A stretch of 64,000 bases of DNA from Promethearchaeota archaeon. GTDB lineage: Archaea; Asgardarchaeota; Lokiarchaeia; Sigyniarchaeales; SOKP01. The DNA lies in assembly GCA_019058445.1 (NCBI GenBank), contig JAHPZA010000006.1:1132943-1196942 (forward strand), written 5' to 3'. The position numbers and the translations under genes are program-made. Under the pieces are notes generated by a model. It saw nothing but the letters and a program-made list of their open reading frames with translations. It did no database searches and had not been told where the DNA came from. Shown piece after piece: positions 1 to 64,000 of the stretch; positions within the stretch are counted from its first letter, which is position 1, and the number at the start of each line of letters is the position of its first letter.

Positions 1-1
1 A

Positions 2-1996
2 TGCTCCTACTATAGTTCCATCGACTTTTACAGTAATAGAATCAATTCCACTTTCAGGATCAGAAACACTGACCGTCCACATACCGGGGCTTCCATCTGA
101 AGCATCCCCTGTATAGATTATAGATATGATGGGACCTGATATATCGTCGTCAATTACTGAAAATTGTATTGATTGGGAAGTAAATAATTGATCGCCTGGT
201 CGATCTAAGTCGTCATCCATTACTAATATCAACACAGAGTGTTCGCCAAGTACCCCTGGATTTGGTATTGATATTTCAAAGTGGCCGTTTTTTGCGATAC
301 CATAATAAAAATTACCGTTGAAAAAAGCATTAATACCACCAATTCCTGAATCGTCGGTAGCAGTTACTTTAATTATGAGTTGTGCTTGACTGTCGGGTAT
401 AATTGAATCATATAAGATTTCTTGAATAAGAGGAGGAGATACATCGTCATCTATTGCTTCAAATGAGATTGATGTGGTGGTGATTAGTTGATCACCTGAT
501 CTATCTTTATCATTATCCACTACTGTAATATAAGCGATATGAGATCCCAGAACACCGGGATTGGGGAGATTTAAATCATAATAGCCATTAGAATATGACG
601 CATAATATCTGGAACCACTAAAATCGGCATAGATCTCATCAATTCCGGATTGATCGCTTACTGATAATCTTACCGGAAAAATAGATTCTCCGTCCGTTGG
701 TGTCGAATCGTAAATTATTTGTTGTATAACCGGAGATGAAGTATCATCATCAACAATATATTTAGATACTGTTTTTGTTGATGATTCTTGATCATTTGAT
801 CGATCATTATCCTTATCCACTGCTATAAAAGTATAAGAGTGCGAACCTAATTGATTTGGTACATACCACTTAGAAGCGCTAGTAAAATAGCATCCCGAAG
901 GATCATATGCAGAAGCTTGAAAATATCCTGGATTTCCATCAGTGCCATCACCATAATAAGATATAGAAATAGAAGGTCCAGAAGTATCATCATCAACAAT
1001 AGTTTTAGATACTGTTCTTGTTGATGATGATTGATCGTTTGGTCGATCGTTATCATAATCTAATGCTCTAAAAGTATAAGAATACAAACCTAACTCATTT
1101 GATAAGTACACCTTAGAAGCGCTGGTAAAATAGCATCCCGAAGGATCATATGCAGAAGCTTGAAAATAGCCTGGATTCCCATCAGTGCCATCACCATAAT
1201 AAGATGTAGAAATAGAGGGTCCAGAAGTATCATCATCCACCAAGTGTGTATAGTATAATTTTGAGGTGCTTTCTGCAACGGGAAAGACTAGATAAATATT
1301 TATATGGGTAGCTTTTATCTTTACATCTAAATTATTTTCTTTAGAACCTGTTAAAATATTATAATATAATGTGTGATATGTAGAATCATCATCGGCCCAG
1401 TCATCATCTTTTAAAGAAACATCATCATGTTTTACCTTAGTAAAGGATCCCGAGGAAGAGTACCATTTACCACTGGAATAATAAGAACGGAAGTAAATGT
1501 CTATATCAGTTACTTCATACCAAATAAAGAGAGCTGATTTAATTCTTATTTGAACTCTTAAATGCAATCTCTCATCCGAAGATTCAAGAGCAGTGGCACT
1601 AGAGATCGCTACGCTTTCGTGATATAACTGCTCAGCTAAATTCTTTAAATCCGAATCATTTAACGATCCGTTATAGCTACCCCATACCATAATTGTTACT
1701 AAATGAAGATTGTGTTGAAAATTTTCGTCATTAACTAATGAAACATCTAATTCTTCTTCAGTTTTATTATAGTATTGTAAAATAACATATTGACGCCATT
1801 CAGAATATCCCCAATTATCTGGATTATTCATATCTACGATATTATCATTATTATTATTCTTGTCGTTGTTTGAATCCTTTTCTTCGTTTTTTCCAGTTAA
1901 TTCATTATTATCAGTGATGAATTGAATTGGTATAACGCTTATAATAATTGCAGAGATTAAAATGGTTGCTATATATTGGTTTTTAAATTTTTTCAT
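2..1996 (-). CDS. Large secreted/surface protein with tandem Asp-rich Ig/cadherin-like repeats (3' end runs off the window)
   Basis: Absent from the ORF track because it has no stop in the window. Manual translation from ATG 1996 is open to the window edge: MKKFKNQYIATILISAIIISVIPIQF (signal peptide/N-anchor), then repeats starting (V/I)DDDxSxPxI at 1237, 994, 751, 451 and 151; the four complete repeats contain DxDxDRxxDQ. Confidence 0.9.
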   Translation of the reverse strand, partial: MKKFKNQYIATILISAIIISVIPIQFITDNNELTGKNEEKDSNNDKNNNNDNIVDMNNPDNWGYSEWRQYVILQYYNKTEEELDVSLVNDENFQHNLHLVTIMVWGSYNGSLNDSDLKNLAEQLYHESVAISSATALESSDERLHLRVQIRIKSALFIWYEVTDIDIYFRSYYSSGKWYSSSGSFTKVKHDDVSLKDDDWADDDSTYHTLYYNILTGSKENNLDVKIKATHINIYLVFPVAESTSKLYYTHLVDDDTSGPSISTSYYGDGTDGNPGYFQASAYDPSGCYFTSASKVYLSNELGLYSYTFRALDYDNDRPNDQSSSTRTVSKTIVDDDTSGPSISISYYGDGTDGNPGYFQASAYDPSGCYFTSASKWYVPNQLGSHSYTFIAVDKDNDRSNDQESSTKTVSKYIVDDDTSSPVIQQIIYDSTPTDGESIFPVRLSVSDQSGIDEIYADFSGSRYYASYSNGYYDLNLPNPGVLGSHIAYITVVDNDKDRSGDQLITTTSISFEAIDDDVSPPLIQEILYDSIIPDSQAQLIIKVTATDDSGIGGINAFFNGNFYYGIAKNGHFEISIPNPGVLGEHSVLILVMDDDLDRPGDQLFTSQSIQFSVIDDDISGPIISIIYTGDASDGSPGMWTVSVSDPESGIDSITVKVDGTIVGA
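752..1237 (-). repeat. Two near-identical 243-bp (81-aa) intragenic tandem repeats, followed by two diverged 300-bp (100-aa) units (152-751)
   Basis: gaagtatcatcatc recurs at 1224, 981 and 738 (period 243). DDD codons start at 751, 451 and 151 (period 300). Confidence 0.9.
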
Positions 1997-2232
1997 CTAA
2001 CTTTCACCTAGTTTTAGCATGTTGAATTTTTTAATTAGATTTATCCTCATTGGATTTGATTAATATTTACTTTTTTGTCCTATATAAATCTTTATTTTAT
2101 ACAAAAATGAAAATGTTAGAGTTTTGGATATTTTCTAATTAAATCTGAAAAGAAACAATTGTAAAATTGAAAGGGAAAAATATAGTTTAGTAATTAGGAA
2201 TGATAGAGGGAGATAAGATGGCAATTAGAGAT

Positions 2233-2370
2233 TTAGCATTTAGGAATGAAATTATAAATTCTGACTCGGAATTTACTTAACATACTGTCATTCAGTAGCA
2301 AAGGAAAATCAAAATCAAAAACGATTGCTTTGATGTTTTCAAATACTTCAGCCTTATGAGTTTCTCCCAT
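2233..2370 (-). pseudogene. Probable 5' stub of a HAD-family hydrolase gene
   Basis: Translates MGETHKAEVFENIKAIVFDFD|FPLLL...KC* (45 aa). IKAIVFDFD matches the HAD motif I start (IKAVIFDxDGTL), and similarity is lost immediately after the DxD. Confidence 0.5.
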
Positions 2371-2457
2371 ATTTTTTAGGTAAAGTAATAAAATAAATAA
2401 ACAATTTCATTTTTTATAAGTTTATATATAAAATAATATGGAATCGAGGAGAGTTAT

Positions 2458-3228
2458 GTGAGAAAGCCAATTATCGGAGGGAATTGGAAAATGAACCGGG
2501 GAACTCCGGCAGAAACCAAAGAAATGTTAAAGAAATTACTTCCATTGGTGAAGAAAATCACGAATGTCGATATTGTTATTGCTCCCCCTTTTACTGCTTT
2601 AATTTCTGCGATAGATCTAGTTAAAAAGAGTAATATTAGGATTGGGGCCCAAAACATGTATTTCGAGGAGAAAGGTGCATTTACGGGTGAGGTTTCTCCA
2701 AAGTTTTTAAAAGATATCGGGGTTACTTATGTAATTTTAGGGCATAGTGAAAGGAGAAATATTTTCAAGGAATCGGATGAGTTAGTTAATCAGAAGCTAA
2801 AAAAAGCATTAGCTATGAAGATAAATCCCATCGTATGTATAGGAGAACATTTAGAAGAACGTGAAGCCGGGAAAACAAAGGAAATTATCCAAAATCAAAT
2901 TGATAAGACGTTTAAGGACCTTACCAAAGAAGAAATAATTAAAACAGTAATAGCATATGAGCCAATTTGGGCGATAGGTACTGGAAAAACTGCCACACCG
3001 GAGCAAGCAGAAGAGATTCATGTATTTATTCGAGAAATCTTAGCTTCGAAATTTGATAAACAAACATCAGAGTTAGTAAGAATTCAATATGGAGGATCCA
3101 TCAAACCAACAAATGCCAAAGAGTTGTTTGAAAAAGAGAATATAGATGGGGGATTAGTTGGAGGTGCTTCTCTCGAGGCAGATTCACTACTTGACATAAT
3201 TAAGGCTGCTGATGAGACAACAATATAA
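2458..3228 (+). CDS. tpiA: Triosephosphate isomerase (bacterial/eukaryotic long type)
   Basis: GGNWKMN, GAFTGEVS, ILGHSERR, AYEPIWAIGTG, YGGS and GGLVGGASL motifs; 256 aa. Confidence 0.97.
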   Translation: MRKPIIGGNWKMNRGTPAETKEMLKKLLPLVKKITNVDIVIAPPFTALISAIDLVKKSNIRIGAQNMYFEEKGAFTGEVSPKFLKDIGVTYVILGHSERRNIFKESDELVNQKLKKALAMKINPIVCIGEHLEEREAGKTKEIIQNQIDKTFKDLTKEEIIKTVIAYEPIWAIGTGKTATPEQAEEIHVFIREILASKFDKQTSELVRIQYGGSIKPTNAKELFEKENIDGGLVGGASLEADSLLDIIKAADETTI

Positions 3229-3253
3229 AATTAATTTAAAAAGCAGTTATTAA

Positions 3254-4123
3254 TTACCCAATTATCCCATTGAATTTTACAGTAAGTTTTCCAGGGAAAT
3301 CTCCAAAATAAGATTCAGAAGCAGCAAATAAGAGATAAAAGTATGGTTGAAATATACCTTCTACCGTGACTCCAACTCCACTATTAATAATATAGACCCA
3401 CACTTGGCTCTCTTTATAGAAACTCTGCCGGAATTTCCATTCCATGGGATCAATATCAGGGACTTCTCCTAAATTTCTAAGTATTCCCTCGATATCTTCT
3501 ACTGTAAATTTACTTCCTAGTACGATCAATGGAGAGAGATCAAATGAGGTTATCACAATATTATAAAGGCCATAAGTACCCATCTCATTTAATAATGTAC
3601 TTGATAGTTGTTTTAATTCATCTTGATTTTTTAAAATACGATTTTTAGCTTTAAGATCAGTCAATATTTCAGTAATTTTTTGTTCTTCTTCACTGGAAAT
3701 AGAATATGCAGTTTCGAGAGGGATTTTTGGCGAAATTATTGTATTGTAGATAAGATTAATTTTTTGTTTCACTGATTTATGGAGTAAGTAAGTTTCAGTT
3801 TGCATGGTTATTAAGGCATCACCTGCATACTTTTTTGCACCTTGAGAGTCCTGTTGGGATTGATTTTGCTTTGTAATTGATTTAAACTCGAGTGTAAGAA
3901 TTTTTTTATCAATATTTTTAGCAAATTCAAACAGCGCTGACACTAGACCTGCATTTAATTCGAAGGAACTTGTTGGATCTAACAGATCATGGTCTCTATA
4001 ACGCTCTTCTGTGAAGTCGTAAAATCTTTGATATAATTTAATTCCCTCTGGCAAATTCTTAAGTTTTTTATGAAAGTACGGAAACCCCGTGGATGTGATA
4101 ATAGATATGTTATAAATGGTCAT
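3254..4123 (-). CDS. Hypothetical protein, possibly tandem longin-like domains
   Basis: Likely start ATG 4123 (MTIYNISIITSTGFPYF, resembling a longin beta1-beta2 start). A second similar segment is GLYNIVITSFDLSPL; LNAGLVSALFEFAKNI resembles the longin helix. Confidence 0.55.
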   Translation of the reverse strand: MTIYNISIITSTGFPYFHKKLKNLPEGIKLYQRFYDFTEERYRDHDLLDPTSSFELNAGLVSALFEFAKNIDKKILTLEFKSITKQNQSQQDSQGAKKYAGDALITMQTETYLLHKSVKQKINLIYNTIISPKIPLETAYSISSEEEQKITEILTDLKAKNRILKNQDELKQLSSTLLNEMGTYGLYNIVITSFDLSPLIVLGSKFTVEDIEGILRNLGEVPDIDPMEWKFRQSFYKESQVWVYIINSGVGVTVEGIFQPYFYLLFAASESYFGDFPGKLTVKFNGIIG

Positions 4124-4341
4124 AAATTGAATTGTTTCGTAATATATTTTCCTTGTTAGAGGGAATATAACATTAAGTTTTATTATAAATATAATCAAAA
4201 TAGTTATATTTAAAACAATTCAATATAGTTCATTTTACTACTATAGAATTTTGACAAATAAATAAAAGGAAGGTTCAATTAATTTTGCTACAATGTAAAG
4301 TTTTTATTTGTTTTATTTGCATATAAAAAAGAAGAAAATGT

Positions 4342-4824
4342 ATGGAGCCAAAAATATCTATTAATGTAAGATTTGCTGAGCAAAAGGATTTGGATGTCTG
4401 TATGAAATATGACTACAAATATCTTACTGAATCTGTGCTAAAGAGAAAGATTGAAGAAAAACTTGTGATAATTGCTGAAGTTAATAAAAAATATGTTGGA
4501 TATTTACGTATATCTTACATATGGTTGATTATACCCTATTTAGACATTATCCATGTAGAGGAAAAGTATAGGAGGAAAGGTATAGGAATTAAAATGATTG
4601 AATTCTTGGAAGAATATTTGAGAAGAGAAGGACACAGAGTTTTGTATAGTTCTTCTCAGGCAAATGAGCCGGATCCCCAAGCTTGGCATAGAAGAATAGG
4701 ATTTGAAGAATGTGGATACATTGCTGGCATAAATCACCCTGTGGAAAACTTCCATGCTAATTCAGAAACAGAATATGTAGGAAAGGCAGGAATAGGAGAG
4801 ATATTTTTCCGAAAGGTATTATAA
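4342..4824 (+). CDS. GNAT-family N-acetyltransferase
   Basis: Acetyl-CoA-binding motif IHVEEKYRRKGIG; C-terminal WHRRIGFEECG. Confidence 0.9.
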   Translation: MEPKISINVRFAEQKDLDVCMKYDYKYLTESVLKRKIEEKLVIIAEVNKKYVGYLRISYIWLIIPYLDIIHVEEKYRRKGIGIKMIEFLEEYLRREGHRVLYSSSQANEPDPQAWHRRIGFEECGYIAGINHPVENFHANSETEYVGKAGIGEIFFRKVL

Positions 4825-4841
4825 ATTTATTAGAGTATAGT

Positions 4842-5534
4842 TCATATGTTGCTATTATTGATTATAGCATCTATAAAACCTGTCATTAATGGATGCGGAT
4901 TACTATTGGTTGATTGTACTTGTGGAACATAAAGAGTTCCGATGAAAAAAGGATGCTCGGGATACTCAAAAACTCGGATCTCCCCTTCATAATCTGAACC
5001 TACAATGTTAAATGGACCGCTTTTTAAAATATTGATATATTCATGGTTTACCCCATAATTGCAATAATATTTTTCAATAATTTGAGTTTTACCATAGAGA
5101 ACTGCAACTTTTGAACCCGGAACCAAATTAAGCTCCATATTCCGCCCTTTTAAGGAACATTTGAGTTTAGTAATAAACAATTCCGGAACATTTTGGTTAT
5201 ATTCTTCGTGCTCAGCATTTTTAAACCCGAGAATATTTCGGGCGTACTCTATAATCATATGTTGAAAACCACCGCATGTTCCTAAACAAGGTATATTTTT
5301 TTCTCTAGCATATTGAATTACATCGATAACATTTTCCATGTTCTTATAAGGACTACCCGGTGCAATTAAAAAACCATCGAAATGGTCAAATATTTCTTTT
5401 GTAATCGTCTGGGTATCAATCCAATATGAATCCAAATCACATTGAAGCAGGTTTTTTGAATGTTGTATTGCATTATTAGTCCCTAAATGAGTTTCTGAAT
5501 TTGGATTAAAGTCACCAATAATTGATAATTTCAT
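4842..5534 (-). CDS. Stand-alone CTP-synthase-like class I glutamine amidotransferase
   Basis: PGSPY, nucleophile LGTCGGFQH and HPFFIGTLYVPQ; no synthetase domain. Confidence 0.85.
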   Translation of the reverse strand: MKLSIIGDFNPNSETHLGTNNAIQHSKNLLQCDLDSYWIDTQTITKEIFDHFDGFLIAPGSPYKNMENVIDVIQYAREKNIPCLGTCGGFQHMIIEYARNILGFKNAEHEEYNQNVPELFITKLKCSLKGRNMELNLVPGSKVAVLYGKTQIIEKYYCNYGVNHEYINILKSGPFNIVGSDYEGEIRVFEYPEHPFFIGTLYVPQVQSTNSNPHPLMTGFIDAIINNSNI

Positions 5535-5660
5535 ATTCTATTCATTTCAATATTCAATTTATAAAATAATTTTTTAGAGTATTAATATTATTAAAAAAGC
5601 ATATAAAAAGCTATAATTTAAAAATAAGTGATATTGCCAAATAATTTAAATTATGTTTTT

Positions 5661-5978
5661 CTAAATTGTAATAACTGCTGGTCTTCTAGATAGAGCGTGA
5701 ATTGCCTTTTTTTCTTTTGAATCTTTTTTATCCATAACTTCAATATCACATTGGTATTTTTTTTCTAGAATTGGTTTAATTTCTTGAAAGAACTGGGACT
5801 CTTCTTTAGAAGAAAGTGATATTTTAGAGTATTTCCCCACACTTTTTAGGATCTTGGCTGTAATTTGAGTAATATTTTTACCATGAGGTTTTAGATCGCT
5901 CTATTTCATGATCTTTTTCAATATTTCTCCCTGATTTCTTGTTTTATCTAGCAACGTCATTAATATACTATAGAATTT
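5661..5978 (-). pseudogene. Diverged, disabled copy of the last 105 codons of leuS
   Basis: Colinear without indels with 7166-7483 (offset 1505). Translation KFYSILMTLLDKTRNQGEILKKIMK*SDLKPHGK...RRPAVITI*; about 80/105 aa identical by hand count; internal TAG at 5901-5903; truncated at the 5' end. Confidence 0.95.
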
Positions 5979-6227
5979 TCCAACTAAAAATCAGGAATTT
6001 TTAGATAATCTCTTGATTATTGTTTCAGAATTTATTAACGAGAAGAGCCCTATTTTATATGACGATATAATTAATTTTGTTAAGCCAAAAAAGCTTATTG
6101 GTGAAAGATATACGAATTTAATAATCTAGTGTAATTTTATGAATAGGAACAGTGAATCATTTATTAAATAAAAAAATTTAGTTAAAATTTAAAATAGAAA
6201 TCCATCTATGAATTTATGTAATAAATT

Positions 6228-6905
6228 CTAACTAAATTTCTCTACTTTTACAAGATAAATTCCCAAATCTAATACCCATGCTATAAATGCAATAATTGCC
6301 AGCCACTCTGTAAATTTTGCCAATTCATAATTTGGTCCAGGATAAAAAATACCATAGAAGAGTCCTGGAAAGAATACACTCCAAAAAAACACTAAAAATA
6401 TGATAAAGAATGGCGCAACAATAAAACCAGTAATTCCTTGCAACTTTGAGAGCTTTTTGTTTTGTATCATTGAAATGCTAAATAAAATACACGTTATTAT
6501 TGTAATGAAAAAAAAAACCATAGCACCTATCCAATGAACATAAAGATATAATTTATAATCTGCAATTACGGCTATTATTATTCCACTTGCTCCAATCATA
6601 GAAGATATAAATGCAATTATTGTAATTAGGTCTTTCTTACCAGATTCCTCTCGTAAAAATTGATATAAATATATAAAAAAAGGGATGGCTAAAATGATGC
6701 AAAATGTAAAACCAATAACAAAAACGATATTTGCTCCATTTGGTCCTTGTTGTAAATTACTTACAAATAAGGTAAATAAGGTAAATGGTTCTGTTAGGGT
6801 TTGTAAAATGGAAGCAATAAGTAAAGTAATTAACCCAATAATTGCAGATATAATCCCAAAATATCCTCCATGAACTTTTTTAAAAATTTGGTGGATTATT
6901 TTCAT
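6228..6905 (-). CDS. Polytopic membrane protein, DUF998/Frag1-DRAM-Sfk1-like
   Basis: About 6 hydrophobic helices; VSNL..GP, VHWIGAMVFF and EWLAI motifs. Confidence 0.7.
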   Translation of the reverse strand: MKIIHQIFKKVHGGYFGIISAIIGLITLLIASILQTLTEPFTLFTLFVSNLQQGPNGANIVFVIGFTFCIILAIPFFIYLYQFLREESGKKDLITIIAFISSMIGASGIIIAVIADYKLYLYVHWIGAMVFFFITIITCILFSISMIQNKKLSKLQGITGFIVAPFFIIFLVFFWSVFFPGLFYGIFYPGPNYELAKFTEWLAIIAFIAWVLDLGIYLVKVEKFS

Positions 6906-7165
6906 TTTTATATTTTTTTTTTAATTAGGTGTACCTAATATGAAAAAAATAATCTTCATTTTTAAGTTTTTTTCTTTACATTATTTTTGATAATTGATGG
7001 AGATTATATTTTTAAATAATTTAATCTTAGATATTGGATTAGAAATCTAATATTATTCTTGCTTTTATAGAAAAAAGCTTTATATAAAAGAATAAACTTC
7101 AATTAATTAGGTATAACTAAATTTAATTTAATTTAAAAAAATAATTACATTAACATGTTATTTTT

Positions 7166-9943
7166 TTAAGCTATAACAATAGCGGGACGTCCTGGTAGTG
7201 CTTGACTTGCTTTTTTTTCTTGCGAATTATTTTCATCTACTACTTCGATATCACATTGATATTTTTTGTTGAGGATTGGTTTTATTTCTTGAAAGAATTG
7301 TAATTCTTCTTCGGGAGAGAGTGATAATTTAGAATATTTACCAACATTTTTCAGAATTTTAGCCGTAATTTGACTAATGTTTTTACCATGAGGTTTAAGA
7401 TCACTCTCTTTCATGATTTTTTTCATAATATCTCCTTGATTTCTAGTCTCGTCGAGTAGTGACATTAAAATACTGTAGAATTTAAACTTCCACTTATCTG
7501 CGATGATTATCGAGATCTTCTCCAGGGTTTCTTTCTTCATTACTAATTTGATATTATTCACATCATCAACGATATTGTTCATAAGTTTCCATTTGAAATC
7601 ACTTTCTTCAGTAAGAAGTTTTTCGTCATAGGAGGGCCATGCTGCCAAACTAGCATACTCTTTTTTGCCAATTCTCTCCCAAATTTCTTCAGTCATGTGT
7701 GGAGCAATTGGATGGAGGAGAAGCGTAAGTTTTTCCTGACATTCTTCAAAAGTGGTTTTAATTACTCCCTCATTTTTATATTTATTCAGATCAGCTGTAA
7801 ACTGAATAATATTATTCACGGCATCCCTAATTGCTATTTTTTCAAGACTTTCAGTGACAAGTTTTATGGTTTTATTTAAATTGTAAATAACAAGTGTATC
7901 TCTTATAGTTTTCTTTTTTCTTATGCTTTCTGGAGGCTCGGTAAGTAATATAAAAGTGTTTCTTATAAATTTATATGCAAATCCTACTCCCTCTTCAGAC
8001 CATTCTAATCCAGATTCGGGGCTTGCGCCAAATAAAATAAAGAATCTTGCAGCATCTGCTCCATATTCATTCATTATTTCAATGGGATCAACAGTATTTC
8101 CGTATGATTTGCTCATCTTAACACTTTTTAACACAAATTTACTGCCACATTGTTTACATGTTTCATCATGCATTTCTGCTTTCATTGCAAAGCTATTGCA
8201 TTTAGGACAGTAAGGATGAGCCTTATTTATCATACCTTGTGTCAATAAGCGTTGAAAAGGCTCATCAGATTTATGAAGCCCGAGATCTCGAGATACCTTG
8301 GTAACAAATCGGGCATAAAGGAGATGCATGATTGCATGCTCGATACCACCAATGTATTGATCCACATTCATCCAATAATTAACTATATTCTTTCTATAAG
8401 GTAATTCATCCGTTCTCGGATCACAGAATTTGATGAAATACCAAGAACTATCAACAAATGTGTCCATCGTATCTGTTTCACGTTTTGCTGCCTTGCCGCA
8501 TTTAGGGCATTTGGTATTTACAAAACTTTTGCTAGTTTCTAAAGGATTTCCTTTTCCCGTAAATTTAACATCTTTAGGTAGCTTAACGGGTAAGTCTTTA
8601 TAAGGTACAGGTACAATCCCACATTCATCGCAATATATAATAGGGATGGGACATCCCCAGTATCGTTGACGTGAAATTAACCAATCTCTCAGTTTATAAT
8701 TAATGGTTGCTTCTCCCATGCCAATCTTTTCTAATTTTTCAGTAATAGCATTAATAGCGACTCTATTTTCCATTCCATTAAATTCTTCTGAATTGACTAA
8801 GGTACCGTCTTCTTCATAAGCACGAGTCATTTTACTTAATTTCAATTCATAATCAAATGGTTGAATAACAATTTTAATAGGGATATCATATTCTTTTGCA
8901 AATTCAAAATCTCGTTGATCATGGGCAGGGACGGCCATCACTGCACCGGCACCATACTCAAAAATGACAAAATTCCCGATATAGACGGGCACTTTTTCAT
9001 TCGTCATGGGATTAATGGCATACTTTCCAATGAACATTCCTTTTTTTTCAACTTCTATATCTGTCCTCTCAAATTTGTTTTGTTTCATAACTTCCTCGTA
9101 TAAAATTTCAAAGTCTTTTTCATATTCGGTGTCTTTAACCCATTCCCTTACCCAAGGATGTTCTGGAGCGAAAACCATAAATGTCACTCCATATAATGTA
9201 TCTGGTCGAGTAGTAAAGATGTCAATCGTCCGATCCTCATCCACAATTGGAAATCTAATAATAGATCCCTCAGAACGCCCAATCCAGTTTCGTTGCATAA
9301 TCTTAACTTTCTCTGGCCAATCTACCACATTCAATCCATCTAATAACTCTTCCGCGTAGGCTCGTATTTTTAAAAACCATTGTGTCAAAAATTTTTGCTC
9401 AACATCAGAACTGCATCGCCAGCATTTACCACCTTGTACCTGCTCATTTGCCAGAACTGTATTGCATTTATTGCACCAATTAACATACGACCCTTCTCTA
9501 TATGCTAAATCTTTTTCAAGGAATTTTAAAAACAACCATTGGTCCCATTTATAATAATCAGTATCATGGCTGTAAATCATTCGCGCCCAATCATAAGAAA
9601 GTCCAATTCGCTTTTGTTGTTTTATGATTGCATCTATATTCGAATCTGTCCATTCTTCAGGATTTTCTCCATGGTCGATGGCGGCGTTCTCTGCGGGCAT
9701 ACCGAATGAATCATACCCCATGGGATATAGTACGTTGAATCCCCGCATTCGCTTAAATCTGGCGTAACTATCGCCTATTGAATAATTTCTTAGATGACCT
9801 ATATGAAGATGAGAGCTAGGATAGGGATACATTTCAAGAACATAGAATTTTTCTTTCTTCTCTTCTTTAACCTCAAATATTTTATCTTTTTCCCATTTTT
9901 CCTGCCATTTATTTTCGATTTTTTGAAAATCATATTCAACCAT
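7166..9943 (-). CDS. leuS: Leucyl-tRNA synthetase (bacterial-type core, archaeal-type C-terminal domain)
   Basis: MYPYPSSHLHIGH (HIGH), CP1 editing FTTRPDT/GAGAVMAVPAHDQRD, ISRQRYWG, GGIEHA, KMSKS; C-terminus KASQALPGRPAIVIA. Confidence 0.98.
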   Translation of the reverse strand: MVEYDFQKIENKWQEKWEKDKIFEVKEEKKEKFYVLEMYPYPSSHLHIGHLRNYSIGDSYARFKRMRGFNVLYPMGYDSFGMPAENAAIDHGENPEEWTDSNIDAIIKQQKRIGLSYDWARMIYSHDTDYYKWDQWLFLKFLEKDLAYREGSYVNWCNKCNTVLANEQVQGGKCWRCSSDVEQKFLTQWFLKIRAYAEELLDGLNVVDWPEKVKIMQRNWIGRSEGSIIRFPIVDEDRTIDIFTTRPDTLYGVTFMVFAPEHPWVREWVKDTEYEKDFEILYEEVMKQNKFERTDIEVEKKGMFIGKYAINPMTNEKVPVYIGNFVIFEYGAGAVMAVPAHDQRDFEFAKEYDIPIKIVIQPFDYELKLSKMTRAYEEDGTLVNSEEFNGMENRVAINAITEKLEKIGMGEATINYKLRDWLISRQRYWGCPIPIIYCDECGIVPVPYKDLPVKLPKDVKFTGKGNPLETSKSFVNTKCPKCGKAAKRETDTMDTFVDSSWYFIKFCDPRTDELPYRKNIVNYWMNVDQYIGGIEHAIMHLLYARFVTKVSRDLGLHKSDEPFQRLLTQGMINKAHPYCPKCNSFAMKAEMHDETCKQCGSKFVLKSVKMSKSYGNTVDPIEIMNEYGADAARFFILFGASPESGLEWSEEGVGFAYKFIRNTFILLTEPPESIRKKKTIRDTLVIYNLNKTIKLVTESLEKIAIRDAVNNIIQFTADLNKYKNEGVIKTTFEECQEKLTLLLHPIAPHMTEEIWERIGKKEYASLAAWPSYDEKLLTEESDFKWKLMNNIVDDVNNIKLVMKKETLEKISIIIADKWKFKFYSILMSLLDETRNQGDIMKKIMKESDLKPHGKNISQITAKILKNVGKYSKLSLSPEEELQFFQEIKPILNKKYQCDIEVVDENNSQEKKASQALPGRPAIVIA

Positions 9944-10138
9944 TATAATCTAACTCACTCTTTTCAAATTTTGTAATAAAATACTTTTGTTTTGTGTTTT
10001 ATTGTTTTTATTTTTTTCACTTTCACGATTTCAAGTCAGCTGCGTAATAATCACTGACCTCTTTTTAGTATAATCTACACACGGAGCAAACAAATCCGTA
10101 GTAAGGTTTTAAAAAGAGGTTAGATTTGCTTGCTTGCT
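9944..10138 (-). promoter_or_regulatory. Structured leuS 5' leader (candidate attenuator switch)
   Basis: Complementary segment pairs: 10122-10134 with 10085-10097 (13 bp incl. 2 G-U); 10110-10123 with 10054-10067 (13/14); 10054-10060 with 10033-10039 (7 bp); 10112-10126 with 9947-9964 (15 bp plus a 3-nt bulge, over the SD-like GAGUGA). Confidence 0.75.
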
Positions 10139-10195
10139 TTATAATAATAATAATAGAACTTTGTTAAGAAATTGTAAACTTAATGAGTTCTTCAT
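10139..10195 (-). CDS. Leu-rich leader peptide MKNSLSLQFLNKVLLLLL (alternative start 10213 adds MISNNN)
   Basis: 8 of 18 codons are Leu; ends CTA TTA TTA TTA TTA TAA; lies on the same strand 195 nt upstream of the leuS ATG. Confidence 0.7.
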   Translation of the reverse strand: MKNSLSLQFLNKVLLLLL

Positions 10196-10238
10196 ATTAT
10201 TATTTGAAATCATGATTATATTCGATAAAATATTATGA

Positions 10239-10255
10239 ATTATAAATTTTTTCCT
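10239..10255 (-). promoter_or_regulatory. BRE/TATA promoter candidate for the leuS leader transcript
   Basis: Minus strand AGGAAAAAA-TTTATAAT, ending about 26 nt before ATG 10213, which would give a near-leaderless uORF. Confidence 0.55.
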
Positions 10256-10334
10256 ATTATAATCGATTTTTATGTTTATTTTATAATTTTTTGGAAAAAA
10301 GCTTTTTTTCACAGAAAAACTAATTAAAATAAGG

Positions 10335-11330
10335 ATGATTAAGAACATACGAGTTTCTATTGGAAGTGCCTCGGTATTAGGATTGGTTTCGAAACAATTT
10401 CCCATACCTCCAACAACATGTTATATAATGACATATAAAGAAGGACACTGTATAGCGAATTGTGGCTTTTGTCCTCAAGCGAGGGAATCAAGAAGTTCTA
10501 TCGAAAAACTCTCACGTATAACATGGCCAGTTTTTCCTTTTAAAGAGTTTCTCACAAAATTGACTTATATGCCCCCTTCGAAAAGATTTAAGAGAATTTG
10601 TATTCAAACTCTTAATTATAAAGAAAATTTTAAAGATTTAAGAGAAATTATTACCCAAATCAAGAACAATTCAAATATACCCATTTCTGTTGCAATTCCA
10701 CCTATATCAAAAGAGAAACTAAAGGAATTATACGTGATGGGCGTTCAAAGAGTAGGTATTGCATTAGACGGGGCGACATCAGAGATTTTTGATAAAATTA
10801 AGGGAAAAGGTGTTAAAGGACCTTATAATTGGGAACATCATATGGAATGTTTAAAATATGCCTTAGAAACCTTTCCTGAGGGATCTGTTACAACTCATGT
10901 GATTGTCGGATTAGGTGAGACTGAAAAAGACCTTCTTAAATTAATTAAAAATTTGAGGGATTTAGATATCCTCGTTTCACTATTTGCCTTCACACCTATA
11001 AAAGGTACCAGATTTGAACATCTTCCTCAACCAGAATTAATTAAATTTAGAAAAGTTCAACTAAGTCGATATCTCATATTAGTGGAAGCTAAAGAAGTTC
11101 AAGATTTTGCTTTTAACCAAGAGGGGAGTTTAGTTAACATTAATATTAGTAAGCAAAAATTAAAAAATATAATTGATGATACAGATGCGTTTTTAACTTC
11201 GGGTTGTCCCGGGTGTAATAGACCATACTATACTTCTCGTCCATCTGGTCCAATATATAATTATCCGAGAAAATTAAGCGAAAAAGAAAAAGAAGAAATT
11301 TATAAATTATTAGAAAAATATGTGATTTAA
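10335..11330 (+). CDS. lipS2: Archaeal-type lipoate synthase component LipS2 (radical SAM)
   Basis: CIANCGFC radical SAM motif; C-terminal TSGCPGCNRP signature; adjacent to a lipoate ligase. Confidence 0.85.
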   Translation: MIKNIRVSIGSASVLGLVSKQFPIPPTTCYIMTYKEGHCIANCGFCPQARESRSSIEKLSRITWPVFPFKEFLTKLTYMPPSKRFKRICIQTLNYKENFKDLREIITQIKNNSNIPISVAIPPISKEKLKELYVMGVQRVGIALDGATSEIFDKIKGKGVKGPYNWEHHMECLKYALETFPEGSVTTHVIVGLGETEKDLLKLIKNLRDLDILVSLFAFTPIKGTRFEHLPQPELIKFRKVQLSRYLILVEAKEVQDFAFNQEGSLVNINISKQKLKNIIDDTDAFLTSGCPGCNRPYYTSRPSGPIYNYPRKLSEKEKEEIYKLLEKYVI

Positions 11331-11347
11331 TAGAGTAGAGGGTTTTT

Positions 11348-12127
11348 ATGGATAAATGGCGCTTTATATCTTTGGATATCAAAAATGGTTTTTGGAATAT
11401 GGCCTTAGATGAGGCTATTTTAAACGCTGTAATTGAGAAAAGATCCCCCCATACTGTAAGATTTTATAAGTGGAAACCCTCTACAGCGAGTATTGGAAGA
11501 AATCAGAGTTTATCCACAGAAGTTGATATAGAATTTACAAAGAAAAAGGGATACAATGTTGTCCGGCGTATTACTGGGGGAGGGGCGGTGTTTCATGATA
11601 GTAATGGTGAAATTACTTATTCAATAGTATGTCCAATAAAATTTTTAGAGCGTTTTAATGCTATAAAAGTGTTAGATCAATTTGAAATAATAACCCAAGG
11701 AATAGTAACTGGTTTAAACAACTATGGTTTACAACCAAAAAAGGGAGTTATTCATTGTCCCGCCATTTTTCTTGATGGAAAAAAGTTCTCTGGAAATGCC
11801 CAGGTAAGGAAAAAAGGTTATCTACTTCAGCATGGTACAATTTTATTGGATATAGACCCAGAATTAATGTATTCTGTATTAAAAGCACCTGAAAATGTGG
11901 GAAAATCAAGGATGGTGAGATCAGTTCGTGCCAAATGTATTGGAATTAAAGATCAACTCCAAGACTATAATGAAACACAATTTTTAAAAGCTTTAAAATA
12001 CGGATTTGAAAATACTTTAGGGATTAAATTAAAGGAGGGTTATTTTTCCGATTATGAAATAGAAATGGCTAAAAGATTAGTTAAAGAAAAATATTCAAAT
12101 ATCGAATGGTTAAAAAAATATGAATAA
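11348..12127 (+). CDS. Lipoate/octanoate-protein ligase A catalytic domain
   Basis: NMALDEA, VRRITGGGAVFHD, KKFSGNAQ, LQHGTIL. Confidence 0.93.
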   Translation: MDKWRFISLDIKNGFWNMALDEAILNAVIEKRSPHTVRFYKWKPSTASIGRNQSLSTEVDIEFTKKKGYNVVRRITGGGAVFHDSNGEITYSIVCPIKFLERFNAIKVLDQFEIITQGIVTGLNNYGLQPKKGVIHCPAIFLDGKKFSGNAQVRKKGYLLQHGTILLDIDPELMYSVLKAPENVGKSRMVRSVRAKCIGIKDQLQDYNETQFLKALKYGFENTLGIKLKEGYFSDYEIEMAKRLVKEKYSNIEWLKKYE

Positions 12128-13175
12128 ATCTAAAGAATTATTGCATAAAATACAATCAAAAACAGCGTCATGGTCAGATTTTTCATCTTTTTTGACTTTA
12201 GAAGAACCAGAACTGGAACCATTTTTTCTCCATGCTCAGGAAATTACAAGACAAAATTTCAACAATATATTAAAAATTTATAATCCTACTAATAGGTTTC
12301 CTGCGATAAGTATAACCGGGAACAAATGTGCCTTAAAGTGCGAACATTGTAATGAGAAATATTTGAAAGGTATGAAGTCATTAATAACAAATAGCGATTT
12401 GGAATCCTTTTTAATGAAACACTCCAGAAATGAGGGAATTGGAGCACTTATATCAGGGGGATGTGAGCTAGATGGATCAGTCCCGTTAATTAATTATTTA
12501 GATACTATTAAAGAAGTGAAAAACAAGACAAATTTAATCATAAATACTCATACCGGATTACTTAATAAGGAAACAGCACAAAAACTAGCAGATGCTAAGG
12601 TTGATATCATTTCCTTTGATATTAACTTGGATGAGGAAATAATTGAAAATATATACCATTTAGATAAGAGTGTAAATGACTATAAACAGGCTATTGAACT
12701 CTTAAAAGAACACAAATTAAATATTGTACCTCATATTTGTATCGGTCTCTATTATGGCAAGATTCATAAAGAGTTAGAGTCAATCAGATTTATAAAAGAA
12801 TCTGACATAAATCCCTCGTTAATAGTCATAATTGCGTTAATTCCTCCAAAAAACTCGAAGGTTGAATTTGAAAGGCCTAAGGCAATAGATATCGCAAAAA
12901 TAATCGCTTTGATAAGATTTGTTTTTCCATATACGGAGATTTCATTGGGTTGTATGAGACCTAGAGGAAATATAAAAATTATGTTAGAAAAATATGCCAT
13001 TAAGTCAGGCATTACTCGAATTGAACTTCCTTCAAAAGATACATTGAAATGGTTAAAAAGATCTAATCCGGACGTCACATTTCAATTTTTTTCAGCATGT
13101 TGTGCGATTCCTTCTAACTTTGAGAATTTTGCAAAAAGTAAAGATTCAGATATTAAGAGGTATTTAAGCATTTAA
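12120..13175 (+). CDS. lipS1: Archaeal-type lipoate synthase component LipS1 (radical SAM)
   Basis: CALKCEHC motif; GCMRP and C-terminal CC signatures. Confidence 0.85.
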   Translation: MNKSKELLHKIQSKTASWSDFSSFLTLEEPELEPFFLHAQEITRQNFNNILKIYNPTNRFPAISITGNKCALKCEHCNEKYLKGMKSLITNSDLESFLMKHSRNEGIGALISGGCELDGSVPLINYLDTIKEVKNKTNLIINTHTGLLNKETAQKLADAKVDIISFDINLDEEIIENIYHLDKSVNDYKQAIELLKEHKLNIVPHICIGLYYGKIHKELESIRFIKESDINPSLIVIIALIPPKNSKVEFERPKAIDIAKIIALIRFVFPYTEISLGCMRPRGNIKIMLEKYAIKSGITRIELPSKDTLKWLKRSNPDVTFQFFSACCAIPSNFENFAKSKDSDIKRYLSI

Positions 13176-13190
13176 TCTATATCAAACAAA

Positions 13191-13634
13191 ATGATGGTAA
13201 TGGATAGTCTGGAAATAATCAAAAACAAATTTAAAAATGATAATTTTGCTAAGAATCTTGGCGTTATCGTAGATGATCTTAAGAAGGATTATGTAAAAAT
13301 GCATATGCAACTCAAGCCAGAGATTTGTAATTTTTATGGAAGACCTCATGGAGGGGCAATATATGGTCTAGCAGATGCTGCGTTTTCAGTTATTGGTAAC
13401 AATCAAAATAATATATCGGTCGCGTTAGATTGTACGATAACATATCATACTAGTCCAGATCCTGAAGAGATTCTCTATGTCGAAGGAAAATTATTAAAAC
13501 AGACTCGAAAGATTGCTACTTTTCTGTTCACGCTATATACTCTAAATAATGAAAATCAAAATCTAGTAGCTACTATGCTGAGCACATTGTATCGAACTGG
13601 AAGGCCAATTAATCCAGCATTAATTGAAGATTAA
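13191..13634 (+). CDS. PaaI-family hotdog thioesterase
   Basis: NFYGRPHGGAIYGLADAA motif. Confidence 0.9.
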   Translation: MMVMDSLEIIKNKFKNDNFAKNLGVIVDDLKKDYVKMHMQLKPEICNFYGRPHGGAIYGLADAAFSVIGNNQNNISVALDCTITYHTSPDPEEILYVEGKLLKQTRKIATFLFTLYTLNNENQNLVATMLSTLYRTGRPINPALIED

Positions 13635-13643
13635 TTTTAAGTT

Positions 13644-15056
13644 ATGCAAAATAAAATAGATTTAATCGGACTGAAGGGAATTCCTATTATTAAACCCGGA
13701 GATAACATCTCTAAAATCATTTTAGAGGCTCTCAAGTTTAATAATATTGTTTTAGAAGATGGTGATATTATAATCATTGCACAGACGATAATCTCTAAGA
13801 GTAATGGAAGAATAAAAAATTTAAAAAATATAACACCCAGTAAAAAGGCTATTGAAATGCATAACACGATAACTCCTCTTGCTAAAAGCGTGGGAATCCC
13901 AGTTAAAACTCCTGAGCTTATACAAGTAATCCTAGAGGAATCTAAAGAAATATTGAAAACTGAGCATGTGCTTATTACTGAAACGAACCATGGTTTCGTG
14001 TGCGCCAATGCCGGAATAGATCAATCAAACGTGGAAGGTGAATATAATATTACTTTGCTACCTAAAAACCCCGATCACGATGCTAATAAAATTAGACAAA
14101 CTTTGAAAAAAAAAACTAAGAAAAATGTGGCAATAATTATTTCTGATTCATTTGGCAGACCATTTAGAGTAGGCGCTGTAGGAGTTGCTTTAGGGATTTC
14201 AGGAATCAATGCAATTTTAGATAAACGCGGTTCTAAAGATTTATTTGGTCATGAACTTCAAAGTACTATTGTTGCGCAAGCAGATAATTTAGCATCTGCA
14301 GCTCAATTGATCATGGGTGAATGCGATGAAGGGCTACCAGTAGTACTAATAAGAGGCTATAAATTTAATTATCAAGAAAATACTTCAATTAAGTCCATCA
14401 TAAGAGAGAAAAGTTCAGATATATTTAGGAAAAATAAAATTGATATCCTTTCAGAAATTCTTAAAAATCGAAGAAGTTATAAGTTAAAGTTTGATTTCAG
14501 AGATGTAGATACAAAAATCATTGAGAACTGTATTGAATTAGCCAGATGGGCGCCAAGCGCCCATAATGGACAATTTTGGAGATTCGTTATTTTAGAGAAA
14601 GGAGTAATAAGAACTCATTTAATAGAGAATATGAATATTAAATTGCGCCAAGATCTCGAAAGCGACGGAAAGTCAGATGAATTTATTCAGAAAAAAATAG
14701 AAAAAACTCGAGAAAATTTCTTGGAAGCCCCTATTTTAACGCTTCTTTGCTTAGATACTGCTAATTTAGAAAAATATTCTGATCCAGAAAGGTCTAATAA
14801 TGAATATACTTTAGGAATTCAAAGTATTAGTGCTTCAGCTACATATTTCTTACTTGCCTTGCATACAATGCAATTAGCTGCGTGTTGGTATTGTGCTCCT
14901 TTATTTTCAAGGGATATTGTGAAAGAAACATTACATCTTCCGAATTCTTATGAACCAATGGCGTTTTTTACAGTGGGATATCCAATCAAAAAAATAGAAG
15001 CTCCAGCGCGCAAGAAATTGAACGATTTTATATTCAAATTGAATAATATGGGATGA
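13644..15056 (+). CDS. cofE: F420-0:gamma-glutamyl ligase fused to a nitroreductase domain (FbiB-like)
   Basis: ANAGIDQSN and DSFGRPFRVG (CofE); C-terminal NRRSYK, WAPSAHNGQFWRF (nitroreductase). Confidence 0.92.
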   Translation: MQNKIDLIGLKGIPIIKPGDNISKIILEALKFNNIVLEDGDIIIIAQTIISKSNGRIKNLKNITPSKKAIEMHNTITPLAKSVGIPVKTPELIQVILEESKEILKTEHVLITETNHGFVCANAGIDQSNVEGEYNITLLPKNPDHDANKIRQTLKKKTKKNVAIIISDSFGRPFRVGAVGVALGISGINAILDKRGSKDLFGHELQSTIVAQADNLASAAQLIMGECDEGLPVVLIRGYKFNYQENTSIKSIIREKSSDIFRKNKIDILSEILKNRRSYKLKFDFRDVDTKIIENCIELARWAPSAHNGQFWRFVILEKGVIRTHLIENMNIKLRQDLESDGKSDEFIQKKIEKTRENFLEAPILTLLCLDTANLEKYSDPERSNNEYTLGIQSISASATYFLLALHTMQLAACWYCAPLFSRDIVKETLHLPNSYEPMAFFTVGYPIKKIEAPARKKLNDFIFKLNNMG

Positions 15057-15063
15057 AAAGCTT

Positions 15064-15996
15064 ATGGCAGATGATATATATGTCGTTTTAGCAGGAGGAG
15101 TTGGTGCTGCCAAATTTCTTGAAGGCTTAGTAAAAGTTATTCCCCCAGAATTCTTAAAGATAATAGTAAATACCGGTGATGATATTGAATTATTTGGTCT
15201 AAAAATTTGTCCAGATTTAGACATAATTACGTATACGCTGGCAGAGGTTGTGGATAAAGAGAAAGGCTGGGGCTTTGTTGATGAGAGTTTTAATTGCTTG
15301 AGCATTTTAAAACAATTTTATGATTATGGATGGTTTAATTTAGGAGATAAAGATCTGGCAATCCATATTTACCGTACTGATTTGTTAAATCAGGGATTTA
15401 CAAAAGCACAAGCAACTCAGAAAATAAGCGAAAAATTAGGGGTGTTATCAGAAATTATTCCCATGTGTAATGAACCTGTAGAAACTTATATCAAAACACC
15501 AATTAGCAACATGCACTTTGAAGAATTTTATATTAAGTACCAATACCAACCAGAAATTTTAGGTATTGAGTTTAAGGGAATACAAGAGGCAAGGCCAATA
15601 AAAAAAATTTTAGACTTTATCCATAAAGCGAAAAGGATAATCATTTGTCCCTCAAATCCGATAGTATCTATAGGAACCATCCTTCAGGTGCCCAGAATAA
15701 GGGAAGCTTTAGTTAAAGAAAAAGATAAAATCTATGCGATAAGCCCCATTATACAAGGAACAACTGTGAAAGGACCAGCTGATAAATTATTAGGATGTTT
15801 AGGATTTAACGTTTCTAGTTTTGGAGTGGCTAAATATTATCAAGATTTTTTAGGTCATTTTATAATAGATAATAAGGATTGTGATTTAAAACCTAAAATT
15901 GAACAATTAAAAATTAAAACGTATTGTTATGACACTTTAATGACAAATCTCGAAAAGAAAATAAAGTTAGCACAATTTCTTATGAATTTAAATTAA
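15064..15996 (+). CDS. cofD: 2-phospho-L-lactate/PEP transferase
   Basis: LAGGVGAAKFL, NTGDD, CPDLD, GDKDLAIH, PSNPIVSIG, GPADK. Confidence 0.95.
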   Translation: MADDIYVVLAGGVGAAKFLEGLVKVIPPEFLKIIVNTGDDIELFGLKICPDLDIITYTLAEVVDKEKGWGFVDESFNCLSILKQFYDYGWFNLGDKDLAIHIYRTDLLNQGFTKAQATQKISEKLGVLSEIIPMCNEPVETYIKTPISNMHFEEFYIKYQYQPEILGIEFKGIQEARPIKKILDFIHKAKRIIICPSNPIVSIGTILQVPRIREALVKEKDKIYAISPIIQGTTVKGPADKLLGCLGFNVSSFGVAKYYQDFLGHFIIDNKDCDLKPKIEQLKIKTYCYDTLMTNLEKKIKLAQFLMNLN

Positions 15997-16038
15997 ATAA
16001 ATATTAATCTTATAAAATAAATAAAAAAATATTTATAT

Positions 16039-17496
16039 TTAAGCCGTTTCTGTTGCGACTTGACCAGTCTCACCTGACTGTTCTTCTTTTTCTTCTCCAA
16101 GAGGTTGCTCCTTTTTTACATAATCTCCAACTGAAGCAAGAATTTCTTTAATACGACCTTCTTGTTTTAATCTAATTATTAAATTTCTGTGCTTAATATA
16201 TGAAATTGAATAAGAAATCACAGGAAAAATGAGCATAAATGGAACTAATAGAATAATTATAACTTCAGGTGAATACATTGCAATACTTTCTGTGATAGCG
16301 GGTGGTAAGTTAAATACATTTATAAAAAACCAACGAGGATGAATGATTATGAAACTTATAATGATCAATAGAGTTAATCTAAAAAAGAAATTTAATATTG
16401 TAGAGGTTATCAAACTCTGGGCCCGAGGGGCAGATGAAGCCGCAGTTAATGTATCTGTCGCTTCTGGGTCTTCTCTAAATAGCCGATCTATATATCTTCC
16501 TAATCTTCTTGTTTTAGATGCGGCAGAAACAAGTTTCTTTTCTTCCTCTTCCAATTTTCTCTTCTCAATCATTTCCTTTACATAAGAAAATCGATAAGTT
16601 GTTTTAGCCAAAAATTTGCTAATTTTAGGTTCTTCTAATCCAAGTTCTTCTCTCCTTTTTTTAGCTTCTTCTTTTATTTTATCAACATTAGCAGTTATTA
16701 GTTGACTTTCTCTTTTAATTATTCCTAATTGGGTTTCCAATCGGTCACTTCTTTCTAATGAGGGTTTTGTAACCGTATCAGCATAATTAATTTGAAAAGA
16801 AATCTCTAAATAAATGTAACAAATAATTGCAAGCAGAGCAGCAGGACTTGCTAAAAATCTGAAAAAATTATCAAGAGGTATATTTGTTAACTCGTGAGAT
16901 ACAGGATTTTCTAATTTCTCTAAGAAATCAACTTTAATAGCGAAAAGGTCCAACATATCTCTTAAGCCAAATACCATTAAAGGCAAAACTAACATCATTA
17001 TTAAACCCCCCATAGCAGTTAGACTATACTTTGGATCAGTATTAAAAATTGCGCGAACGAAGAATAAGATCGCAACTAGAAAAAATATTTGAAACGCAAA
17101 TAAATAAATATCATTTAAAAATATGGTGAGTTCTTGAGATACCAAATTAGGTATTTCATATAAAGCTGGATCTTCACCTGAGGGGAAAAACCATAAGCTT
17201 AAATATTTTCTAAAAAAAGCGTCTAAAAAGCTATACATAAATGCAGCATAATAATTTGGGAAAAAAGTAAATAATCTAGAAATCCCAAATGAAATAAAAT
17301 TGGCAATGGATAATAAACATAAATATATGAAATAGGCGAATACGTTCTTTAATGCATTAAAAAAATCAAATATAACAAGGTCCCCTGTAGGAGTATAAAT
17401 GACTTTTCTGAAATTAAAAATACTACTAAAAACTATTAGTAAGATAATAACAATTCCATTATTTATAAGACTTAGAATATAAATATATTTCCGCAT
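16039..17496 (-). CDS. Multi-pass membrane protein with cytoplasmic coiled coil (last gene of the MoxR operon)
   Basis: Several hydrophobic segments flanking a charged EEAKKRREE..EEEEKK helix; 3 nt from the DUF58 stop. Confidence 0.75.
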   Translation of the reverse strand: MRKYIYILSLINNGIVIILLIVFSSIFNFRKVIYTPTGDLVIFDFFNALKNVFAYFIYLCLLSIANFISFGISRLFTFFPNYYAAFMYSFLDAFFRKYLSLWFFPSGEDPALYEIPNLVSQELTIFLNDIYLFAFQIFFLVAILFFVRAIFNTDPKYSLTAMGGLIMMLVLPLMVFGLRDMLDLFAIKVDFLEKLENPVSHELTNIPLDNFFRFLASPAALLAIICYIYLEISFQINYADTVTKPSLERSDRLETQLGIIKRESQLITANVDKIKEEAKKRREELGLEEPKISKFLAKTTYRFSYVKEMIEKRKLEEEEKKLVSAASKTRRLGRYIDRLFREDPEATDTLTAASSAPRAQSLITSTILNFFFRLTLLIIISFIIIHPRWFFINVFNLPPAITESIAMYSPEVIIILLVPFMLIFPVISYSISYIKHRNLIIRLKQEGRIKEILASVGDYVKKEQPLGEEKEEQSGETGQVATETA

Positions 17497-17499
17497 AGT

Positions 17500-18828
17500 T
17501 TAATATGCACTTCCTTTTTTTTTAGCGTCTAAATAATTTTTCAAAACCATATGCATCATGTCATCTGGTCCAACAGATGATAGATTAACTCCTAGATTCC
17601 TAACTTCTTGTTTAATTGTGAGAATATGCTCCATCATTTCCTCACTTATGGCCTCAGCTAAAGCCTTATCAGTTGTGGATAAATCCGTTTCATGAATTTC
17701 AAACCAAGGACTAAATGGATTGATCATCATAATTGAATGCTTGTATGGGATTAATTTTCTTATTGCTGCATTTATATCTTTAACATCTGCTTCTAAATCA
17801 GATATTATGAATACCAATGAACGTTTTTGAAATCTTTTTATAAAATAATCAAAAGCTTCGAGCATTTTACATTTTCCTTGAGGTTTAACTTTCGCCACAA
17901 AATCTAAAACTCGATAAAATTGATCCTCACCTCCTCCAGGCTTTAAAAAGGTTAAATTCTTTTTATTTGAAAATGTAAATACACCTACACGATCTCGACG
18001 TGTGAGAGCAACTCTAGTTAAAAGCATACAAGCTCTAATTGCATATTCAAATTTTGTATTTTCAATCGCCCCACCTGCCATTGTTTCTGAAGAGTCCACT
18101 AAAATCATTACTGTTATATCCCGTTCACTCTCAAATTCTTTTACGATTAATTTTTGAGTTCTTGCCGAAGCTTTCCAATCTATTAATCTATATTGATCTC
18201 CAAAAACATATTTTCTCATTCCGTAAAATTCTGAGCCTAATCCTTTTTGTTTTGAGCGTTGAATACCATAATTTAATAATAGTGATCTTTTGGAGCCAAG
18301 TATTTCAATTCTTTTAATATCCTCATAGGGAGGATATACCAAAATATCAGTTACGCTGTCAGGCACTATTCTTTCTAGTGAATTAAATCTTAACCTATCT
18401 TTCACAATCACAGATAAGGGGCCAAGTGGATATTCACCTCTCACTTTTGGTTCAAGGACATAAGAAAATTTTATAACACTTTTAGGGGCAATTCTAGTTG
18501 AGATAAAGTTTTCACCTAATACTAGTCTAAAGAGCTGTGGATTAAAATAATCTCTGATTTCAATAAAATCAAAGCTAGATTTGCTTAAATTCTCTATTAC
18601 AACTTTAATATGAACAAAATCATCTTTAAATACTTTCTCTTTTTCAAGTTCTCTATGCACACGTAATTCTTCAACGTTCATTTGATAATGAAATATCGGT
18701 AAGCTAATAATCGTACTAAAAAGCAATAATAGGGCAAAATAAATCAAAAAATAATTTACGAATGCAAATCCAGCAGTGAGAAAAAACACTGCAAATAAAA
18801 CTAGGACTCTACCTTTTCCACCGATAAT
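17500..18828 (-). CDS. DUF58 (VWA-like) protein; start uncertain (ATT 18828 or GTG 18789)
   Basis: RGEYPLGPL, VYPP, EFYGMRKYVFGDQYRLIDWKASAR, VKEFESE, DSSETM, ISD. Confidence 0.9.
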   Translation of the reverse strand: MIGGKGRVLVLFAVFFLTAGFAFVNYFLIYFALLLLFSTIISLPIFHYQMNVEELRVHRELEKEKVFKDDFVHIKVVIENLSKSSFDFIEIRDYFNPQLFRLVLGENFISTRIAPKSVIKFSYVLEPKVRGEYPLGPLSVIVKDRLRFNSLERIVPDSVTDILVYPPYEDIKRIEILGSKRSLLLNYGIQRSKQKGLGSEFYGMRKYVFGDQYRLIDWKASARTQKLIVKEFESERDITVMILVDSSETMAGGAIENTKFEYAIRACMLLTRVALTRRDRVGVFTFSNKKNLTFLKPGGGEDQFYRVLDFVAKVKPQGKCKMLEAFDYFIKRFQKRSLVFIISDLEADVKDINAAIRKLIPYKHSIMMINPFSPWFEIHETDLSTTDKALAEAISEEMMEHILTIKQEVRNLGVNLSSVGPDDMMHMVLKNYLDAKKKGSAY

Positions 18829-18917
18829 ATGAGTTCACCATTTTTACTTATTTTAATTATCTTGATATGCTTCGTAATTTATTTTATTCATTAAGAGCTC
18901 AAATAAAAAAGGGATTT

Positions 18918-19895
18918 TTATATCGGAACCGGTATTTCTTCGATAATATTTTTAATAACTGCTTTCACATCCAAACCTTCAAGCTCAGCTTCGGGCTTTA
19001 ATAGAATTCTGTGATTTAGAGCAGCTACGGTCAATGCTCTTACATCATCTGGTGTTACATATTTTCGACCTAAAATCGCAGCTCGTGCTTTAGAAGTTTT
19101 CATGAGCACTAAACTTGCTCTCGGGCCACAACCCAAAGCAACTTGAGGGTGACCTCTCGTCTTGAGAACAATATCTCTTATATATTTAAGGATTCTATCA
19201 TCAATGTATACTGAATTTATTAATCTTTGGGCTGCAAGAATCTCATCACCGGAAGTTACATGATCTACAGAAGGAGATTCTCCCCCTAACTGTCTTCTTA
19301 ATATTTCTACTTCTTCGTCCTGTTCCGGGTAATCAAGCCATAATTTAAAAAGAAATCTATCAACTTGGGCTTCAGGTAAAGGGTAAGTTCCCTCCATTTC
19401 CACTGGATTTTCGGTTGCTATCACTATGAAAGGTTTTTCTAAAGGTAGTGTTTCTCCTTCAATTGTTACTTGTCTTTCGGCCATTGCTTCTAGTAATGCG
19501 GCTTGGGTTTTTGGAGCACTTCTATTGATTTCATCAGATAGAACTACATTCGCAAAAACAGGTCCTTTTTGTAAGACAAAAGTACCTTCCTCCTGTGAGA
19601 AAATTTTTGTTCCAGTTATATCAGAGGGCAGTAGATCAGGGGTAAATTGAATTCTTCTAAAACTAATTCCCAATGTATTTGCAAAGGTCTTCGCCATCAC
19701 AGTTTTACCAAGTCCTGGGACACCTTCTAAAAGAACATGTCCATTTACAAGTAAAGCAATGAATAGCTGCTGAAGAATTTCTCCATTACCTACAATTACT
19801 CTAGAAACTTCTGATAAGACATCCTGAGCGATTTCTCTTATTGGAGTTACATCTAAATCCTGGTTTTGATATTGAGCTTTTTCTGGAGCTTCCAT
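18918..19895 (-). CDS. MoxR-family AAA+ ATPase (MoxR-proper type)
   Basis: GHVLLEGVPGLGKT, RIQFTPDLLPSDITG, DEINR, LLEAM, EGTYPLPEAQVDRF. Confidence 0.96.
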   Translation of the reverse strand: MEAPEKAQYQNQDLDVTPIREIAQDVLSEVSRVIVGNGEILQQLFIALLVNGHVLLEGVPGLGKTVMAKTFANTLGISFRRIQFTPDLLPSDITGTKIFSQEEGTFVLQKGPVFANVVLSDEINRSAPKTQAALLEAMAERQVTIEGETLPLEKPFIVIATENPVEMEGTYPLPEAQVDRFLFKLWLDYPEQDEEVEILRRQLGGESPSVDHVTSGDEILAAQRLINSVYIDDRILKYIRDIVLKTRGHPQVALGCGPRASLVLMKTSKARAAILGRKYVTPDDVRALTVAALNHRILLKPEAELEGLDVKAVIKNIIEEIPVPI

Positions 19896-19936
19896 TATTT
19901 TTTCACTCTTTTTTTATTTAATTTTTTTTATATAAG

Positions 19937-21688
19937 TTAAATGTTTTGGACCATCCATTCCATTTCAAAAAACAATTCTTCAAAATTTCTTTCATCTTTT
20001 ATGTTTTTTCTTCCTTTTTTTATTGTTAAAATCGTGTCCATAAAGCGCGTTATTCTTCTAATTTTATGTCGAGGAATATTAGGTTCTTTATCTTTGACCA
20101 TCTCTAACACATTTTTAGTAGTTATTTGAGTCCCTTCAAGTTGTGTATTTAATTTTCTTTCTAGTCTTCTATATAACAAGGTTAGCGCTTTATCATATTT
20201 ACTTTTATCTCGATACCATTCAATTTTTTTAGCAAAGAAGGATGAAGTTCTAAATCGTGCTAATTCTTCTTTTTTTTCTTCTTCTGCTGCTTTTTTTTTC
20301 TCCTTTTTTTCATCTTTTTTAGGTAAATATCTTCTTAAGGTGTATACTGCTAAAAGAGGATATATCCAAGCTGTAAGAGGATTTGTAGATAGTTGAACAA
20401 TATATTGTATAATAAATCCAAATATACCAGCAGAAGATATATCTCTTGACCTTTCAGGACGAATATGTGCCTCATCAAATACAACCATCCACTCATCTTG
20501 GTCATCTTCTTCGCTACGAGTAAGCCATTTAATAATGTTTACGGCAAAATTTTGATTATCATACCCATCTTCATTTAGCAATTCATTATTAAATAAACTT
20601 GCATCAGCAGATACGAAAATTCGGGCATCTCCCGTATCTTTTGCCATAAATGGAGCTTGTGGGTATCCTCCCAGAGGAACTTTGGTTAATTCTTCAGGAA
20701 AATCTTCACCAATCGTATCAGCAATAAATTCTATATCAATATTATCATCATCATAATCATACATCTGGTCATCATTCATATCAACAAAGCTATATATGCT
20801 TGAATATCCTATAACATCCCAGCCTGAAAATTCAATGAAAGGCCCTCCAACTGCTGCTGAACTTTGCGACAAAATGACTTTATCGATTCCACTTGTTGTT
20901 GGGTGCTCAGTAAAAGTCTTTATTATAGGGAAATCTGGACTCGTATCATACGATTCATTATCTCTTAATACACCATCGGGAAAAATTGTTATAGGTACTG
21001 CGTCTTGTACATCTGGGTCAATCATATTTGCCAGAAATATTTCATACAATAAATTACTTGTAGACCCATAGTCATGACATATTAAAAGAGAGTTTCCCTG
21101 TTCAAAAAACTCCATGAAGTATGGTATCTCATTAAAGGGATTATAAAATTGATTTGTCCCTACTAGAACTAAACAAATTTTTTTATCCAAACGCTTTGTT
21201 GCACTTAAACTCGATTGAATATTATAACAATCAAAGCCCTCATCTTCTAGCAGTTTTTTAAGATCAGATGATCCATTCCAGTCATCATTATAAACAGAGA
21301 AATTTTGGTCATTTTCACCCTGATCTATAATAGGGGCAAATAAGGGGACAAATGAGAAGATAAAGATCAGTAAAAATAATGCTTGCTTATATATTGAACC
21401 AGCTTTAATTTTTTTTCTGGATTTAACTTCACGTGTTTTTTGCATTCTCGTATTTCTTATAAAAATAATTAAACTTATACCTGTAAATCCCGCACCAAGA
21501 TAGCATAATAAAGGTAAATAATTCATGAAGGATCTTAATTCTCCTGGACGAGATTGATTATAAGAACTAATAAAAACTGAAATTACAATTCCGAAAATAA
21601 TTAAATATACTGTAAAGAATCCCAAAATTATACCTTTTGAAACATTTACACTTTTTTCGGAAGATTTTCCGCCTTTTACTTTTACCAT
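19937..21688 (-). CDS. Membrane protein with DUF4350/GldG-like extracellular domain
   Basis: 3 N-terminal TMs; FSVYNDDWNGSSDL, ADASLFNNE..DNQNFAVN, VFDEAH; typical MoxR-operon member. Confidence 0.75.
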   Translation of the reverse strand: MVKVKGGKSSEKSVNVSKGIILGFFTVYLIIFGIVISVFISSYNQSRPGELRSFMNYLPLLCYLGAGFTGISLIIFIRNTRMQKTREVKSRKKIKAGSIYKQALFLLIFIFSFVPLFAPIIDQGENDQNFSVYNDDWNGSSDLKKLLEDEGFDCYNIQSSLSATKRLDKKICLVLVGTNQFYNPFNEIPYFMEFFEQGNSLLICHDYGSTSNLLYEIFLANMIDPDVQDAVPITIFPDGVLRDNESYDTSPDFPIIKTFTEHPTTSGIDKVILSQSSAAVGGPFIEFSGWDVIGYSSIYSFVDMNDDQMYDYDDDNIDIEFIADTIGEDFPEELTKVPLGGYPQAPFMAKDTGDARIFVSADASLFNNELLNEDGYDNQNFAVNIIKWLTRSEEDDQDEWMVVFDEAHIRPERSRDISSAGIFGFIIQYIVQLSTNPLTAWIYPLLAVYTLRRYLPKKDEKKEKKKAAEEEKKEELARFRTSSFFAKKIEWYRDKSKYDKALTLLYRRLERKLNTQLEGTQITTKNVLEMVKDKEPNIPRHKIRRITRFMDTILTIKKGRKNIKDERNFEELFFEMEWMVQNI

Positions 21689-21722
21689 CTTAATTTTATT
21701 CTATTTTTTATTTACATTTAAA

Positions 21723-22109
21723 CTACAAACTGTAAGAAAAGGATTTATTAGTTATTTCTTGATATAACGTTGAAAACAATTCTATTGTATATTCAAATTC
21801 CTTAGGAGTTGGTTCGAGACCACCATATATGATGTCTTCGATCTTTTTAATGAAAGGATATACAGATTCTGGTTTTTGTCCTAATTGATTAACACATGTT
21901 ATTGCATACTCTCGAATGGTTTGGTACGGTAATCTAGGTTTTTTATGCTTTAAGCTTACTATATCATTGTATATAAGATAAATATAGGCTATTGCTTCTT
22001 TAGGTCTGCCGGTATCTATCAAAATCTTCACATTTTTGAATCTTTTCTTAATATTAAACTCTGGTTCTTGACCTTTCTTTTTCTTTTTTTTTCCTGTTAT
22101 ACTTACCAT
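21723..22109 (-). CDS. Small cytoplasmic DUF4129-like protein
   Basis: Clear paralog of the C-terminal domain of 22236-23867 (KILxDTGRxxEA..TIRxxAI..YPFIxxxExIIY). Confidence 0.75.
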   Translation of the reverse strand: MVSITGKKKKKKGQEPEFNIKKRFKNVKILIDTGRPKEAIAYIYLIYNDIVSLKHKKPRLPYQTIREYAITCVNQLGQKPESVYPFIKKIEDIIYGGLEPTPKEFEYTIELFSTLYQEITNKSFSYSL

Positions 22110-22235
22110 TTTACTAACCTATCGCTTTATTACTTTTAAACAATTTAATAATTTTTTATATGTTTATATTTTTTTGTACTTCTTTTACTTTTATTGCTTT
22201 ATTTTTTATTTTGTTATGTGAATAAGAATGTATAT

Positions 22236-23867
22236 TTAAAAATTTAATATAAAATTATAGCCAGTTAATTCAAAATATATTGGTGAAAAAAGTGCTACAG
22301 CAGTATAGAAATCATCTTCGTTTATAATATAAGGTCTATCGTAAATAATTTTTTCAACATTTTGTATGAACGGATAAATATTATTTGGTTTAAGATTTAA
22401 TTCTTTCACTGAAATAATGGCGAAATCTCTAATCGTTTCTGTAGATTTCTTAATTCTACCATATTTTGCATTGATAAGTTCTAAATATATCGACTGAAAC
22501 AAGTAAGACAGAGCCTCCTCTAACCTTCCCGTATCTTTGAGAATTTTAAGATTTCGAATTCTGCTTTCAAGTGGGAGTTTTACTAACATAGATTCTTCTT
22601 TTTGTTTCTTTAAGAAGAAATACGCATAAATAGCAAATGCGACAACACCACCTATAATAATGGGTATTAATACCAAGAAGAAATTGAAAAAAGGAGGATC
22701 TTTTGGTTCATCTTTTCCGCTTGGTGAGGATGTTTCAGAGATAATTGCACCTGTTATGGAAATATAATGCGTTGTATTCGATTGAATATTCAGTCCAAGC
22801 GAATTAACAACATCTACATCAATTGCTTTATTACCAAGACCAGAAGGTATATAGAAAGTAAATTGAAAATTTCCAATATCATCAGTAGTTGCACTTCCTT
22901 CTAGTTGGTTATCATAATATATATTAACTAAACGGTTACTTATTTCAATATTTGTATTATTGCTATCTACTATTTGCCCACTTATTATAATTTGTTGTCC
23001 TTCTGATGCAGATGATACCGTATTCCATATACACGTAATATTCCTAAATAATTTAACAGAAATTTCTGTATATGAACCATTAACATACTCTCCATTACCC
23101 GAATATGTAAAATTCAGAGATAATGTATCAGAATGATTATCAGGGGGAATTGTTAATGGGCTAGGAAAAGAACCATCTGGATTTGTACTAAAGGGAGTAT
23201 TATCTTTAACTTTAACAGAGTTGTTTAACCAAGAACTATATATTTGTTGGTTAGGGATTCCTGATTGATTATCAAATCTTAAAGTGCCTGGTATGGTGAA
23301 ATCTTCTCCTGGAATGCCGGGACTCCAGTTACTTATGTCAAAATAAGAAGTAGCATTTGAATAAATTATAAAAAAATTCATTTGTATGACTGTTTCACTT
23401 GGATCTAAAATATTTACTTTAATTTCGTGTCCAGAATAGATATTTAAAGAATATGGAATTGTAAAATTTATTTTAAATTCACCTGTGGAATCAGTTGTTG
23501 CATTAAAATTTGAATTTAGAGCGCCATTTATTTCAATACCTACTTCATAGCCGGATAATCCTCCTCCTCCTCCATCAAACAATTCTCCTATGATGGGAAT
23601 TGTTTCATTATGATAATGTTGAGTTTTATTAATTTCTGTATTTGTGAGATTTATAAAGCCTAAAAACGATGATAATTGAGGAGTTTCGTAATATTTTTCA
23701 TTTATATTATCACTATGAGATGTTTTATTATTATTTTCATTATTATTAAAATTTATATATATGGCTGTAAAAAAATAGGCTGGAAAAACTAAAGCAATTA
23801 ATAAGATCAATATTGAAATTTTTCTGATGTCCTTCTGAGCTACAAGTTTAAATCTCAATATTCTCAT
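22236..23867 (-). CDS. Membrane-anchored Ig-like surface protein with cytoplasmic DUF4129-like tail
   Basis: N-terminal TM; repeats of TTDxxGxF; many NxS/T sequons; second TM near residue 395-420. Confidence 0.8.
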   Translation of the reverse strand: MRILRFKLVAQKDIRKISILILLIALVFPAYFFTAIYINFNNNENNNKTSHSDNINEKYYETPQLSSFLGFINLTNTEINKTQHYHNETIPIIGELFDGGGGGLSGYEVGIEINGALNSNFNATTDSTGEFKINFTIPYSLNIYSGHEIKVNILDPSETVIQMNFFIIYSNATSYFDISNWSPGIPGEDFTIPGTLRFDNQSGIPNQQIYSSWLNNSVKVKDNTPFSTNPDGSFPSPLTIPPDNHSDTLSLNFTYSGNGEYVNGSYTEISVKLFRNITCIWNTVSSASEGQQIIISGQIVDSNNTNIEISNRLVNIYYDNQLEGSATTDDIGNFQFTFYIPSGLGNKAIDVDVVNSLGLNIQSNTTHYISITGAIISETSSPSGKDEPKDPPFFNFFLVLIPIIIGGVVAFAIYAYFFLKKQKEESMLVKLPLESRIRNLKILKDTGRLEEALSYLFQSIYLELINAKYGRIKKSTETIRDFAIISVKELNLKPNNIYPFIQNVEKIIYDRPYIINEDDFYTAVALFSPIYFELTGYNFILNF

Positions 23868-23888
23868 TAATAATTACCTTTATTTAGA

Positions 23889-26800
23889 CTATACAAAACT
23901 TATATTAGAACTTTCAACATACTCAAGATTGTTATCTTCAGGTTCAAAATATACAATAATTTGAGTAGCAATTCTCAAATTAGGCCAATTTTCATTAATT
24001 AATAATAATCCATGGAATTCTCCTGAAGCATCTGTAATGACAGTGTCATTATATGCAATTATTGTGCCATTAAGGGCGTATTGAATGGTGATATTAACTT
24101 TCATACCTGCCATTAGAGTTAAGTTATCCCAATATAATTCTCCAATAACATGAAGTACGTCATTTTCAACCCAGATTTTACTTAAAAGAGGTATACTCGG
24201 ATACATTTGTTCGGTATTAGTATAATAATCGATCTGGGCCATATTTGTTCCCGCTGTTACATTTAACCCTATATAATTACTGCTACTACTTACCATATAA
24301 TTTGGAATTAGATCTATACCCGGGACTTCAGAAAGCTGGATAGTTCCATTAAAATCTACTCGAATATAGTATAGTCCCTGAGGACATGTTATATTAATAT
24401 AATTAATATTAAAGAGATAATACCCACTCGCACTAGTTAAAGCATAGATATTACCCCCAATTAAATATTGTGAAACATTATTATAATTTTTATCATATAA
24501 TAACAATCTTACTAATAAACCTCTCATTGGTCGCCCGTTTTCTTCCACATAACCACTGATGGTTAAACTACCATCATTCCTTTGGATTATATTAGGGGAA
24601 ACAAGTGGATCAGGATAAAAACTGACAGTTTCATTAATAATTATAAACGTAGAGTTAATTGTTGGATAGGGTTGATCAAATTGGTCATAAAACCTAATAT
24701 TAATTTTGTGAATACCAGCAAAAGTGAACTGTGCTATTGAAATATTAAATTCAACAAAATTGAAAGAGCCATCATATTGACGTTCATCTAAAACTACATT
24801 TGCATCATACACATCAATAATACGTACTCGAGTACCTGATAATGGATTACCTCCACTTTGGATAATAGTAACTTGGAAAGTAGCATTTTCTCCTAGCTTA
24901 TAACGTCCAGGAGGATTAAGTTCATCATAGAGCACTCTAGTTGGATCACCATCAACAGCCAGATAAATTTCAATAGCATTAAGATCAATTACTTCTAACT
25001 CATTTTGGAATTGAGAAGAATTACTGAAAGAAGGAAGATCAAATGTAAATGGATAATCATTGTTTAGATCATAAGTGAAATCAAAAGTCCCATTAAAGTC
25101 AAATCTTAACGAATAATTCCCTATTGGAGTAGTCTCATCAACCTCAAAATCCAAATTAAAACTACCATCAGGTCCAGTAACAAAGGGATAGGATTGTTGT
25201 GGATTTAAATAACCCGAATAATCAAAACCACTCCTAAATAATTTCAACCTTACTTCAGCATAACCAATTGGATTGCCAACCTCATCTGTAATTGTTCCTT
25301 GAATATTGAATGGATCTGAACCACCAGTTTGAATGTTGATGGTTAGAGGAGTTGGGCCAGAAATTAGGTTAACGTGAATTGGTTCATTGAGCACATAATA
25401 TGAATAGTTTCTTACATTTCCCACTTGAGCATACACCAAGGTAGGGCCAGTTTTATTAGTCATTCCAGTGGTATACAAAATTGAGGCATTTCCTTTAGAA
25501 TCTGTAATTGCAGAACCTATAAACAGATCCCCATTTGTATAATCATAGAAATCAACAACCTGTCCGGGGACAAAAGATGAGATTGCAGGATCATATACAA
25601 CGGTAGAAATATTGAGAATTTGACCTCGGTTAATATTTATTAGTGTACTCGGATTTGGAAAATCTGGAAATTTTGTAGGATGTTCGTTAATAGAGAATCG
25701 TAGTTCATAGGTCACCTCTTTTGTAATATTAAGATCTAAGGTATTGCTTGAATCATTAATGTTGTTGAGCACAAAAGGATAATTATACCATGTCCCATTG
25801 AAATCTACTCTCACATAGTACTCTCCAATCGGAATATCTTGATCTACGTCTAGATTTAAATCAAATTCTCCGTTATCATTCGTGATAGCTCCGGGTGGAT
25901 TAAATGGCGCAGGGATAAAGGTATCAGTTCCTTTTTCAAATAAAAGAAAGGTAATAATTGAGTCTCTAACTCCCTTGCCATTAACGGGATCAGAAACATT
26001 TCCTACAATATTAGTAGTATGAACGGATTCAGACAGATTAACCGTTGGTGGATCAAGACTATGAAGATTTACTTCAATTGGAGCTAGAACTGCATATTGA
26101 GTTGTGTTTGAAACAGCAGCATACCTCGCTTCGATAGTATGGGGGCCAACAACCTGAGCAATATCAATAGGTATGAGAATTGATGCTTTTCCATTATAAT
26201 CTGTAGTTGCTGAGGGAAGGCTTATAGTAGGATCAGTCTCATCATAAAAGGATATTTCTTTTCCACTTATAGAAGCTGTAGCGGAGCTAAGAGTGGCCGT
26301 GATATTTGCTTGGGAGAATCTATTATATGTTTCAAAATCAGACTCCACGGTAATATTATAATAAATCAAGGGATTACCACCTATCCCATAACTATCATAT
26401 AAAATATCCATTTGAACCCATCTACCTACCCCAGGACCTGTAGGAACATAGATTTCAGCCCAATTGTAAATATTTTTATATTTAATCGCGTAAGTGTTCT
26501 TTCCCTCCTCAGTATCAAAAAATTGAGTTATATTTCTGCTATTAAAACCGTCTACAAAACGACTGGCAACCCCAAATGCTCTTGTAAAGGCGCAAAATGC
26601 GGAAGCAAATTCAGACCATAAGCCTTCTTCCTTCTCACAAAACCATTCTACTTGATCCTCTCCCTCATCAGGAGGATCATTTAAGAGTTCATAATAATCA
26701 ACATCAAAATTGGATTGAAGATAATTTCTTATTATATTAGCCACCACAAATGCACTATCAACATCTTGATCGATAAGCAAATCTAAAATATCATAATGAA

Positions 26801-27740
26801 ATTTAAAATCATTATTATTAGCTAAATAGGTACTAATAGTTGGCGGTAATTGGAGATAACGACTTTGAATCGCTGAAGGAGTAAATTGCGCGTTAACTGC
26901 AGTGTTATTAATATCATCATTCGTAGGTAAATTATCTCCAAATAGATCGCACGTGAGATTTACATCATTATCACTCGTAAATCGCAAGTCCGCAGTCGTG
27001 CATCCTAATTCATCCTTATAGAGAAGAGTCTCATCTTCTTCTAGGTTTGGGGCATCAATACTTTCTTCTATTATATATGGTTCTGGAAAGAATGATGCTA
27101 GAACTAATGAATTCGTACCTAAATTAGGAGAAAGAGGGCGCTTTATGCGAATTAAATCTAGATAGGAGTATGTCGAATAATAATCGTCATAGTCATAAAA
27201 ATTATTGAGTGTTTTCAATGCGTTAGACTCCCAGCCATCTCCGGTAAACTCATCAAAACACTCGTATTTCCATAATATATCCTCTCTATCTAAAACCGGA
27301 TTATCATAATCATAAACTCGAAAAACTTCCTGTTCTGAGGCACCTAAAAATACAAGGGCTGCAATTAAAATTTGGTAATCGGATAAATCCAAGTCATCTA
27401 TATTTCCATCATACATCTCCTCTATAGTATCGCCTAATAACTCCTCAAGTTCTTCCTCGGTGAGATCTAATTCCTCTGCTAATTCTGTGAGATTTATATC
27501 TAAATCATCAATAAGATCTTCAATATCCCAAGGTGGCGGAATAGAAACTAAGGTAGCATCTTCTCTATCAGCATCCTCTAACTTTTCACTAGGATCCCTC
27601 CTCTGAGTCCCTAATATTGAAGCGTAAATGAAAGTAGAAAAAGCAAAAAGAGTAATTAATAAACTAGCTACCACTATAACCTTAATAACGCTTTTCTTAG
27701 TAATTCTAGGGGCTAATAAATCCTCTTCAATTACAGACAT
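23889..27740 (-). CDS. Transglutaminase-like (TgpA-type) surface protein with Ig-like repeats; catalytic residues substituted
   Basis: EGLWSEFASAFCAFTRAFGVASRFVDGF, YNWAEIY, WVQMD; then repeats with TDxxG and RVDFNGT. Confidence 0.85.
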   Translation of the reverse strand: MSVIEEDLLAPRITKKSVIKVIVVASLLITLFAFSTFIYASILGTQRRDPSEKLEDADREDATLVSIPPPWDIEDLIDDLDINLTELAEELDLTEEELEELLGDTIEEMYDGNIDDLDLSDYQILIAALVFLGASEQEVFRVYDYDNPVLDREDILWKYECFDEFTGDGWESNALKTLNNFYDYDDYYSTYSYLDLIRIKRPLSPNLGTNSLVLASFFPEPYIIEESIDAPNLEEDETLLYKDELGCTTADLRFTSDNDVNLTCDLFGDNLPTNDDINNTAVNAQFTPSAIQSRYLQLPPTISTYLANNNDFKFHYDILDLLIDQDVDSAFVVANIIRNYLQSNFDVDYYELLNDPPDEGEDQVEWFCEKEEGLWSEFASAFCAFTRAFGVASRFVDGFNSRNITQFFDTEEGKNTYAIKYKNIYNWAEIYVPTGPGVGRWVQMDILYDSYGIGGNPLIYYNITVESDFETYNRFSQANITATLSSATASISGKEISFYDETDPTISLPSATTDYNGKASILIPIDIAQVVGPHTIEARYAAVSNTTQYAVLAPIEVNLHSLDPPTVNLSESVHTTNIVGNVSDPVNGKGVRDSIITFLLFEKGTDTFIPAPFNPPGAITNDNGEFDLNLDVDQDIPIGEYYVRVDFNGTWYNYPFVLNNINDSSNTLDLNITKEVTYELRFSINEHPTKFPDFPNPSTLININRGQILNISTVVYDPAISSFVPGQVVDFYDYTNGDLFIGSAITDSKGNASILYTTGMTNKTGPTLVYAQVGNVRNYSYYVLNEPIHVNLISGPTPLTINIQTGGSDPFNIQGTITDEVGNPIGYAEVRLKLFRSGFDYSGYLNPQQSYPFVTGPDGSFNLDFEVDETTPIGNYSLRFDFNGTFDFTYDLNNDYPFTFDLPSFSNSSQFQNELEVIDLNAIEIYLAVDGDPTRVLYDELNPPGRYKLGENATFQVTIIQSGGNPLSGTRVRIIDVYDANVVLDERQYDGSFNFVEFNISIAQFTFAGIHKINIRFYDQFDQPYPTINSTFIIINETVSFYPDPLVSPNIIQRNDGSLTISGYVEENGRPMRGLLVRLLLYDKNYNNVSQYLIGGNIYALTSASGYYLFNINYINITCPQGLYYIRVDFNGTIQLSEVPGIDLIPNYMVSSSSNYIGLNVTAGTNMAQIDYYTNTEQMYPSIPLLSKIWVENDVLHVIGELYWDNLTLMAGMKVNITIQYALNGTIIAYNDTVITDASGEFHGLLLINENWPNLRIATQIIVYFEPEDNNLEYVESSNISFV

Positions 27741-27948
27741 GAATATTAAAAAATATTGAATCGAATACTTTTAAAATCAAATTTAGAATATTAAAAATAA
27801 AAGTGATATTTATAATTATTTTTTTCTATTCGAATAGAATTTTAAAAAATCAACGGGTTTATACTTATTTTTTTTTATTATAGAGCTCATAATTTTTCAG
27901 AGAAAAATAAAAAAGCAAGTGAGTTTAAAAAAAGAGAGTAGATATCTA

Positions 27949-28872
27949 TTAAAACTCATATCCACATTTTGTGCAAACTTTCTTTTTAGCGTAGATGGGC
28001 TTAGGAATATAGGAGACGATTTTACTTCTATCCTCGACTTCTTTTATAGCAAATCCAGAAGCCCCACAATTCGGGCACACTCTTCGATCAGTAGATGCCC
28101 CGGGACTAGGAGCTGTTGTGTCAAAACTTGTTGCTGAAGGAGTACCAAATGAGGTAGGTTCTCCAAAACTCGGGGCTTGAGAACTGACTCCTTGTTGAGC
28201 TAGCGTGGAAGGCATCACTGCTTTAGGTTCTTTTAATTCTTGGATACGTCTATCCTTATATGAAAGCTCTTCTTGTAATTGAGCTATTTTTTGTTGCAAG
28301 GGAGTTAATTGTTGTTGGAGTGCCATATTTTGTTGTTGAACTTGTTGAAATTCCCGTTCCATTTGTTGAACTTGTTGTGTTAATGATAGGGTTTGACTTT
28401 CTAATTGAGTTTTTTCATTGGTTAATTGATTAATTTGATTCTGATAACCTTCAGTGGAGGATTTAAGAGATATTAATTGACTATTTAACTGATTGATCTG
28501 ATTATCTTTTTCTAATAAAAGATTGTTTAAATTTGAAGATTGAGCATTAAATTCACTAAGCTGTTTTTTTAATTGATTAATTTCTCTATCTTTCTCCTCT
28601 AATTGATATATAGTAGCATCAACCGCTCCTTGTGAAGGGACACTAGGAATAGAGGGTGTAGGCTGAGGTGGTGGGGCGGGTGCTGGAGAAGTGGGTGGCA
28701 TTGATGGTGTGGGTATAGAAGGTGGAGGAACTGAAGGAGGCGGAGTCGAAGGTGGTGGCATCGAAGGCGGGGGAGTTGTAGGGGGAGTTACCGAAGGGAG
28801 CGGCATCGTAGGTGGTGGTGTTATGGGGGGGATTTTATCTTCCTCTTTCTTTTTTTCATTTTCTTCTGACAT
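27949..28872 (-). CDS. Proline-rich / coiled-coil / C-terminal Zn-ribbon protein
   Basis: Repeated PPPS/T pentads, Gln-rich heptads, CPNCG...CTKCG. Confidence 0.85.
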   Translation of the reverse strand: MSEENEKKKEEDKIPPITPPPTMPLPSVTPPTTPPPSMPPPSTPPPSVPPPSIPTPSMPPTSPAPAPPPQPTPSIPSVPSQGAVDATIYQLEEKDREINQLKKQLSEFNAQSSNLNNLLLEKDNQINQLNSQLISLKSSTEGYQNQINQLTNEKTQLESQTLSLTQQVQQMEREFQQVQQQNMALQQQLTPLQQKIAQLQEELSYKDRRIQELKEPKAVMPSTLAQQGVSSQAPSFGEPTSFGTPSATSFDTTAPSPGASTDRRVCPNCGASGFAIKEVEDRSKIVSYIPKPIYAKKKVCTKCGYEF

Positions 28873-29004
28873 TTTATTTTCCTACTATGATTAAATTGAA
28901 TTTTGAAATTATTATTTTACAATACGTATAATAAAAATATCATACATTTAGCTTATAAAATTATGGTACAAAACCAAGTATTAAAGTATTATGATTTTGG
29001 TTTT

Positions 29005-30099
29005 TTAAAAGCACTTCCAATAAGGAGTCAATTTTTCTTTTAACGCAGGGACAAGTTTAGTGTTTATATAATTTAGAAGGTCGTCCTCTGAAATTCTTGG
29101 TTTTTCTTCAATTAATTTTTCATCTTCATTGTTCAAAACTCTTAAGCAGTTATACACAGCCTTAGCTTGCTTATCTACTTGGTAACCCCCTTCTAAAGTT
29201 ATTAATATCCTATCATTCGCATATTCCTTAGCTTTTTCTCTAATCTTCTTCAAATAATTCGCGGGAGCTTGATAGGTCCAACCCATATACGTTAATTGAT
29301 CAGTGTGGTGGGTGTCAAAACCTGCAGAAATAAGAATAAATTCCGGTTTAAATTCATCTAATAGAGGTGAGATGATTTCATCAAAATATATTTCTATTAC
29401 ATCATCAGCAGCCCTCGGAGGCATTGGAAAATTAATAATTTTACCCACTCCCTTACCCGATCCTATTTCACCAATAAAACCACTTCCAGGATAGAGTGTT
29501 CTACCATCTTGATGGGAATTAAACATGACTAATTCCCCATGTTCTGATTTAGAGCCATTAAAGAAAATATCTTGTGTCCCGTTTCCATGGTGACAGTCCC
29601 AGTCGATTATAGCGACTCGCTGGAAATTTTTCTCTCTAAATAAATATTCAGCAGCAATAGCCACATTATTAAATATGCAGAATCCAGAACATTTATAAGA
29701 ATTAGAATGGTGGCCAGGAGGACGTACAGCTGCAAATGCGTTTTTAATGGTTCCATTTAAAATTTGGTCAATAGCTTCTAGATTTCCGCCAACAGAATAT
29801 AAAGAAGCCTCGTAGGTTTTTCCGGATACCGATGTGTCCATATCGAGGTTCTGAATATATCCAGTTTTTTCAGCTAATTCGCTCACTTCTTTAACTTCTT
29901 TGATTAAACTCTCTTCATGTACATATTTGATTTGATCTATTGTCGCTTTACGAGGCTCAATAATTTTAAAATTTGGATCGTCAAGAACTCCATTTTCCTT
30001 TAAAAAATCCATGATTGCGATTAATCTGGTATGAGATTCAACATGCGTGCCGATTTTGTGTTCCAAAAATATTGGACTGTATACAATTCCAGTGGTCAT
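29005..30099 (-). CDS. Histone deacetylase / AcuC-family Zn-dependent deacetylase
   Basis: RPPGHH, GFCIFNN, DWDCHHGNGTQ, YPGSG, SAGFD, LEGGY. Confidence 0.95.
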   Translation of the reverse strand: MTTGIVYSPIFLEHKIGTHVESHTRLIAIMDFLKENGVLDDPNFKIIEPRKATIDQIKYVHEESLIKEVKEVSELAEKTGYIQNLDMDTSVSGKTYEASLYSVGGNLEAIDQILNGTIKNAFAAVRPPGHHSNSYKCSGFCIFNNVAIAAEYLFREKNFQRVAIIDWDCHHGNGTQDIFFNGSKSEHGELVMFNSHQDGRTLYPGSGFIGEIGSGKGVGKIINFPMPPRAADDVIEIYFDEIISPLLDEFKPEFILISAGFDTHHTDQLTYMGWTYQAPANYLKKIREKAKEYANDRILITLEGGYQVDKQAKAVYNCLRVLNNEDEKLIEEKPRISEDDLLNYINTKLVPALKEKLTPYWKCF

Positions 30100-30259
30100 A
30101 TTAATCAGCTATATAGGTGTAAAAAAATATAATAAATAGATATTGGTTTAAATTTATTAATAATTTTCCTTAATAGTATACTTCAAGAATTAAATGAAAA
30201 TATGCTAACTTCATATTCTTTTGGAATAGTGTCTGGCATAATGATTCTAATTATTTAAA

Positions 30260-30544
30260 ATGATATTTTATGGTTTTTTGTCTAATAAAAAAAATAGATT
30301 ATTATTAATATACTTAATATCTCAATATGTTTTTATAAATAAAAAATTACCAAAACCAATTGAATTTCTTTCAGAATTGATATATTTAGATCTATCTAAT
30401 ACTAATATCAAGCGATTCCCAATTGTCATTACTAAACTTAAAAATCTTAAAGAAATTCATGTTAATAGTGACTTTCCGCTTGGATCTGTTCCACAATCAA
30501 TTAAAAACATCGTTATTCGAAAAAAATCAATGGAACTAGAGTAA
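30260..30544 (+). pseudogene. Leucine-rich-repeat gene remnant or mini-LRR protein
   Basis: LPKPIEFLSELIYLDLSNTNIKRFPIVITKLKNLKEIHV is about 2 LRR units; the N-terminal part is AT-rich and non-LRR. Confidence 0.55.
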
Positions 30545-30640
30545 ATTTAATAATTTTAGATTTAATTATTTTAATATTTATCCATTTTTATTTTACATTG
30601 AAGATATATTTAATTAATAATAAAAAAAGTAAATTATAGT

Positions 30641-31156
30641 ATGCACTATAAAATCAAAGTAATAATTATCGGGGAGGCGGGAGTTGGCAAGACGAGTTTA
30701 GTGAAAAAATTTATATCTGGCCAATTCTCTAGTGATTATCGTGCGAGTATCGGTACTAATATGTTTATAAAAGACATTGAATTTGAATCTAAAGATAAAA
30801 TAGACAGAATATCAATTCAGTTGTGGGATATTGCCGGTCAAGAGCGTTGGATAAAAATGAGAAGTATGTATTATGCTGGCAGTCAAGCTGCTTTACTTGT
30901 AGGAGATTTAAGTAGGAAGAGGACCTTCGAGCAGATTGAGAAATTCTGGCATCCAGATCTAATAGATCACTGTGGACATATCCCTTTTATCTTAATTGCA
31001 AATAAAAGTGATGTTAACCATGAGATCTCTGAAGAGGAAGTAAAATTATTAGGAAAGGAATTAGCTGCAATATCTGTTTTATCCACATCAGCCAAAACTG
31101 GGGAAAACGTAGAAAAAGCGTTTAAAACTATATCTAAACAAATAATTCAACTTTAA
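30641..31156 (+). CDS. Rab-like small GTPase
   Basis: GEAGVGKTS, YRASIG, WDIAGQE, NKSD, TSAKTG; no prenylation Cys tail. Confidence 0.95.
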   Translation: MHYKIKVIIIGEAGVGKTSLVKKFISGQFSSDYRASIGTNMFIKDIEFESKDKIDRISIQLWDIAGQERWIKMRSMYYAGSQAALLVGDLSRKRTFEQIEKFWHPDLIDHCGHIPFILIANKSDVNHEISEEEVKLLGKELAAISVLSTSAKTGENVEKAFKTISKQIIQL

Positions 31157-31265
31157 GAAACATTGAAATTTTCTCTACTTTATTTTATAAAAATTAATAA
31201 TAAATCTTTTTGAGGTTCCTTTATTTATCTAATAAAGAATTGTTTCAGTAGGTTGTTAAAGATAC

Positions 31266-33134
31266 ATGAATTCAAACTCTAAAAAGCAATATTATGGCTT
31301 TACAGGGAAATTACTCAAAGTTGACCTAACGAGCAAAATCATATCAACAGAAGCGTTAAATCCTCACTATTCAGAGAATTTTTTAGGTGGAGCGGGGTAT
31401 GCTTGTAGATATTTATTTGATTATATAAATAGAGATACGGACCCATTATCTGCTGATAATATTATTATGATAATGAATGGGCCCTTATGTCTCACAAGTG
31501 CACCCTCTTTTGGGAGAATGGTTGTTTGTTCGAAATCACCTTATACTGGAATTTGGGGTGAAGGAAATGCGGGCGGTTTTTTTGGGCCAGAAATGAAGAG
31601 AGCTGGGTATGATGGAATAATTATCACTGGTAAAGCTGAGAAACCTGTATATTTAAGAATTTTTAATGAAAACTCCGAGATTGTAGATGCTTCTGAACTA
31701 TGGGGTAAAGGTGTAAAAAAAACCAGTGAGTTATTAAAAAAGTTTGCCGGCGATCCTAAATCAAGGGTAATTTGTATTGGACAAGCCGGGGAAAATTTAG
31801 TGAAATATGCAAATATATGTACTGAAGGCAGAGCTGCTGGTCGTACCGGAATGGGCGCTGTAATGGGTTCTAAAAATCTAAAAGGAATCGTGATAAGAGG
31901 AAAATCTTTTAAACCAGGGGTAGCAAATCCCGAAAAATTCAATGAAATAGCAAAAAAAACTTCGAGATTTATACAATCTACTATGGCTACCAAAGGATTG
32001 AGAGAATATGGGACAAGTGCGGCTGTAGTGCCATTTCATTCAATAGGCGATTTACCCATGAAATATTGGTCTCTAGGTGAATGGGATGATGTATTTAAGT
32101 TAGCAGGTGAGAAGTTAAAGGAAGAATACTATATTAAGAATAAATCCTGCTATGGTTGCGGAATTGCATGCGGAAAATTGATAAAAATAAATAATAGGGA
32201 GATACAAGTAGAAGAAACTGAAATGCCTGAATATGAAACTATTGCTGGATTCGGTTCATTGATATTAAATAGCAACTTGGAATCAATAGCCATAGCAAAT
32301 CACTTGTGCAATGATTATGGAATGGACACTATTAGTTGCAGTAGTGTGATTGCTTTAATGTATGATTTATTTAATAAAGGTAAAATTGATAAGAAAGATG
32401 TTGATGGATTTAAATTAAACTGGGGAAATTATGATTCAATGTTGAAATTAATTAAGAAAATAACGTTTCGGGAGGGGATCGGAGATCTGTTAGCTGAGGG
32501 ATCTACTGCAGTTGGAGAAAAATTTAAAATTTCCTCAGACGAGATAGCAGCAGTAAATAAATTAGATGTACCTTATCATGATATTAGGTCCTGCTACGGG
32601 TTGGCTCTTACTTACGCATTTGCACCGCGAGGTGCTTGCCATACCTCGGGAGATGTATTTAAAGTTTTAAGAGAAACAAATGAAGTTGATTTATCTTCTT
32701 TAGATATTCATAAAATGGATTTGTTTTCAAGCAACAAAAAAATGGCAAAATCTAGCATGTTATTACATGATTATCGCGCATTATATTCCAGTTTGATTTC
32801 ATGTTTCTTTTCCAATCCTCCCCCTACATACATGGCAGAACTTATTAAAACTTTGTTTGGGATTGAGTTCGACACAGACCAGATGAAAATCCTCGGAGAG
32901 CGAATTTTTAATATGAAACGATTGTTCAACATAAAAATGGGTTTAACTTCTGAAAATGATGTGATTCCTAAAATGCTCTTAAATCCAATAAAAAAGGGAG
33001 CGGTGAAAGGAAAAACACCTGATTTCGAGAGATTAAAAGCATATTACTATCAAATTCGGGATTGGGATCCTATAACTGGTAAGCCTTCTTTAAAGAAATT
33101 ACGTGAGTTGGGATTAGATGATTTAAAAATATAA
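31266..33134 (+). CDS. aor: Tungsten aldehyde:ferredoxin oxidoreductase
   Basis: KSPYTG, AAGRTGMGAVMGSKNLK, CYGCGIAC, EYET, DYGMDTIS, RGACH. Confidence 0.93.
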   Translation: MNSNSKKQYYGFTGKLLKVDLTSKIISTEALNPHYSENFLGGAGYACRYLFDYINRDTDPLSADNIIMIMNGPLCLTSAPSFGRMVVCSKSPYTGIWGEGNAGGFFGPEMKRAGYDGIIITGKAEKPVYLRIFNENSEIVDASELWGKGVKKTSELLKKFAGDPKSRVICIGQAGENLVKYANICTEGRAAGRTGMGAVMGSKNLKGIVIRGKSFKPGVANPEKFNEIAKKTSRFIQSTMATKGLREYGTSAAVVPFHSIGDLPMKYWSLGEWDDVFKLAGEKLKEEYYIKNKSCYGCGIACGKLIKINNREIQVEETEMPEYETIAGFGSLILNSNLESIAIANHLCNDYGMDTISCSSVIALMYDLFNKGKIDKKDVDGFKLNWGNYDSMLKLIKKITFREGIGDLLAEGSTAVGEKFKISSDEIAAVNKLDVPYHDIRSCYGLALTYAFAPRGACHTSGDVFKVLRETNEVDLSSLDIHKMDLFSSNKKMAKSSMLLHDYRALYSSLISCFFSNPPPTYMAELIKTLFGIEFDTDQMKILGERIFNMKRLFNIKMGLTSENDVIPKMLLNPIKKGAVKGKTPDFERLKAYYYQIRDWDPITGKPSLKKLRELGLDDLKI

Positions 33135-33224
33135 ATTTAATTTTTATATAATTTAATAACATTATTTTTAATATAGAGATTGATTAAGAGTTATAAAAAT
33201 CAGTAACTATAGTGAAAATTAAAT

Positions 33225-33935
33225 ATGATGAGCTCAAGAGAGGAAGAACACATTGTTGGAGGGGGAAAGATACGTTCAATTATTCTTGGATTGAATGATG
33301 GACTGATCTCAACGTTTACGTTATTAGTCGGGGTCGCGGCTGCAACTCTTGCGACAGAAGGAAATGTTATAGTAATTTTAACGGGTATTGCTGCAATGGT
33401 GTCTGGTGCGATAAGCATGGGTCTTGGAGAATATATCTCATCAAAATCCGAATATAATTATATTAAGAGTGAAATAAAAAAAGAGGAAGCAGAAATAGAA
33501 CTATTTCCAGAAGAAGAAAAACAGGAAGTGTATGATATTATTGAAAAAATGGGGATAAAGGGAGATGTTGCAAATGCGTGTGTTAACTCGATTACTTCCA
33601 ACAAGGAAGTATGGTTAAATTTCTTAATAGGGAACGAATTGGGTTTGGATGAGCCTGAGAATCCTACTTTAGGAGCACTTTTAACTTTTATTGCGTTCGT
33701 GGTGGGATCATTTATACCCCTTTCACCATATTTTCTTAATTTGGGTTTTATATCTTTAATTATATCTACTGTTCTTTCTTTTTGCATGCTTGGTATTGTC
33801 GGTACTGCTAAGACAAAAATAACGGGAGAGCGAAAATTAAAAGGCGCTATAGAAATGTTAATTATTGGCGGTGTAGCTTTTGTATGTTCATATGGAATAG
33901 GACTATGGCTTGAACAATTTATTACGACTCTTTAA
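33225..33935 (+). CDS. VIT1/CCC1 iron/manganese transporter
   Basis: LGLNDGL, SMGLGEYIS, Glu-rich metal-binding loop, GSFIPLSPY. Confidence 0.93.
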   Translation: MMSSREEEHIVGGGKIRSIILGLNDGLISTFTLLVGVAAATLATEGNVIVILTGIAAMVSGAISMGLGEYISSKSEYNYIKSEIKKEEAEIELFPEEEKQEVYDIIEKMGIKGDVANACVNSITSNKEVWLNFLIGNELGLDEPENPTLGALLTFIAFVVGSFIPLSPYFLNLGFISLIISTVLSFCMLGIVGTAKTKITGERKLKGAIEMLIIGGVAFVCSYGIGLWLEQFITTL

Positions 33936-33942
33936 CCGCATA

Positions 33943-34785
33943 TTATATAGGAATTACATCAATAATTCCTTCACTATGAATGACCCCGACCACAGCAGAA
34001 ACTTTTTTAGAATAGGATTGAGAAGAAAAAATACTGATTAATTTTTCATCAAAATAAGATTTATATCCATTTTTAAATTTTTCATGCGAGCGAATGATGC
34101 CTTTTATTTGATTTCTTTCAATAAAATCTTCAAATACTTCCCTACCAAACTGTTTAATTCCTGGACCTCTTGAACTTTGTTTAAATTTTTTAGAATTCTC
34201 TTTAGGATCATTCCAAACTAATTGTTTAGTGATAGGATCTGAGATTTCTTCTTGGTTTGTAGGCAATAAATTGATATCTCTAATTTCTTCTAAACCATCA
34301 GGAATACCCCCGTGAACACAAAAAATTCTATTCCACGTAATAGCAGCTAACGGAAGATGAGAAAAAGCGTGATTATAATCTCTGAACATTTCTCTGCTTT
34401 TTCTAAATTTCAATCTTACTTCATCATAAAAGCCATATTGTCTATTAATTATAGGATCTTCATGATTTCCTCTAATTAAAACAATTCTGTCAGGCATTAG
34501 TTTTTTGTAATAAAATAAAACATTTATTACTTCTACTTGTTTAGCACCTCTATCAACATAATCCCCCAGAAATATCAGAGTTTTAAACTCCTCTCTAAAG
34601 AATACATTTATTATTCTATGTAAGGTTTCTAGATCCCCGTGTAAATCTCCGACTACCATGGTTTTTCCTTTTGGAACAATTATTAGATTTTTTTCTGTTT
34701 CTAATATTTTTTCTACGTCTCTTATGAGAGTTTTGACGTTTTGTTCCGTGTAATTTTGAATAACGTTGAAAAACCGAGCTGGCAT
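33943..34785 (-). CDS. PPP-family Ser/Thr protein phosphatase (PP1/PP2A-like)
   Basis: GDLHG, GDYVDRG, RGNHE, HGG, WNDP, RG.G..FG, RSHE, SIFSSQSY. Confidence 0.95.
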   Translation of the reverse strand: MPARFFNVIQNYTEQNVKTLIRDVEKILETEKNLIIVPKGKTMVVGDLHGDLETLHRIINVFFREEFKTLIFLGDYVDRGAKQVEVINVLFYYKKLMPDRIVLIRGNHEDPIINRQYGFYDEVRLKFRKSREMFRDYNHAFSHLPLAAITWNRIFCVHGGIPDGLEEIRDINLLPTNQEEISDPITKQLVWNDPKENSKKFKQSSRGPGIKQFGREVFEDFIERNQIKGIIRSHEKFKNGYKSYFDEKLISIFSSQSYSKKVSAVVGVIHSEGIIDVIPI

Positions 34786-34887
34786 GTCAGATTTATTTTA
34801 ATAAAAGTAATGATTTTAAGTAAAGTAAAGGTAAATAATTATTTAAGATTATTTTTAAAAGTCTTGAATTATGGCAAATATAAGGAG

Positions 34888-35706
34888 ATGCTTGAAGAAA
34901 ATCTTGAAATTATGAGGAAAATTTTTAATTGGCTTGAGATTGAGGAGCATTCTGAATTAGAGATAAAACAAATGGCTGATAAGTTAGAAGTCCCCTTAGA
35001 GGATAAATTTTTAATGAATTGTTCGTGGAGCTACTTTAAAAAGTGTACCGTAGCGAATTTAGGTAATGAACCGTTGCTCTTTTTTAAATATGTACGGGAA
35101 CATTATATTGAGGAAATCTTAGGATTACATCTTACGAAGTATTTTTTTGATCCCGAGCTTTGCTTTCAGAATTTTTTAACAGGTATTCAATATAAAAAAA
35201 AGAAAAAGAAGAAAGGAATTCCATATATTACCACCACATATGAAAGAGGTGACAATATAGGACATAAAAAATACAAGATTTCTGATTTTAAATTTCAATT
35301 AGGGAGGCACTGCTATTTGCATGAAATTTTAAGTTTGTATGATGTTTTTGATCGCCACTTCATTGTAAGAGATGATGGTTCCCTTTGTCGAATCGATTTC
35401 GGGAGGTGCTTTGAAAATCTTGATAAAAAATATCTAGGATTCCATGATTATATGAAGAGTAAACGTTTAGATTTTTATGATGCGGAATTTCAAGAGGGCT
35501 ATAATTATGAAAAGGAAAAAATTAGGAATAATCTGGAAGATAAGAGAGAAAAATTGGTAGAAATCATTAGAAGTATTAGATCTTTAGAAAAAGATTATGA
35601 TTTAATCACGATAGATCTTAAGCGACTTTGCGATAAGCTACTGGGCTATTGGAAGAGAACTAATTTTTTAGAAGATATAAAAATTGCAGAGTTCGAATGG
35701 ATATAG
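34888..35706 (+). CDS. Atypical kinase-like protein (PI3K/PI4K-HipA-like catalytic loop)
   Basis: Likely start ATG 34888, since the longer ORF overlaps the phosphatase. LFFK..EH..EE.LG (Lys/Glu pair) and DVFDRHFIVRDDGSLCRIDFGRCF. Confidence 0.6.
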   Translation: MLEENLEIMRKIFNWLEIEEHSELEIKQMADKLEVPLEDKFLMNCSWSYFKKCTVANLGNEPLLFFKYVREHYIEEILGLHLTKYFFDPELCFQNFLTGIQYKKKKKKKGIPYITTTYERGDNIGHKKYKISDFKFQLGRHCYLHEILSLYDVFDRHFIVRDDGSLCRIDFGRCFENLDKKYLGFHDYMKSKRLDFYDAEFQEGYNYEKEKIRNNLEDKREKLVEIIRSIRSLEKDYDLITIDLKRLCDKLLGYWKRTNFLEDIKIAEFEWI

Positions 35707-35730
35707 GTTATCAAAAAAAATAGTAAGCGA

Positions 35731-36297
35731 TTAGACTTTTATAAAAAACTGTTTATCGTGTTCACAATTAGGGCATACATTCGGTGCTTCTCCTAATTCA
35801 ACGTTTCCACAAATCTTACACACAAAAATCTCAACAGGGTCGAAAGATTCATTATTATCTAGTTGTTTTAAATATTTTATGTATAATTTACTATGAACTT
35901 TTTCTGCTCTTCGTGCTAAATTAAATGTAAATTCGGCTAAATAAGTATGCTCTTTTTTGGCATTTTTAATAAAACCTTTATACATTTTTTTGAATTCAAA
36001 AGTCTCCCCTGCAATTGCTTGGATTAGGTTATTACGGGTATTCGAAACTTGTTGTTTGATTTCTTGTTCGTTTAGTTTAAAAATTTGATTTAAATCAACT
36101 TGGGAATTTGTAATTTTTGATAATGCTTTTATATGATTCTTAATATGAAATCCTTCAGCTAAAGCCACTGCTTTGAATAAATGCGCTATTTCAGGGTGAT
36201 TTTCCTCAGTGGCTTTTTCTGCAAATAACTCATATTTTTTTCTTGCAGTACTCTCTCCCACAATAGCCTCTTTTAAATTATCTTCTATTGTTATCAT
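35731..36297 (-). CDS. Rubrerythrin-family protein
   Basis: GESTA, AEGFH, GETFE, AEKVH diiron motifs; CKICG...CPNC rubredoxin-like tail. Confidence 0.93.
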   Translation of the reverse strand: MITIEDNLKEAIVGESTARKKYELFAEKATEENHPEIAHLFKAVALAEGFHIKNHIKALSKITNSQVDLNQIFKLNEQEIKQQVSNTRNNLIQAIAGETFEFKKMYKGFIKNAKKEHTYLAEFTFNLARRAEKVHSKLYIKYLKQLDNNESFDPVEIFVCKICGNVELGEAPNVCPNCEHDKQFFIKV

Positions 36298-36368
36298 GAC
36301 TATTCACTTATAATATTAAAAAATAAATTGCATTTTTTATATTAAATTATCAAATTGAAAAAATCATA

Positions 36369-38510
36369 TTAATTTTTGCCTTTTAACAATTCATCTGCGG
36401 TTAGAAATTGAGAGGACCGATACCTTTTTCGCGTTTTTGTTATATTCTTATCAATATGGTTTTGATTTAATATTGTGGGATGGTTAGTTGTTAAATTATT
36501 GGAAAAATCTATGAGTTCATATAAAGAATTATCTAATTCGCTTACAAAACGAGAAGGTTTAAGAAAGTTCATTCTTTTATAGGACTGTGTTGATTTTGGA
36601 GATATTAAGAACAACTCATCTCTTGCTCTGGTGACTGCTACATAAAAAATTCTTCTTTCTTCTTCAATATCTTGTTCCTCTTTTGTAATATATGTTGTTG
36701 GAAAGAGTTTTTCTGATAATGAAATGATAAACACAATATCCCATTCTAGTCCTTTGGCCTTGTGAATAGTAGATAATACTATCCGATTATCATCATCTTC
36801 CTTATGAGTTGTTTCTTTTACACTGTTTGATAATTCCGAGATATTTAAGTTTAAATGGTCTATAAAGCCACTAATTGATTTAAATTCGAGGGATAATTCA
36901 AAAACAGCATCAATATCTGCTAATCTCTCTTTAAAATTTTCAAAATTTTTTTGGATATATGGCTTTATTGACAATCTTATTTTCTGAATCACTAAAGAGG
37001 GGGTAGATTCAGAATTAAAACTTTTAAAAGATTTCAAGTAATTAATTAGATTAGTAAAACCCCGTTTTGAGAGTTTTATTTTATTTAACTCAGATTCGTA
37101 TAAATCAGATTTATTTAATTCTCTGATCGGATCTCTTAATTTTATAATTGTTTTAAAAATTTCCCGAGAAGAAACCTTTCCTATATTTGGAATAATTTTA
37201 AAGATGCGATTCCAAGACAACTCATCATAGGGATTAAAAATGATTCTTAAGTGAGCAAGTAAATCCTTGATATGGGCTTGCTCGAAGAAAGAGACTCCTG
37301 AACGGACTACAAATGGTATAGCATTGGCCTGAAGTTCTTTCTGTAAAATAATCGAATGGAAATTTGATCTATATAACACAGCTATTTTTGATAAATCAAT
37401 CCCCTCGTTCATATAATTTAAAATTTTTTGAACGATAAAACGTGCTTGTTCCCTTTCGTCGAAAATTACAACATATTTTGGTTTAACACTACTTTCCCTC
37501 ACCGTTTTCATAGTTTTTTGAAATTGAATTCTATTGTTTTTTATTGAATTATTAGCTAAATCTAATATTTCAGGGGTAGAACGATAATTGTATGTAATTT
37601 TGTGTTTAGTTATGTTTTTTAATTTTTCTCCAAAATTGAGGAGGTTTTTAAAATCAGCACCGCGAAAACTATATATGCTTTGTGCATCATCGCCAACAAC
37701 CATAATATTTTGATTAATTTGAGCAATTTTGAGAATAATTTCAGCTTGCATGAAATTGGTATCTTGATATTCATCAACTAAAATATGTTTGATTTTTTCT
37801 GCGATATTTTGAGCGATTTCTTTTTCATCAAGTAATCTATTCCATAAAACAAGTAAATCATTGAAATCAACCAAGTTATTCCTGATTTTACGTTCATTAT
37901 AGTTATTAAAAATCACTTCAAAATGAGTTATTAAGCTTTCTTTTAATAAATATGGATATTTCCATTTTAAAACTTGTTTAATAGTTCTATTTGTATTAAT
38001 CTTATATGATAATATTTTAAAACAACGCTTAGCGTTAGGGAAGTTCATTAATTTATAATTAGGGAGCGATTCTTCAATAGACAATTTCATCAAGGAGTAG
38101 GAATCAGTCTGATCAATAATGGTATATCTAGGCTTTAATCCAGCTAAATGAGTATATTTTCTAATAAACCTATTAGCTAAAGAATGAAAAGTTCCCCCCC
38201 ATATACCGTTAGGTTCTTCACCTAATAACGTTTTAACTCTTTCGAGCATTTCTTTTGCTGCTTTATTAGTGAAGGTAACGAGCATTATTTCTGAGGGTTG
38301 TACTCCCCGTTCAATTAATTTAGCTACGCTATAGGTAATAGTTCTTGTTTTTCCGGAACCAGCTCCTGCTATTACTATCATTGAGCCGTTAATATTGTTA
38401 ACAATTTTAAGTTGTTCCGGATTTAAATTGTTTTTAAATGAAACTTTATGGATAGTATGAGAAATGCTTTTATGGGATTTACTTTTATTCTGATTAGTGA
38501 ATTTCTCCAT
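36369..38510 (-). CDS. UvrD/PcrA-family ATP-dependent DNA helicase
   Basis: AGAGSGKT, TFTNKAA, GTFHS, VDEYQD, VGDDAQSIYSFRG, NYRS, TIHKAKGLEW, EERRIFYVAVTRA; start ATG 38510 just after the MCM stop. Confidence 0.95.
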   Translation of the reverse strand: MEKFTNQNKSKSHKSISHTIHKVSFKNNLNPEQLKIVNNINGSMIVIAGAGSGKTRTITYSVAKLIERGVQPSEIMLVTFTNKAAKEMLERVKTLLGEEPNGIWGGTFHSLANRFIRKYTHLAGLKPRYTIIDQTDSYSLMKLSIEESLPNYKLMNFPNAKRCFKILSYKINTNRTIKQVLKWKYPYLLKESLITHFEVIFNNYNERKIRNNLVDFNDLLVLWNRLLDEKEIAQNIAEKIKHILVDEYQDTNFMQAEIILKIAQINQNIMVVGDDAQSIYSFRGADFKNLLNFGEKLKNITKHKITYNYRSTPEILDLANNSIKNNRIQFQKTMKTVRESSVKPKYVVIFDEREQARFIVQKILNYMNEGIDLSKIAVLYRSNFHSIILQKELQANAIPFVVRSGVSFFEQAHIKDLLAHLRIIFNPYDELSWNRIFKIIPNIGKVSSREIFKTIIKLRDPIRELNKSDLYESELNKIKLSKRGFTNLINYLKSFKSFNSESTPSLVIQKIRLSIKPYIQKNFENFKERLADIDAVFELSLEFKSISGFIDHLNLNISELSNSVKETTHKEDDDNRIVLSTIHKAKGLEWDIVFIISLSEKLFPTTYITKEEQDIEEERRIFYVAVTRARDELFLISPKSTQSYKRMNFLKPSRFVSELDNSLYELIDFSNNLTTNHPTILNQNHIDKNITKTRKRYRSSQFLTADELLKGKN

Positions 38511-38514
38511 CTTA

Positions 38515-40653
38515 TTATTGATCTTGTTTACTGGTAAATTTAATTTCATTAGGCTTAGGTTCGTATAAGGTTCCTTCTTTTATAGCTTCCTCAATGGCAT
38601 TTTTAACGAAACCTTTCTCAATATTTTCATCTAATTCTATGACTTGTATTACGTTTTTTTTCTCAAGAGCTTTCCATTGATTTTCTTCGAAAAGTTCTTT
38701 TAAGCGATCATACACCCGTGTGAGTTTATTGGTTTTACTCCTTGGTTGACCCATAAGAATCATATCTACATCGAATTTCCCTGTCTCCTTGTCATAACCA
38801 GTGTCTTTCAAGAATCTTTTAAAAAGTTTGATTATTTCATCCACATCTTCTTTTAAAACTTTATCTCTTAGTGCCATTTTCGCATATGCTTCACTCATGC
38901 GAACTAATGCTTCGAGATTTCTGGCTAATATTGAAACAATTGCGTCCTCTTTTTTATATTGCCCTCTTAAATCTAAGTAAAATTGCTTGATTCGTTCTTT
39001 AGCTTCTTCACTTAATTTTGGAAAATAATTTTTTCTGGCATATTTAATATACTTAGTTAAAAAATCTGTACTAATTGGGGCCACCATTTTGTTGGATTTT
39101 TCGGAATCCTCTAAAAATTCTTCAGGACCCATCATAGCGCTCTGTAAGATGAATTCGGCCATTTGAGCATCATTCGCGGGATCTGGACGATCCATTACTT
39201 TAAAAATTAAATCAAACCGACTCAAAAGAGATGGCGGCATACGCGTATTTTCTGTAAACGATTTGTATTCATTGAATCTTCCAGTATATGGATTTGCAGC
39301 AGCGATAATTGCTGTTTGAGCTTTTAATGTGGCGACAATTCCTGCTTTTGCAATACTCACGGTTTGCTGCGCCATCGCTTCATGTAGTGCAGATCTATCT
39401 GCAACATCCATTTTGTCAAACTCATCTATGGAAGCAATTCCTCCATTGGCTAATACTATTGCTCCCGCTTCAAGATTCATTTGTCCTGTTTCAGTATCTT
39501 TAATAACTGCAGCAGTCAATCCCACTCCACTTGAACCCTTACCTGAAGTATATAACCCTCTTGGAGAGATTTCTACAGCAGATTTCAATATTTCCGACTT
39601 TCCCGTTCCAGGATCACCTACAAATAGTACATGAATATCTCCTCGTTTAAAGCTTCCGCCTGGTCGTGGTCTTCTTGTTCCTCCGAACATACTTAATGCA
39701 CATGCCATTTTAAGGTCATCTCTTCCAAAAATTGTAGGTGAAATTGATCTGGCAATTTTTTTTTGAATCATTGGTTCCTTTGATAGTTTTTTGATTTTTT
39801 TGATATCCTCCTTCGAAATATCAATATATTCATCACTTTTATCTTCTGGATCTATAAAATTTACGTCTACATACGTTTTAAACAAAGTTGAATTCAAGCC
39901 TTTTATTGATTGAGCCAGAACTGATTTAAATACACCCATAACATTAATTCTATCTCCAGGCTTTATTGTATCAACTAAATCATAAGTTAATATAGCTTGA
40001 ACAGATCGAGGAATTCTTCCTGGTGGTAGATCCTCAGGTACTTCTTGTATTGTAATGCTTTGCCAGTCGATAAATTGTGAATTTTTAGAGATGAGCCTAA
40101 AATCAGAGTGCGCCTTCGCTTTGCATCGTTTATTAGTGCAAAATTTGGGCCATCTCACTTTTGAAGTTAATTGAGGTATATTAATAATCGCTCCGCAAAG
40201 AATACATTCGAAGACAGCGGTAGTTAATTTTGGTCTAACAGTAGAAATTCTTACTAAAATCCCCTTGAACCACACTAACCTATCTATATTTTTCGATCGT
40301 AATCCTCTAATAGGAATTCCTAATGGGCTTTTTTCATCTTTCGTAGCAATCCTTACAAAATATTTTTGATTTGTTAATGTTCCTGATTGTAGTTTTATAA
40401 CGTTCTTATAGGCATCTATGGCATCTTCTAATAAAGATTCAGGATCATTTTTGAGCATTTCAGCAATTTGGGGATCAAATGAGAGGAGGTCTTCATATAA
40501 AATAATTAGAGCATTTCCTCCCTCGTCAATAATTTTATTAATTTGATCTTGATATTTGAACTCTCCTGGTTTTTCTTGAAATAAGCGATAAAAATCCTCA
40601 AACCTCTGAACTTTATGAATTGGTTGAGTAGGACTAGGTATGGGTTGAGTCAT
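38515..40653 (-). CDS. mcm: MCM replicative helicase
   Basis: CILC...C..C Zn finger, GDPGTGKS, IDEFDKM, AAANP, LSRFDL, C-terminal winged helix. Confidence 0.97.
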   Translation of the reverse strand: MTQPIPSPTQPIHKVQRFEDFYRLFQEKPGEFKYQDQINKIIDEGGNALIILYEDLLSFDPQIAEMLKNDPESLLEDAIDAYKNVIKLQSGTLTNQKYFVRIATKDEKSPLGIPIRGLRSKNIDRLVWFKGILVRISTVRPKLTTAVFECILCGAIINIPQLTSKVRWPKFCTNKRCKAKAHSDFRLISKNSQFIDWQSITIQEVPEDLPPGRIPRSVQAILTYDLVDTIKPGDRINVMGVFKSVLAQSIKGLNSTLFKTYVDVNFIDPEDKSDEYIDISKEDIKKIKKLSKEPMIQKKIARSISPTIFGRDDLKMACALSMFGGTRRPRPGGSFKRGDIHVLFVGDPGTGKSEILKSAVEISPRGLYTSGKGSSGVGLTAAVIKDTETGQMNLEAGAIVLANGGIASIDEFDKMDVADRSALHEAMAQQTVSIAKAGIVATLKAQTAIIAAANPYTGRFNEYKSFTENTRMPPSLLSRFDLIFKVMDRPDPANDAQMAEFILQSAMMGPEEFLEDSEKSNKMVAPISTDFLTKYIKYARKNYFPKLSEEAKERIKQFYLDLRGQYKKEDAIVSILARNLEALVRMSEAYAKMALRDKVLKEDVDEIIKLFKRFLKDTGYDKETGKFDVDMILMGQPRSKTNKLTRVYDRLKELFEENQWKALEKKNVIQVIELDENIEKGFVKNAIEEAIKEGTLYEPKPNEIKFTSKQDQ

Positions 40654-40816
40654 ATTTAATTACGTGAATTTTTTTATTATATCCAAAATATTCTTAAAAA
40701 TTTTTTAAATCTGCCTATTAACGGATAGGTTATTAAACAGTAAATATATTGTAATTAAAAAAGAGAAGAGAGCAATAATTTAGTCGTTTATTAATATTCG
40801 TTGCTAAGTAAAAAAC

Positions 40817-43800
40817 TTAACTCTCTCGTATTTTATGCAGATTTGCACAAATTATAGGATCTTGGCTCATTTCACATCTTATTTTCAATAAAGAAATGAC
40901 TCTTTTTTTGATTTTTTCCTCCTCATATCTTACGGTTCGTCCCAAAATTATTGCAATTGAACGTTGCAATTCTATAGAACCCTCATCGCTTAGATTTTTA
41001 AGGAGTTTAGAAAGAATTTGTGATATTCCTATGTTATTGATAATTTCCACCATTGAATTTATCATACTAGTTCTTACTTCTCCTGATTCATCTTCCAAAA
41101 GAGAGATGATGCTTTCAAAAATCGTATCAATATTTTGAAAACCATAAATTTTAAGCAATCTTGCTGAAGCTTCTCTGACTTTGGGATCGGTATTATTAAG
41201 ATTCTTAGAAACTTTTTCAAATGGAATAAATGATGCTTTTATACCTTTAATATTAGATAAGATATTCATCACTGATCTGCGAACCCATGTCTTATTATCA
41301 TCTAAAAGCGGGATGAGATTATTTATTATAAGCTCTTTATGTTCAATATGTTCAATTATTTCGCCCAGACTTGAAACTGCTGCTTCTCTAACTATCCAAT
41401 CCTTATCATTTAATCCTTTCTCAATTAGAATGTTTAAAGCCTCGTCTGGGGATTTATAGCCAATTAGCCCCAGTATTTTGACTGCAGACTCTCTAATGAA
41501 TGAATCTTGATCTGAGAGAATATTAATTATTAATTCTAATGGCATAATTTCAGGAGATTCTTTTGCTATTTCTAATAACGATTTAGAAATGGTAACCTTT
41601 ACTGTTGCTTCTTGAGTATTTAATGATTGTAAAATAATCGATATTTCGGGTTTTATAGCCTCAGGATTTTTCATAGCGATTTTTGAGAGAATTTTGGAGG
41701 CTTCTTTTCTAATTTGCTGATTTTTATCTTTTTGAAGAATTTTCAGTATGGGTTTAATAGTAATATTGTTATAATATTCATCTGCCAGACCCTCTAATGA
41801 GGAAATCGCGTTTAATCTAATCTCATCATTATCATCATCTAAAAATTTGACTAATTTCGGGATGATATAATTAGGATCCTTTTTAGCAATACTAATAATC
41901 GTCTTGGCAATGATTCCTTTTGATATAAACTTAGAGACATCAGGAATTTTAATGAGATTTTGAAAAATCAAATCCGGATTACTTGTATACTTATTACTGA
42001 GGATTTTTGAGATATTCTCTTTTAACTCTTGATTTTCAAATTTAATGAATATTAATAAGGTGGTAAGGATTTTTTCTGGATTTTGTTCCCAAAGTCTACC
42101 AAGTAGAGTTAAAACGCTAGTTAATATTTCATTATTATTAGGATCAATTTTATTTATAATCAAGTTTATATCCAAAGAATCAGGTTCTTCATTGAAATAT
42201 TTTTCCAGTGCTAAAACTGAGGAATTTCTAACTTCCTTGTTTACATCGATTAATCCATTTAGGAATGGCAGGAGCGGGATGTCAAATCGCTTAAAGTTAC
42301 CTATTTCAGCAAATATCTCAAAAACGGAAGCTCTAACTGAGCTTGTTGGATCTTTGATTAGAGATTTCAGTTTACTAATCATTTCAGAATCCAAATCCTT
42401 AGGTTCTATATTCTTTAGATTTTGAATTGCTGCAGCTCGAATTTCTTTATTGGAATGGTTTATTTTATCATGAATTAGCTCAAAAGGGATTTTTTCTGAA
42501 GAAATAGCTAAAATTTTTAAAACCTCAACCTGTACTTGGCTGTCAGGGTCGTTTATCAATTCATTTAGATTTAATTTTGAGGTTAATTTTATATTGTTTT
42601 GAATTAGCCTTGATAAAATTTTTAGTCCAACTAACTTTAATCTCCATTCTGAATCTTTAACTAAATCAAAAATAAGTTGTTCGGGTACTTTTTGAATTAA
42701 ATTAATGTTTGCAGTGATTAAAGACTGTGCAAATGGAAGACTCTTGTCGTAATTAGGAGAATTTAAAGATTCAATTATCCAAGGTAATAATATATCTGGA
42801 GCATCTCTTTCTAACTGGAGTAGTATTTTAAGACATATATATTTTGAATAGGGATTTGGATCACATATTCCATCAATTAACGGATTTTTATATTTCATAT
42901 CGTTAAGGTTTAGATCTGCCTTTAGAGGTAATCTTTCATACATTAATATTAAAGTCTCTTCAGCTAGATTTCTTACTTTAAGGTTTTCACTTTTAATAAA
43001 ATTAAAAAGGGGTATAGGATCAAATGTCTGTCCACATTCAGCTATAAGGGAGTATTTAAGATTGTTAGTAAATTCATTTTTTTTTGATAGAAAATAATAT
43101 GTTGTAATAGAGATCAGGATTATTTCTTCTATTGCTGCTGTCCAAGCAAATAATAAATAGTTCGGAACTATAGTGGTTGTATAATTTGATGCCGTAAAAA
43201 CGTTTGATACTTTTTCAACATTGACAATTAGAAAATTAACAAACACATTTATCCCGACTGCAGCCATTAGATAAGCTGCAAAATAGATATCAATTCCCCG
43301 ATATTTGATGATTCTATTCCAGAACCGCGAAAAGAAGCCAATTATTCCCATCGCTAGAGTCACAAAAACGAAACCTGCATATGAATAAGGGGAGATTAGT
43401 AAAGCACCAGAAAAGAAATATCCTATCGTCTGTATCATGGAAATCCATGCCCATACAAACACAAATAACATTAAACCCAGAAGAATTCTCGGTGCAGGAT
43501 CATTAAGAAATTCTTTCAATGTTCTTTTGCTATCTTCAAAACCAAGAAATAAGGATCTTCTCATATCAGGTATATGGTAATACACATTAGTTATCCCAGC
43601 GATATATCCTTTAGAGCCATAAAAAGTTAAAATTAGCAAGGGATAAATGAGCATCCAAGAAATCCAAATCATTATAAATGGCAACCCTATCAAAGAGAGA
43701 AAGAATGGTGGAAGAAAGAATACTCCTAAAAAAAATCCTACGGCATAAATTACTCGAATCAATTTATTAGTTGACTTATTTATGATTTTATCTCCAATAA

Positions 43801-44218
43801 ATTTATGAAAGGGGGTTAATCCTTCATCGGATTCATCGCTTAAGGCTATAAACAAAAAATCTATTAAGGGATACAAAGAAATATAGACTAAACATACCCC
43901 AAACGGTATTAGTAGAAAATAGGGATGAATCTCTGGGGGTTCAGCTTCACTAGTTTTCCAGAATTCTGGTGTTTTTATGGCAAAAATAAACGCCATAGCT
44001 ACAACAATCATTACTGCAAAACTAAAAATTGTCCCAAATACAATACATTGAAGTCTATCTCTAAATTTAAATTCCCCCTTTAAAACTAATGCTACTTGAA
44101 AATAAATCAATAGGGTACCTATAACTAAAGCAATAAGAAAGATAATAAGTAATGCTATTGAAGCTTCGTTTCCGAATAAAGCGTCTAATACATTATCTTG
44201 CAATATCAAGATTATCAC
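40817..44218 (-). CDS. Multi-TM membrane protein fused to a long HEAT-repeat solenoid
   Basis: About 375 aa of hydrophobic helices followed by many L.D.D..VR..A repeats. Confidence 0.85.
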   Translation of the reverse strand: MIILILQDNVLDALFGNEASIALLIIFLIALVIGTLLIYFQVALVLKGEFKFRDRLQCIVFGTIFSFAVMIVVAMAFIFAIKTPEFWKTSEAEPPEIHPYFLLIPFGVCLVYISLYPLIDFLFIALSDESDEGLTPFHKFIGDKIINKSTNKLIRVIYAVGFFLGVFFLPPFFLSLIGLPFIMIWISWMLIYPLLILTFYGSKGYIAGITNVYYHIPDMRRSLFLGFEDSKRTLKEFLNDPAPRILLGLMLFVFVWAWISMIQTIGYFFSGALLISPYSYAGFVFVTLAMGIIGFFSRFWNRIIKYRGIDIYFAAYLMAAVGINVFVNFLIVNVEKVSNVFTASNYTTTIVPNYLLFAWTAAIEEIILISITTYYFLSKKNEFTNNLKYSLIAECGQTFDPIPLFNFIKSENLKVRNLAEETLILMYERLPLKADLNLNDMKYKNPLIDGICDPNPYSKYICLKILLQLERDAPDILLPWIIESLNSPNYDKSLPFAQSLITANINLIQKVPEQLIFDLVKDSEWRLKLVGLKILSRLIQNNIKLTSKLNLNELINDPDSQVQVEVLKILAISSEKIPFELIHDKINHSNKEIRAAAIQNLKNIEPKDLDSEMISKLKSLIKDPTSSVRASVFEIFAEIGNFKRFDIPLLPFLNGLIDVNKEVRNSSVLALEKYFNEEPDSLDINLIINKIDPNNNEILTSVLTLLGRLWEQNPEKILTTLLIFIKFENQELKENISKILSNKYTSNPDLIFQNLIKIPDVSKFISKGIIAKTIISIAKKDPNYIIPKLVKFLDDDNDEIRLNAISSLEGLADEYYNNITIKPILKILQKDKNQQIRKEASKILSKIAMKNPEAIKPEISIILQSLNTQEATVKVTISKSLLEIAKESPEIMPLELIINILSDQDSFIRESAVKILGLIGYKSPDEALNILIEKGLNDKDWIVREAAVSSLGEIIEHIEHKELIINNLIPLLDDNKTWVRRSVMNILSNIKGIKASFIPFEKVSKNLNNTDPKVREASARLLKIYGFQNIDTIFESIISLLEDESGEVRTSMINSMVEIINNIGISQILSKLLKNLSDEGSIELQRSIAIILGRTVRYEEEKIKKRVISLLKIRCEMSQDPIICANLHKIRES

Positions 44219-44337
44219 AGAATAATAAGGATATGAATAATTTAATAATGATTTAATAGAAATTTTATTTCTCTTATTAAACTTAGTAATGTATATTAAA
44301 TTAAATTTTTTTAATCAATTCTCTCAAAAAGATTAAT

Positions 44338-44910
44338 ATGAATAAAATAGAAGATGACTTTCTTGATTCTTTAAAAAGAATTAATTTCATTTTTAGAAAT
44401 GAGGAAGTTTATACTGAATGTATTAAGAATCATAATGGCTTTTCGATGTTAGGAGATAAATTAGGTCCATTTGAAAAAGGTAAAAAATACAAATTAAAAC
44501 TCTTTTTAGCAGTTCCATTTATTAAAAATAACATATTAAAGGTTGCTCCTGAGAGTAAATGTGATAATGTGGATTTACAACGTTTTGCTATTGAGGAACG
44601 AGACGATCAAAAAATCATACAACGAGAAAATGATTATTTTTTAAATAAAATTAAGGAATTTAATTTATTTATGGAAAAAGAAGTTATGGAAAATAACATA
44701 CCACAAAAGTTTTTAGATGATTACAAATCCTACTTTACGAGTGTTTTAGATTCCCGAATATTAAAAATTATGAGGATCGCAAAGAGTGATACTTCTGTAG
44801 AAGTAGAGAAGAGGCTAGCAATATCAGAGCATCTTTTATATCACAATATTCATAAGATCATTAGTATCTGGAGAGAATTTTTTCTCAGTTTAGCGAGTCT
44901 TAAAGGATAA
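44338..44910 (+). CDS. GINS subunit, Gins23-like (B-domain then A-domain)
   Basis: LGPFEKGKKYKLKLFLA (B-domain), ERD, RILKIMRIA, L..SE..LY..I..WR; lies near mcm. Confidence 0.7.
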   Translation: MNKIEDDFLDSLKRINFIFRNEEVYTECIKNHNGFSMLGDKLGPFEKGKKYKLKLFLAVPFIKNNILKVAPESKCDNVDLQRFAIEERDDQKIIQRENDYFLNKIKEFNLFMEKEVMENNIPQKFLDDYKSYFTSVLDSRILKIMRIAKSDTSVEVEKRLAISEHLLYHNIHKIISIWREFFLSLASLKG

Positions 44911-44923
44911 AATAATAATTTTT

Positions 44924-45613
44924 TTAAATCAATTTTATTTCATTATTTCCATATTTTTTAAAGTATTTTTCAATATTTTTAGCAATTTCTATACCTGGTT
45001 TAATTCTTTGATAAGCTAGGGGTAATAATTCTAAAGCATTACTCATCGCGTAGAATTGAACATTAGTTTCACTGATAGCCTGTTCGACACTTTTTCCATC
45101 ATCCCTCTTTTCATTTCTATCTGTTAATCCTATTACGGCAATAATATTAACTTTTAATGATTGCAAATTTTCAATTGCTTCAATTATAGAGCCTCCAGTA
45201 GTAAGCGTATCTTCAAGAACTATGATTTTGCCCTTCGGAAATCCCAAATAATATTTATCTTTGGGATCACCATGTTGCTTCGGTTTTGCTCTTCCCATTG
45301 ATAAATTATATACTCCTTTACCATAATCGGCTTGATTTTTAGCCCATTTGTACTGAGTGATTATACCCAATTTTGTTGCCCCCTCTGGTATGCCATAAAA
45401 ACAATCTGGGTTAAGGCCTAAACTTTCAACGAAAGATATAACATAATCGGTTAATTTATCGAGTAAAAATACATCTTCGGATATATTTCTCCAGTTCACA
45501 TACCAGGATGATAATCTACCAGATCTTAATTTCAATGGTTCTTTAAAAAAACCAATAATATCATTTTCGATGATTAAGTTATAAAATAACTCTTTTTTTT
45601 GTTCCCAACTCAT
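44924..45613 (-). CDS. pyrE: Orotate phosphoribosyltransferase
   Basis: LRSGRLSSWY, RAKPKQHG, IIVLEDTLTTGGS PRPP motif. Confidence 0.88.
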   Translation of the reverse strand: MSWEQKKELFYNLIIENDIIGFFKEPLKLRSGRLSSWYVNWRNISEDVFLLDKLTDYVISFVESLGLNPDCFYGIPEGATKLGIITQYKWAKNQADYGKGVYNLSMGRAKPKQHGDPKDKYYLGFPKGKIIVLEDTLTTGGSIIEAIENLQSLKVNIIAVIGLTDRNEKRDDGKSVEQAISETNVQFYAMSNALELLPLAYQRIKPGIEIAKNIEKYFKKYGNNEIKLI

Positions 45614-45748
45614 ATGAAATTTAATTTTCCTTTTAATCTAAAACTATTTTATTAAATAACTAATAGTATTGTAGCTTATTTGAAATGCCTATAAGCAAGG
45701 GTTTTATTCATAACCAAAATTAATATATAAAAAAGACCTAAAAAAGTT

Positions 45749-46267
45749 TTACTCCTTAAGTGTGAGATATTCTTTTCTTGCTTTTGCATATTCTTCGCCG
45801 CTAATTTTTCCCGCCAAAAATTGATTTTCTTTATCTCGCATTATACTTCTTTTTTTGGCAAGTTCCTTTCTTCTTTCAGCTTTTTGAAAATTATTTGAAA
45901 TAGATTGAGCAATATCTGTAATATTTTTATTTTTATTCTTAAGTAAATTTTCCAAATATGGTTTTATTGGTCTTGCCATTTCTATGTTCTTTTTAGAAAG
46001 TTCCTCAATACGTTTAAGGGCTAGTATGATTTCATCTTGATCATCACCCTCTAATACAGAGATTAATCGAGGTATAGCCACATCCTTCAGAATTTCATCA
46101 AGATATGCCGAAATTTCCTTTTCTACTTTATTGTCTCCATAGGTTCCAAGCTGTTTATCTCTAATATATTCAATAAACACAAGAGGTAATTCTACAGGCC
46201 AATCTTGCATTTTCTCCTTGCCAATTAGCTGGACGATTCCACCATCTTTTTTTTGAAATATTCTCAT
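45749..46267 (-). CDS. Hypothetical protein (HEAT-like helices, SHOCT-like C-terminus), co-transcribed with topo VI
   Basis: SD GGAGGTG before ATG 46267; IPRLISVLEGDD..; FLAGKISGEEYAKARKEYL. Confidence 0.75.
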   Translation of the reverse strand: MRIFQKKDGGIVQLIGKEKMQDWPVELPLVFIEYIRDKQLGTYGDNKVEKEISAYLDEILKDVAIPRLISVLEGDDQDEIILALKRIEELSKKNIEMARPIKPYLENLLKNKNKNITDIAQSISNNFQKAERRKELAKKRSIMRDKENQFLAGKISGEEYAKARKEYLTLKE

Positions 46268-46279
46268 CTTATACACCTC

Positions 46280-47467
46280 CTATATCCAATCCCCTGTTGA
46301 AAGTTTCTCTGGAAGGTATTTTTCCGTTAAAAATTCAAATCCATGGGTGGAGAATGCCTGAATTTCTGCTTTTATTTTTAATTTAAGAGCAAGATTTAGA
46401 TCATCACGCCATTCCTTATTTTGTTTTACAAAATCTTCATTAAGTATGTCTTTTGTTCTTTTGATATCTACTTTCGTCATGGGAAGTCTGACTTCATTTG
46501 GAATGTTATAAGCGTCTAAATCTCTTGTCAGTACTCCTAATAGCTTGATATTTGGCGTAGCAAGAAAAGGAGATTCATAACTCAGTCTCTTTGACCCGCG
46601 TAAATAAATCGAATGAATATAATGCCCATATGGGTCGCTATCAACTAAGCTAAAGACTGGGAGATTTAATTCTTTCGAAAGGCGTTTTAAGAACATCCGA
46701 ACTGCAACATTTCCCACACCCTGTGCAGTTAACAAGATACAAGGATATTTCCGCCAAAATCTTGCCTCTGCTAACCTCATCATAGCCGCATCCTTTTCAA
46801 TTACTAAAATAAACTCTGCATCTGATTCCAAGATTTCAATATTATCAAGCATAGGTGAAATTGTCCATCCGCCACTTCCCAAACCTTCAAGATCGATAAT
46901 ATCATTCCTATCTCTAATTCTAAGTCTTCCTACACAAGTGCCTTTTGGTGCAGCCACAATATGGGTTGAATTTCTTGTGGTATAGAGCATTGAAGCAACA
47001 TCTTCGATACTTTTATCGCTATTTTTCTGATCAGTAAATAATTTAACATCGGTATAGAAAATCTCACGCTTAGTAGCATGAATATCTTTAACTAACAACT
47101 CATCAACAATTTCAAGCACTCTCATAAGTCTAGTAATATCTGCAACACTCGTGAGAGAATGAAATTGTTTTTCCATAATTTGTCTGCCAAGTAATAACAA
47201 ATCATTATCTTCATCCCAAATAATGTTAGAACTTGATCGAGAGGGTAATTCAATTGTAGGTCTTCCAGATGACAAAATTTTGGCGATTACACCATCAACC
47301 ATCTTGTAAATCCTGTTTAAAGTTTCCTTTTTGTTTAAATCATCAATTTTTATTGTATCATCTGGAAGATTAATATCTTTTTTTTCAGTTCCTTTTGCTA
47401 AATACTCTTGAAGTAACGTCTTGGTTGCTTTAAAATCCCATTTTTGATCTGTTTTTTTTTTAGCCAT
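46280..47467 (-). CDS. top6A: DNA topoisomerase VI subunit A
   Basis: TKREIFY (catalytic Tyr), VIEKDA, DSDPYG, KAEIQA; SD GAGGT before ATG 47467. Confidence 0.96.
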   Translation of the reverse strand: MAKKKTDQKWDFKATKTLLQEYLAKGTEKKDINLPDDTIKIDDLNKKETLNRIYKMVDGVIAKILSSGRPTIELPSRSSSNIIWDEDNDLLLLGRQIMEKQFHSLTSVADITRLMRVLEIVDELLVKDIHATKREIFYTDVKLFTDQKNSDKSIEDVASMLYTTRNSTHIVAAPKGTCVGRLRIRDRNDIIDLEGLGSGGWTISPMLDNIEILESDAEFILVIEKDAAMMRLAEARFWRKYPCILLTAQGVGNVAVRMFLKRLSKELNLPVFSLVDSDPYGHYIHSIYLRGSKRLSYESPFLATPNIKLLGVLTRDLDAYNIPNEVRLPMTKVDIKRTKDILNEDFVKQNKEWRDDLNLALKLKIKAEIQAFSTHGFEFLTEKYLPEKLSTGDWI

Positions 47468-47481
47468 AATTTTTACCTCTA

Positions 47482-50400
47482 TTATTTTAATTTCCAATGT
47501 TTTTTGCCCATTTTCACATCAACTACAACTTTTCCCTTACGTTCTAATTCTTTTAATTTGATCTGCAAGAACCTTGCATCCATCATATCTTTAATTCTCA
47601 ATTTGAAAATGAGATGTTTAATAGTTTGCCAATCATCTGTCAATGCTCCTATCAAACTATCAGTGGTAATCACCGGTAAATGGGTTTGTATTGGCTTAGG
47701 TGGTGTAAAAGAAGCTTTAGGTTTAGGTTTAGGAGGTGCTTTTTCTTTTATAGCTTGCATTCTTGCTTTTGCAGCTTTTAATTTTTTAGGCTCTAGTGCA
47801 ATAGGTTGTACTAATTCAACTTTTTCAGGTTTCTCTTCTTTAACAATTGGTTTTTCAACTCCTTTAAGATGATCTTGAATCTTCTTAATTATTTCAGTTT
47901 TTTTAATTTTCGATGGAATTTTTATATTATTTTCATCACAATATGCTCTTAATTTTTTTACAGTCCATTGAGTGAGAGTTTCAGTGTCGAGCATTTCCTT
48001 CTTGACGGGAATCTCTTTAGGTTTCTGAGTGATTTTTGTGGGTGTCTCTTTTTCTATGATACGTTCTTTCTCTTCTACTTTTTCCTCTTTTATTATTGGT
48101 CTCTCCTTAGGAGGTTCAAGAACTTGAACTTCAGGTTTTACTGGTAACGGTTCTTGGGGAATGGTAGGTATTTTTTTAACGCCTATCGCTTCCCTCATCA
48201 AAGTCTGGAGCTCTTTCTCATCAAGTTGACTTTTATAGATACTCTCTCCTTGATAAGCTATATTATACACACTTTTAACAAACTTTGGAATATATTTTTC
48301 AATTAAACTTGCTCTTTTTTCACTTTTACGTTGAGTTGCTTTTCGATTGATATATACTCTTAATCTACGTCCTATTGCTTCTAAACAAAATTTAATTTCC
48401 TTAATTAAACTTTCGTCATCGGCTAAAGCATTTTTAGACTGAGATTTAAACATTAAGTGAACAAATGGACCTGAAACGTTAACTAATAATTTTATTGGTC
48501 CTTTAGGTAAATTATTATCATAGGTATCTAATTTATAATTTTTCCAATTAACTGATTGAACTGCTTTGGTTATAGCACAATCAGCACTATCCCTTAATTT
48601 GGGAGTTCTATTTACAAATCGAGATAAAACATCCCTAGAACGTTTTGGGACTTCGATCCGATTTGAATATGCTAACACTGCTTCAACTACATAAGCCAAT
48701 CCTTTTCCACTTGTAGGATCTCTTGTTTCAGCTGAAATAAAATCATCATCTTTGGTATAATTTTCTACAAAGTATTCGAATACCATATTATAAGTCTCTT
48801 TTGTTTCAGCTTCTTCTTTTTCAATAAAATTAATTATTGATTGTGTTAATTGGTCTGATTCTATACTGGTGTCTTTAATATCAACGTTTTTCAAAATTTG
48901 AGAATTGACATCGATAACTTCTTCTACATCAACAGAAATCTCGTTTAAAATTTCTTCACTAGCATTTGAATCTTCTTGGATTATTACTTCTTTTTTTTCA
49001 CTAAGCAAAATATCAAATATTTTCTTGATATCATCAGTTGGTGTATCGTAGTCATCTAAATTTTCTGAAACTCGCAAACCTAAATCTTTTATTAAAGTAT
49101 TTTCTAATATGGTATCTCCAACTGGTATGGCAGTATCAGTAGGTGGTGCCATATACTTTATTGATTTGAAAGCAAGAAACAATGAATTAAATTGATCGTT
49201 AGTTAATTCTGCAGGCTTTACTTTGGAGAGTTGAACTTGATTAATTAAATCTTCGAATTCAGTTCTATTTTTCAGTTTTTTTAATTCATTCAACCCATCC
49301 TGATTATTTTTCAATAAAATTTCGATGTTTTGTTTTAATTTATCCTTATCTTTCCTATTTTTATCGATTTCACTTAATAATTTCCTTATTTCATTCTGAA
49401 TTGATTTTTCGTCTTTTTTTGTCTCAGCTTTATCAATCTGGTCGTTATGTTTTTTTATTTTTTTGTTTATTTTCTCTCTATTTTTTATTAATTGATTATA
49501 TTTTGAAATTAAATCCCAATATTGATTTTTTAAATCATCAGAGACTATTTCATAAATTATCAATTTATCTCTCGGCTTTTGAGATCTTCCATAAACTCTC
49601 TTTTCAAACTGAAGGAAATAAAATGTATCACTGTTTTTTCCTGGGATAGTAGCAAATCCCGTACTAAGAATAAGAAGTTTAAGTTTATCTTGTAAATCTC
49701 TTTCAGCTAAATCAATAATTTCTTTTGCTGTTTTAGAGCTTACTCTTACAAAGTTTTCTTTTAAAAATGAGCTTATTGTAAGATTATTGGTTTTAATTAA
49801 TAAATCTTGAAGATCACCAATATTAGTGGAAGATGGATGGGGTAATGCATATTTAGGTTCTAAAGGAAATGAAGAAACTTTTCTTGGATAAATATGTTCC
49901 TCGTTATAAGGATCTATAAAAATGATAGTGATATGGGGGTTCATTAAAGCCGTTTCCTTTATATATGTATCGACATATCCCCGAATATATTTCACATTCA
50001 AGTAATGTAGTTTTATATAAGTCCCGTGAAGAAACGGACAATCAACTTCAGTCGGAGTAATGAAATATTTTTTTTCATTTTTAGAAGTAGTGGAAAATTC
50101 TGAAACGGTGGCATATACATTTTCCACTGATTTTGAGACGGCAACAATTGGTTTTCCCGTAGTGTTTTGTGAATCACTAAAAGCACTAGGGGCCCCGAAA
50201 CCTTGAGAACCTCTGGTTTGTTTTAATTGCATGCTTTTACTGGAAGCTAGATATTTTCCAAATTTTCGTAAGTCTACTTTTGACATCCCAGTTCCATTAT
50301 CAAAAATTTCAAAAGTATAACTCATCACGTTCTTTTGACTTAATTCTGAAGTCAAAAATGAAGCTGCTTCGGTTTCGCCTATTCGCATAATTACAATAGG

Positions 50401-50928
50401 TTCGTCATCAATAATGGATTCTACAGGTTTAATAATTTCTTCCATATCAACAATAATTTTCTTAACTTCCTCTTCTACCTCAATTTCAGACTTATCAGTT
50501 ATCTCTCCAGACTTAGCTGGTTCTTCTTCTTTCTCTACCTCAAATTCTGTCACTTCAGTTTCGCTAGGTTCTGTTTTTTCAGTTTCACTAGGTTCTAAAC
50601 CAAATTCTTTCATTAAAGTCTGCTTTGCCTCATCATCTAAAGGTTTAAATGTGGTCTTGTCTTCGGATTCTTTTTGAAGAATAGAGAGATTTTCTAAGGA
50701 TAATTCTTGGTCTAATGTGAATCTAAGTTTTGAATTTGGGTTTTGAATCTCTTCCCATTGAAAGGTTTCAATAGCGTCAAGTGCATTGTCTAAAAATTCT
50801 GCCACGTACTGTTGGTGTTTCCAATAGCCAAATTCAAAACCAACTAATTGAGTACGCTTGCGCATAAATTCCGCTATAGTCCCTTGCTTAATCGTCGATT
50901 TTTCATCTCGAGAGGTAATGGTAAACAC
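47482..50928 (-). CDS. top6B: DNA topoisomerase VI subunit B, greatly expanded (1148 aa)
   Basis: EFLDNALDA, DNGTGM, SSK..QTRGSQGFG, HGT, PHP, RFVNRTP, FKSQSK; large insertions and a C-terminal extension. Confidence 0.95.
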   Translation of the reverse strand: MFTITSRDEKSTIKQGTIAEFMRKRTQLVGFEFGYWKHQQYVAEFLDNALDAIETFQWEEIQNPNSKLRFTLDQELSLENLSILQKESEDKTTFKPLDDEAKQTLMKEFGLEPSETEKTEPSETEVTEFEVEKEEEPAKSGEITDKSEIEVEEEVKKIIVDMEEIIKPVESIIDDEPIVIMRIGETEAASFLTSELSQKNVMSYTFEIFDNGTGMSKVDLRKFGKYLASSKSMQLKQTRGSQGFGAPSAFSDSQNTTGKPIVAVSKSVENVYATVSEFSTTSKNEKKYFITPTEVDCPFLHGTYIKLHYLNVKYIRGYVDTYIKETALMNPHITIIFIDPYNEEHIYPRKVSSFPLEPKYALPHPSSTNIGDLQDLLIKTNNLTISSFLKENFVRVSSKTAKEIIDLAERDLQDKLKLLILSTGFATIPGKNSDTFYFLQFEKRVYGRSQKPRDKLIIYEIVSDDLKNQYWDLISKYNQLIKNREKINKKIKKHNDQIDKAETKKDEKSIQNEIRKLLSEIDKNRKDKDKLKQNIEILLKNNQDGLNELKKLKNRTEFEDLINQVQLSKVKPAELTNDQFNSLFLAFKSIKYMAPPTDTAIPVGDTILENTLIKDLGLRVSENLDDYDTPTDDIKKIFDILLSEKKEVIIQEDSNASEEILNEISVDVEEVIDVNSQILKNVDIKDTSIESDQLTQSIINFIEKEEAETKETYNMVFEYFVENYTKDDDFISAETRDPTSGKGLAYVVEAVLAYSNRIEVPKRSRDVLSRFVNRTPKLRDSADCAITKAVQSVNWKNYKLDTYDNNLPKGPIKLLVNVSGPFVHLMFKSQSKNALADDESLIKEIKFCLEAIGRRLRVYINRKATQRKSEKRASLIEKYIPKFVKSVYNIAYQGESIYKSQLDEKELQTLMREAIGVKKIPTIPQEPLPVKPEVQVLEPPKERPIIKEEKVEEKERIIEKETPTKITQKPKEIPVKKEMLDTETLTQWTVKKLRAYCDENNIKIPSKIKKTEIIKKIQDHLKGVEKPIVKEEKPEKVELVQPIALEPKKLKAAKARMQAIKEKAPPKPKPKASFTPPKPIQTHLPVITTDSLIGALTDDWQTIKHLIFKLRIKDMMDARFLQIKLKELERKGKVVVDVKMGKKHWKLK

Positions 50929-51179
50929 TCTTTTTTTTAATTTTCTTAATAATCAAAATCTTTATGCTAACTATAATATGTGCATTTTTATATATAAATA
51001 AGAAGATATTTACTAAGACCTATAATTGTAACATAATCTCTAATATGTCTAAGTTCAAATTCCTTCTTTTTACTTCAATTCTTAGAGAAACTGATTTATT
51101 ATTTAAAGTTTTTCACCTAAAGAAAAAGTTTAAAAGAATCTAAAATAAAAATGAATCTATAACTGATTTACACTTAAAT

Positions 51180-52460
51180 TTATAACTTTCCTTTTAATCT
51201 GTAATTTTCTAAAGCAATATCTAAAATTCTTGAAGCAACATATCGCTTTGAATGTAACTCTACATGAGTTATGTGTTTTTCTTTATCTATAATATACACT
51301 TCATTATCTTTACTCACAAAACCAATGTCTTCTCTACCTACATCATTGGCAACAATCAAATCTGCGTCGGAGCGTTTCAGACGGTCATACGCTCTATCAA
51401 TTAACTGACTTCGTGAGACATTTGTTTCCGCCTTAAAGGCCACAATAAATACCTTATGATTCTTTTTTCTCGCTTCATCAATTATTTTAGGGGTTAGTCT
51501 CATGTTAACTTGCAGGGTTTTCACATCATCAGAGGAAATTTTTCCCTCAATACAATCTGTTGGGGAATAATCGCTTATTGCCGCTGCACATATGAAAAAG
51601 TCATAATCATTGTAACCTAACTCATCTTTAATTTTTTTTATAAAATCATCTGTTGAAACCACATTAACTGTGTCTAAATAATCTGGAATCTTAACTAAAC
51701 AATTACCAGCGACTAATAAGACTTCTGCTCCTCTTGCTACTGCTTCTTTTGCAATTTCAATACCCATCCTCCCTGAGGAGTTATTTGAAACAAATCTTAT
51801 CTCATCAATATATTCTCTAGTGGGTCCTGCAGTGATAAGAATGCGCTTTCCTTCTAAATCTTTTTTCGAAATAAGTAAATCGATTACGCGATCAATAATA
51901 TCATCAATTTTGGCGATTTTTGCCTTTCCTTCTGAAATTCTAGGTCCTAAGATATCAACACCGTATTTTTTCAGTTTATTAATGTTTTCATGAAATATTT
52001 CGTGCTTCATCATACTTTCATGAGCTGCTGGTACCACAACAATTGGAATAGATGACCCAAAAGCTGTCGACACTATTGTAGTTACGGGAGTATCATCAAT
52101 ACCATTGGCAATTTTTGAAATTGTATTCGCGGTTGATGGACAGACGAGAATTAAATCTGCTTTTCCTATTTCTTTTGGACGTTCTCCCGCCAAATATACA
52201 TGTTCTACAGCACCTGTTAATTTAGTGATAACTGGATTCCCCGTAGCCCAGTGCATTAATGCGGGTGTTATTAATTCAGTTGCAGCTTTGGTCATTACCG
52301 CAATAACTTCGGCCCCAAGGCGCATTAGTTCGCGAGCTACTATTGGCGCAGAAATTACTGCAACAGAACCAGACAAGCACATACATATTGTTTTTCCTCT
52401 GAGAATTCTTCCCTTGCTCTCAATAATATCCTTGGATGGATGTTTATATGACATATTCAT
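51180..52460 (-). CDS. coaBC: Bifunctional phosphopantothenoylcysteine decarboxylase/synthetase
   Basis: PSTANTISKIANGIDD, TAGPTREYIDEIRFVSNNSSGRMG, AAAISDY, FKAET, VANDV. Confidence 0.96.
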   Translation of the reverse strand: MNMSYKHPSKDIIESKGRILRGKTICMCLSGSVAVISAPIVARELMRLGAEVIAVMTKAATELITPALMHWATGNPVITKLTGAVEHVYLAGERPKEIGKADLILVCPSTANTISKIANGIDDTPVTTIVSTAFGSSIPIVVVPAAHESMMKHEIFHENINKLKKYGVDILGPRISEGKAKIAKIDDIIDRVIDLLISKKDLEGKRILITAGPTREYIDEIRFVSNNSSGRMGIEIAKEAVARGAEVLLVAGNCLVKIPDYLDTVNVVSTDDFIKKIKDELGYNDYDFFICAAAISDYSPTDCIEGKISSDDVKTLQVNMRLTPKIIDEARKKNHKVFIVAFKAETNVSRSQLIDRAYDRLKRSDADLIVANDVGREDIGFVSKDNEVYIIDKEKHITHVELHSKRYVASRILDIALENYRLKGKL

Positions 52461-52667
52461 CTGCTATTTTGTGTAATTCATTTATTTGATATTCTATGTT
52501 AAAGTTAAATCTAACGTTATAAAAATTTTTGCTAAGGTTGTTTTAAAAGTTTAAAAAAAAGAGCTAAAAATTTTTTATCTTTAGGTTAAATCTATTTATA
52601 TTTTAGAAAAACCTTTAATAAATTATTATTCTTAAATTCATTATCTTTACAGATTTAAACCAAACAG

Positions 52668-53552
52668 TTGTTTAATTTGAAAATTGGAATAATTTTTAAT
52701 AGAATAACATGGGAAATTAAACAGTTAATTAGTGAGATGGAAAAAAATCAAGTTAGTTATAAATTAGTAAACAATCAAAAAATTTACTTTAAATTGACTA
52801 ATGAAAAAGATTTAGATGATAATTTTGATGTAATTTTAGAGAGATCTCTTTCCTATTTAAGAGGATTATATTCTTGCGCAATATTAGAGTCAAAAGGCTA
52901 TAAAGTAATTAATAATTTTGATTGTTTAAATTTAAGCGGCAATAAATTATTAACTAGCTTAAAGTTAATGGAACAAAATATACCTACCCCCCAAACGTGC
53001 ATTGCTTTTAAAAAAGAATCAGCATTAAACGCAATTGAGGCTACTATCAATTATCCGGCTGTTATAAAACCAATAGTTGGTTCTTGGGGGAGGCTTGTAG
53101 CAAGATTAGATGATCATAGCTCTGCAACTAGTAATTTAGAATCTCGGGAGGAGTTAGGGAATATTTTGCAAAAGATTTATTATCTTCAAAAATATATTCC
53201 TACAGAAGAGGAGAATGACCTAAAATCCCCAACAGATTTAAGAGTGTTTGTAGTTGGAGATAAATGTGTGGCCGCTATGGGTCGTTTTCATACGGATAAA
53301 GACTTTAGAAGTAATATCGCTATTGGAGGAAGAGCGGAATCAATTGAAATTACAAACGAATTGAAAGATTTAAGCCTAAAAGCTTCAAAAGCGGTTAAAG
53401 GAGAAATTGTAGGAGTAGATTTAATGGATGATGCGGGAACATTAAAAGTAATTGAAGTAAACGGAACACCTCAATTTAAAGGAGTCGCTACTGCTACAAA
53501 TATTAATGTCGCAGCAGAAATTATAGCTTATCTAATGGATAATTATATTTGA
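52668..53552 (+). CDS. lysX: LysX/ArgX amino acid--LysW ligase (RimK ATP-grasp)
   Basis: KPIVGSWGRL, YLQKYI, DLRVFVVG, FRSNIAIGG, EVN; followed by lysZ and lysK. Confidence 0.88.
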   Translation: MFNLKIGIIFNRITWEIKQLISEMEKNQVSYKLVNNQKIYFKLTNEKDLDDNFDVILERSLSYLRGLYSCAILESKGYKVINNFDCLNLSGNKLLTSLKLMEQNIPTPQTCIAFKKESALNAIEATINYPAVIKPIVGSWGRLVARLDDHSSATSNLESREELGNILQKIYYLQKYIPTEEENDLKSPTDLRVFVVGDKCVAAMGRFHTDKDFRSNIAIGGRAESIEITNELKDLSLKASKAVKGEIVGVDLMDDAGTLKVIEVNGTPQFKGVATATNINVAAEIIAYLMDNYI

Positions 53553-53570
53553 AAAAAAAATTATTTATAT

Positions 53571-54407
53571 ATGTTAGAAATGCTTGTAGTAATTAAAATT
53601 GGAGGAGCTTTAATCGCAAAAAATTTTGAAAATGTAATTCAAGATATTCGCAATATTTACTCGAATTACAGTGAGAAATATTCATTGGTTTTAATTCATG
53701 GTGGAGGACCTCAAATAAACGAGACCCTAAAAAAAATGAATAAAGAACCAAAATATTTTCAAACACCTTCTGGATTTACGACGAGATATACTGATCAAGA
53801 AGCGATAGAAGCAGCTATAATGTCTTTAGGAGGGATTAATAATAAGCGTTTAGTCGAAGCGCTCCAAAAATGTAATATAAATGCATTTGGATTTTCCGGA
53901 ATTGATGGCATTGTAATTGAAGCGGAGAGAAAGGATAAAATATTAGTCCTAATAAATGGAAAAAGAATTATGAAGAGAGGAGAATATTCCGGAAAGGTAA
54001 TCAAGGTTTCTACACCTATTATTGATTTTTTATTACAAAATAAGTATTTGCCAATAATCGGATCTCTAGCCAAAAGTAAAGAGGGAGAAATTGTAAATGT
54101 AGACGGAGATCGAGCGGCTAGCTTCATAGCTCAAGCGTTAAAAGCGGATATTCTAATTAGTTTAACGGATGTTAAGGGGATTTATAGAGATTTTAATGAT
54201 AAAAATACGATAATTAAAACCATCAATACTGTACAGTTAGAGGGGCTTTTAGATAATTTAGAGGGAGGTATGAAAAAGAAAGCATTTGCTGCATTAGAAG
54301 CTTTAAAACTGGGGGTAAAAAAGGTGATTATTTACTCCGGTTTAACAGAAACGCCGATATTTGATGCATTAGAAAATAATTTAGGAACTGTGATAACTAA
54401 TGAATAA
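53571..54407 (+). CDS. lysZ: [LysW]-aminoadipate/glutamate kinase
   Basis: KIGG, IHGGG, PSGFTTRYTD, NVDGDRAA, GGMKKK. Confidence 0.9.
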   Translation: MLEMLVVIKIGGALIAKNFENVIQDIRNIYSNYSEKYSLVLIHGGGPQINETLKKMNKEPKYFQTPSGFTTRYTDQEAIEAAIMSLGGINNKRLVEALQKCNINAFGFSGIDGIVIEAERKDKILVLINGKRIMKRGEYSGKVIKVSTPIIDFLLQNKYLPIIGSLAKSKEGEIVNVDGDRAASFIAQALKADILISLTDVKGIYRDFNDKNTIIKTINTVQLEGLLDNLEGGMKKKAFAALEALKLGVKKVIIYSGLTETPIFDALENNLGTVITNE

Positions 54408-55551
54408 TGAGGCAAAGAGTTTCTTAAGGAAATGTTTAGAAATCTATAGTCCCTCTGGACAAGAAAAGAAATATTCAGAATTTATTGCAAATTACTTAAA
54501 AGAACATGGTTTTAACGTTTCTTTTGATAATATTGGAAATATTATTGCGGAAAAAGGATCTGGAACCCCTACATTACTATTAGTATCACATTTAGATACA
54601 ATACCAGGTGAAGTGCCGGTTATTGAGAAAGAGGGAAAATTATTTGGGAGAGGTGCTGTAGATTGTAAACCTTCTTTAGCGGCCATGGTATATTCTATTT
54701 CCAATTATAATTTTAATCAAATACCTTCGGGAACGATTATTTTTGCGGGTATAGTGAGAGAGGAGGATAGTCTAGTAGGTATCGAAAATTTTATAAAATC
54801 TGATATTCACCCGGATTGTGCAATTTTTGGGGAACCAACCAAATTCAATCAGATTTGTATTGGATATAAAGGAAGGATATGCATTGGATTTAGGATATTA
54901 ACAGAACCAGGTCATGTTGCCAGTTCCTGGCAATATGCTAATGCCATTGAAATTGGCTTAGAAGTGTGGAATGTTATAAAGGGAGTGTGTTGGCAGTTAA
55001 ATGAGATGTACTGTCCAAGAAATTCAGCACTAAAATATTTTAATCAGATTATTCCAAACTTAACCATAATTTCTGGGGGAAACTTAACAAATTCCATTCC
55101 ATCAGAATGTATCATTCAAGTGGATATAAGATTTCCTCCCTCAATTAAAACAGATCTTATTTTAAAAAATCTAAGGCAAAAGATTTTAGCTTTTAAGAAT
55201 GTTTATGAACATCAAGTAGAAAAACAAATTCAAATCCAGGAGAACATTTCAAGCCTCATTGAAGGATTTGAAGAAAAAGGGGATGAAGTAATAATAGGGG
55301 CGCTTAGATGGGCAATTTATAGGACAACCGGTAAAAAACCGAAACTTATAAAAAAAACAGGAACAACTTTTATCAATTTGATTGGATTGTCTTATAACAT
55401 TCCCTCTATTACATATGGTCCCGGAGATCCTAAATTAGAACACACAGATGACGAGTTTATAGATTTATCTGAATTTTTAAAATGTATTGAAGTCTATTCA
55501 AAATTTTATTCTAAGTTTTTTGTAATGTACAAAAAAAAGCATAAGGTTTAA
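54400..55551 (+). CDS. lysK: [LysW]-lysine/ornithine hydrolase (M20)
   Basis: YSPSGQE, SHLDTIPG, GRGAVDCK, REE, GEP, YGPGD..LEHT. Confidence 0.88.
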   Translation: MNNEAKSFLRKCLEIYSPSGQEKKYSEFIANYLKEHGFNVSFDNIGNIIAEKGSGTPTLLLVSHLDTIPGEVPVIEKEGKLFGRGAVDCKPSLAAMVYSISNYNFNQIPSGTIIFAGIVREEDSLVGIENFIKSDIHPDCAIFGEPTKFNQICIGYKGRICIGFRILTEPGHVASSWQYANAIEIGLEVWNVIKGVCWQLNEMYCPRNSALKYFNQIIPNLTIISGGNLTNSIPSECIIQVDIRFPPSIKTDLILKNLRQKILAFKNVYEHQVEKQIQIQENISSLIEGFEEKGDEVIIGALRWAIYRTTGKKPKLIKKTGTTFINLIGLSYNIPSITYGPGDPKLEHTDDEFIDLSEFLKCIEVYSKFYSKFFVMYKKKHKV

Positions 55552-55580
55552 GCATAGATAAAGAAAAAAAAATATAAATT

Positions 55581-55603
55581 CTATTTTATCCAAGATAAAA
55601 TAG
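55581..55603. terminator. Perfect 10-bp hairpin between convergent genes, followed by a T-tract on the minus strand
   Basis: CTATTTTATC-CAA-GATAAAATAG; on the minus strand it is followed by AATTTATATTTTTTTTTC. Confidence 0.55.
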
Positions 55604-55641
55604 GGGGGTAGGGAAAATTAAAATTCGAGAATGATAGAACA

Positions 55642-58005
55642 TTAAAGCTTTTCTACATCTTTAATCAATATTTTTAATTTTAATTTTGAGGCCAGTTCAG
55701 CAAATTTAGCGAATTTGTCTTGTTTTACATTTACTACATTTTCTAGCGTTAAAATGTTTGAAAATTTTGCGCCATAATAGGTTTTAATTATCTCAGAAAA
55801 GTCATATCTTACATCTTTATTATTCTTGGATCGCAAAATGTTAGTAGATTCAAATTCATCTTTTCGAATTAAAAGAATTTCATTAGAATATTTAAAGAAT
55901 TGGGTATTTCTTAGTTGTTTTAAATCAAATATGATTGTGCTTCCAATTTTTCTTTCATTAAGGATTTCTTTAATATGATTATGTAATTCAGTTAAAAATT
56001 TCGATTTAAATTCCTTTAAATTTATTTTTTGATCTAATAATTTTTCTAATATTTTCGCATATGGAAGTTCTAATCCAACGGTTTCATTTTTTATATTAAG
56101 CAAAGTTAAGATTTGGTTTATTTTATTTTTAGGCTCGGACTTTAATTCTTTAAAAATATAATTTCTCTCTTTTTTTATAAAATCAAAGAGAAATCCTCGA
56201 AATTTTTTGATAAATTGTGAATAATTTGGAATGAATGTTTTATTTGGATTATTTGTCGCAATTTCATTCGCTTTAAAAGGACTCATTTCCTTATTTAAAA
56301 CAGCTTTTACAAGGGATAAGGGATAGTATCCCTCAACAAAACTCATACCTTTTGACACACTATTAATGGCATCTTCAAAAGAGCATTTAGTAATCACATT
56401 TACAGTCTTTATTATATTTCCTTCAATTTTTACGGGAGATTTCTGGCAATAGCATAAATCAAATGGCTTTAAATCGTGAAATAACGGGTTATTTTGGTCT
56501 GGTATGGAAATTTGAGAACCATACGCATTCACAATGCTCCCTTGTCTTGGTTTATTTGCTAAATCCCATTCAATTATAATGACATCATTAATATTCGAGT
56601 AATATTGATCAATATCATAATTATAATCAATATTCTCTCTTAATAGAGAGAATCCATCTATGGGATTGATTTCATAATCTTCAAGGTCGCCCCAAAATTG
56701 TTTTTTGTAGTAAAAAATATCGGGATGAGGACTAAGGTCATCAGAGAATAATTTTTTAATAATAAAGTAATTAATACCGATATCAGTGGATTTTATAGTG
56801 GATTCATTTATTCCGTAAAATCCAATTGATTTAGTTATGTACGCATACACGGGATTATTAAGATTATCATCTTCATGTCTTACAATATATGTATTTCTTT
56901 TTTTCCTAAATTCTCCCCGGGAGGGTATAATATTATATTTTTCCATCAATAGTTTGAGAAAAGCAAACTTCTTTAAATAAACCTTTTTTTCTAATTCCTT
57001 AATTTCTTCCTTATATCTTTTGTACTTATTATAAAATTTATCTTTAGAGATATGTATGATCTCAAATTGCTTTTTCATCAGTTTTAATTTGTCAATTACT
57101 GCAAAATTTTCAATTTCATCAAGAAAATATTGCAAAAATTCATTTTTAGAAGATGTGAGATTTTCAGGAGTAATCAACTCTTTATAGAGGGGATTAATTT
57201 CAGTGAATTTTTCCTCATTCTTCTTAATAAAATAAATAGCAAAATACTTTTCATTAAGATTAGAACTATTTACTAATTTTTGAAATTTCTTAAAAAATTT
57301 GTTAACAAACGAGAAATCTATATATTGAGAAATGATATCTAAAGCCTCAATTACACTTAATATATTAAAAAAGGAATAATCTCGTAATGAATTTAGAAAA
57401 TTCTTAAATCCCTCTTCGATATAATTAATAAATTGTAAAATGTAATCGTTTAAATCATTTTCAAACCCAGACTTTAAAAATTCAAAAAATTCAAGATAGA
57501 GATTGTGTTTAATTGCCCTATTTAAGTAATTTTCAATAATATTTTGGCATTCATATTGATTTATGATAGCTTTATTAAGATAACTTAATCCCTCAACACA
57601 ATTATTCGTTTCGAAACAATTATCTGCTAACAATAAAAAGTTTTTACTTTTCTTTTTAGAACCGAAATCTTCCGAAGTGAGCGAGTACCTTTCAAAATCT
57701 TTAATTATTTCTAATGCTATATGATTTTTAATTAAGAGTAAGAGCTTAATGAAATGGATACATATTTTTTTTTCTCTTTCAAAATGGATTAAAAAATTGG
57801 GACAATCGTGGAAAATCTCGGCCTTTTTTTGGTCAATTACGATATGAAATTCACGATCATTGTCTAAAATAATGGCATTGATCTTTATTGGATTTTCTTT
57901 CAAACGTATAATATTTACCTTATTGTTTGGGAAATTTTTAGATTTTGAATAGAGTTTATCGCCAAATTTTTCTATAAGCACATCTGATAGAGAAATTTTT
58001 ATCAT
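55642..58005 (-). CDS. Large hypothetical protein with N-terminal SWIM-type Zn finger
   Basis: HDCPNF..........ICIHFIK; 787 aa, otherwise unrecognised. Confidence 0.75.
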   Translation of the reverse strand: MIKISLSDVLIEKFGDKLYSKSKNFPNNKVNIIRLKENPIKINAIILDNDREFHIVIDQKKAEIFHDCPNFLIHFEREKKICIHFIKLLLLIKNHIALEIIKDFERYSLTSEDFGSKKKSKNFLLLADNCFETNNCVEGLSYLNKAIINQYECQNIIENYLNRAIKHNLYLEFFEFLKSGFENDLNDYILQFINYIEEGFKNFLNSLRDYSFFNILSVIEALDIISQYIDFSFVNKFFKKFQKLVNSSNLNEKYFAIYFIKKNEEKFTEINPLYKELITPENLTSSKNEFLQYFLDEIENFAVIDKLKLMKKQFEIIHISKDKFYNKYKRYKEEIKELEKKVYLKKFAFLKLLMEKYNIIPSRGEFRKKRNTYIVRHEDDNLNNPVYAYITKSIGFYGINESTIKSTDIGINYFIIKKLFSDDLSPHPDIFYYKKQFWGDLEDYEINPIDGFSLLRENIDYNYDIDQYYSNINDVIIIEWDLANKPRQGSIVNAYGSQISIPDQNNPLFHDLKPFDLCYCQKSPVKIEGNIIKTVNVITKCSFEDAINSVSKGMSFVEGYYPLSLVKAVLNKEMSPFKANEIATNNPNKTFIPNYSQFIKKFRGFLFDFIKKERNYIFKELKSEPKNKINQILTLLNIKNETVGLELPYAKILEKLLDQKINLKEFKSKFLTELHNHIKEILNERKIGSTIIFDLKQLRNTQFFKYSNEILLIRKDEFESTNILRSKNNKDVRYDFSEIIKTYYGAKFSNILTLENVVNVKQDKFAKFAELASKLKLKILIKDVEKL

Positions 58006-58118
58006 ATTATTCTTAAAATCCTAAGTAAATTATATCTGAAATTTAATGAACAAATCAGTTAGAGTTTTATTCTGTTATTTTAGATAATTTTTAATAAAAT
58101 TAAATTTTTTTGTTAAAG
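57965..58118 (+). repeat. Direct repeat copy 1 (~154 bp; SWIM-gene upstream region plus first ~14 codons)
   Basis: Matches 60091-60243 with about 8 substitutions and 1 indel by hand alignment. Confidence 0.95.
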
Positions 58119-58255
58119 ATCAAAAAGTTCGAGGATTCTTGGCTTTTAAAACTCCAAAAAAGTCGATAAAGTCTGCAAAACTATACTACTTGATAAGATT
58201 AACATTTCCAAATCCAGTATAGATTATGAGATTATCATATTTTAAATCATATCAT

Positions 58256-59737
58256 CTATTTGGTCCCATTAAAGTATTTTCTAATTAAATGTTTTATTTT
58301 TAAATATGAATTAACGGAATAAAGAAATCGAATCGGATTCAAAATGAAAAAAATACCGCGTGATTTTATAATTCGCGGGAAAAATATTTTCCAATTTTTA
58401 AGATATGTATGTTCTTTAAAAGAATAATATAAGAGTTCAAACAATTTTCTCGATTCTAACTCATGAGTTTTGATTACGGGATTAAGTAAAGTATATTTAG
58501 ACCAATCTCTAGTGACTATAAGATCTTTTTCTTCTAATTCTTTTAAAATCTCGGTTCCTGGAAATGGAGTTAAAATACTGGAAACTAGTATATCTACATC
58601 AACTTTCTTCATAAATCTTATTTCTTTTATTATATCATCTTCAGAAGCGTTTAAATCATACCCGATTATCATACTTCCAAGTACAATTATATTATTATCG
58701 TGTAATATTTTAAGTGCTTTTAAGACCTTATTAAATGTTAATCCCTTTCTCATATCTTTTAGCGTTTCTTCACGAACGCTCTCAATTCCTATTAAAACAA
58801 TCCAAAATCCCGCTTCAGCCATTTTTTTTACCATTTGAGGAGATTTTACCACAGAATCTACTCTAATCTGAGCAAAAAAACTCAGATTATTTATTTGCTT
58901 AGTTCTTTTGCATTCAATTATTCTTTCGCATAGTAATTCAATTCTTTTGGTATTAGCGGTTAAATTGTCGTCCACAAATAATATATCAGTAATTTTTTTA
59001 TTTTGAGAAATCATTTTTAATTCATTAATTATTTTTTCAATTGGTCGAGGCCTCCATAATCTTTTGTTAAAATTAGGAGTACAGCAAAATTTACAGTTAT
59101 GAGGGCAACCTCTTGATGTCTCTACCGTTTCTACTCTCACAGTAAAAATTTTATATTTATTATTTTTTGTAAGATGTCTTGCGGGATACCTTATATTTTC
59201 AAAATCTTTAATTAGCTCTCTATCAGGATTATGTATAATTCTTCCATCGGATTTAAAAGAAATTCCTTTTACATTTTCGGGAGTTCCTTTTAGAATCAAT
59301 TCTCTAAATGTTAACTCTCCTTCACCCCTAACAACAATATCAACCTCATCAACTTTTAACGTTTCAACAGCTCTATATGAAGGATGCCGACCTCCAAATA
59401 CGACTATACAATTTGGATTATTTCTTTTTACTATTTTTGCAATATCATAACATGTATTAATTACTGCTGACACAAAAACAGTAATTCCTACGAGATCTGG
59501 ATTAATTTCTTTTATTTTTTTCTTTATTTGCTTATAACTTAAATTATTTACTTTTGTATCGAGAATTTCCACCTCAATATTTAAATCATTTAAATAACTG
59601 GCAATATAGGTTAAATTTAATGGTGGTAAATCCATAGGAGCAAAAAAATAATCTGTATTACCAAAGTGATAATTTGGCTTAACTAATAGGATTTTTCTCC
59701 ATCTGAGGTTTATTTTAGAAGGAATTTCAATGCTCAT
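58256..59737 (-). CDS. B12-binding radical SAM protein
   Basis: PPLNLTYIAS, GGRHPS, GEGE, ETSRGCPHNCKFC, VDDN, GIES, PFPGT. Confidence 0.93.
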   Translation of the reverse strand: MSIEIPSKINLRWRKILLVKPNYHFGNTDYFFAPMDLPPLNLTYIASYLNDLNIEVEILDTKVNNLSYKQIKKKIKEINPDLVGITVFVSAVINTCYDIAKIVKRNNPNCIVVFGGRHPSYRAVETLKVDEVDIVVRGEGELTFRELILKGTPENVKGISFKSDGRIIHNPDRELIKDFENIRYPARHLTKNNKYKIFTVRVETVETSRGCPHNCKFCCTPNFNKRLWRPRPIEKIINELKMISQNKKITDILFVDDNLTANTKRIELLCERIIECKRTKQINNLSFFAQIRVDSVVKSPQMVKKMAEAGFWIVLIGIESVREETLKDMRKGLTFNKVLKALKILHDNNIIVLGSMIIGYDLNASEDDIIKEIRFMKKVDVDILVSSILTPFPGTEILKELEEKDLIVTRDWSKYTLLNPVIKTHELESRKLFELLYYSFKEHTYLKNWKIFFPRIIKSRGIFFILNPIRFLYSVNSYLKIKHLIRKYFNGTK

Positions 59738-60090
59738 TTTAATATCTCAATCCTATTTTTAAAATTATTAAAATTTTCCTTTCGTTAAAAAATCCAAATA
59801 CTTTAAGCGGATTATTATTATCCTTAAAATTTTTTCATCTATTCCGTTAATTGAAAAATGTTGTATAATATCTCATATTAATCTTCTTCTTTCCTTGCTC
59901 TTAATATTTTAACACATGACTTTTGATTCTAGCTATAATATGGAATAATTTTTGAATTTCTGGGGAGATTCCTCATTTTTTAGTATTTGAGGGTTAATAA
60001 ATGAAAAAATAATATATAAATATTTAAATTTTTACTTTTCCATAAGCGAAAATTATCCCCTTTTTTTGCTTATTGAGCAATTTTTCTCTG

Positions 60091-60243
60091 AATTTTTCTA
60101 TAAGCACATTTGATAGAGAAATTTTTATCATATTATTCTTAAAATGCTAAGTAAATTTTATCTGAAATTTAATGAACATATCAGTCAGAGTTTTATTCTG
60201 TTATTTTAGTAAGTTTTTAATAAATTAAATTTTTTTGTTAAAG
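60091..60243 (+). repeat. Direct repeat copy 2 (contains the stub MIKISLSNVLIEKF of the SWIM gene)
   Basis: Near-identical to 57965-58118; the stub frame diverges after EKF and stops about 22 codons later. Confidence 0.95.
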
Positions 60244-60382
60244 TTCTATAAGTCTAGGGATGAATTTTTATAAAGATTGCATAAGAGTTATGCAGAGAGC
60301 AATATGAAAATTTATACCTATAGCCAAGAAGCTTAAAATAGTAATTATATATTAAGCAAGAAATAGAATAATAACCTTGAGG

Positions 60383-62875
60383 TTAAAGTTTTGAATTAAT
60401 TATTTCAGAGATTAAATCAGGAAATTCTTCCCAATCTTTTAAAGTTAATAGCTGCCCACCTGCGATTTTCACAATTTTTTTGGCATCTTCAGTATTAAAG
60501 GAAGTTTCTGGTACTACTAGCACAAAATCAACGCCCATGGAGCGGAAAATTCTTAATTCTTCCATTGCCTGTTTAAGATCGTAGATTTCAGCATCAGTGA
60601 ATAACACATTTAATTTTTCACGAGCACTAGATTTTTCTTTAAATTGACGTCTTGCCCATTCAAGCGCTTTTTGAACCCTCGTACCTCCCCTTGCGGTGAT
60701 TGATAAGAGTTCATCAGCTAATTCTTCTAATTCTTTATCATCACCAAGTTCTTTTAGCACATGAGTGTCCGATTCAAAAAATGTGATACCAAGCTCATCT
60801 TTTTTTAGTCCATAGACTAGCATTGTTGTCGAGATGGCCATTGATGCTAATTTTTCTCCCGTCATACTCCCAGATATGTCTAATTCAAGGCATACGCTTC
60901 TTAATCCTTTTGCTGTTTCAAACACAAAAAAATCATCATAATTAATGTGTTCTAATTTCTTCCCTTTTTCGAGGATATTATTTATGGTCTCTTCAAGATC
61001 AACATTTTCAAAATCATCGCCGATTGCAAAAGGTCTTACAACATTTATAGGAATGGGGCCTGATACAGTGCTTCCAAGATGCGCCCGGGAGTAATAAATC
61101 CCAAGTTCAATAAGCATTTTCTTTGCCAATTCTTTAACTTTTTCCTTAGCTACAGGCGGTAAACTTTTTCTGTGGGTAAACCATTGTTTTAGTAAATTTT
61201 CACCACTTCCGGCCCCTAGACACTGGATTAATTTATTTTGACCCTCCTCCCCTCCGATAAACTGAGCACTTTTTAGGGCATCTTCCAAATTAAAATGACC
61301 GAGAGCACCCAAAGCATCCCTATTGTCAGAAGCCAAGGCACTAGAGATTAGTTCTTTCATCCGATCTTTATTAATTTGGTTTTTTATTTGATTCATTAAA
61401 TTACTTAACCGCTCAAAGTCGCCCATATTTTTATCAATCAATTTTTTTAATAATTGATAATCCGGCTCTATTAATTCAAAGATCTCTTCATCGCTCATTC
61501 CGATGTCTTTTCCAACTTGCTTTATATCTTCTGCATCCGGATTCAAGCCAATATTTCTTAAAAATTCAACAGTATTTTTCAATTCGTTTGCGTTTTCACA
61601 TGATTCTAGAGATTTTTTAATTATATCAGGAAGGTGTTGTTCTAGCTTCTGGCTACAATGCATATTGGCGCAAGAATTGGAGAGCTGTTGTAATTGATGA
61701 GCTAAAGATTTGAATTCTTCAAATTTTCTTTTTTTGCTCATCGCGTCTTGAATCGCGTTTTCAAGCGCCTGATTTAAAAGGTTATTCCATGATTTATTAG
61801 CGAGAGCATTTTTTGTTAAATTTTCAAGTGAAAGATTCATAGGAGAGTTTTGAGAGAGTTGATCGTATTTATCAAGTAATTGAGCTCTTAAATCGGTGCC
61901 AAAATATTGATCTAATGAATTTGTTAGATTATAATTATGGTCAAATGAAGATTGTTGAAGGGACTGATTTAGAACTTTTTCTGGATCGAATTTTGGAGTT
62001 TCTCCTAAATTTTTTGCGGCTTGGAATAATTGATCAAGGTTATTAATTTGATTTTGAAGTTGGTCTTTCATATGCTGCATTTGGTCTTTTGAAATAGCAT
62101 TGGTTTCGTTTAAATATTTTAATGTTTGGATTAAATCTTCAAAGTTATTTGAGTTCATTAAATTATTCAAGTCTTCAGTGATATCTTGATTATTAAGTGC
62201 TTTACTAGTGATTTGTTCCCAGGCCCGTTTTGACTGTTCTTGAATTAATTCATTTAGATCTAAAGCTTCAGCAGCTTTTAAGTCTTCAGGGTCAAGAGAA
62301 TTAATCTGTTGTTCTAATCTTTTTTTAGCTTCATTAAGCAGTTCCTCTAAAGACGATAATTTTTCTTTATATAATTCTGCGTCATCTGAAAAGAAATTTA
62401 AAGCGGATTTATATGGATCTTCTTCCCTATTCTGATTCAGTTCTTCCATGAATTGCTCCATTTTCTGAAGAAAATCCGTATCTATAGATTTAGACATTTC
62501 AATTTCATCTATTAATTCTTGGAATTCATCTAACGAAGATTTTTCTTCAGGAGTTAAAAAATCATCTTCCAAATTGTCGGCATTAAAATCTTCTTGAAAG
62601 AATGAGGTAACTAAATCTTTTTTATAATTAGGAAATAAAATTTCAAATGCAATTTTTTTAGCGATATCTTGATTTCCGGGATAAGAAGTCACAGTACTCA
62701 CTTCGATAAAATCATTAGGAGTAATCGCCCCCTTTCGATAATAGCGTGCCACGATTAACCTGGGAATTGACATAACTTGCCGTGATGAGGGAATTTGGAC
62801 AATATCTGGATGGTTTCTCATCCTTCTTATGAATTCTACACTATATTCACATGGATTTTCTGGAAATACCCCCAT
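60383..62875 (-). CDS. VWA-domain protein, partner of the upstream AAA+ ATPase
   Basis: C-terminal LDISGSM, GGT, FTD (MIDAS); long helical middle; RPF..GDD...DLEET motif. Confidence 0.88.
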   Translation of the reverse strand: MGVFPENPCEYSVEFIRRMRNHPDIVQIPSSRQVMSIPRLIVARYYRKGAITPNDFIEVSTVTSYPGNQDIAKKIAFEILFPNYKKDLVTSFFQEDFNADNLEDDFLTPEEKSSLDEFQELIDEIEMSKSIDTDFLQKMEQFMEELNQNREEDPYKSALNFFSDDAELYKEKLSSLEELLNEAKKRLEQQINSLDPEDLKAAEALDLNELIQEQSKRAWEQITSKALNNQDITEDLNNLMNSNNFEDLIQTLKYLNETNAISKDQMQHMKDQLQNQINNLDQLFQAAKNLGETPKFDPEKVLNQSLQQSSFDHNYNLTNSLDQYFGTDLRAQLLDKYDQLSQNSPMNLSLENLTKNALANKSWNNLLNQALENAIQDAMSKKRKFEEFKSLAHQLQQLSNSCANMHCSQKLEQHLPDIIKKSLESCENANELKNTVEFLRNIGLNPDAEDIKQVGKDIGMSDEEIFELIEPDYQLLKKLIDKNMGDFERLSNLMNQIKNQINKDRMKELISSALASDNRDALGALGHFNLEDALKSAQFIGGEEGQNKLIQCLGAGSGENLLKQWFTHRKSLPPVAKEKVKELAKKMLIELGIYYSRAHLGSTVSGPIPINVVRPFAIGDDFENVDLEETINNILEKGKKLEHINYDDFFVFETAKGLRSVCLELDISGSMTGEKLASMAISTTMLVYGLKKDELGITFFESDTHVLKELGDDKELEELADELLSITARGGTRVQKALEWARRQFKEKSSAREKLNVLFTDAEIYDLKQAMEELRIFRSMGVDFVLVVPETSFNTEDAKKIVKIAGGQLLTLKDWEEFPDLISEIINSKL

Positions 62876-62899
62876 GATAATATATTCCCTCCGAAACTA

Positions 62900-63862
62900 T
62901 TATCCTCCTAAAGTTTTATTGATAATATTGTCTAAAATATGCTCAACTTTTATTCCAGGTTTGGGTTTTATACTACCTAATAACACATGTCTTGATATGT
63001 CAGATAAATACTCATAAACAGATTTTTTTTCTTTAATCTCTCCTTTTTCTTCAAGAAATCTTTTCCTACCTAATAGTTTAGCAATGGCTATACCAGCTCT
63101 AATAGAAGCGGGTACTTCAATATCAATTTTATTTTTTCGTGTTTCATTAATAATTGAATATATTAATTCAAGTTCGGATTCTTCAATCATAAAGTGTTCA
63201 GGAAGATTAATACGGATTATATCCAATTCCGTAGATTTTTCTGGGTAAGTTAATTTAATCCATACCTTGATTCTATCTTTTAAAGCTTCAGATAATCTAT
63301 GTGTCCCCGATAATTCCTCTGGATTCATAGCGCAGATAAAAAAGAAATCTTGAGCAGCTTTTATCCTCCCTATGTGAGGAATACCGATGGATGCCTCTTC
63401 TAAAGGTTCTAGCAATGTATTTTGAGAATATTCCGTTGCTCTATTAATTTCGTTAGCTAGAAATGTGCCTCCCTCTAACATCGCTCTTAATAATGGTCCG
63501 GGGCTAAATGCTTCCAATATGAATCCATATTTTAGTGTGAGAGCAGGATCAAACGATCCCATGAAATTTGCCGGTCTAATGGATTCATCCATAGTCAACC
63601 AGTAAAAACTCGCATCTTTATTTTCTTTTGCTCTTAAACTAGCAAAATAACGGCAAAGTATTGTCTTCCCTACACCTGGTGGACCTACAAGAGCAGGAAA
63701 CAATCCAGTTGCTTCAGCATCTCTCAATAATTCTAAAGCTTTGCCATATTGCCCAGATAAAACAATTTTAATTTCCTCTTCTGTAGCGTCCTTAATCAAT
63801 TGTTTATTAAATAAATCTCGGAATTTTTGGTCACTAGAACTCTTACTTGTAATATTTTCCAT
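62900..63862 (-). CDS. MoxR/CoxD/GvpN-like AAA+ ATPase
   Basis: GPPGVGKT, GPL, NEINR, AMNP, LSEALKDR, ASIR. Confidence 0.9.
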   Translation of the reverse strand: MENITSKSSSDQKFRDLFNKQLIKDATEEEIKIVLSGQYGKALELLRDAEATGLFPALVGPPGVGKTILCRYFASLRAKENKDASFYWLTMDESIRPANFMGSFDPALTLKYGFILEAFSPGPLLRAMLEGGTFLANEINRATEYSQNTLLEPLEEASIGIPHIGRIKAAQDFFFICAMNPEELSGTHRLSEALKDRIKVWIKLTYPEKSTELDIIRINLPEHFMIEESELELIYSIINETRKNKIDIEVPASIRAGIAIAKLLGRKRFLEEKGEIKEKKSVYEYLSDISRHVLLGSIKPKPGIKVEHILDNIINKTLGG

Positions 63863-64000
63863 TTTTTGTATGAGAATTTAATATTTACTTTAAGATTTAA
63901 AATTAAATATTACTTAAATTTTTAAACTTAATATTTTAAAGGATATAATATAAAAAACACTCTTTATGGTTGATATTCTAACTAATAATGTAGAGGTTAT

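Follow-up and report, generated by a model that had tools for sequence, protein, structure and literature searches.

The DNA analysed here, a window of 64,000 nucleotides, carries leuS on its minus strand at 7166-9943, and all features of the leuS leader given below lie on that strand. The gene starts with an ATG at 9943, and its product of 925 aa, which matches TIGR00396 at 956 bits, combines a bacterial-type body with an archaeal-type C-terminal domain. It is the sole LeuRS found in the source genome (4.6 Mb, 31% GC). We considered whether leuS might be an auxiliary LeuRS copy and rejected this, since no archaeal-type LeuRS lies above the cut-off in a genome that is 92.6% complete. A preliminary description of the locus had assigned it to an Asgard archaeon, in agreement with the nearest relatives of this leuS, all of which are deposited as Promethearchaeota or other Asgard MAGs.

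Upstream of leuS, a promoter-like region at 10239-10254, consisting of a BRE-like purine run (10254-10247) and a TATA box, TTTATAAT (10246-10239), precedes a short leader reading frame at 10139-10213, (MISNNN)MKNSLSLQFLNKVLLLLL*. This uORF spans 75 nt, i.e. 24 codons and a TAA, and closes with five leucine codons, CTA TTA TTA TTA TTA (10142-10156), that stand directly before the stop, run and TAA together occupying 10156-10139. From the uORF stop to the leuS ATG there is a leader of 195 nt. The positions previously given for the elements of this region were all confirmed except that of the first ATG, which we correct to 10213-10211. We take this ATG as the conserved start because a second in-frame ATG (10195-10193) is ACG in several relatives.

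A Loki-type BRE/TATA motif, AAAAAATTTAT, is found 31-36 nt 5' of the uORF ATG in 12 leaders, the distance at the source locus being 33 nt, and relatives without the leader have the same motif ~78 nt upstream of leuS. The usual archaeal distance from TATA box to start places the start of the leuS-leader transcript 0-5 nt before the uORF ATG. Because the motif lies so close to its ATG, the uORF probably sits at the 5' end of the transcript and opens a leaderless mRNA, as judged from the sequence. The promoter proposed ahead of the uORF has a conserved spacing, and in L152 there is no space for a second one. Public sequencing runs yielded, in one search, a single metatranscriptome beside 19 DNA runs. 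When compared with 9700-10400, its contigs (from relatives, at <95% identity) covered the coding part of leuS and an A-rich patch and nothing else. The leader reading frame is presumed to be translated.

One reading of such a frame is chance, that is, a TTA microsatellite accompanied by fortuitous complementarity in AT-rich DNA. The low GC content of the genome is in keeping with this, as are variants in metagenome contigs, in which the length of the Leu run varies in 3-nt steps. Strings of this kind are rare, however. Across all six frames of the whole genome, at least five Leu codons followed by a stop occur 25 times, and outside ORFs of at least 100 aa only four times. Two of these four intergenic strings stand upstream of leuS and leuA, and the other two have neither an in-frame ATG nor a leucine-related gene downstream. 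With just four intergenic strings genome-wide, the chance expectation for a 300-nt same-strand interval upstream of leuS is ~0.001. We also looked in 155 distinct regions upstream of leuS for at least four identical residues directly followed by a stop. The residue is Leu 12 times and Phe once, and on the antisense strand of the same regions the pattern occurs zero times.

The leader is present in 11 members of clade A (L001, L002, L006, L031, L139, L143, L151, L152, L167, L188 and L204) and two of clade B (L011 and L109), and the Leu-run leader also recurs in metagenomes. The runs in these 13 leuS leaders comprise 4-6 Leu codons. Leu accounts for 66 of the 68 run codons, and 17 of the 19 departures from TTA are other Leu codons; TTA, TTG, CTA, CTT and CTC are all used across leaders, as are the stops TAA, TAG and TGA. 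In 10 of 11 clade-A leaders the frame is open, with a MIS(N/S)NN N-terminus. The Leu-run uORF postulated before leuS is therefore conserved in at least 13 independent sequences from two clades, with synonymous turnover of its Leu codons. The leader is absent from most Lokiarchaeial leuS genes, including those of same-genus genomes, and so is not essential to leuS control.

The RNA following the uORF contains two helices. The first, S1:S3, begins 2-5 nt past the stop; S1 (10122-10134), whose helix may begin at 10137, is the 5' arm of this stop-adjacent hairpin, and S3 (10085-10097) is its 3' arm, as seen from covariation and folding. The second joins S2 (10110-10123), a pyrimidine-rich segment with a U5 at 10115-10111, to S4 (10054-10067), a purine-rich segment that holds GAGGU. 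S2 overlaps S1 by 2 nt, and because they have nucleotides in common, S1:S3 and S2:S4 are mutually exclusive. In an alignment of 29 sequences (A4), S1:S3 is 94.2% paired, with both-side changes at 6 of 13 pairs, and S2:S4 is 76.8% paired, though absent from the aligning model. The core helix of S2:S4 is 84.4% paired in the same 29 sequences and has 22 cells with both-side changes, against 4-5 in slid controls. In a further alignment (A1), the two helices taken jointly are 88.5% paired compared with 38-48% in slid controls, and nine pairs have changed on both sides compared with 0-2; none of 500 shuffles matches this, a control that overstates significance as the sequences are related. A C/U column at the S1/S2 overlap co-varies with both its partners in L151 and L152. 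S1:S3 and S2:S4 had been put forward as competing helices, and the compensatory changes in both, together with the shared nucleotides, bear this out.

Chance can thus be set aside as practically excluded: Leu-run strings are rare genome-wide, relatives mix their Leu codons, both helices covary and, as described below, the RNA recurs in 48 genomes.

Other pairings fared differently. S0 (GAUUUCAA, 10204-10211), which comprises codons 1-3 of the uORF, is complementary to S6 (UUGAAAUC, 10027-10034) within the conserved motif GCUUUCUUGAAAUC. RNAalifold predicts this pairing (GAUUUC:GAAAUC) in 9 of 10 sequences, where it is invariant and hence shows no covariation. The proposed alternative pairing of S4 with S5 (10033-10039) is possible in the source genome only, where it is part of the minimum-energy fold; we rejected it as a conserved helix since the S5 segment varies without compensation across relatives. 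An outer helix between the first post-stop nucleotides and the GCUUUC motif was rejected as too weak, with 3-8 of 8 pairs per sequence. Downstream of these segments, an A-rich, U-poor spacer (9970-10020) is predicted to be unstructured. The fold of the whole 331-nt leader has a z of -3.0 against dinucleotide shuffles.

Of 135 genomes from the Lokiarchaeial family, 48 contain the same RNA according to a covariance model of the leuS leader. Copies with a Leu run precede both the bacterial-type leuS and an archaeal-type leuS, the latter identified by NF008957 (624 bits on the N-terminal half). Other copies, with a Val/Leu run, precede an ORF of 45 aa, and the source genome carries one of these as its second copy. 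The 45-aa ORF belongs to no Pfam or NCBIfam family, and its Atlas clusters are unnamed only.

These copies bear on a reading in which the leader RNA is a protein or tRNA operator, either bound by LeuRS itself, in the manner of E. coli thrS, or T-box-like, with the uORF secondary. Autoregulation of aaRS genes through leader binding is established in bacteria, E. coli thrS being an example, and two conserved helices with a large loop would suit such an operator. An Rfam cmscan of 9500-10800 with E values up to 10 gave no Leu_leader or T-box match, however; within the leader, mir-259 scores highest, at 15.8 bits against a gathering score of 50, and a tRNA scan gave nothing. Furthermore, the same RNA stands before the 45-aa ORF, which is unrelated to LeuRS, and there its run is Val/Leu, which suggests that specificity lies in the codons. 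The Leu identity of the run before leuS has also survived synonymous changes. We regard an operator as improbable.

Cognate-codon frames also occur elsewhere in the source genome. In an unbiased scan that ranked 2886 small intergenic frames, rank 2 was a frame with 6 Trp in 18 codons upstream of a TrpB-like gene (trpB2), rank 8 a frame with 13 Ile in 22 codons upstream of a citramalate synthase gene (cimA) and rank 13 a frame with 15 Leu in 37 codons upstream of leuA. The last of these genes encodes 2-isopropylmalate synthase (NF002085, 581.8 bits; cut-off 517), and 19 of 27 relatives retain its leader. Folded one by one, leuA leaders form a single long hairpin and no second helix; this hairpin is 71.8% paired versus ~49%, and RNAalifold predicted no pairs on a MAFFT alignment of the same leaders. 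The expectation of further cognate-codon uORFs therefore held for leuA, cimA and trpB2 and failed for other class I aaRS genes of the source genome, none of the four examined having such a frame upstream. Two of these four class I aaRS genes have a tRNA-like sequence upstream.

A different possibility is that the uORF encodes a functional hydrophobic micro-protein and that its location before leuS is incidental. Clade-B leader peptides are Val-rich too and resemble transmembrane helices, and both they and the Val/Leu peptides encoded ahead of the 45-aa ORF form long hydrophobic stretches. Against this, clade-A peptides are polar apart from their last six residues, and conservation is limited to the terminal run and to the N-terminal MISNN, which overlaps RNA pairing. 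A micro-protein would also give no account of the link to two unrelated LeuRS types and leuA, or of the cognate Trp and Ile cases, and we consider it very improbable.

We conclude, with a probability of about 0.8, that 9944-10255 acts in cis as a leucine-responsive leader on the leuS mRNA, a reading drawn from comparative sequence evidence. How it would be wired can be sketched tentatively; we hold the exact scheme that follows to be somewhat more likely wrong than right. Transcription would start a few nt before the ATG at 10213, and a ribosome loading at the transcript's 5' end would translate the 24-codon frame, the last five codons of which are Leu. S1:S3, which cannot coexist with S2:S4, would form first during RNA synthesis. 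When charged tRNA-Leu is scarce, the ribosome would dwell on the terminal Leu codons with its leading edge over the base of S1; S1:S3 would then be prevented, S4 would capture S2 and the leuS RBS would be free (ON). With ample leucine, the ribosome would terminate and leave, S1:S3 would form and S2 would be withheld from S4. At the source locus, the S1/S2 junction could then pair with the leuS RBS (OFF or low).

Folding predictions are consistent with such a switch. With the RNA cut off at stop+62, 13 of 13 leaders have S1:S3 as their minimum-energy fold. Comparison of folds with and without a ribosome mask, as the preliminary description had suggested, showed that a mask reaching stop+10 turns the prediction into S2:S4 for 11 of 11 clade-A leaders. 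Ribosome geometry counts against the scheme. An archaeal ribosome footprint measures ~27 nt (PMC7261190). To reach S1, a ribosome must therefore have its A site at the stop or at one of the two final Leu codons, and one that halts at any of the first three Leu codons falls short of it. The codon run adjoins the stop, with 0-1 codon between, in over 30 leaders belonging to four kinds.

The output may lie in translation initiation, premature termination or RNA decay. At the source locus, the leuS ribosome-binding region (9947-9968; SD GAGUGAG at 9960-9954) is complementary to the S1/S2 junction at 10126-10108, forming 19 bp (8 + 11 bp) at -17.8 kcal/mol. Only 1 in 1500 RBS windows of the source genome (0.07%) pairs equally well. 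S4 resembles the leuS RBS. The pairing is strong in L151 as well (0.13%), and it is at background level in most relatives and paralogues, which led us to reject RBS sequestration as a general property of the leader family. The idea that S2 blocks the leuS RBS is accordingly well supported in silico at the source locus and does not extend to the family. RBS accessibility at equilibrium showed no consistent change under the ribosome mask.

Termination at a U-tract, the other output that had been suggested, found no support. No U-run follows S3 or S4 at the source locus, and the sole U5 of the leader lies inside S2; with no helix followed by a U-run, a classical terminator is absent. A consensus scan for sigma-70 promoters and terminators, which is uninformative for an archaeon, revealed no terminator-like site in the leader and no excess over shuffles.

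The same sensor could also be wired in the opposite sense, as in the E. coli trp leader. An early stall in the Leu run would leave S1 free, so that S1:S3 would be the ON state (anti-terminator-like), and a ribosome at the stop would mask S1 and allow S2:S4, the OFF state. The output would be the end of transcription or RNA cleavage in a U-rich stretch past S4, and the U-tract of S2 would serve as a polymerase pause site synchronising both machines. The footprint geometry favours this arrangement, since a ribosome covers S1 solely from the stop or the final two Leu codons. A U/C-rich tract at the S2 position, 20-45 nt past the stop, is kept in all leaders and exceeds what pairing with S4 needs; in clade A, the 25 nt past S4 are U-richer than the remaining leader, and 9 of 11 leaders have S2:S4 as their equilibrium fold. 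However, a run that adjoins the stop in so many leaders is a better fit to direct occlusion than to a free S1, and clade B has no U-run past S4. The opposite wiring also leaves the 19-bp complementarity between S2 and the RBS at the source locus unaccounted for, and the leuA leaders, with their one hairpin, lack a second helix that might serve as terminator. We judge it unlikely, and prefer the scheme in which a ribosome dwelling on the terminal Leu codons is the ON signal.

Leader-peptide attenuation is a textbook bacterial mechanism, and our full-text literature search found no published case in archaea. Among bacterial systems, Seliverstov et al. (2005, PMC1262725) predicted classical attenuators before leuS and trpS in Streptomyces and cited the one at pheM-pheST in E. 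coli. Like the Asgard leuS leader, these have a short cognate-codon frame before an aaRS gene, followed by alternative helices, and are presumed to be read out through stalling of the ribosome at hungry codons. They differ in ending in an antiterminator/terminator with poly-U, whereas the Asgard leuS leader has no helix followed by a U-run, its frame is probably leaderless and its run adjoins the stop. It also operates with archaeal RNA polymerase and archaeal termination machinery.

The enterobacterial leuL, hisL, pheL and trpL leaders (Rfam Leu_leader and relatives) resemble it in that a cognate run lies towards the C-terminal end of a peptide of 15-30 codons, that mutually exclusive pairings begin at the stop codon, and that a single genome has such leaders for several amino acids. 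The Asgard leuS leader has no sequence or Rfam similarity to them and no intrinsic terminator, and its helices are interleaved (S1:S3, S2:S4) where theirs are consecutive (1:2, 2:3, 3:4); the Asgard leuA leader, a single long hairpin, is also unlike them. Leaderless leader peptides in Deinococcus deserti (PMC4007540) and leaderless polycysteine short ORFs in mycobacteria (bioRxiv 10.1101/834739) are both bacterial. Transcript starts are mapped in D. deserti (PMC4007540), whereas that of the Asgard leuS leader is derived from promoter spacing.

Taken more broadly, the Lokiarchaeial family may have modular leaderless leader-peptide switches, a generalisation that we consider evenly balanced between right and wrong. 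One S1-S4 chassis, present in at least 48 of 135 genomes, would have a terminal codon run that changes with the gene (Leu for two unrelated LeuRS types, Val/Leu for the 45-aa protein), beside separate leuA, cimA and trpB2 leaders with Leu, Ile and Trp codons, all without an intrinsic terminator. If this is true, Asgard archaea would sense amino-acid supply through the dwell time of a ribosome on a leaderless mini-frame, and the absence of a terminator means that the output step may be of a kind not yet described for attenuators. The parts are compact and would be testable in tractable archaea. For the uncultivated Lokiarchaeia, the leaders would provide a rare piece of predicted regulatory logic, covering leucine, isoleucine and tryptophan biosynthesis as well as LeuRS, and, for the lineage closest to eukaryotes, they would inform the question of whether transcription is coupled to translation and RNA folding, and in what way.

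We consider, with a probability of roughly 0.8, that the region 9944-10255, upstream of leuS, is a leucine-responsive cis-regulator. Reading along the minus strand, a purine run with the promoter-like TTTATAAT (10254-10239) is followed after 33 nt by the ATG of a leader frame (10213-10211). The frame has 24 codons, the terminal five being CTA TTA TTA TTA TTA (10156-10142), and its TAA (10141-10139) is separated by a 195-nt leader from the ATG of leuS at 9943. The preliminary description had the position and peptide of this frame right; our sole correction is that the first ATG is at 10213, as that peptide implies. Its five RNA segments, S1 (10134-10122), S2 (10123-10110), S3 (10097-10085), S4 (10067-10054) and S5 (10039-10033), likewise lie where it placed them and pair as it described, with 13 pairs in S1:S3, two of them G-U, and 14 in S2:S4 with a single A-C mismatch. 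The listed 88-aa ORF at 10139-10405 is an artefact, the open leader frame running into a radical-SAM gene (10335-11330) that is divergent from leuS.

The leuS gene itself (7166-9943, minus strand; 925 aa; TIGR00396, 956 bits) encodes a LeuRS of bacterial type whose C-terminal domain is archaeal in type. By family models it is a mosaic, with TIGR00396, the bacterial equivalog, covering residues 4-810 and the C-terminal part of NF008957, an archaeal family, aligning to residues 607-924. Close relatives of the gene come without exception from deposits labelled as Promethearchaeota or other Asgard metagenome-assembled genomes, in agreement with an Asgard host. A C-terminal leuS fragment (5670-5981, minus strand) lies some 1.2 kb 3' of the intact gene; it corresponds to amino acids 820-923, is 77% identical and contains one in-frame TAG.

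Runs of leucine codons before a stop are rare in this genome (4,611,789 bases, 31% GC). Strings of at least five Leu codons and a stop occur 25 times in the six frames, and only four lie outside ORFs of at least 100 aa. One of these is the leuS leader run; the second stands 93 nt before a 537-aa gene scoring as 2-isopropylmalate synthase, and the remaining two lack both an ATG and a neighbour linked to leucine. Across 155 distinct leuS upstream regions, at least four identical residues standing directly before a stop occur in 12 instances for Leu and in one for Phe, with none for the other residues favoured by AT-rich DNA and none antisense.

To follow the leader in relatives, leuS upstream regions were sampled from 40 relatives, 80 species genomes and 80 metagenome contigs. 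In the majority of Lokiarchaeial leuS genes the upstream region is short: it contains no small frame, and AAAAAAATTTAT stands about 78 nt from the start codon. The leader is present in 13 sequences, 11 of which form clade A (L001, L002, L006, L031, L139, L143, L151, L152, L167, L188 and L204), whose LeuRS N-termini are 74-100% identical to that of the window and whose peptides begin with MIS(N/S)NN and end with four to six Leu. The two clade B loci (L011 and L109) come from another genus, and their peptides end in ...VVVLLLLL and ...VVVLLLVL. The proposed Leu-run frame is thus conserved before related leuS genes, and leucine is kept through synonymous change: the runs mix TTA, TTG, CTA, CTT and CTC, with TAA, TAG or TGA as stop, and 66 of the 68 run codons in the 13 leaders encode Leu. 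Where a run codon is not TTA (19 cases), it is another Leu codon in 17, whereas only two of the nine single-base changes of TTA preserve leucine; since the sequences are related, the independent events may number eight or nine, to two of the other kind.

The helices S1:S3 and S2:S4 are both supported by two-sided changes in these relatives. In the alignment of the 13 leaders, their positions are 88.5% paired, against 38-48% with slid partners, and nine pairs have changed on both sides, against zero to two. None of 500 shuffles reaches the observed values, a control that overstates significance because the sequences are related to one another. The alternative helix S4:S5, also part of the original proposal, is not conserved. 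Run on ten full leaders, RNAalifold independently returned three helices: S1:S3, with 14 bp; an invariant GAUUUC:GAAAUC pairing of codons 1-3 with a conserved motif 3' of S4; and a pairing of the Asn codons UAAUAAUA (10195-10202, minus strand) with the Leu run UAUUAUUA (about 10142-10155, minus strand). The last is kept in all ten aligned clade A leaders and may explain the nucleotide-level conservation of MISNNN.

Two nucleotides belong to both S1 and S2. The shared C has become U in L151 and L152, where both of its partners, one in S3 and one in S4, have become A, which is what two alternative helices predict. Coexistence of the two as a pseudoknot seems sterically implausible, since helices of 13-14 bp would have to form with no linker between S1 and S2. 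When the RNA is truncated where S3 has just emerged, S1:S3 is the predicted fold in 13/13 leaders; once S4 is included, S2:S4 is the predicted equilibrium fold in 9/11 clade A leaders, and in 11/11 when the first 10 nt after the stop are masked.

The RNA extends beyond bacterial-type leuS. A covariance model built from the 13-sequence alignment with S1:S3 only found matches (E <= 0.001) in 48 of the family's 135 genomes, spread over 9 of its 13 genera. The best 21 matches lie upstream of three kinds of gene: bacterial-type leuS, with Leu-run peptides; archaeal-type leuS, from other genera (624 bits against NF008957 for the half present at the locus), with peptides ending in ...LLLAVLLL or ...LLIALLLLL; and a 45-aa acidic ORF, conserved in many genera, for which no Pfam or NCBIfam family was found, with peptides rich in Val and Leu. 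A second copy in the source genome (G000:C6:889122-889268, plus strand, outside the window; L241:369-733, 112.5 bits) has S1-S4 nearly identical to those of the leuS leader, and its leaderless 24-codon frame ends in ...VVVLVVVL before a 45-aa acidic ORF whose Shine-Dalgarno sequence, GAGGUG, is strong. In the 29-sequence model alignment, pairing reaches 94.2% for S1:S3, six of whose pairs have changed on both sides, and 76.8% (core 84.4%) for S2:S4, which is outside the model and gives 37-56% when slid. One RNA chassis with a gene-dependent codon run, before two unrelated LeuRS types, is difficult to account for unless specificity lies in the codons.

The archaeal-type leuS genes behind this RNA are at L229, L233 and L236 (genomes G093, G128 and G084). 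The genera of these genomes have two LeuRS types; the source genome has the bacterial type only, no archaeal-type LeuRS having been found in it.

A search for cognate-codon frames before other genes of the source genome recovered three cases. The leuA leader (G000:C4:58346-58459, plus strand) is a 37-codon frame with seven terminal Leu and a long hairpin directly after the stop, preceding a monocistronic 2-isopropylmalate synthase gene (58553-60166, L111:848-2667; NF002085, 581.8 bits, above cut-off). Outside the window, 13 of 22 codons are Ile in a frame (G000:C9:413878-413946, plus strand) 117 nt before cimA, whose product, citramalate synthase (TIGR00977, 672 bits), catalyses the initial reaction in making isoleucine from pyruvate, and 6 of 18 are Trp in a frame (G000:C6:1236705-1236761, minus strand) 164 nt before trpB2, encoding a TrpB-like enzyme (NF009057, 638 bits). 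In an unbiased ranking of all 2886 small intergenic ATG frames that precede a gene on the same strand, scored for binomial enrichment in any one residue, these cases rank 2 (Trp), 8 (Ile) and 13 (leuA). CimA and LeuA are paralogous synthases, and each leader is enriched in the end product of its own pathway. The leuA-type frame occurs in 19 of 27 relatives, from several genera and two families, with one long hairpin (stop+1..6 to stop+59..63, -12 to -29 kcal/mol) that ends 34-40 nt before the AUG and makes no contact with the ribosome-binding site. For the cimA leader, the minimum-energy structure has a CU-rich tract paired to the GGAGG ribosome-binding site.

The usual distance from an archaeal TATA box to the transcript start is about 25-30 nt. 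In the leuS leaders, the promoter motif that leader-less relatives carry near leuS stands 31-36 nt before the frame ATG, and with such spacing the mRNA would begin with the frame itself, leaderless or nearly so. The leuA, cimA and trpB2 frames have the same promoter spacing. In L152 only about 50 A-rich nt separate the structured part from the leuS Shine-Dalgarno sequence, too few to accommodate a second promoter. L151 (503-790) and L204 have about 120 additional nt between switch and leuS; these look like the standard leuS promoter of relatives without the leader and suggest two promoters in tandem, only one of them regulated.

The sensor is well supported: a leaderless frame, cognate codons running up to the stop, and a helix whose base is 2-5 nt beyond it. 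As an attenuator, the proposal stands in its leucine-sensing leader peptide and two-helix switch, but no U-run follows any leader helix, the only U-tract (10115-10111) lying in S2, in the S1:S3 loop. Blocking of the leuS ribosome-binding site by S2 fits the source locus: 10126-10108 (the S1/S2 junction and S2) is complementary to 9968-9947 in the ribosome-binding region (8 + 11 bp, -17.8 kcal/mol), the helix appears in the whole-leader minimum-energy fold, and only 1 in 1500 ribosome-binding windows of the genome pairs as well. Only the source locus and L151 show strong complementarity of this kind; in L006 and L143 it is moderate, and the remaining relatives and the paralogues stay at background level. 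S4 resembles a ribosome-binding site and could act as a decoy.

In the proposed switch, a stalled ribosome would cover S1, letting S2 pair with S4 and leaving the leuS ribosome-binding site free; after ribosome release, S1:S3 would form, S4 would fold locally and S2 would later close the site. With an archaeal ribosome footprint of about 27 nt (PMC7261190), S1 is within reach only when the A site holds one of the last two Leu codons or the stop. Because of this geometry, a reverse, trp-like wiring is possible and is the main rival: a ribosome held back would leave S1 free and a terminating one would mask it. More than 30 leaders, of four kinds, have a codon run that abuts the stop, however, and this arrangement speaks for direct occlusion by a stalled ribosome; we therefore keep the direction first proposed as our best guess, while holding the specific wiring tentatively, at somewhat under even odds.

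Classical attenuators have been predicted before leuS and trpS in Streptomyces (PMC1262725), leaderless leader peptides precede aminoacyl-tRNA synthetase and biosynthesis genes in Deinococcus deserti (PMC4007540), and leaderless polycysteine frames are described in mycobacteria (bioRxiv 10.1101/834739). These cases are all bacterial, and our full-text literature searches found no archaeal leader-peptide case. The leuS leader shares its principle with the bacterial attenuators and differs from them in its archaeal host, the lack of a terminator, its interleaved helices and its swappable codon run.

Follow-up and report, generated by a model that had tools for sequence, protein, structure and literature searches.

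The gene for leucyl-tRNA synthetase (leuS) in this Promethearchaeota genome is preceded by a long leader, in which a pyrimidine-rich segment behind a short leucine-ending open reading frame (ORF) can pair with the leuS ribosome-binding site (RBS). The locus thus raises the question of whether this pairing is the working output of a leucine-sensing switch, as the initial annotation proposed, or whether the part of the leader that evolution has maintained lies elsewhere.

The leuS locus and its leader

We analysed a 64,000-nt stretch of DNA (the window) from a source genome (G000) of 4.6 Mb and about 31% GC. The nearest leuS loci in a public genome collection all come from Promethearchaeota MAGs, of Lokiarchaeia-type Asgard archaea. 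The encoded LeuRS is a hybrid: TIGR00396 matches residues 4-810 with 956 bits and leuS_arch models match residues 603-924, which gives it a bacterial-type core and an archaeal-like C-terminal domain. Divergent from leuS, across 391 nt of intergenic DNA, lies the LipS2 gene (10335..11330), the first member of a LipS2 - lipoate-protein ligase - LipS1 cluster (10335-13175, plus strand) that corresponds to the archaeal two-protein lipoyl synthase system. On the other side, about 1.2 kb downstream of the intact leuS, the minus strand carries a diverged copy of the last ~104 leuS codons (5670-5981), with 77% identity to residues 820-923 and one in-frame TAG.

The features of the leader are collected in Table 1. 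The TATA box of the candidate promoter starts 33 nt before the leader ATG (a spacing of about 30 nt), and because it lies so close, translation of the leader ORF probably starts on a leaderless or near-leaderless transcript. The same promoter motif precedes leuS in relatives, and in paralogous elements it precedes the leader ORF. We found the long leuS leader only in the source genome and in three congeners (G003, G007 and G008), to which the comparison of orthologous leuS leaders was confined; elsewhere in the genus and family, the leuS leader is ~85 nt long and follows the same AAAAAATTTAT promoter motif. All three congeners keep the leader ORF, with 5-6 terminal Leu codons. The leader peptides are otherwise free to vary, apart from this C-terminal run and an N-terminal MISN motif.

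Table 1. Features of the leuS leader, in window coordinates
Feature	Position	Strand	Remarks
leuS, 925 aa	7166..9943	minus	from the ORF list; ATG at 9943-9941
Long-range helix, 3' arm	9947..9968	minus	covers the SD-like GAGUGA (9960-9955), of which UGA (9957-9955) is bulged
A-rich spacer	9969..10020	minus	from the switch to the RBS; equivalent region in 36 archaeal-leuS leaders without conserved structure
Helix arm D, AAAAAGAGGU	10057..10066	minus	SD-like purine tract; pairs with B; S4 of the initial annotation
Helix arm C, GGAUUUGUUUGCU	10085..10097	minus	pairs with A
Long-range helix, 5' arm	10108..10126	minus	last 5 nt of arm A (AAUCU), 1-nt linker, 10-nt arm B (ACCUCUUUUU) and 3 A
Helix arm B, ACCUCUUUUU	10111..10120	minus	pyrimidine/U tract; pairs with D; S2 of the initial annotation
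Helix arm A, AGCAAGCAAAUCU	10122..10134	minus	5 nt after the leader stop; covaries in the family
Leader ORF, 24 codons, MISNNNMKNSLSLQFLNKVLLLLL	10139..10213	minus	ends CTA TTA TTA TTA TTA TAA
Archaeal-type promoter (putative), BRE-like purine-rich tract and TTTATAAT	10239..10254	minus	read from sequence

A long-range helix covers the leuS start in the source genome

The initial annotation had described 15 pairs with a 3-nt bulge between mRNA positions 10126-10112 and 9964-9947. We found that this segment (AATCTAAC-CTCTTTT) indeed pairs without a mismatch to 9964-9958 and 9954-9947, TGA 9957-9955 being bulged, and that RNAduplex adds four further pairs, out to 10108/9968. The helix is therefore longer than claimed: it joins 10126-10108 with 9968-9958 and 9954-9947 in 19 bp, one of them a G-U, with a duplex energy of -17.8 kcal/mol. 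The coordinates also confirm that the SD-like GAGUGA lies within the helix and that its last pair is 3 nt short of the leuS AUG.

Folding of the leader region, which had been suggested as a check, placed the helix in the minimum free energy (MFE) structure of 9930-10140 (-38.5 kcal/mol; z = -2.55); of 200 shuffled sequences, 3 reached an equally good fold. The MFE structure is 4.6 kcal/mol better than the best fold containing the competing helix B:D described below, in a ranking that is incomplete because ViennaRNA cannot score a pseudoknot of A:C with B:D. The partition function gives a probability of about 0.6 for pairing between the RBS window (-18..+3) and the A/B segments. The significance of the helix beyond chance is modest: when the 270-nt upstream region was dinucleotide-shuffled 1000 times, 1.7% of the shuffles gave a duplex as good or better, and so did 2.7% of 1497 genes paired with their own upstream regions. 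With the 5' arm held fixed, the leuS RBS ranks 9 among 3276 gene starts (top 0.3%), and pure chance is an unlikely source of the helix. Masking the first 15 nt past the leader stop leaves the helix in the MFE structure, and the model thus predicts no response of the helix to a ribosome at equilibrium in the source species.

The label "SD-like" for GAGUGA was assessed from k-mer enrichment upstream of genes in place of a comparison with the 16S anti-SD, as the source assembly contains no SSU rRNA and the sole copy in the genus ends at model position 1343 of 1478. We found that the words GAGGT, AGGTG, GGTGA, GTGAT, AGTGA and GAGTG are enriched at -18..-4 of source-genome genes and are complementary to a AUCACCUCC-like 16S tail. 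Words of the GAGTGA type (GAGTG, AGTGA, GTGAG) are enriched 4.5-6 fold at these positions, so the label is a fair one. The leuS GAGUGA lies 3-4 nt upstream of the usual enrichment peak, and it is plausible, judged by its sequence, as a distant SD.

The RBS pairing is not conserved

The annotation had named a lack of conservation in relatives as the finding that would speak against the S2-RBS helix as switch output, and this is largely what we observed; that role for the helix is not borne out. Across the three orthologous leaders, both arms carry uncompensated changes. A G-to-A substitution, which turns AAAAGAG into AAAAAAG facing a C, is found in G003 and G007, and G003 carries in addition a U-to-A change in the 5' arm and a U-to-G change in the 3' arm, both likewise uncompensated. 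The MFE folds of the G003, G007 and G008 leaders contain B:D and lack the long-range helix. The duplex is weaker in each ortholog and the RBS is far more easily opened (Table 2), with pairing of the RBS to A/B at a probability of at most 0.03.

Table 2. Pairing of the 5' arm with the leuS RBS in four orthologous leaders
Leader	Arm-RBS duplex (kcal/mol)	Background tail	RBS opening (kcal/mol)
G000	-17.8	0.3%	10.8
G003	-9.2	12.6%	2.4
G007	-12.0	6.3%	3.8
G008	-10.6	9.2%	2.0

The same held for the wider family of related elements described below, in which this probability is 0.04 or less in 26 of the 27 other members; the exception, at 0.45, is a paralog upstream of a small ORF in G003 (L128). RNAalifold applied to 17 leaders of archaeal-type leuS genes, from leader stop to ATG, returned A:C alone and no structure hiding the RBS, and applied to 36 such leaders, from D to ATG, it returned no conserved structure. 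By eye, about a third of archaeal-leuS leaders have no recognisable SD at the start codon, and sequestration of the SD therefore cannot be the general output of the family. With only four orthologous leaders the conservation test is thin; the three orthologs still pair favourably against background (6-13% tails), and their residual pairing could be under weak selection.

Two crossing helices after the leader stop covary across the family

Downstream of the leader stop, four arms in the order A, B, C, D can form the helices A:C and B:D. In the source genome, A:C forms 13 of 13 pairs when forced (duplex -17.5 kcal/mol) and B:D forms 10 of 10 (-12.7 kcal/mol). The annotation had suggested that S2 (CCTCTTTT) also pairs with S4 (AAAAGAGG), and this pairing is helix B:D. 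Among the 24 family elements outside the subgroup of source-genome type, A:C comprises 14 pairs, with 94.9% paired and 5 pairs covarying, and B:D comprises 15 pairs, with 87.2% paired and 4 pairs changed on both sides. None of 500 shuffles matched the observed values on four of five measures, and 2 of 500 did so on the fifth; slid controls were 32-56% paired, against the 94.9% and 87.2% of the true helices. Arm A begins inside the leader stop codon in these 24 members and 5 nt after it in the source genome, and GGAUUUG, in arm C, is better conserved across the family than any other block.

Because the two helices cross, they must either form a pseudoknot or exclude one another, and with 4 nt between A and B their full coexistence looks strained. 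The nucleotides of the long-range 5' arm are the same ones that pair with C and D in this conserved structure. When the source-genome RNA was folded at increasing length, A:C was part of the optimal structure at 62-80 nt and gave way to B:D at 100-190 nt; only the full-length RNA, with the RBS present, folded into the long-range helix. We saw no bacterial-type hairpin followed by a U run: RNAalifold was empty downstream of A:C, and the U tract lies within arm B. Of the earlier proposal that the output is translational and not a terminator, the part concerning the missing bacterial terminator hairpin therefore stands, and the part that makes the S2-RBS helix the conserved output does not.

Distances within the family are constant even though the A-rich spacer is poorly conserved: the leader stop is separated from arm C by 44-45 nt in nearly all members and from the regulated start by ~135-165 nt, or by 198-202 nt in the four leaders of bacterial-core leuS.

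Leader composition follows the downstream gene

Of 135 genomes in one Promethearchaeota family, 90 had full-length matches to a covariance model (R1) built from eight sequences and trained on this genus; the matches covered 9 of the 13 genera. The model found no match in 14 genomes of a sister family, a result that, for a genus-trained model, does not imply absence. BLAST against the whole source genome returned one paralog of 10057-10155, with 79% identity, at G000:C6:889126-889225. This paralog, with a promoter of its own and a leader ORF rich in Val and Leu, lies upstream of a conserved 45-aa ORF, and it differs from the leuS leader by two compensatory changes in B:D. Further paralogs of the element lie upstream of ilvE. 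We tabulated the 58 elements with a recognisable leader ORF, excluding 14 of 40 extra loci that were not regex-anchored, and found that the composition of the last ten leader residues follows the downstream gene (Table 3).

Table 3. Genes downstream of 58 elements and composition of their leaders
Downstream gene	n	Leader
Archaeal-type leuS	36	57% Leu over the final 10 residues (21 leaders measured)
Bacterial-core leuS	4	last 10 residues 68% Leu
45-aa ORF ending AW	8	last 10 residues 49% Val, 40% Leu
FrhB-like gene	5	Ile/Val-rich
ilvE	2	Ala/Val/Ile-rich
No ORF called (L140, L148)	2	Val/Leu/Ile-rich
Acyl-CoA dehydrogenase	1	Val-rich

The 45-aa ORF, which ends (D/E)K(D/E)(I/L)AW, was seen at 8 loci in several genera, each time downstream of the RNA element and of a leader rich in Val and Leu; the source-genome copy (L045:5296-5433, plus strand, equal to G000:C6:889295-889432) lies outside the window. 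It matches no Pfam family and is presumably tied to branched-chain amino acids. In other genera, Ile/Val-rich leaders (for example ..SLSIIIVVVLII) precede a 4Fe-4S / FrhB-like gene (L151, L167, L175, L185 and L193), and a leader with a run of Val precedes an acyl-CoA dehydrogenase-like gene (L184). Since the element is found before these two kinds of gene, the regulon extends beyond biosynthesis and tRNA charging.

Only four species carry the leader on a bacterial-core leuS. Most other genera of the family have a second, archaeal-type leuS behind a Leu leader; with that query, we did not find an archaeal-type leuS in four genomes of genus g1, one of them 98% complete. Given that genus g1 lacks it, the Leu leader on the bacterial-core leuS looks re-deployed. 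Judged from these comparisons, the leader/helix module looks portable, and it seems to have been transferred to a different leuS, with a change of sensor codons from Val/Leu to pure Leu. Such a shift would give a clear natural example of an attenuator that is portable and can be reprogrammed.

Proposed working of the leader

We propose that the device consists of an archaeal promoter, a leaderless or near-leaderless 24-codon ORF with five Leu codons at its end, its stop codon, and the crossing helices A:C and B:D. During a shortage of charged tRNA-Leu, a ribosome would be slowed in the Leu run, arm A would be left free, and A:C would form once C has been transcribed. This state would keep the U-rich arm B in a loop and leave the SD-like purine arm D single-stranded. 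With ample Leu, the ribosome would reach the stop codon and cover about half of arm A in this leader, so that C would stay unpaired and B:D would form. These steps assume standard ribosome footprints.

The choice between the helices could be read out by either of two routes: the poly-U tract of B could become accessible to the archaeal termination machinery, or the SD-like tract D could become accessible to ribosomes. Both D and an AGGNGG just downstream of it are SD-like. We give the transcriptional and the translational route roughly equal odds. Directly behind D, at an aligned position, 14-16 of the first 17 archaeal-leuS leaders have a GTG or ATG, as do the two ilvE leaders and those of the source genome and G008. 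Across 36 leaders the motif after D reads AGGNGG, often with no start codon, and we treat it, on the strength of its sequence, as a putative second SD-like tract. A second mini-ORF using D as its SD was considered and rejected, as neither frames nor lengths are kept. The one RNA run sampled was uninformative on transcripts: it contained 4% of the sampled words, in contigs confined to the low-complexity A-rich spacer.

In the source genome only, the 3' end of A together with B would pair with the leuS RBS as well, in the most stable fold of the complete leader. This third pairing would at most occlude the RBS on relaxed, ribosome-free transcripts, and formation of A:C would relieve the occlusion.

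Origin of the long-range helix and alternative explanations

Both arms of the long-range helix occur where the helix itself does not. The 5' arm, AAUCU(A/G)ACCU(C/U)UUU, is kept in paralogs that lack its pairing partner. In the 3' arm, AAAAGAG resembles the SD tract of the paralogous small-ORF leader, GTTAGATT resembles the 5'UTR of leader-less relatives (AGGTTAGTT..ATG), and GUUAGAUU is similar to the AGGUUAGUU 5'UTR of relatives without a leader. The 3' arm thus probably represents an SD-like tract joined to the ancestral leuS 5'UTR. Because other constraints explain both arms, we read the helix as a real, species-specific by-product or young add-on and not as the conserved output of the device, a reading to which we assign a probability of roughly 60%.

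The reading of the initial annotation, that the helix is the working output in the manner of ermC/cat, with A/B hiding the SD, S4 acting as anti-anti-SD and stalling opening the RBS, draws support from the source genome itself: the helix is the MFE structure and 10.8 kcal/mol would be needed to open the RBS, the leuS RBS falls within the best 0.3% of gene starts when these are ranked by complementarity with the 5' arm, and this arm overlaps A and B, so that either A:C or B:D excludes the helix. Moreover, arm B of the small-ORF paralog in G003 also pairs with its own SD (P 0.45). Yet the pairing is not kept in three orthologs, whose substitutions are uncompensated, and is missing from 26 of the 27 other members, and about a third of archaeal-leuS leaders, by eye, have no recognisable SD to be hidden. 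A ribosome parked on the stop codon leaves the helix closed at equilibrium, and B:D forms ~100 nt before the RBS is transcribed, so that B would have to be stripped from D. We therefore consider this reading doubtful. A compromise, which we advance with the same reserve, is a three-state archaeal riboregulator, in which a paralog-derived core read by the ribosome, with its leader ORF and the choice between A:C and B:D, was moved onto a different leuS after loss of the archaeal-type leuS, and in this species the RBS is newly being recruited as a third pairing partner; if true, it would show a translational output being added to a portable attenuator at an early stage. Alternatively, the helix might be a constitutive closing stem that joins the leader to the start region, for RNA stability or compaction of the A-rich spacer, with no sensing of Leu. 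It does stay in the MFE structure with or without the stop-proximal 15 nt masked, but such a stem would hide the RBS of an essential gene permanently, behind 10.8 kcal/mol, and it is absent from the orthologs, which makes this explanation improbable.

More improbable still is that the arms matter as DNA, as an inverted repeat that bounds a small mobile element or marks a site where DNA recombines or inverts. A 180-nt metagenome contig (run X2) spans 9947-10126 exactly and two contigs of run X3 start exactly at 10126, as would be expected from a k-mer graph if both orientations existed. However, the repeat-bounded unit is single-copy, with a sole paralog (79% over 100 nt) that matches the 5' arm and the interior but has no 3' arm, all four species carry the segment in one and the same orientation, there were no junction contigs, and 9946 and 10127 are ordinary sites of between-species polymorphism that are able to break contigs. 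On the same single copy in a whole-genome BLAST search and single orientation in the four species, MITE-type terminal inverted repeats were also rejected. The contig edges at the helix ends may reflect strain polymorphism at 9946/10127, fold-back or inversion chimeras, or chance at a depth of 4. We thus retain the reading of the helix as a by-product or young add-on, and regard A:C and B:D as the conserved part of the leader.

Comparison with known systems

Regulation by leader peptides that a ribosome reads is textbook biology in bacteria; in the literature searched, we found no report of leader-peptide attenuation in archaea. No Rfam family matched at gathering score in the window, and the leader searched at E up to 10 gave two chance-level matches; because of this lack of a match, the leader is not a T-box, Leu_leader or known riboswitch. 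Of the features expected of an attenuator, we found the run of cognate codons in a short upstream ORF (5 Leu here, with 58 elements tracking the downstream gene). Directly after the stop lie two covarying helices that cross each other, so that they would either be alternatives or form a pseudoknot. We did not find an intrinsic terminator as one of the alternatives.

Among bacteria, leader-peptide attenuators precede synthetase genes in E. coli (pheM-pheST), and candidates precede leuS in Streptomyces avermitilis and S. coelicolor (PMC1262725). The leader analysed here resembles these in having an ORF with cognate codons directly before the synthetase gene, followed by putatively alternative pairings that would be set by ribosome position. 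It differs in its Asgard host and in a leader ORF that is probably leaderless. It differs also in topology, as the bacterial attenuators form a nested 1:2 / 2:3 / 3:4 series whereas the helices here cross as in a pseudoknot, in its U tract, which lies inside arm B instead of following a hairpin as in the bacterial terminator, and in having no Rfam match.

In translational attenuation of the ermC/cat type, sequestration of the regulated gene's RBS is the defining feature, and stalling is caused by a drug together with a specific nascent peptide. Sequestration of the regulated SD or start was not conserved here, the RBS being occluded in the source genome and not in its orthologs. The source-genome leader shares with ermC, cat and ermB a leader ORF followed by a pyrimidine-rich segment that pairs with SD-like purines, and its RBS can also be hidden. 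In contrast to those systems, stalling would come from a shortage of amino acid or charged tRNA, not from a drug and nascent peptide, and sequestration of the RBS is seen in one species and not in orthologs or the wider family. Like ermC and cat, ermB is an example of translational attenuation (PMC8274638).

The Asgard version of such a device is thereby narrowed: what is conserved is a leader ORF and two crossing helices after its stop, and not occlusion of the downstream RBS. Attention shifts accordingly to the choice between A:C and B:D and to whether the U tract and the SD-like tract are exposed or hidden. The case also urges caution against building a mechanism on the minimum-energy fold of a single species.

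The U tract invites a last comparison. Termination in archaea that depends on aCPSF1 has reportedly been treated in papers of 2021 (eLife) and 2020 (NAR). Archaeal termination sites, at which aCPSF1 assists, are marked by U tracts (PMC10450193). Like these poly-U terminators, arm B consists of a conserved U tract, which reads CUUUUUCUUUU in most members and CCUCUUUUU in this leader and is located 20-35 nt after the leader stop. Unlike them, arm B is also a strand of a covarying helix, which ordinary terminators do not need.
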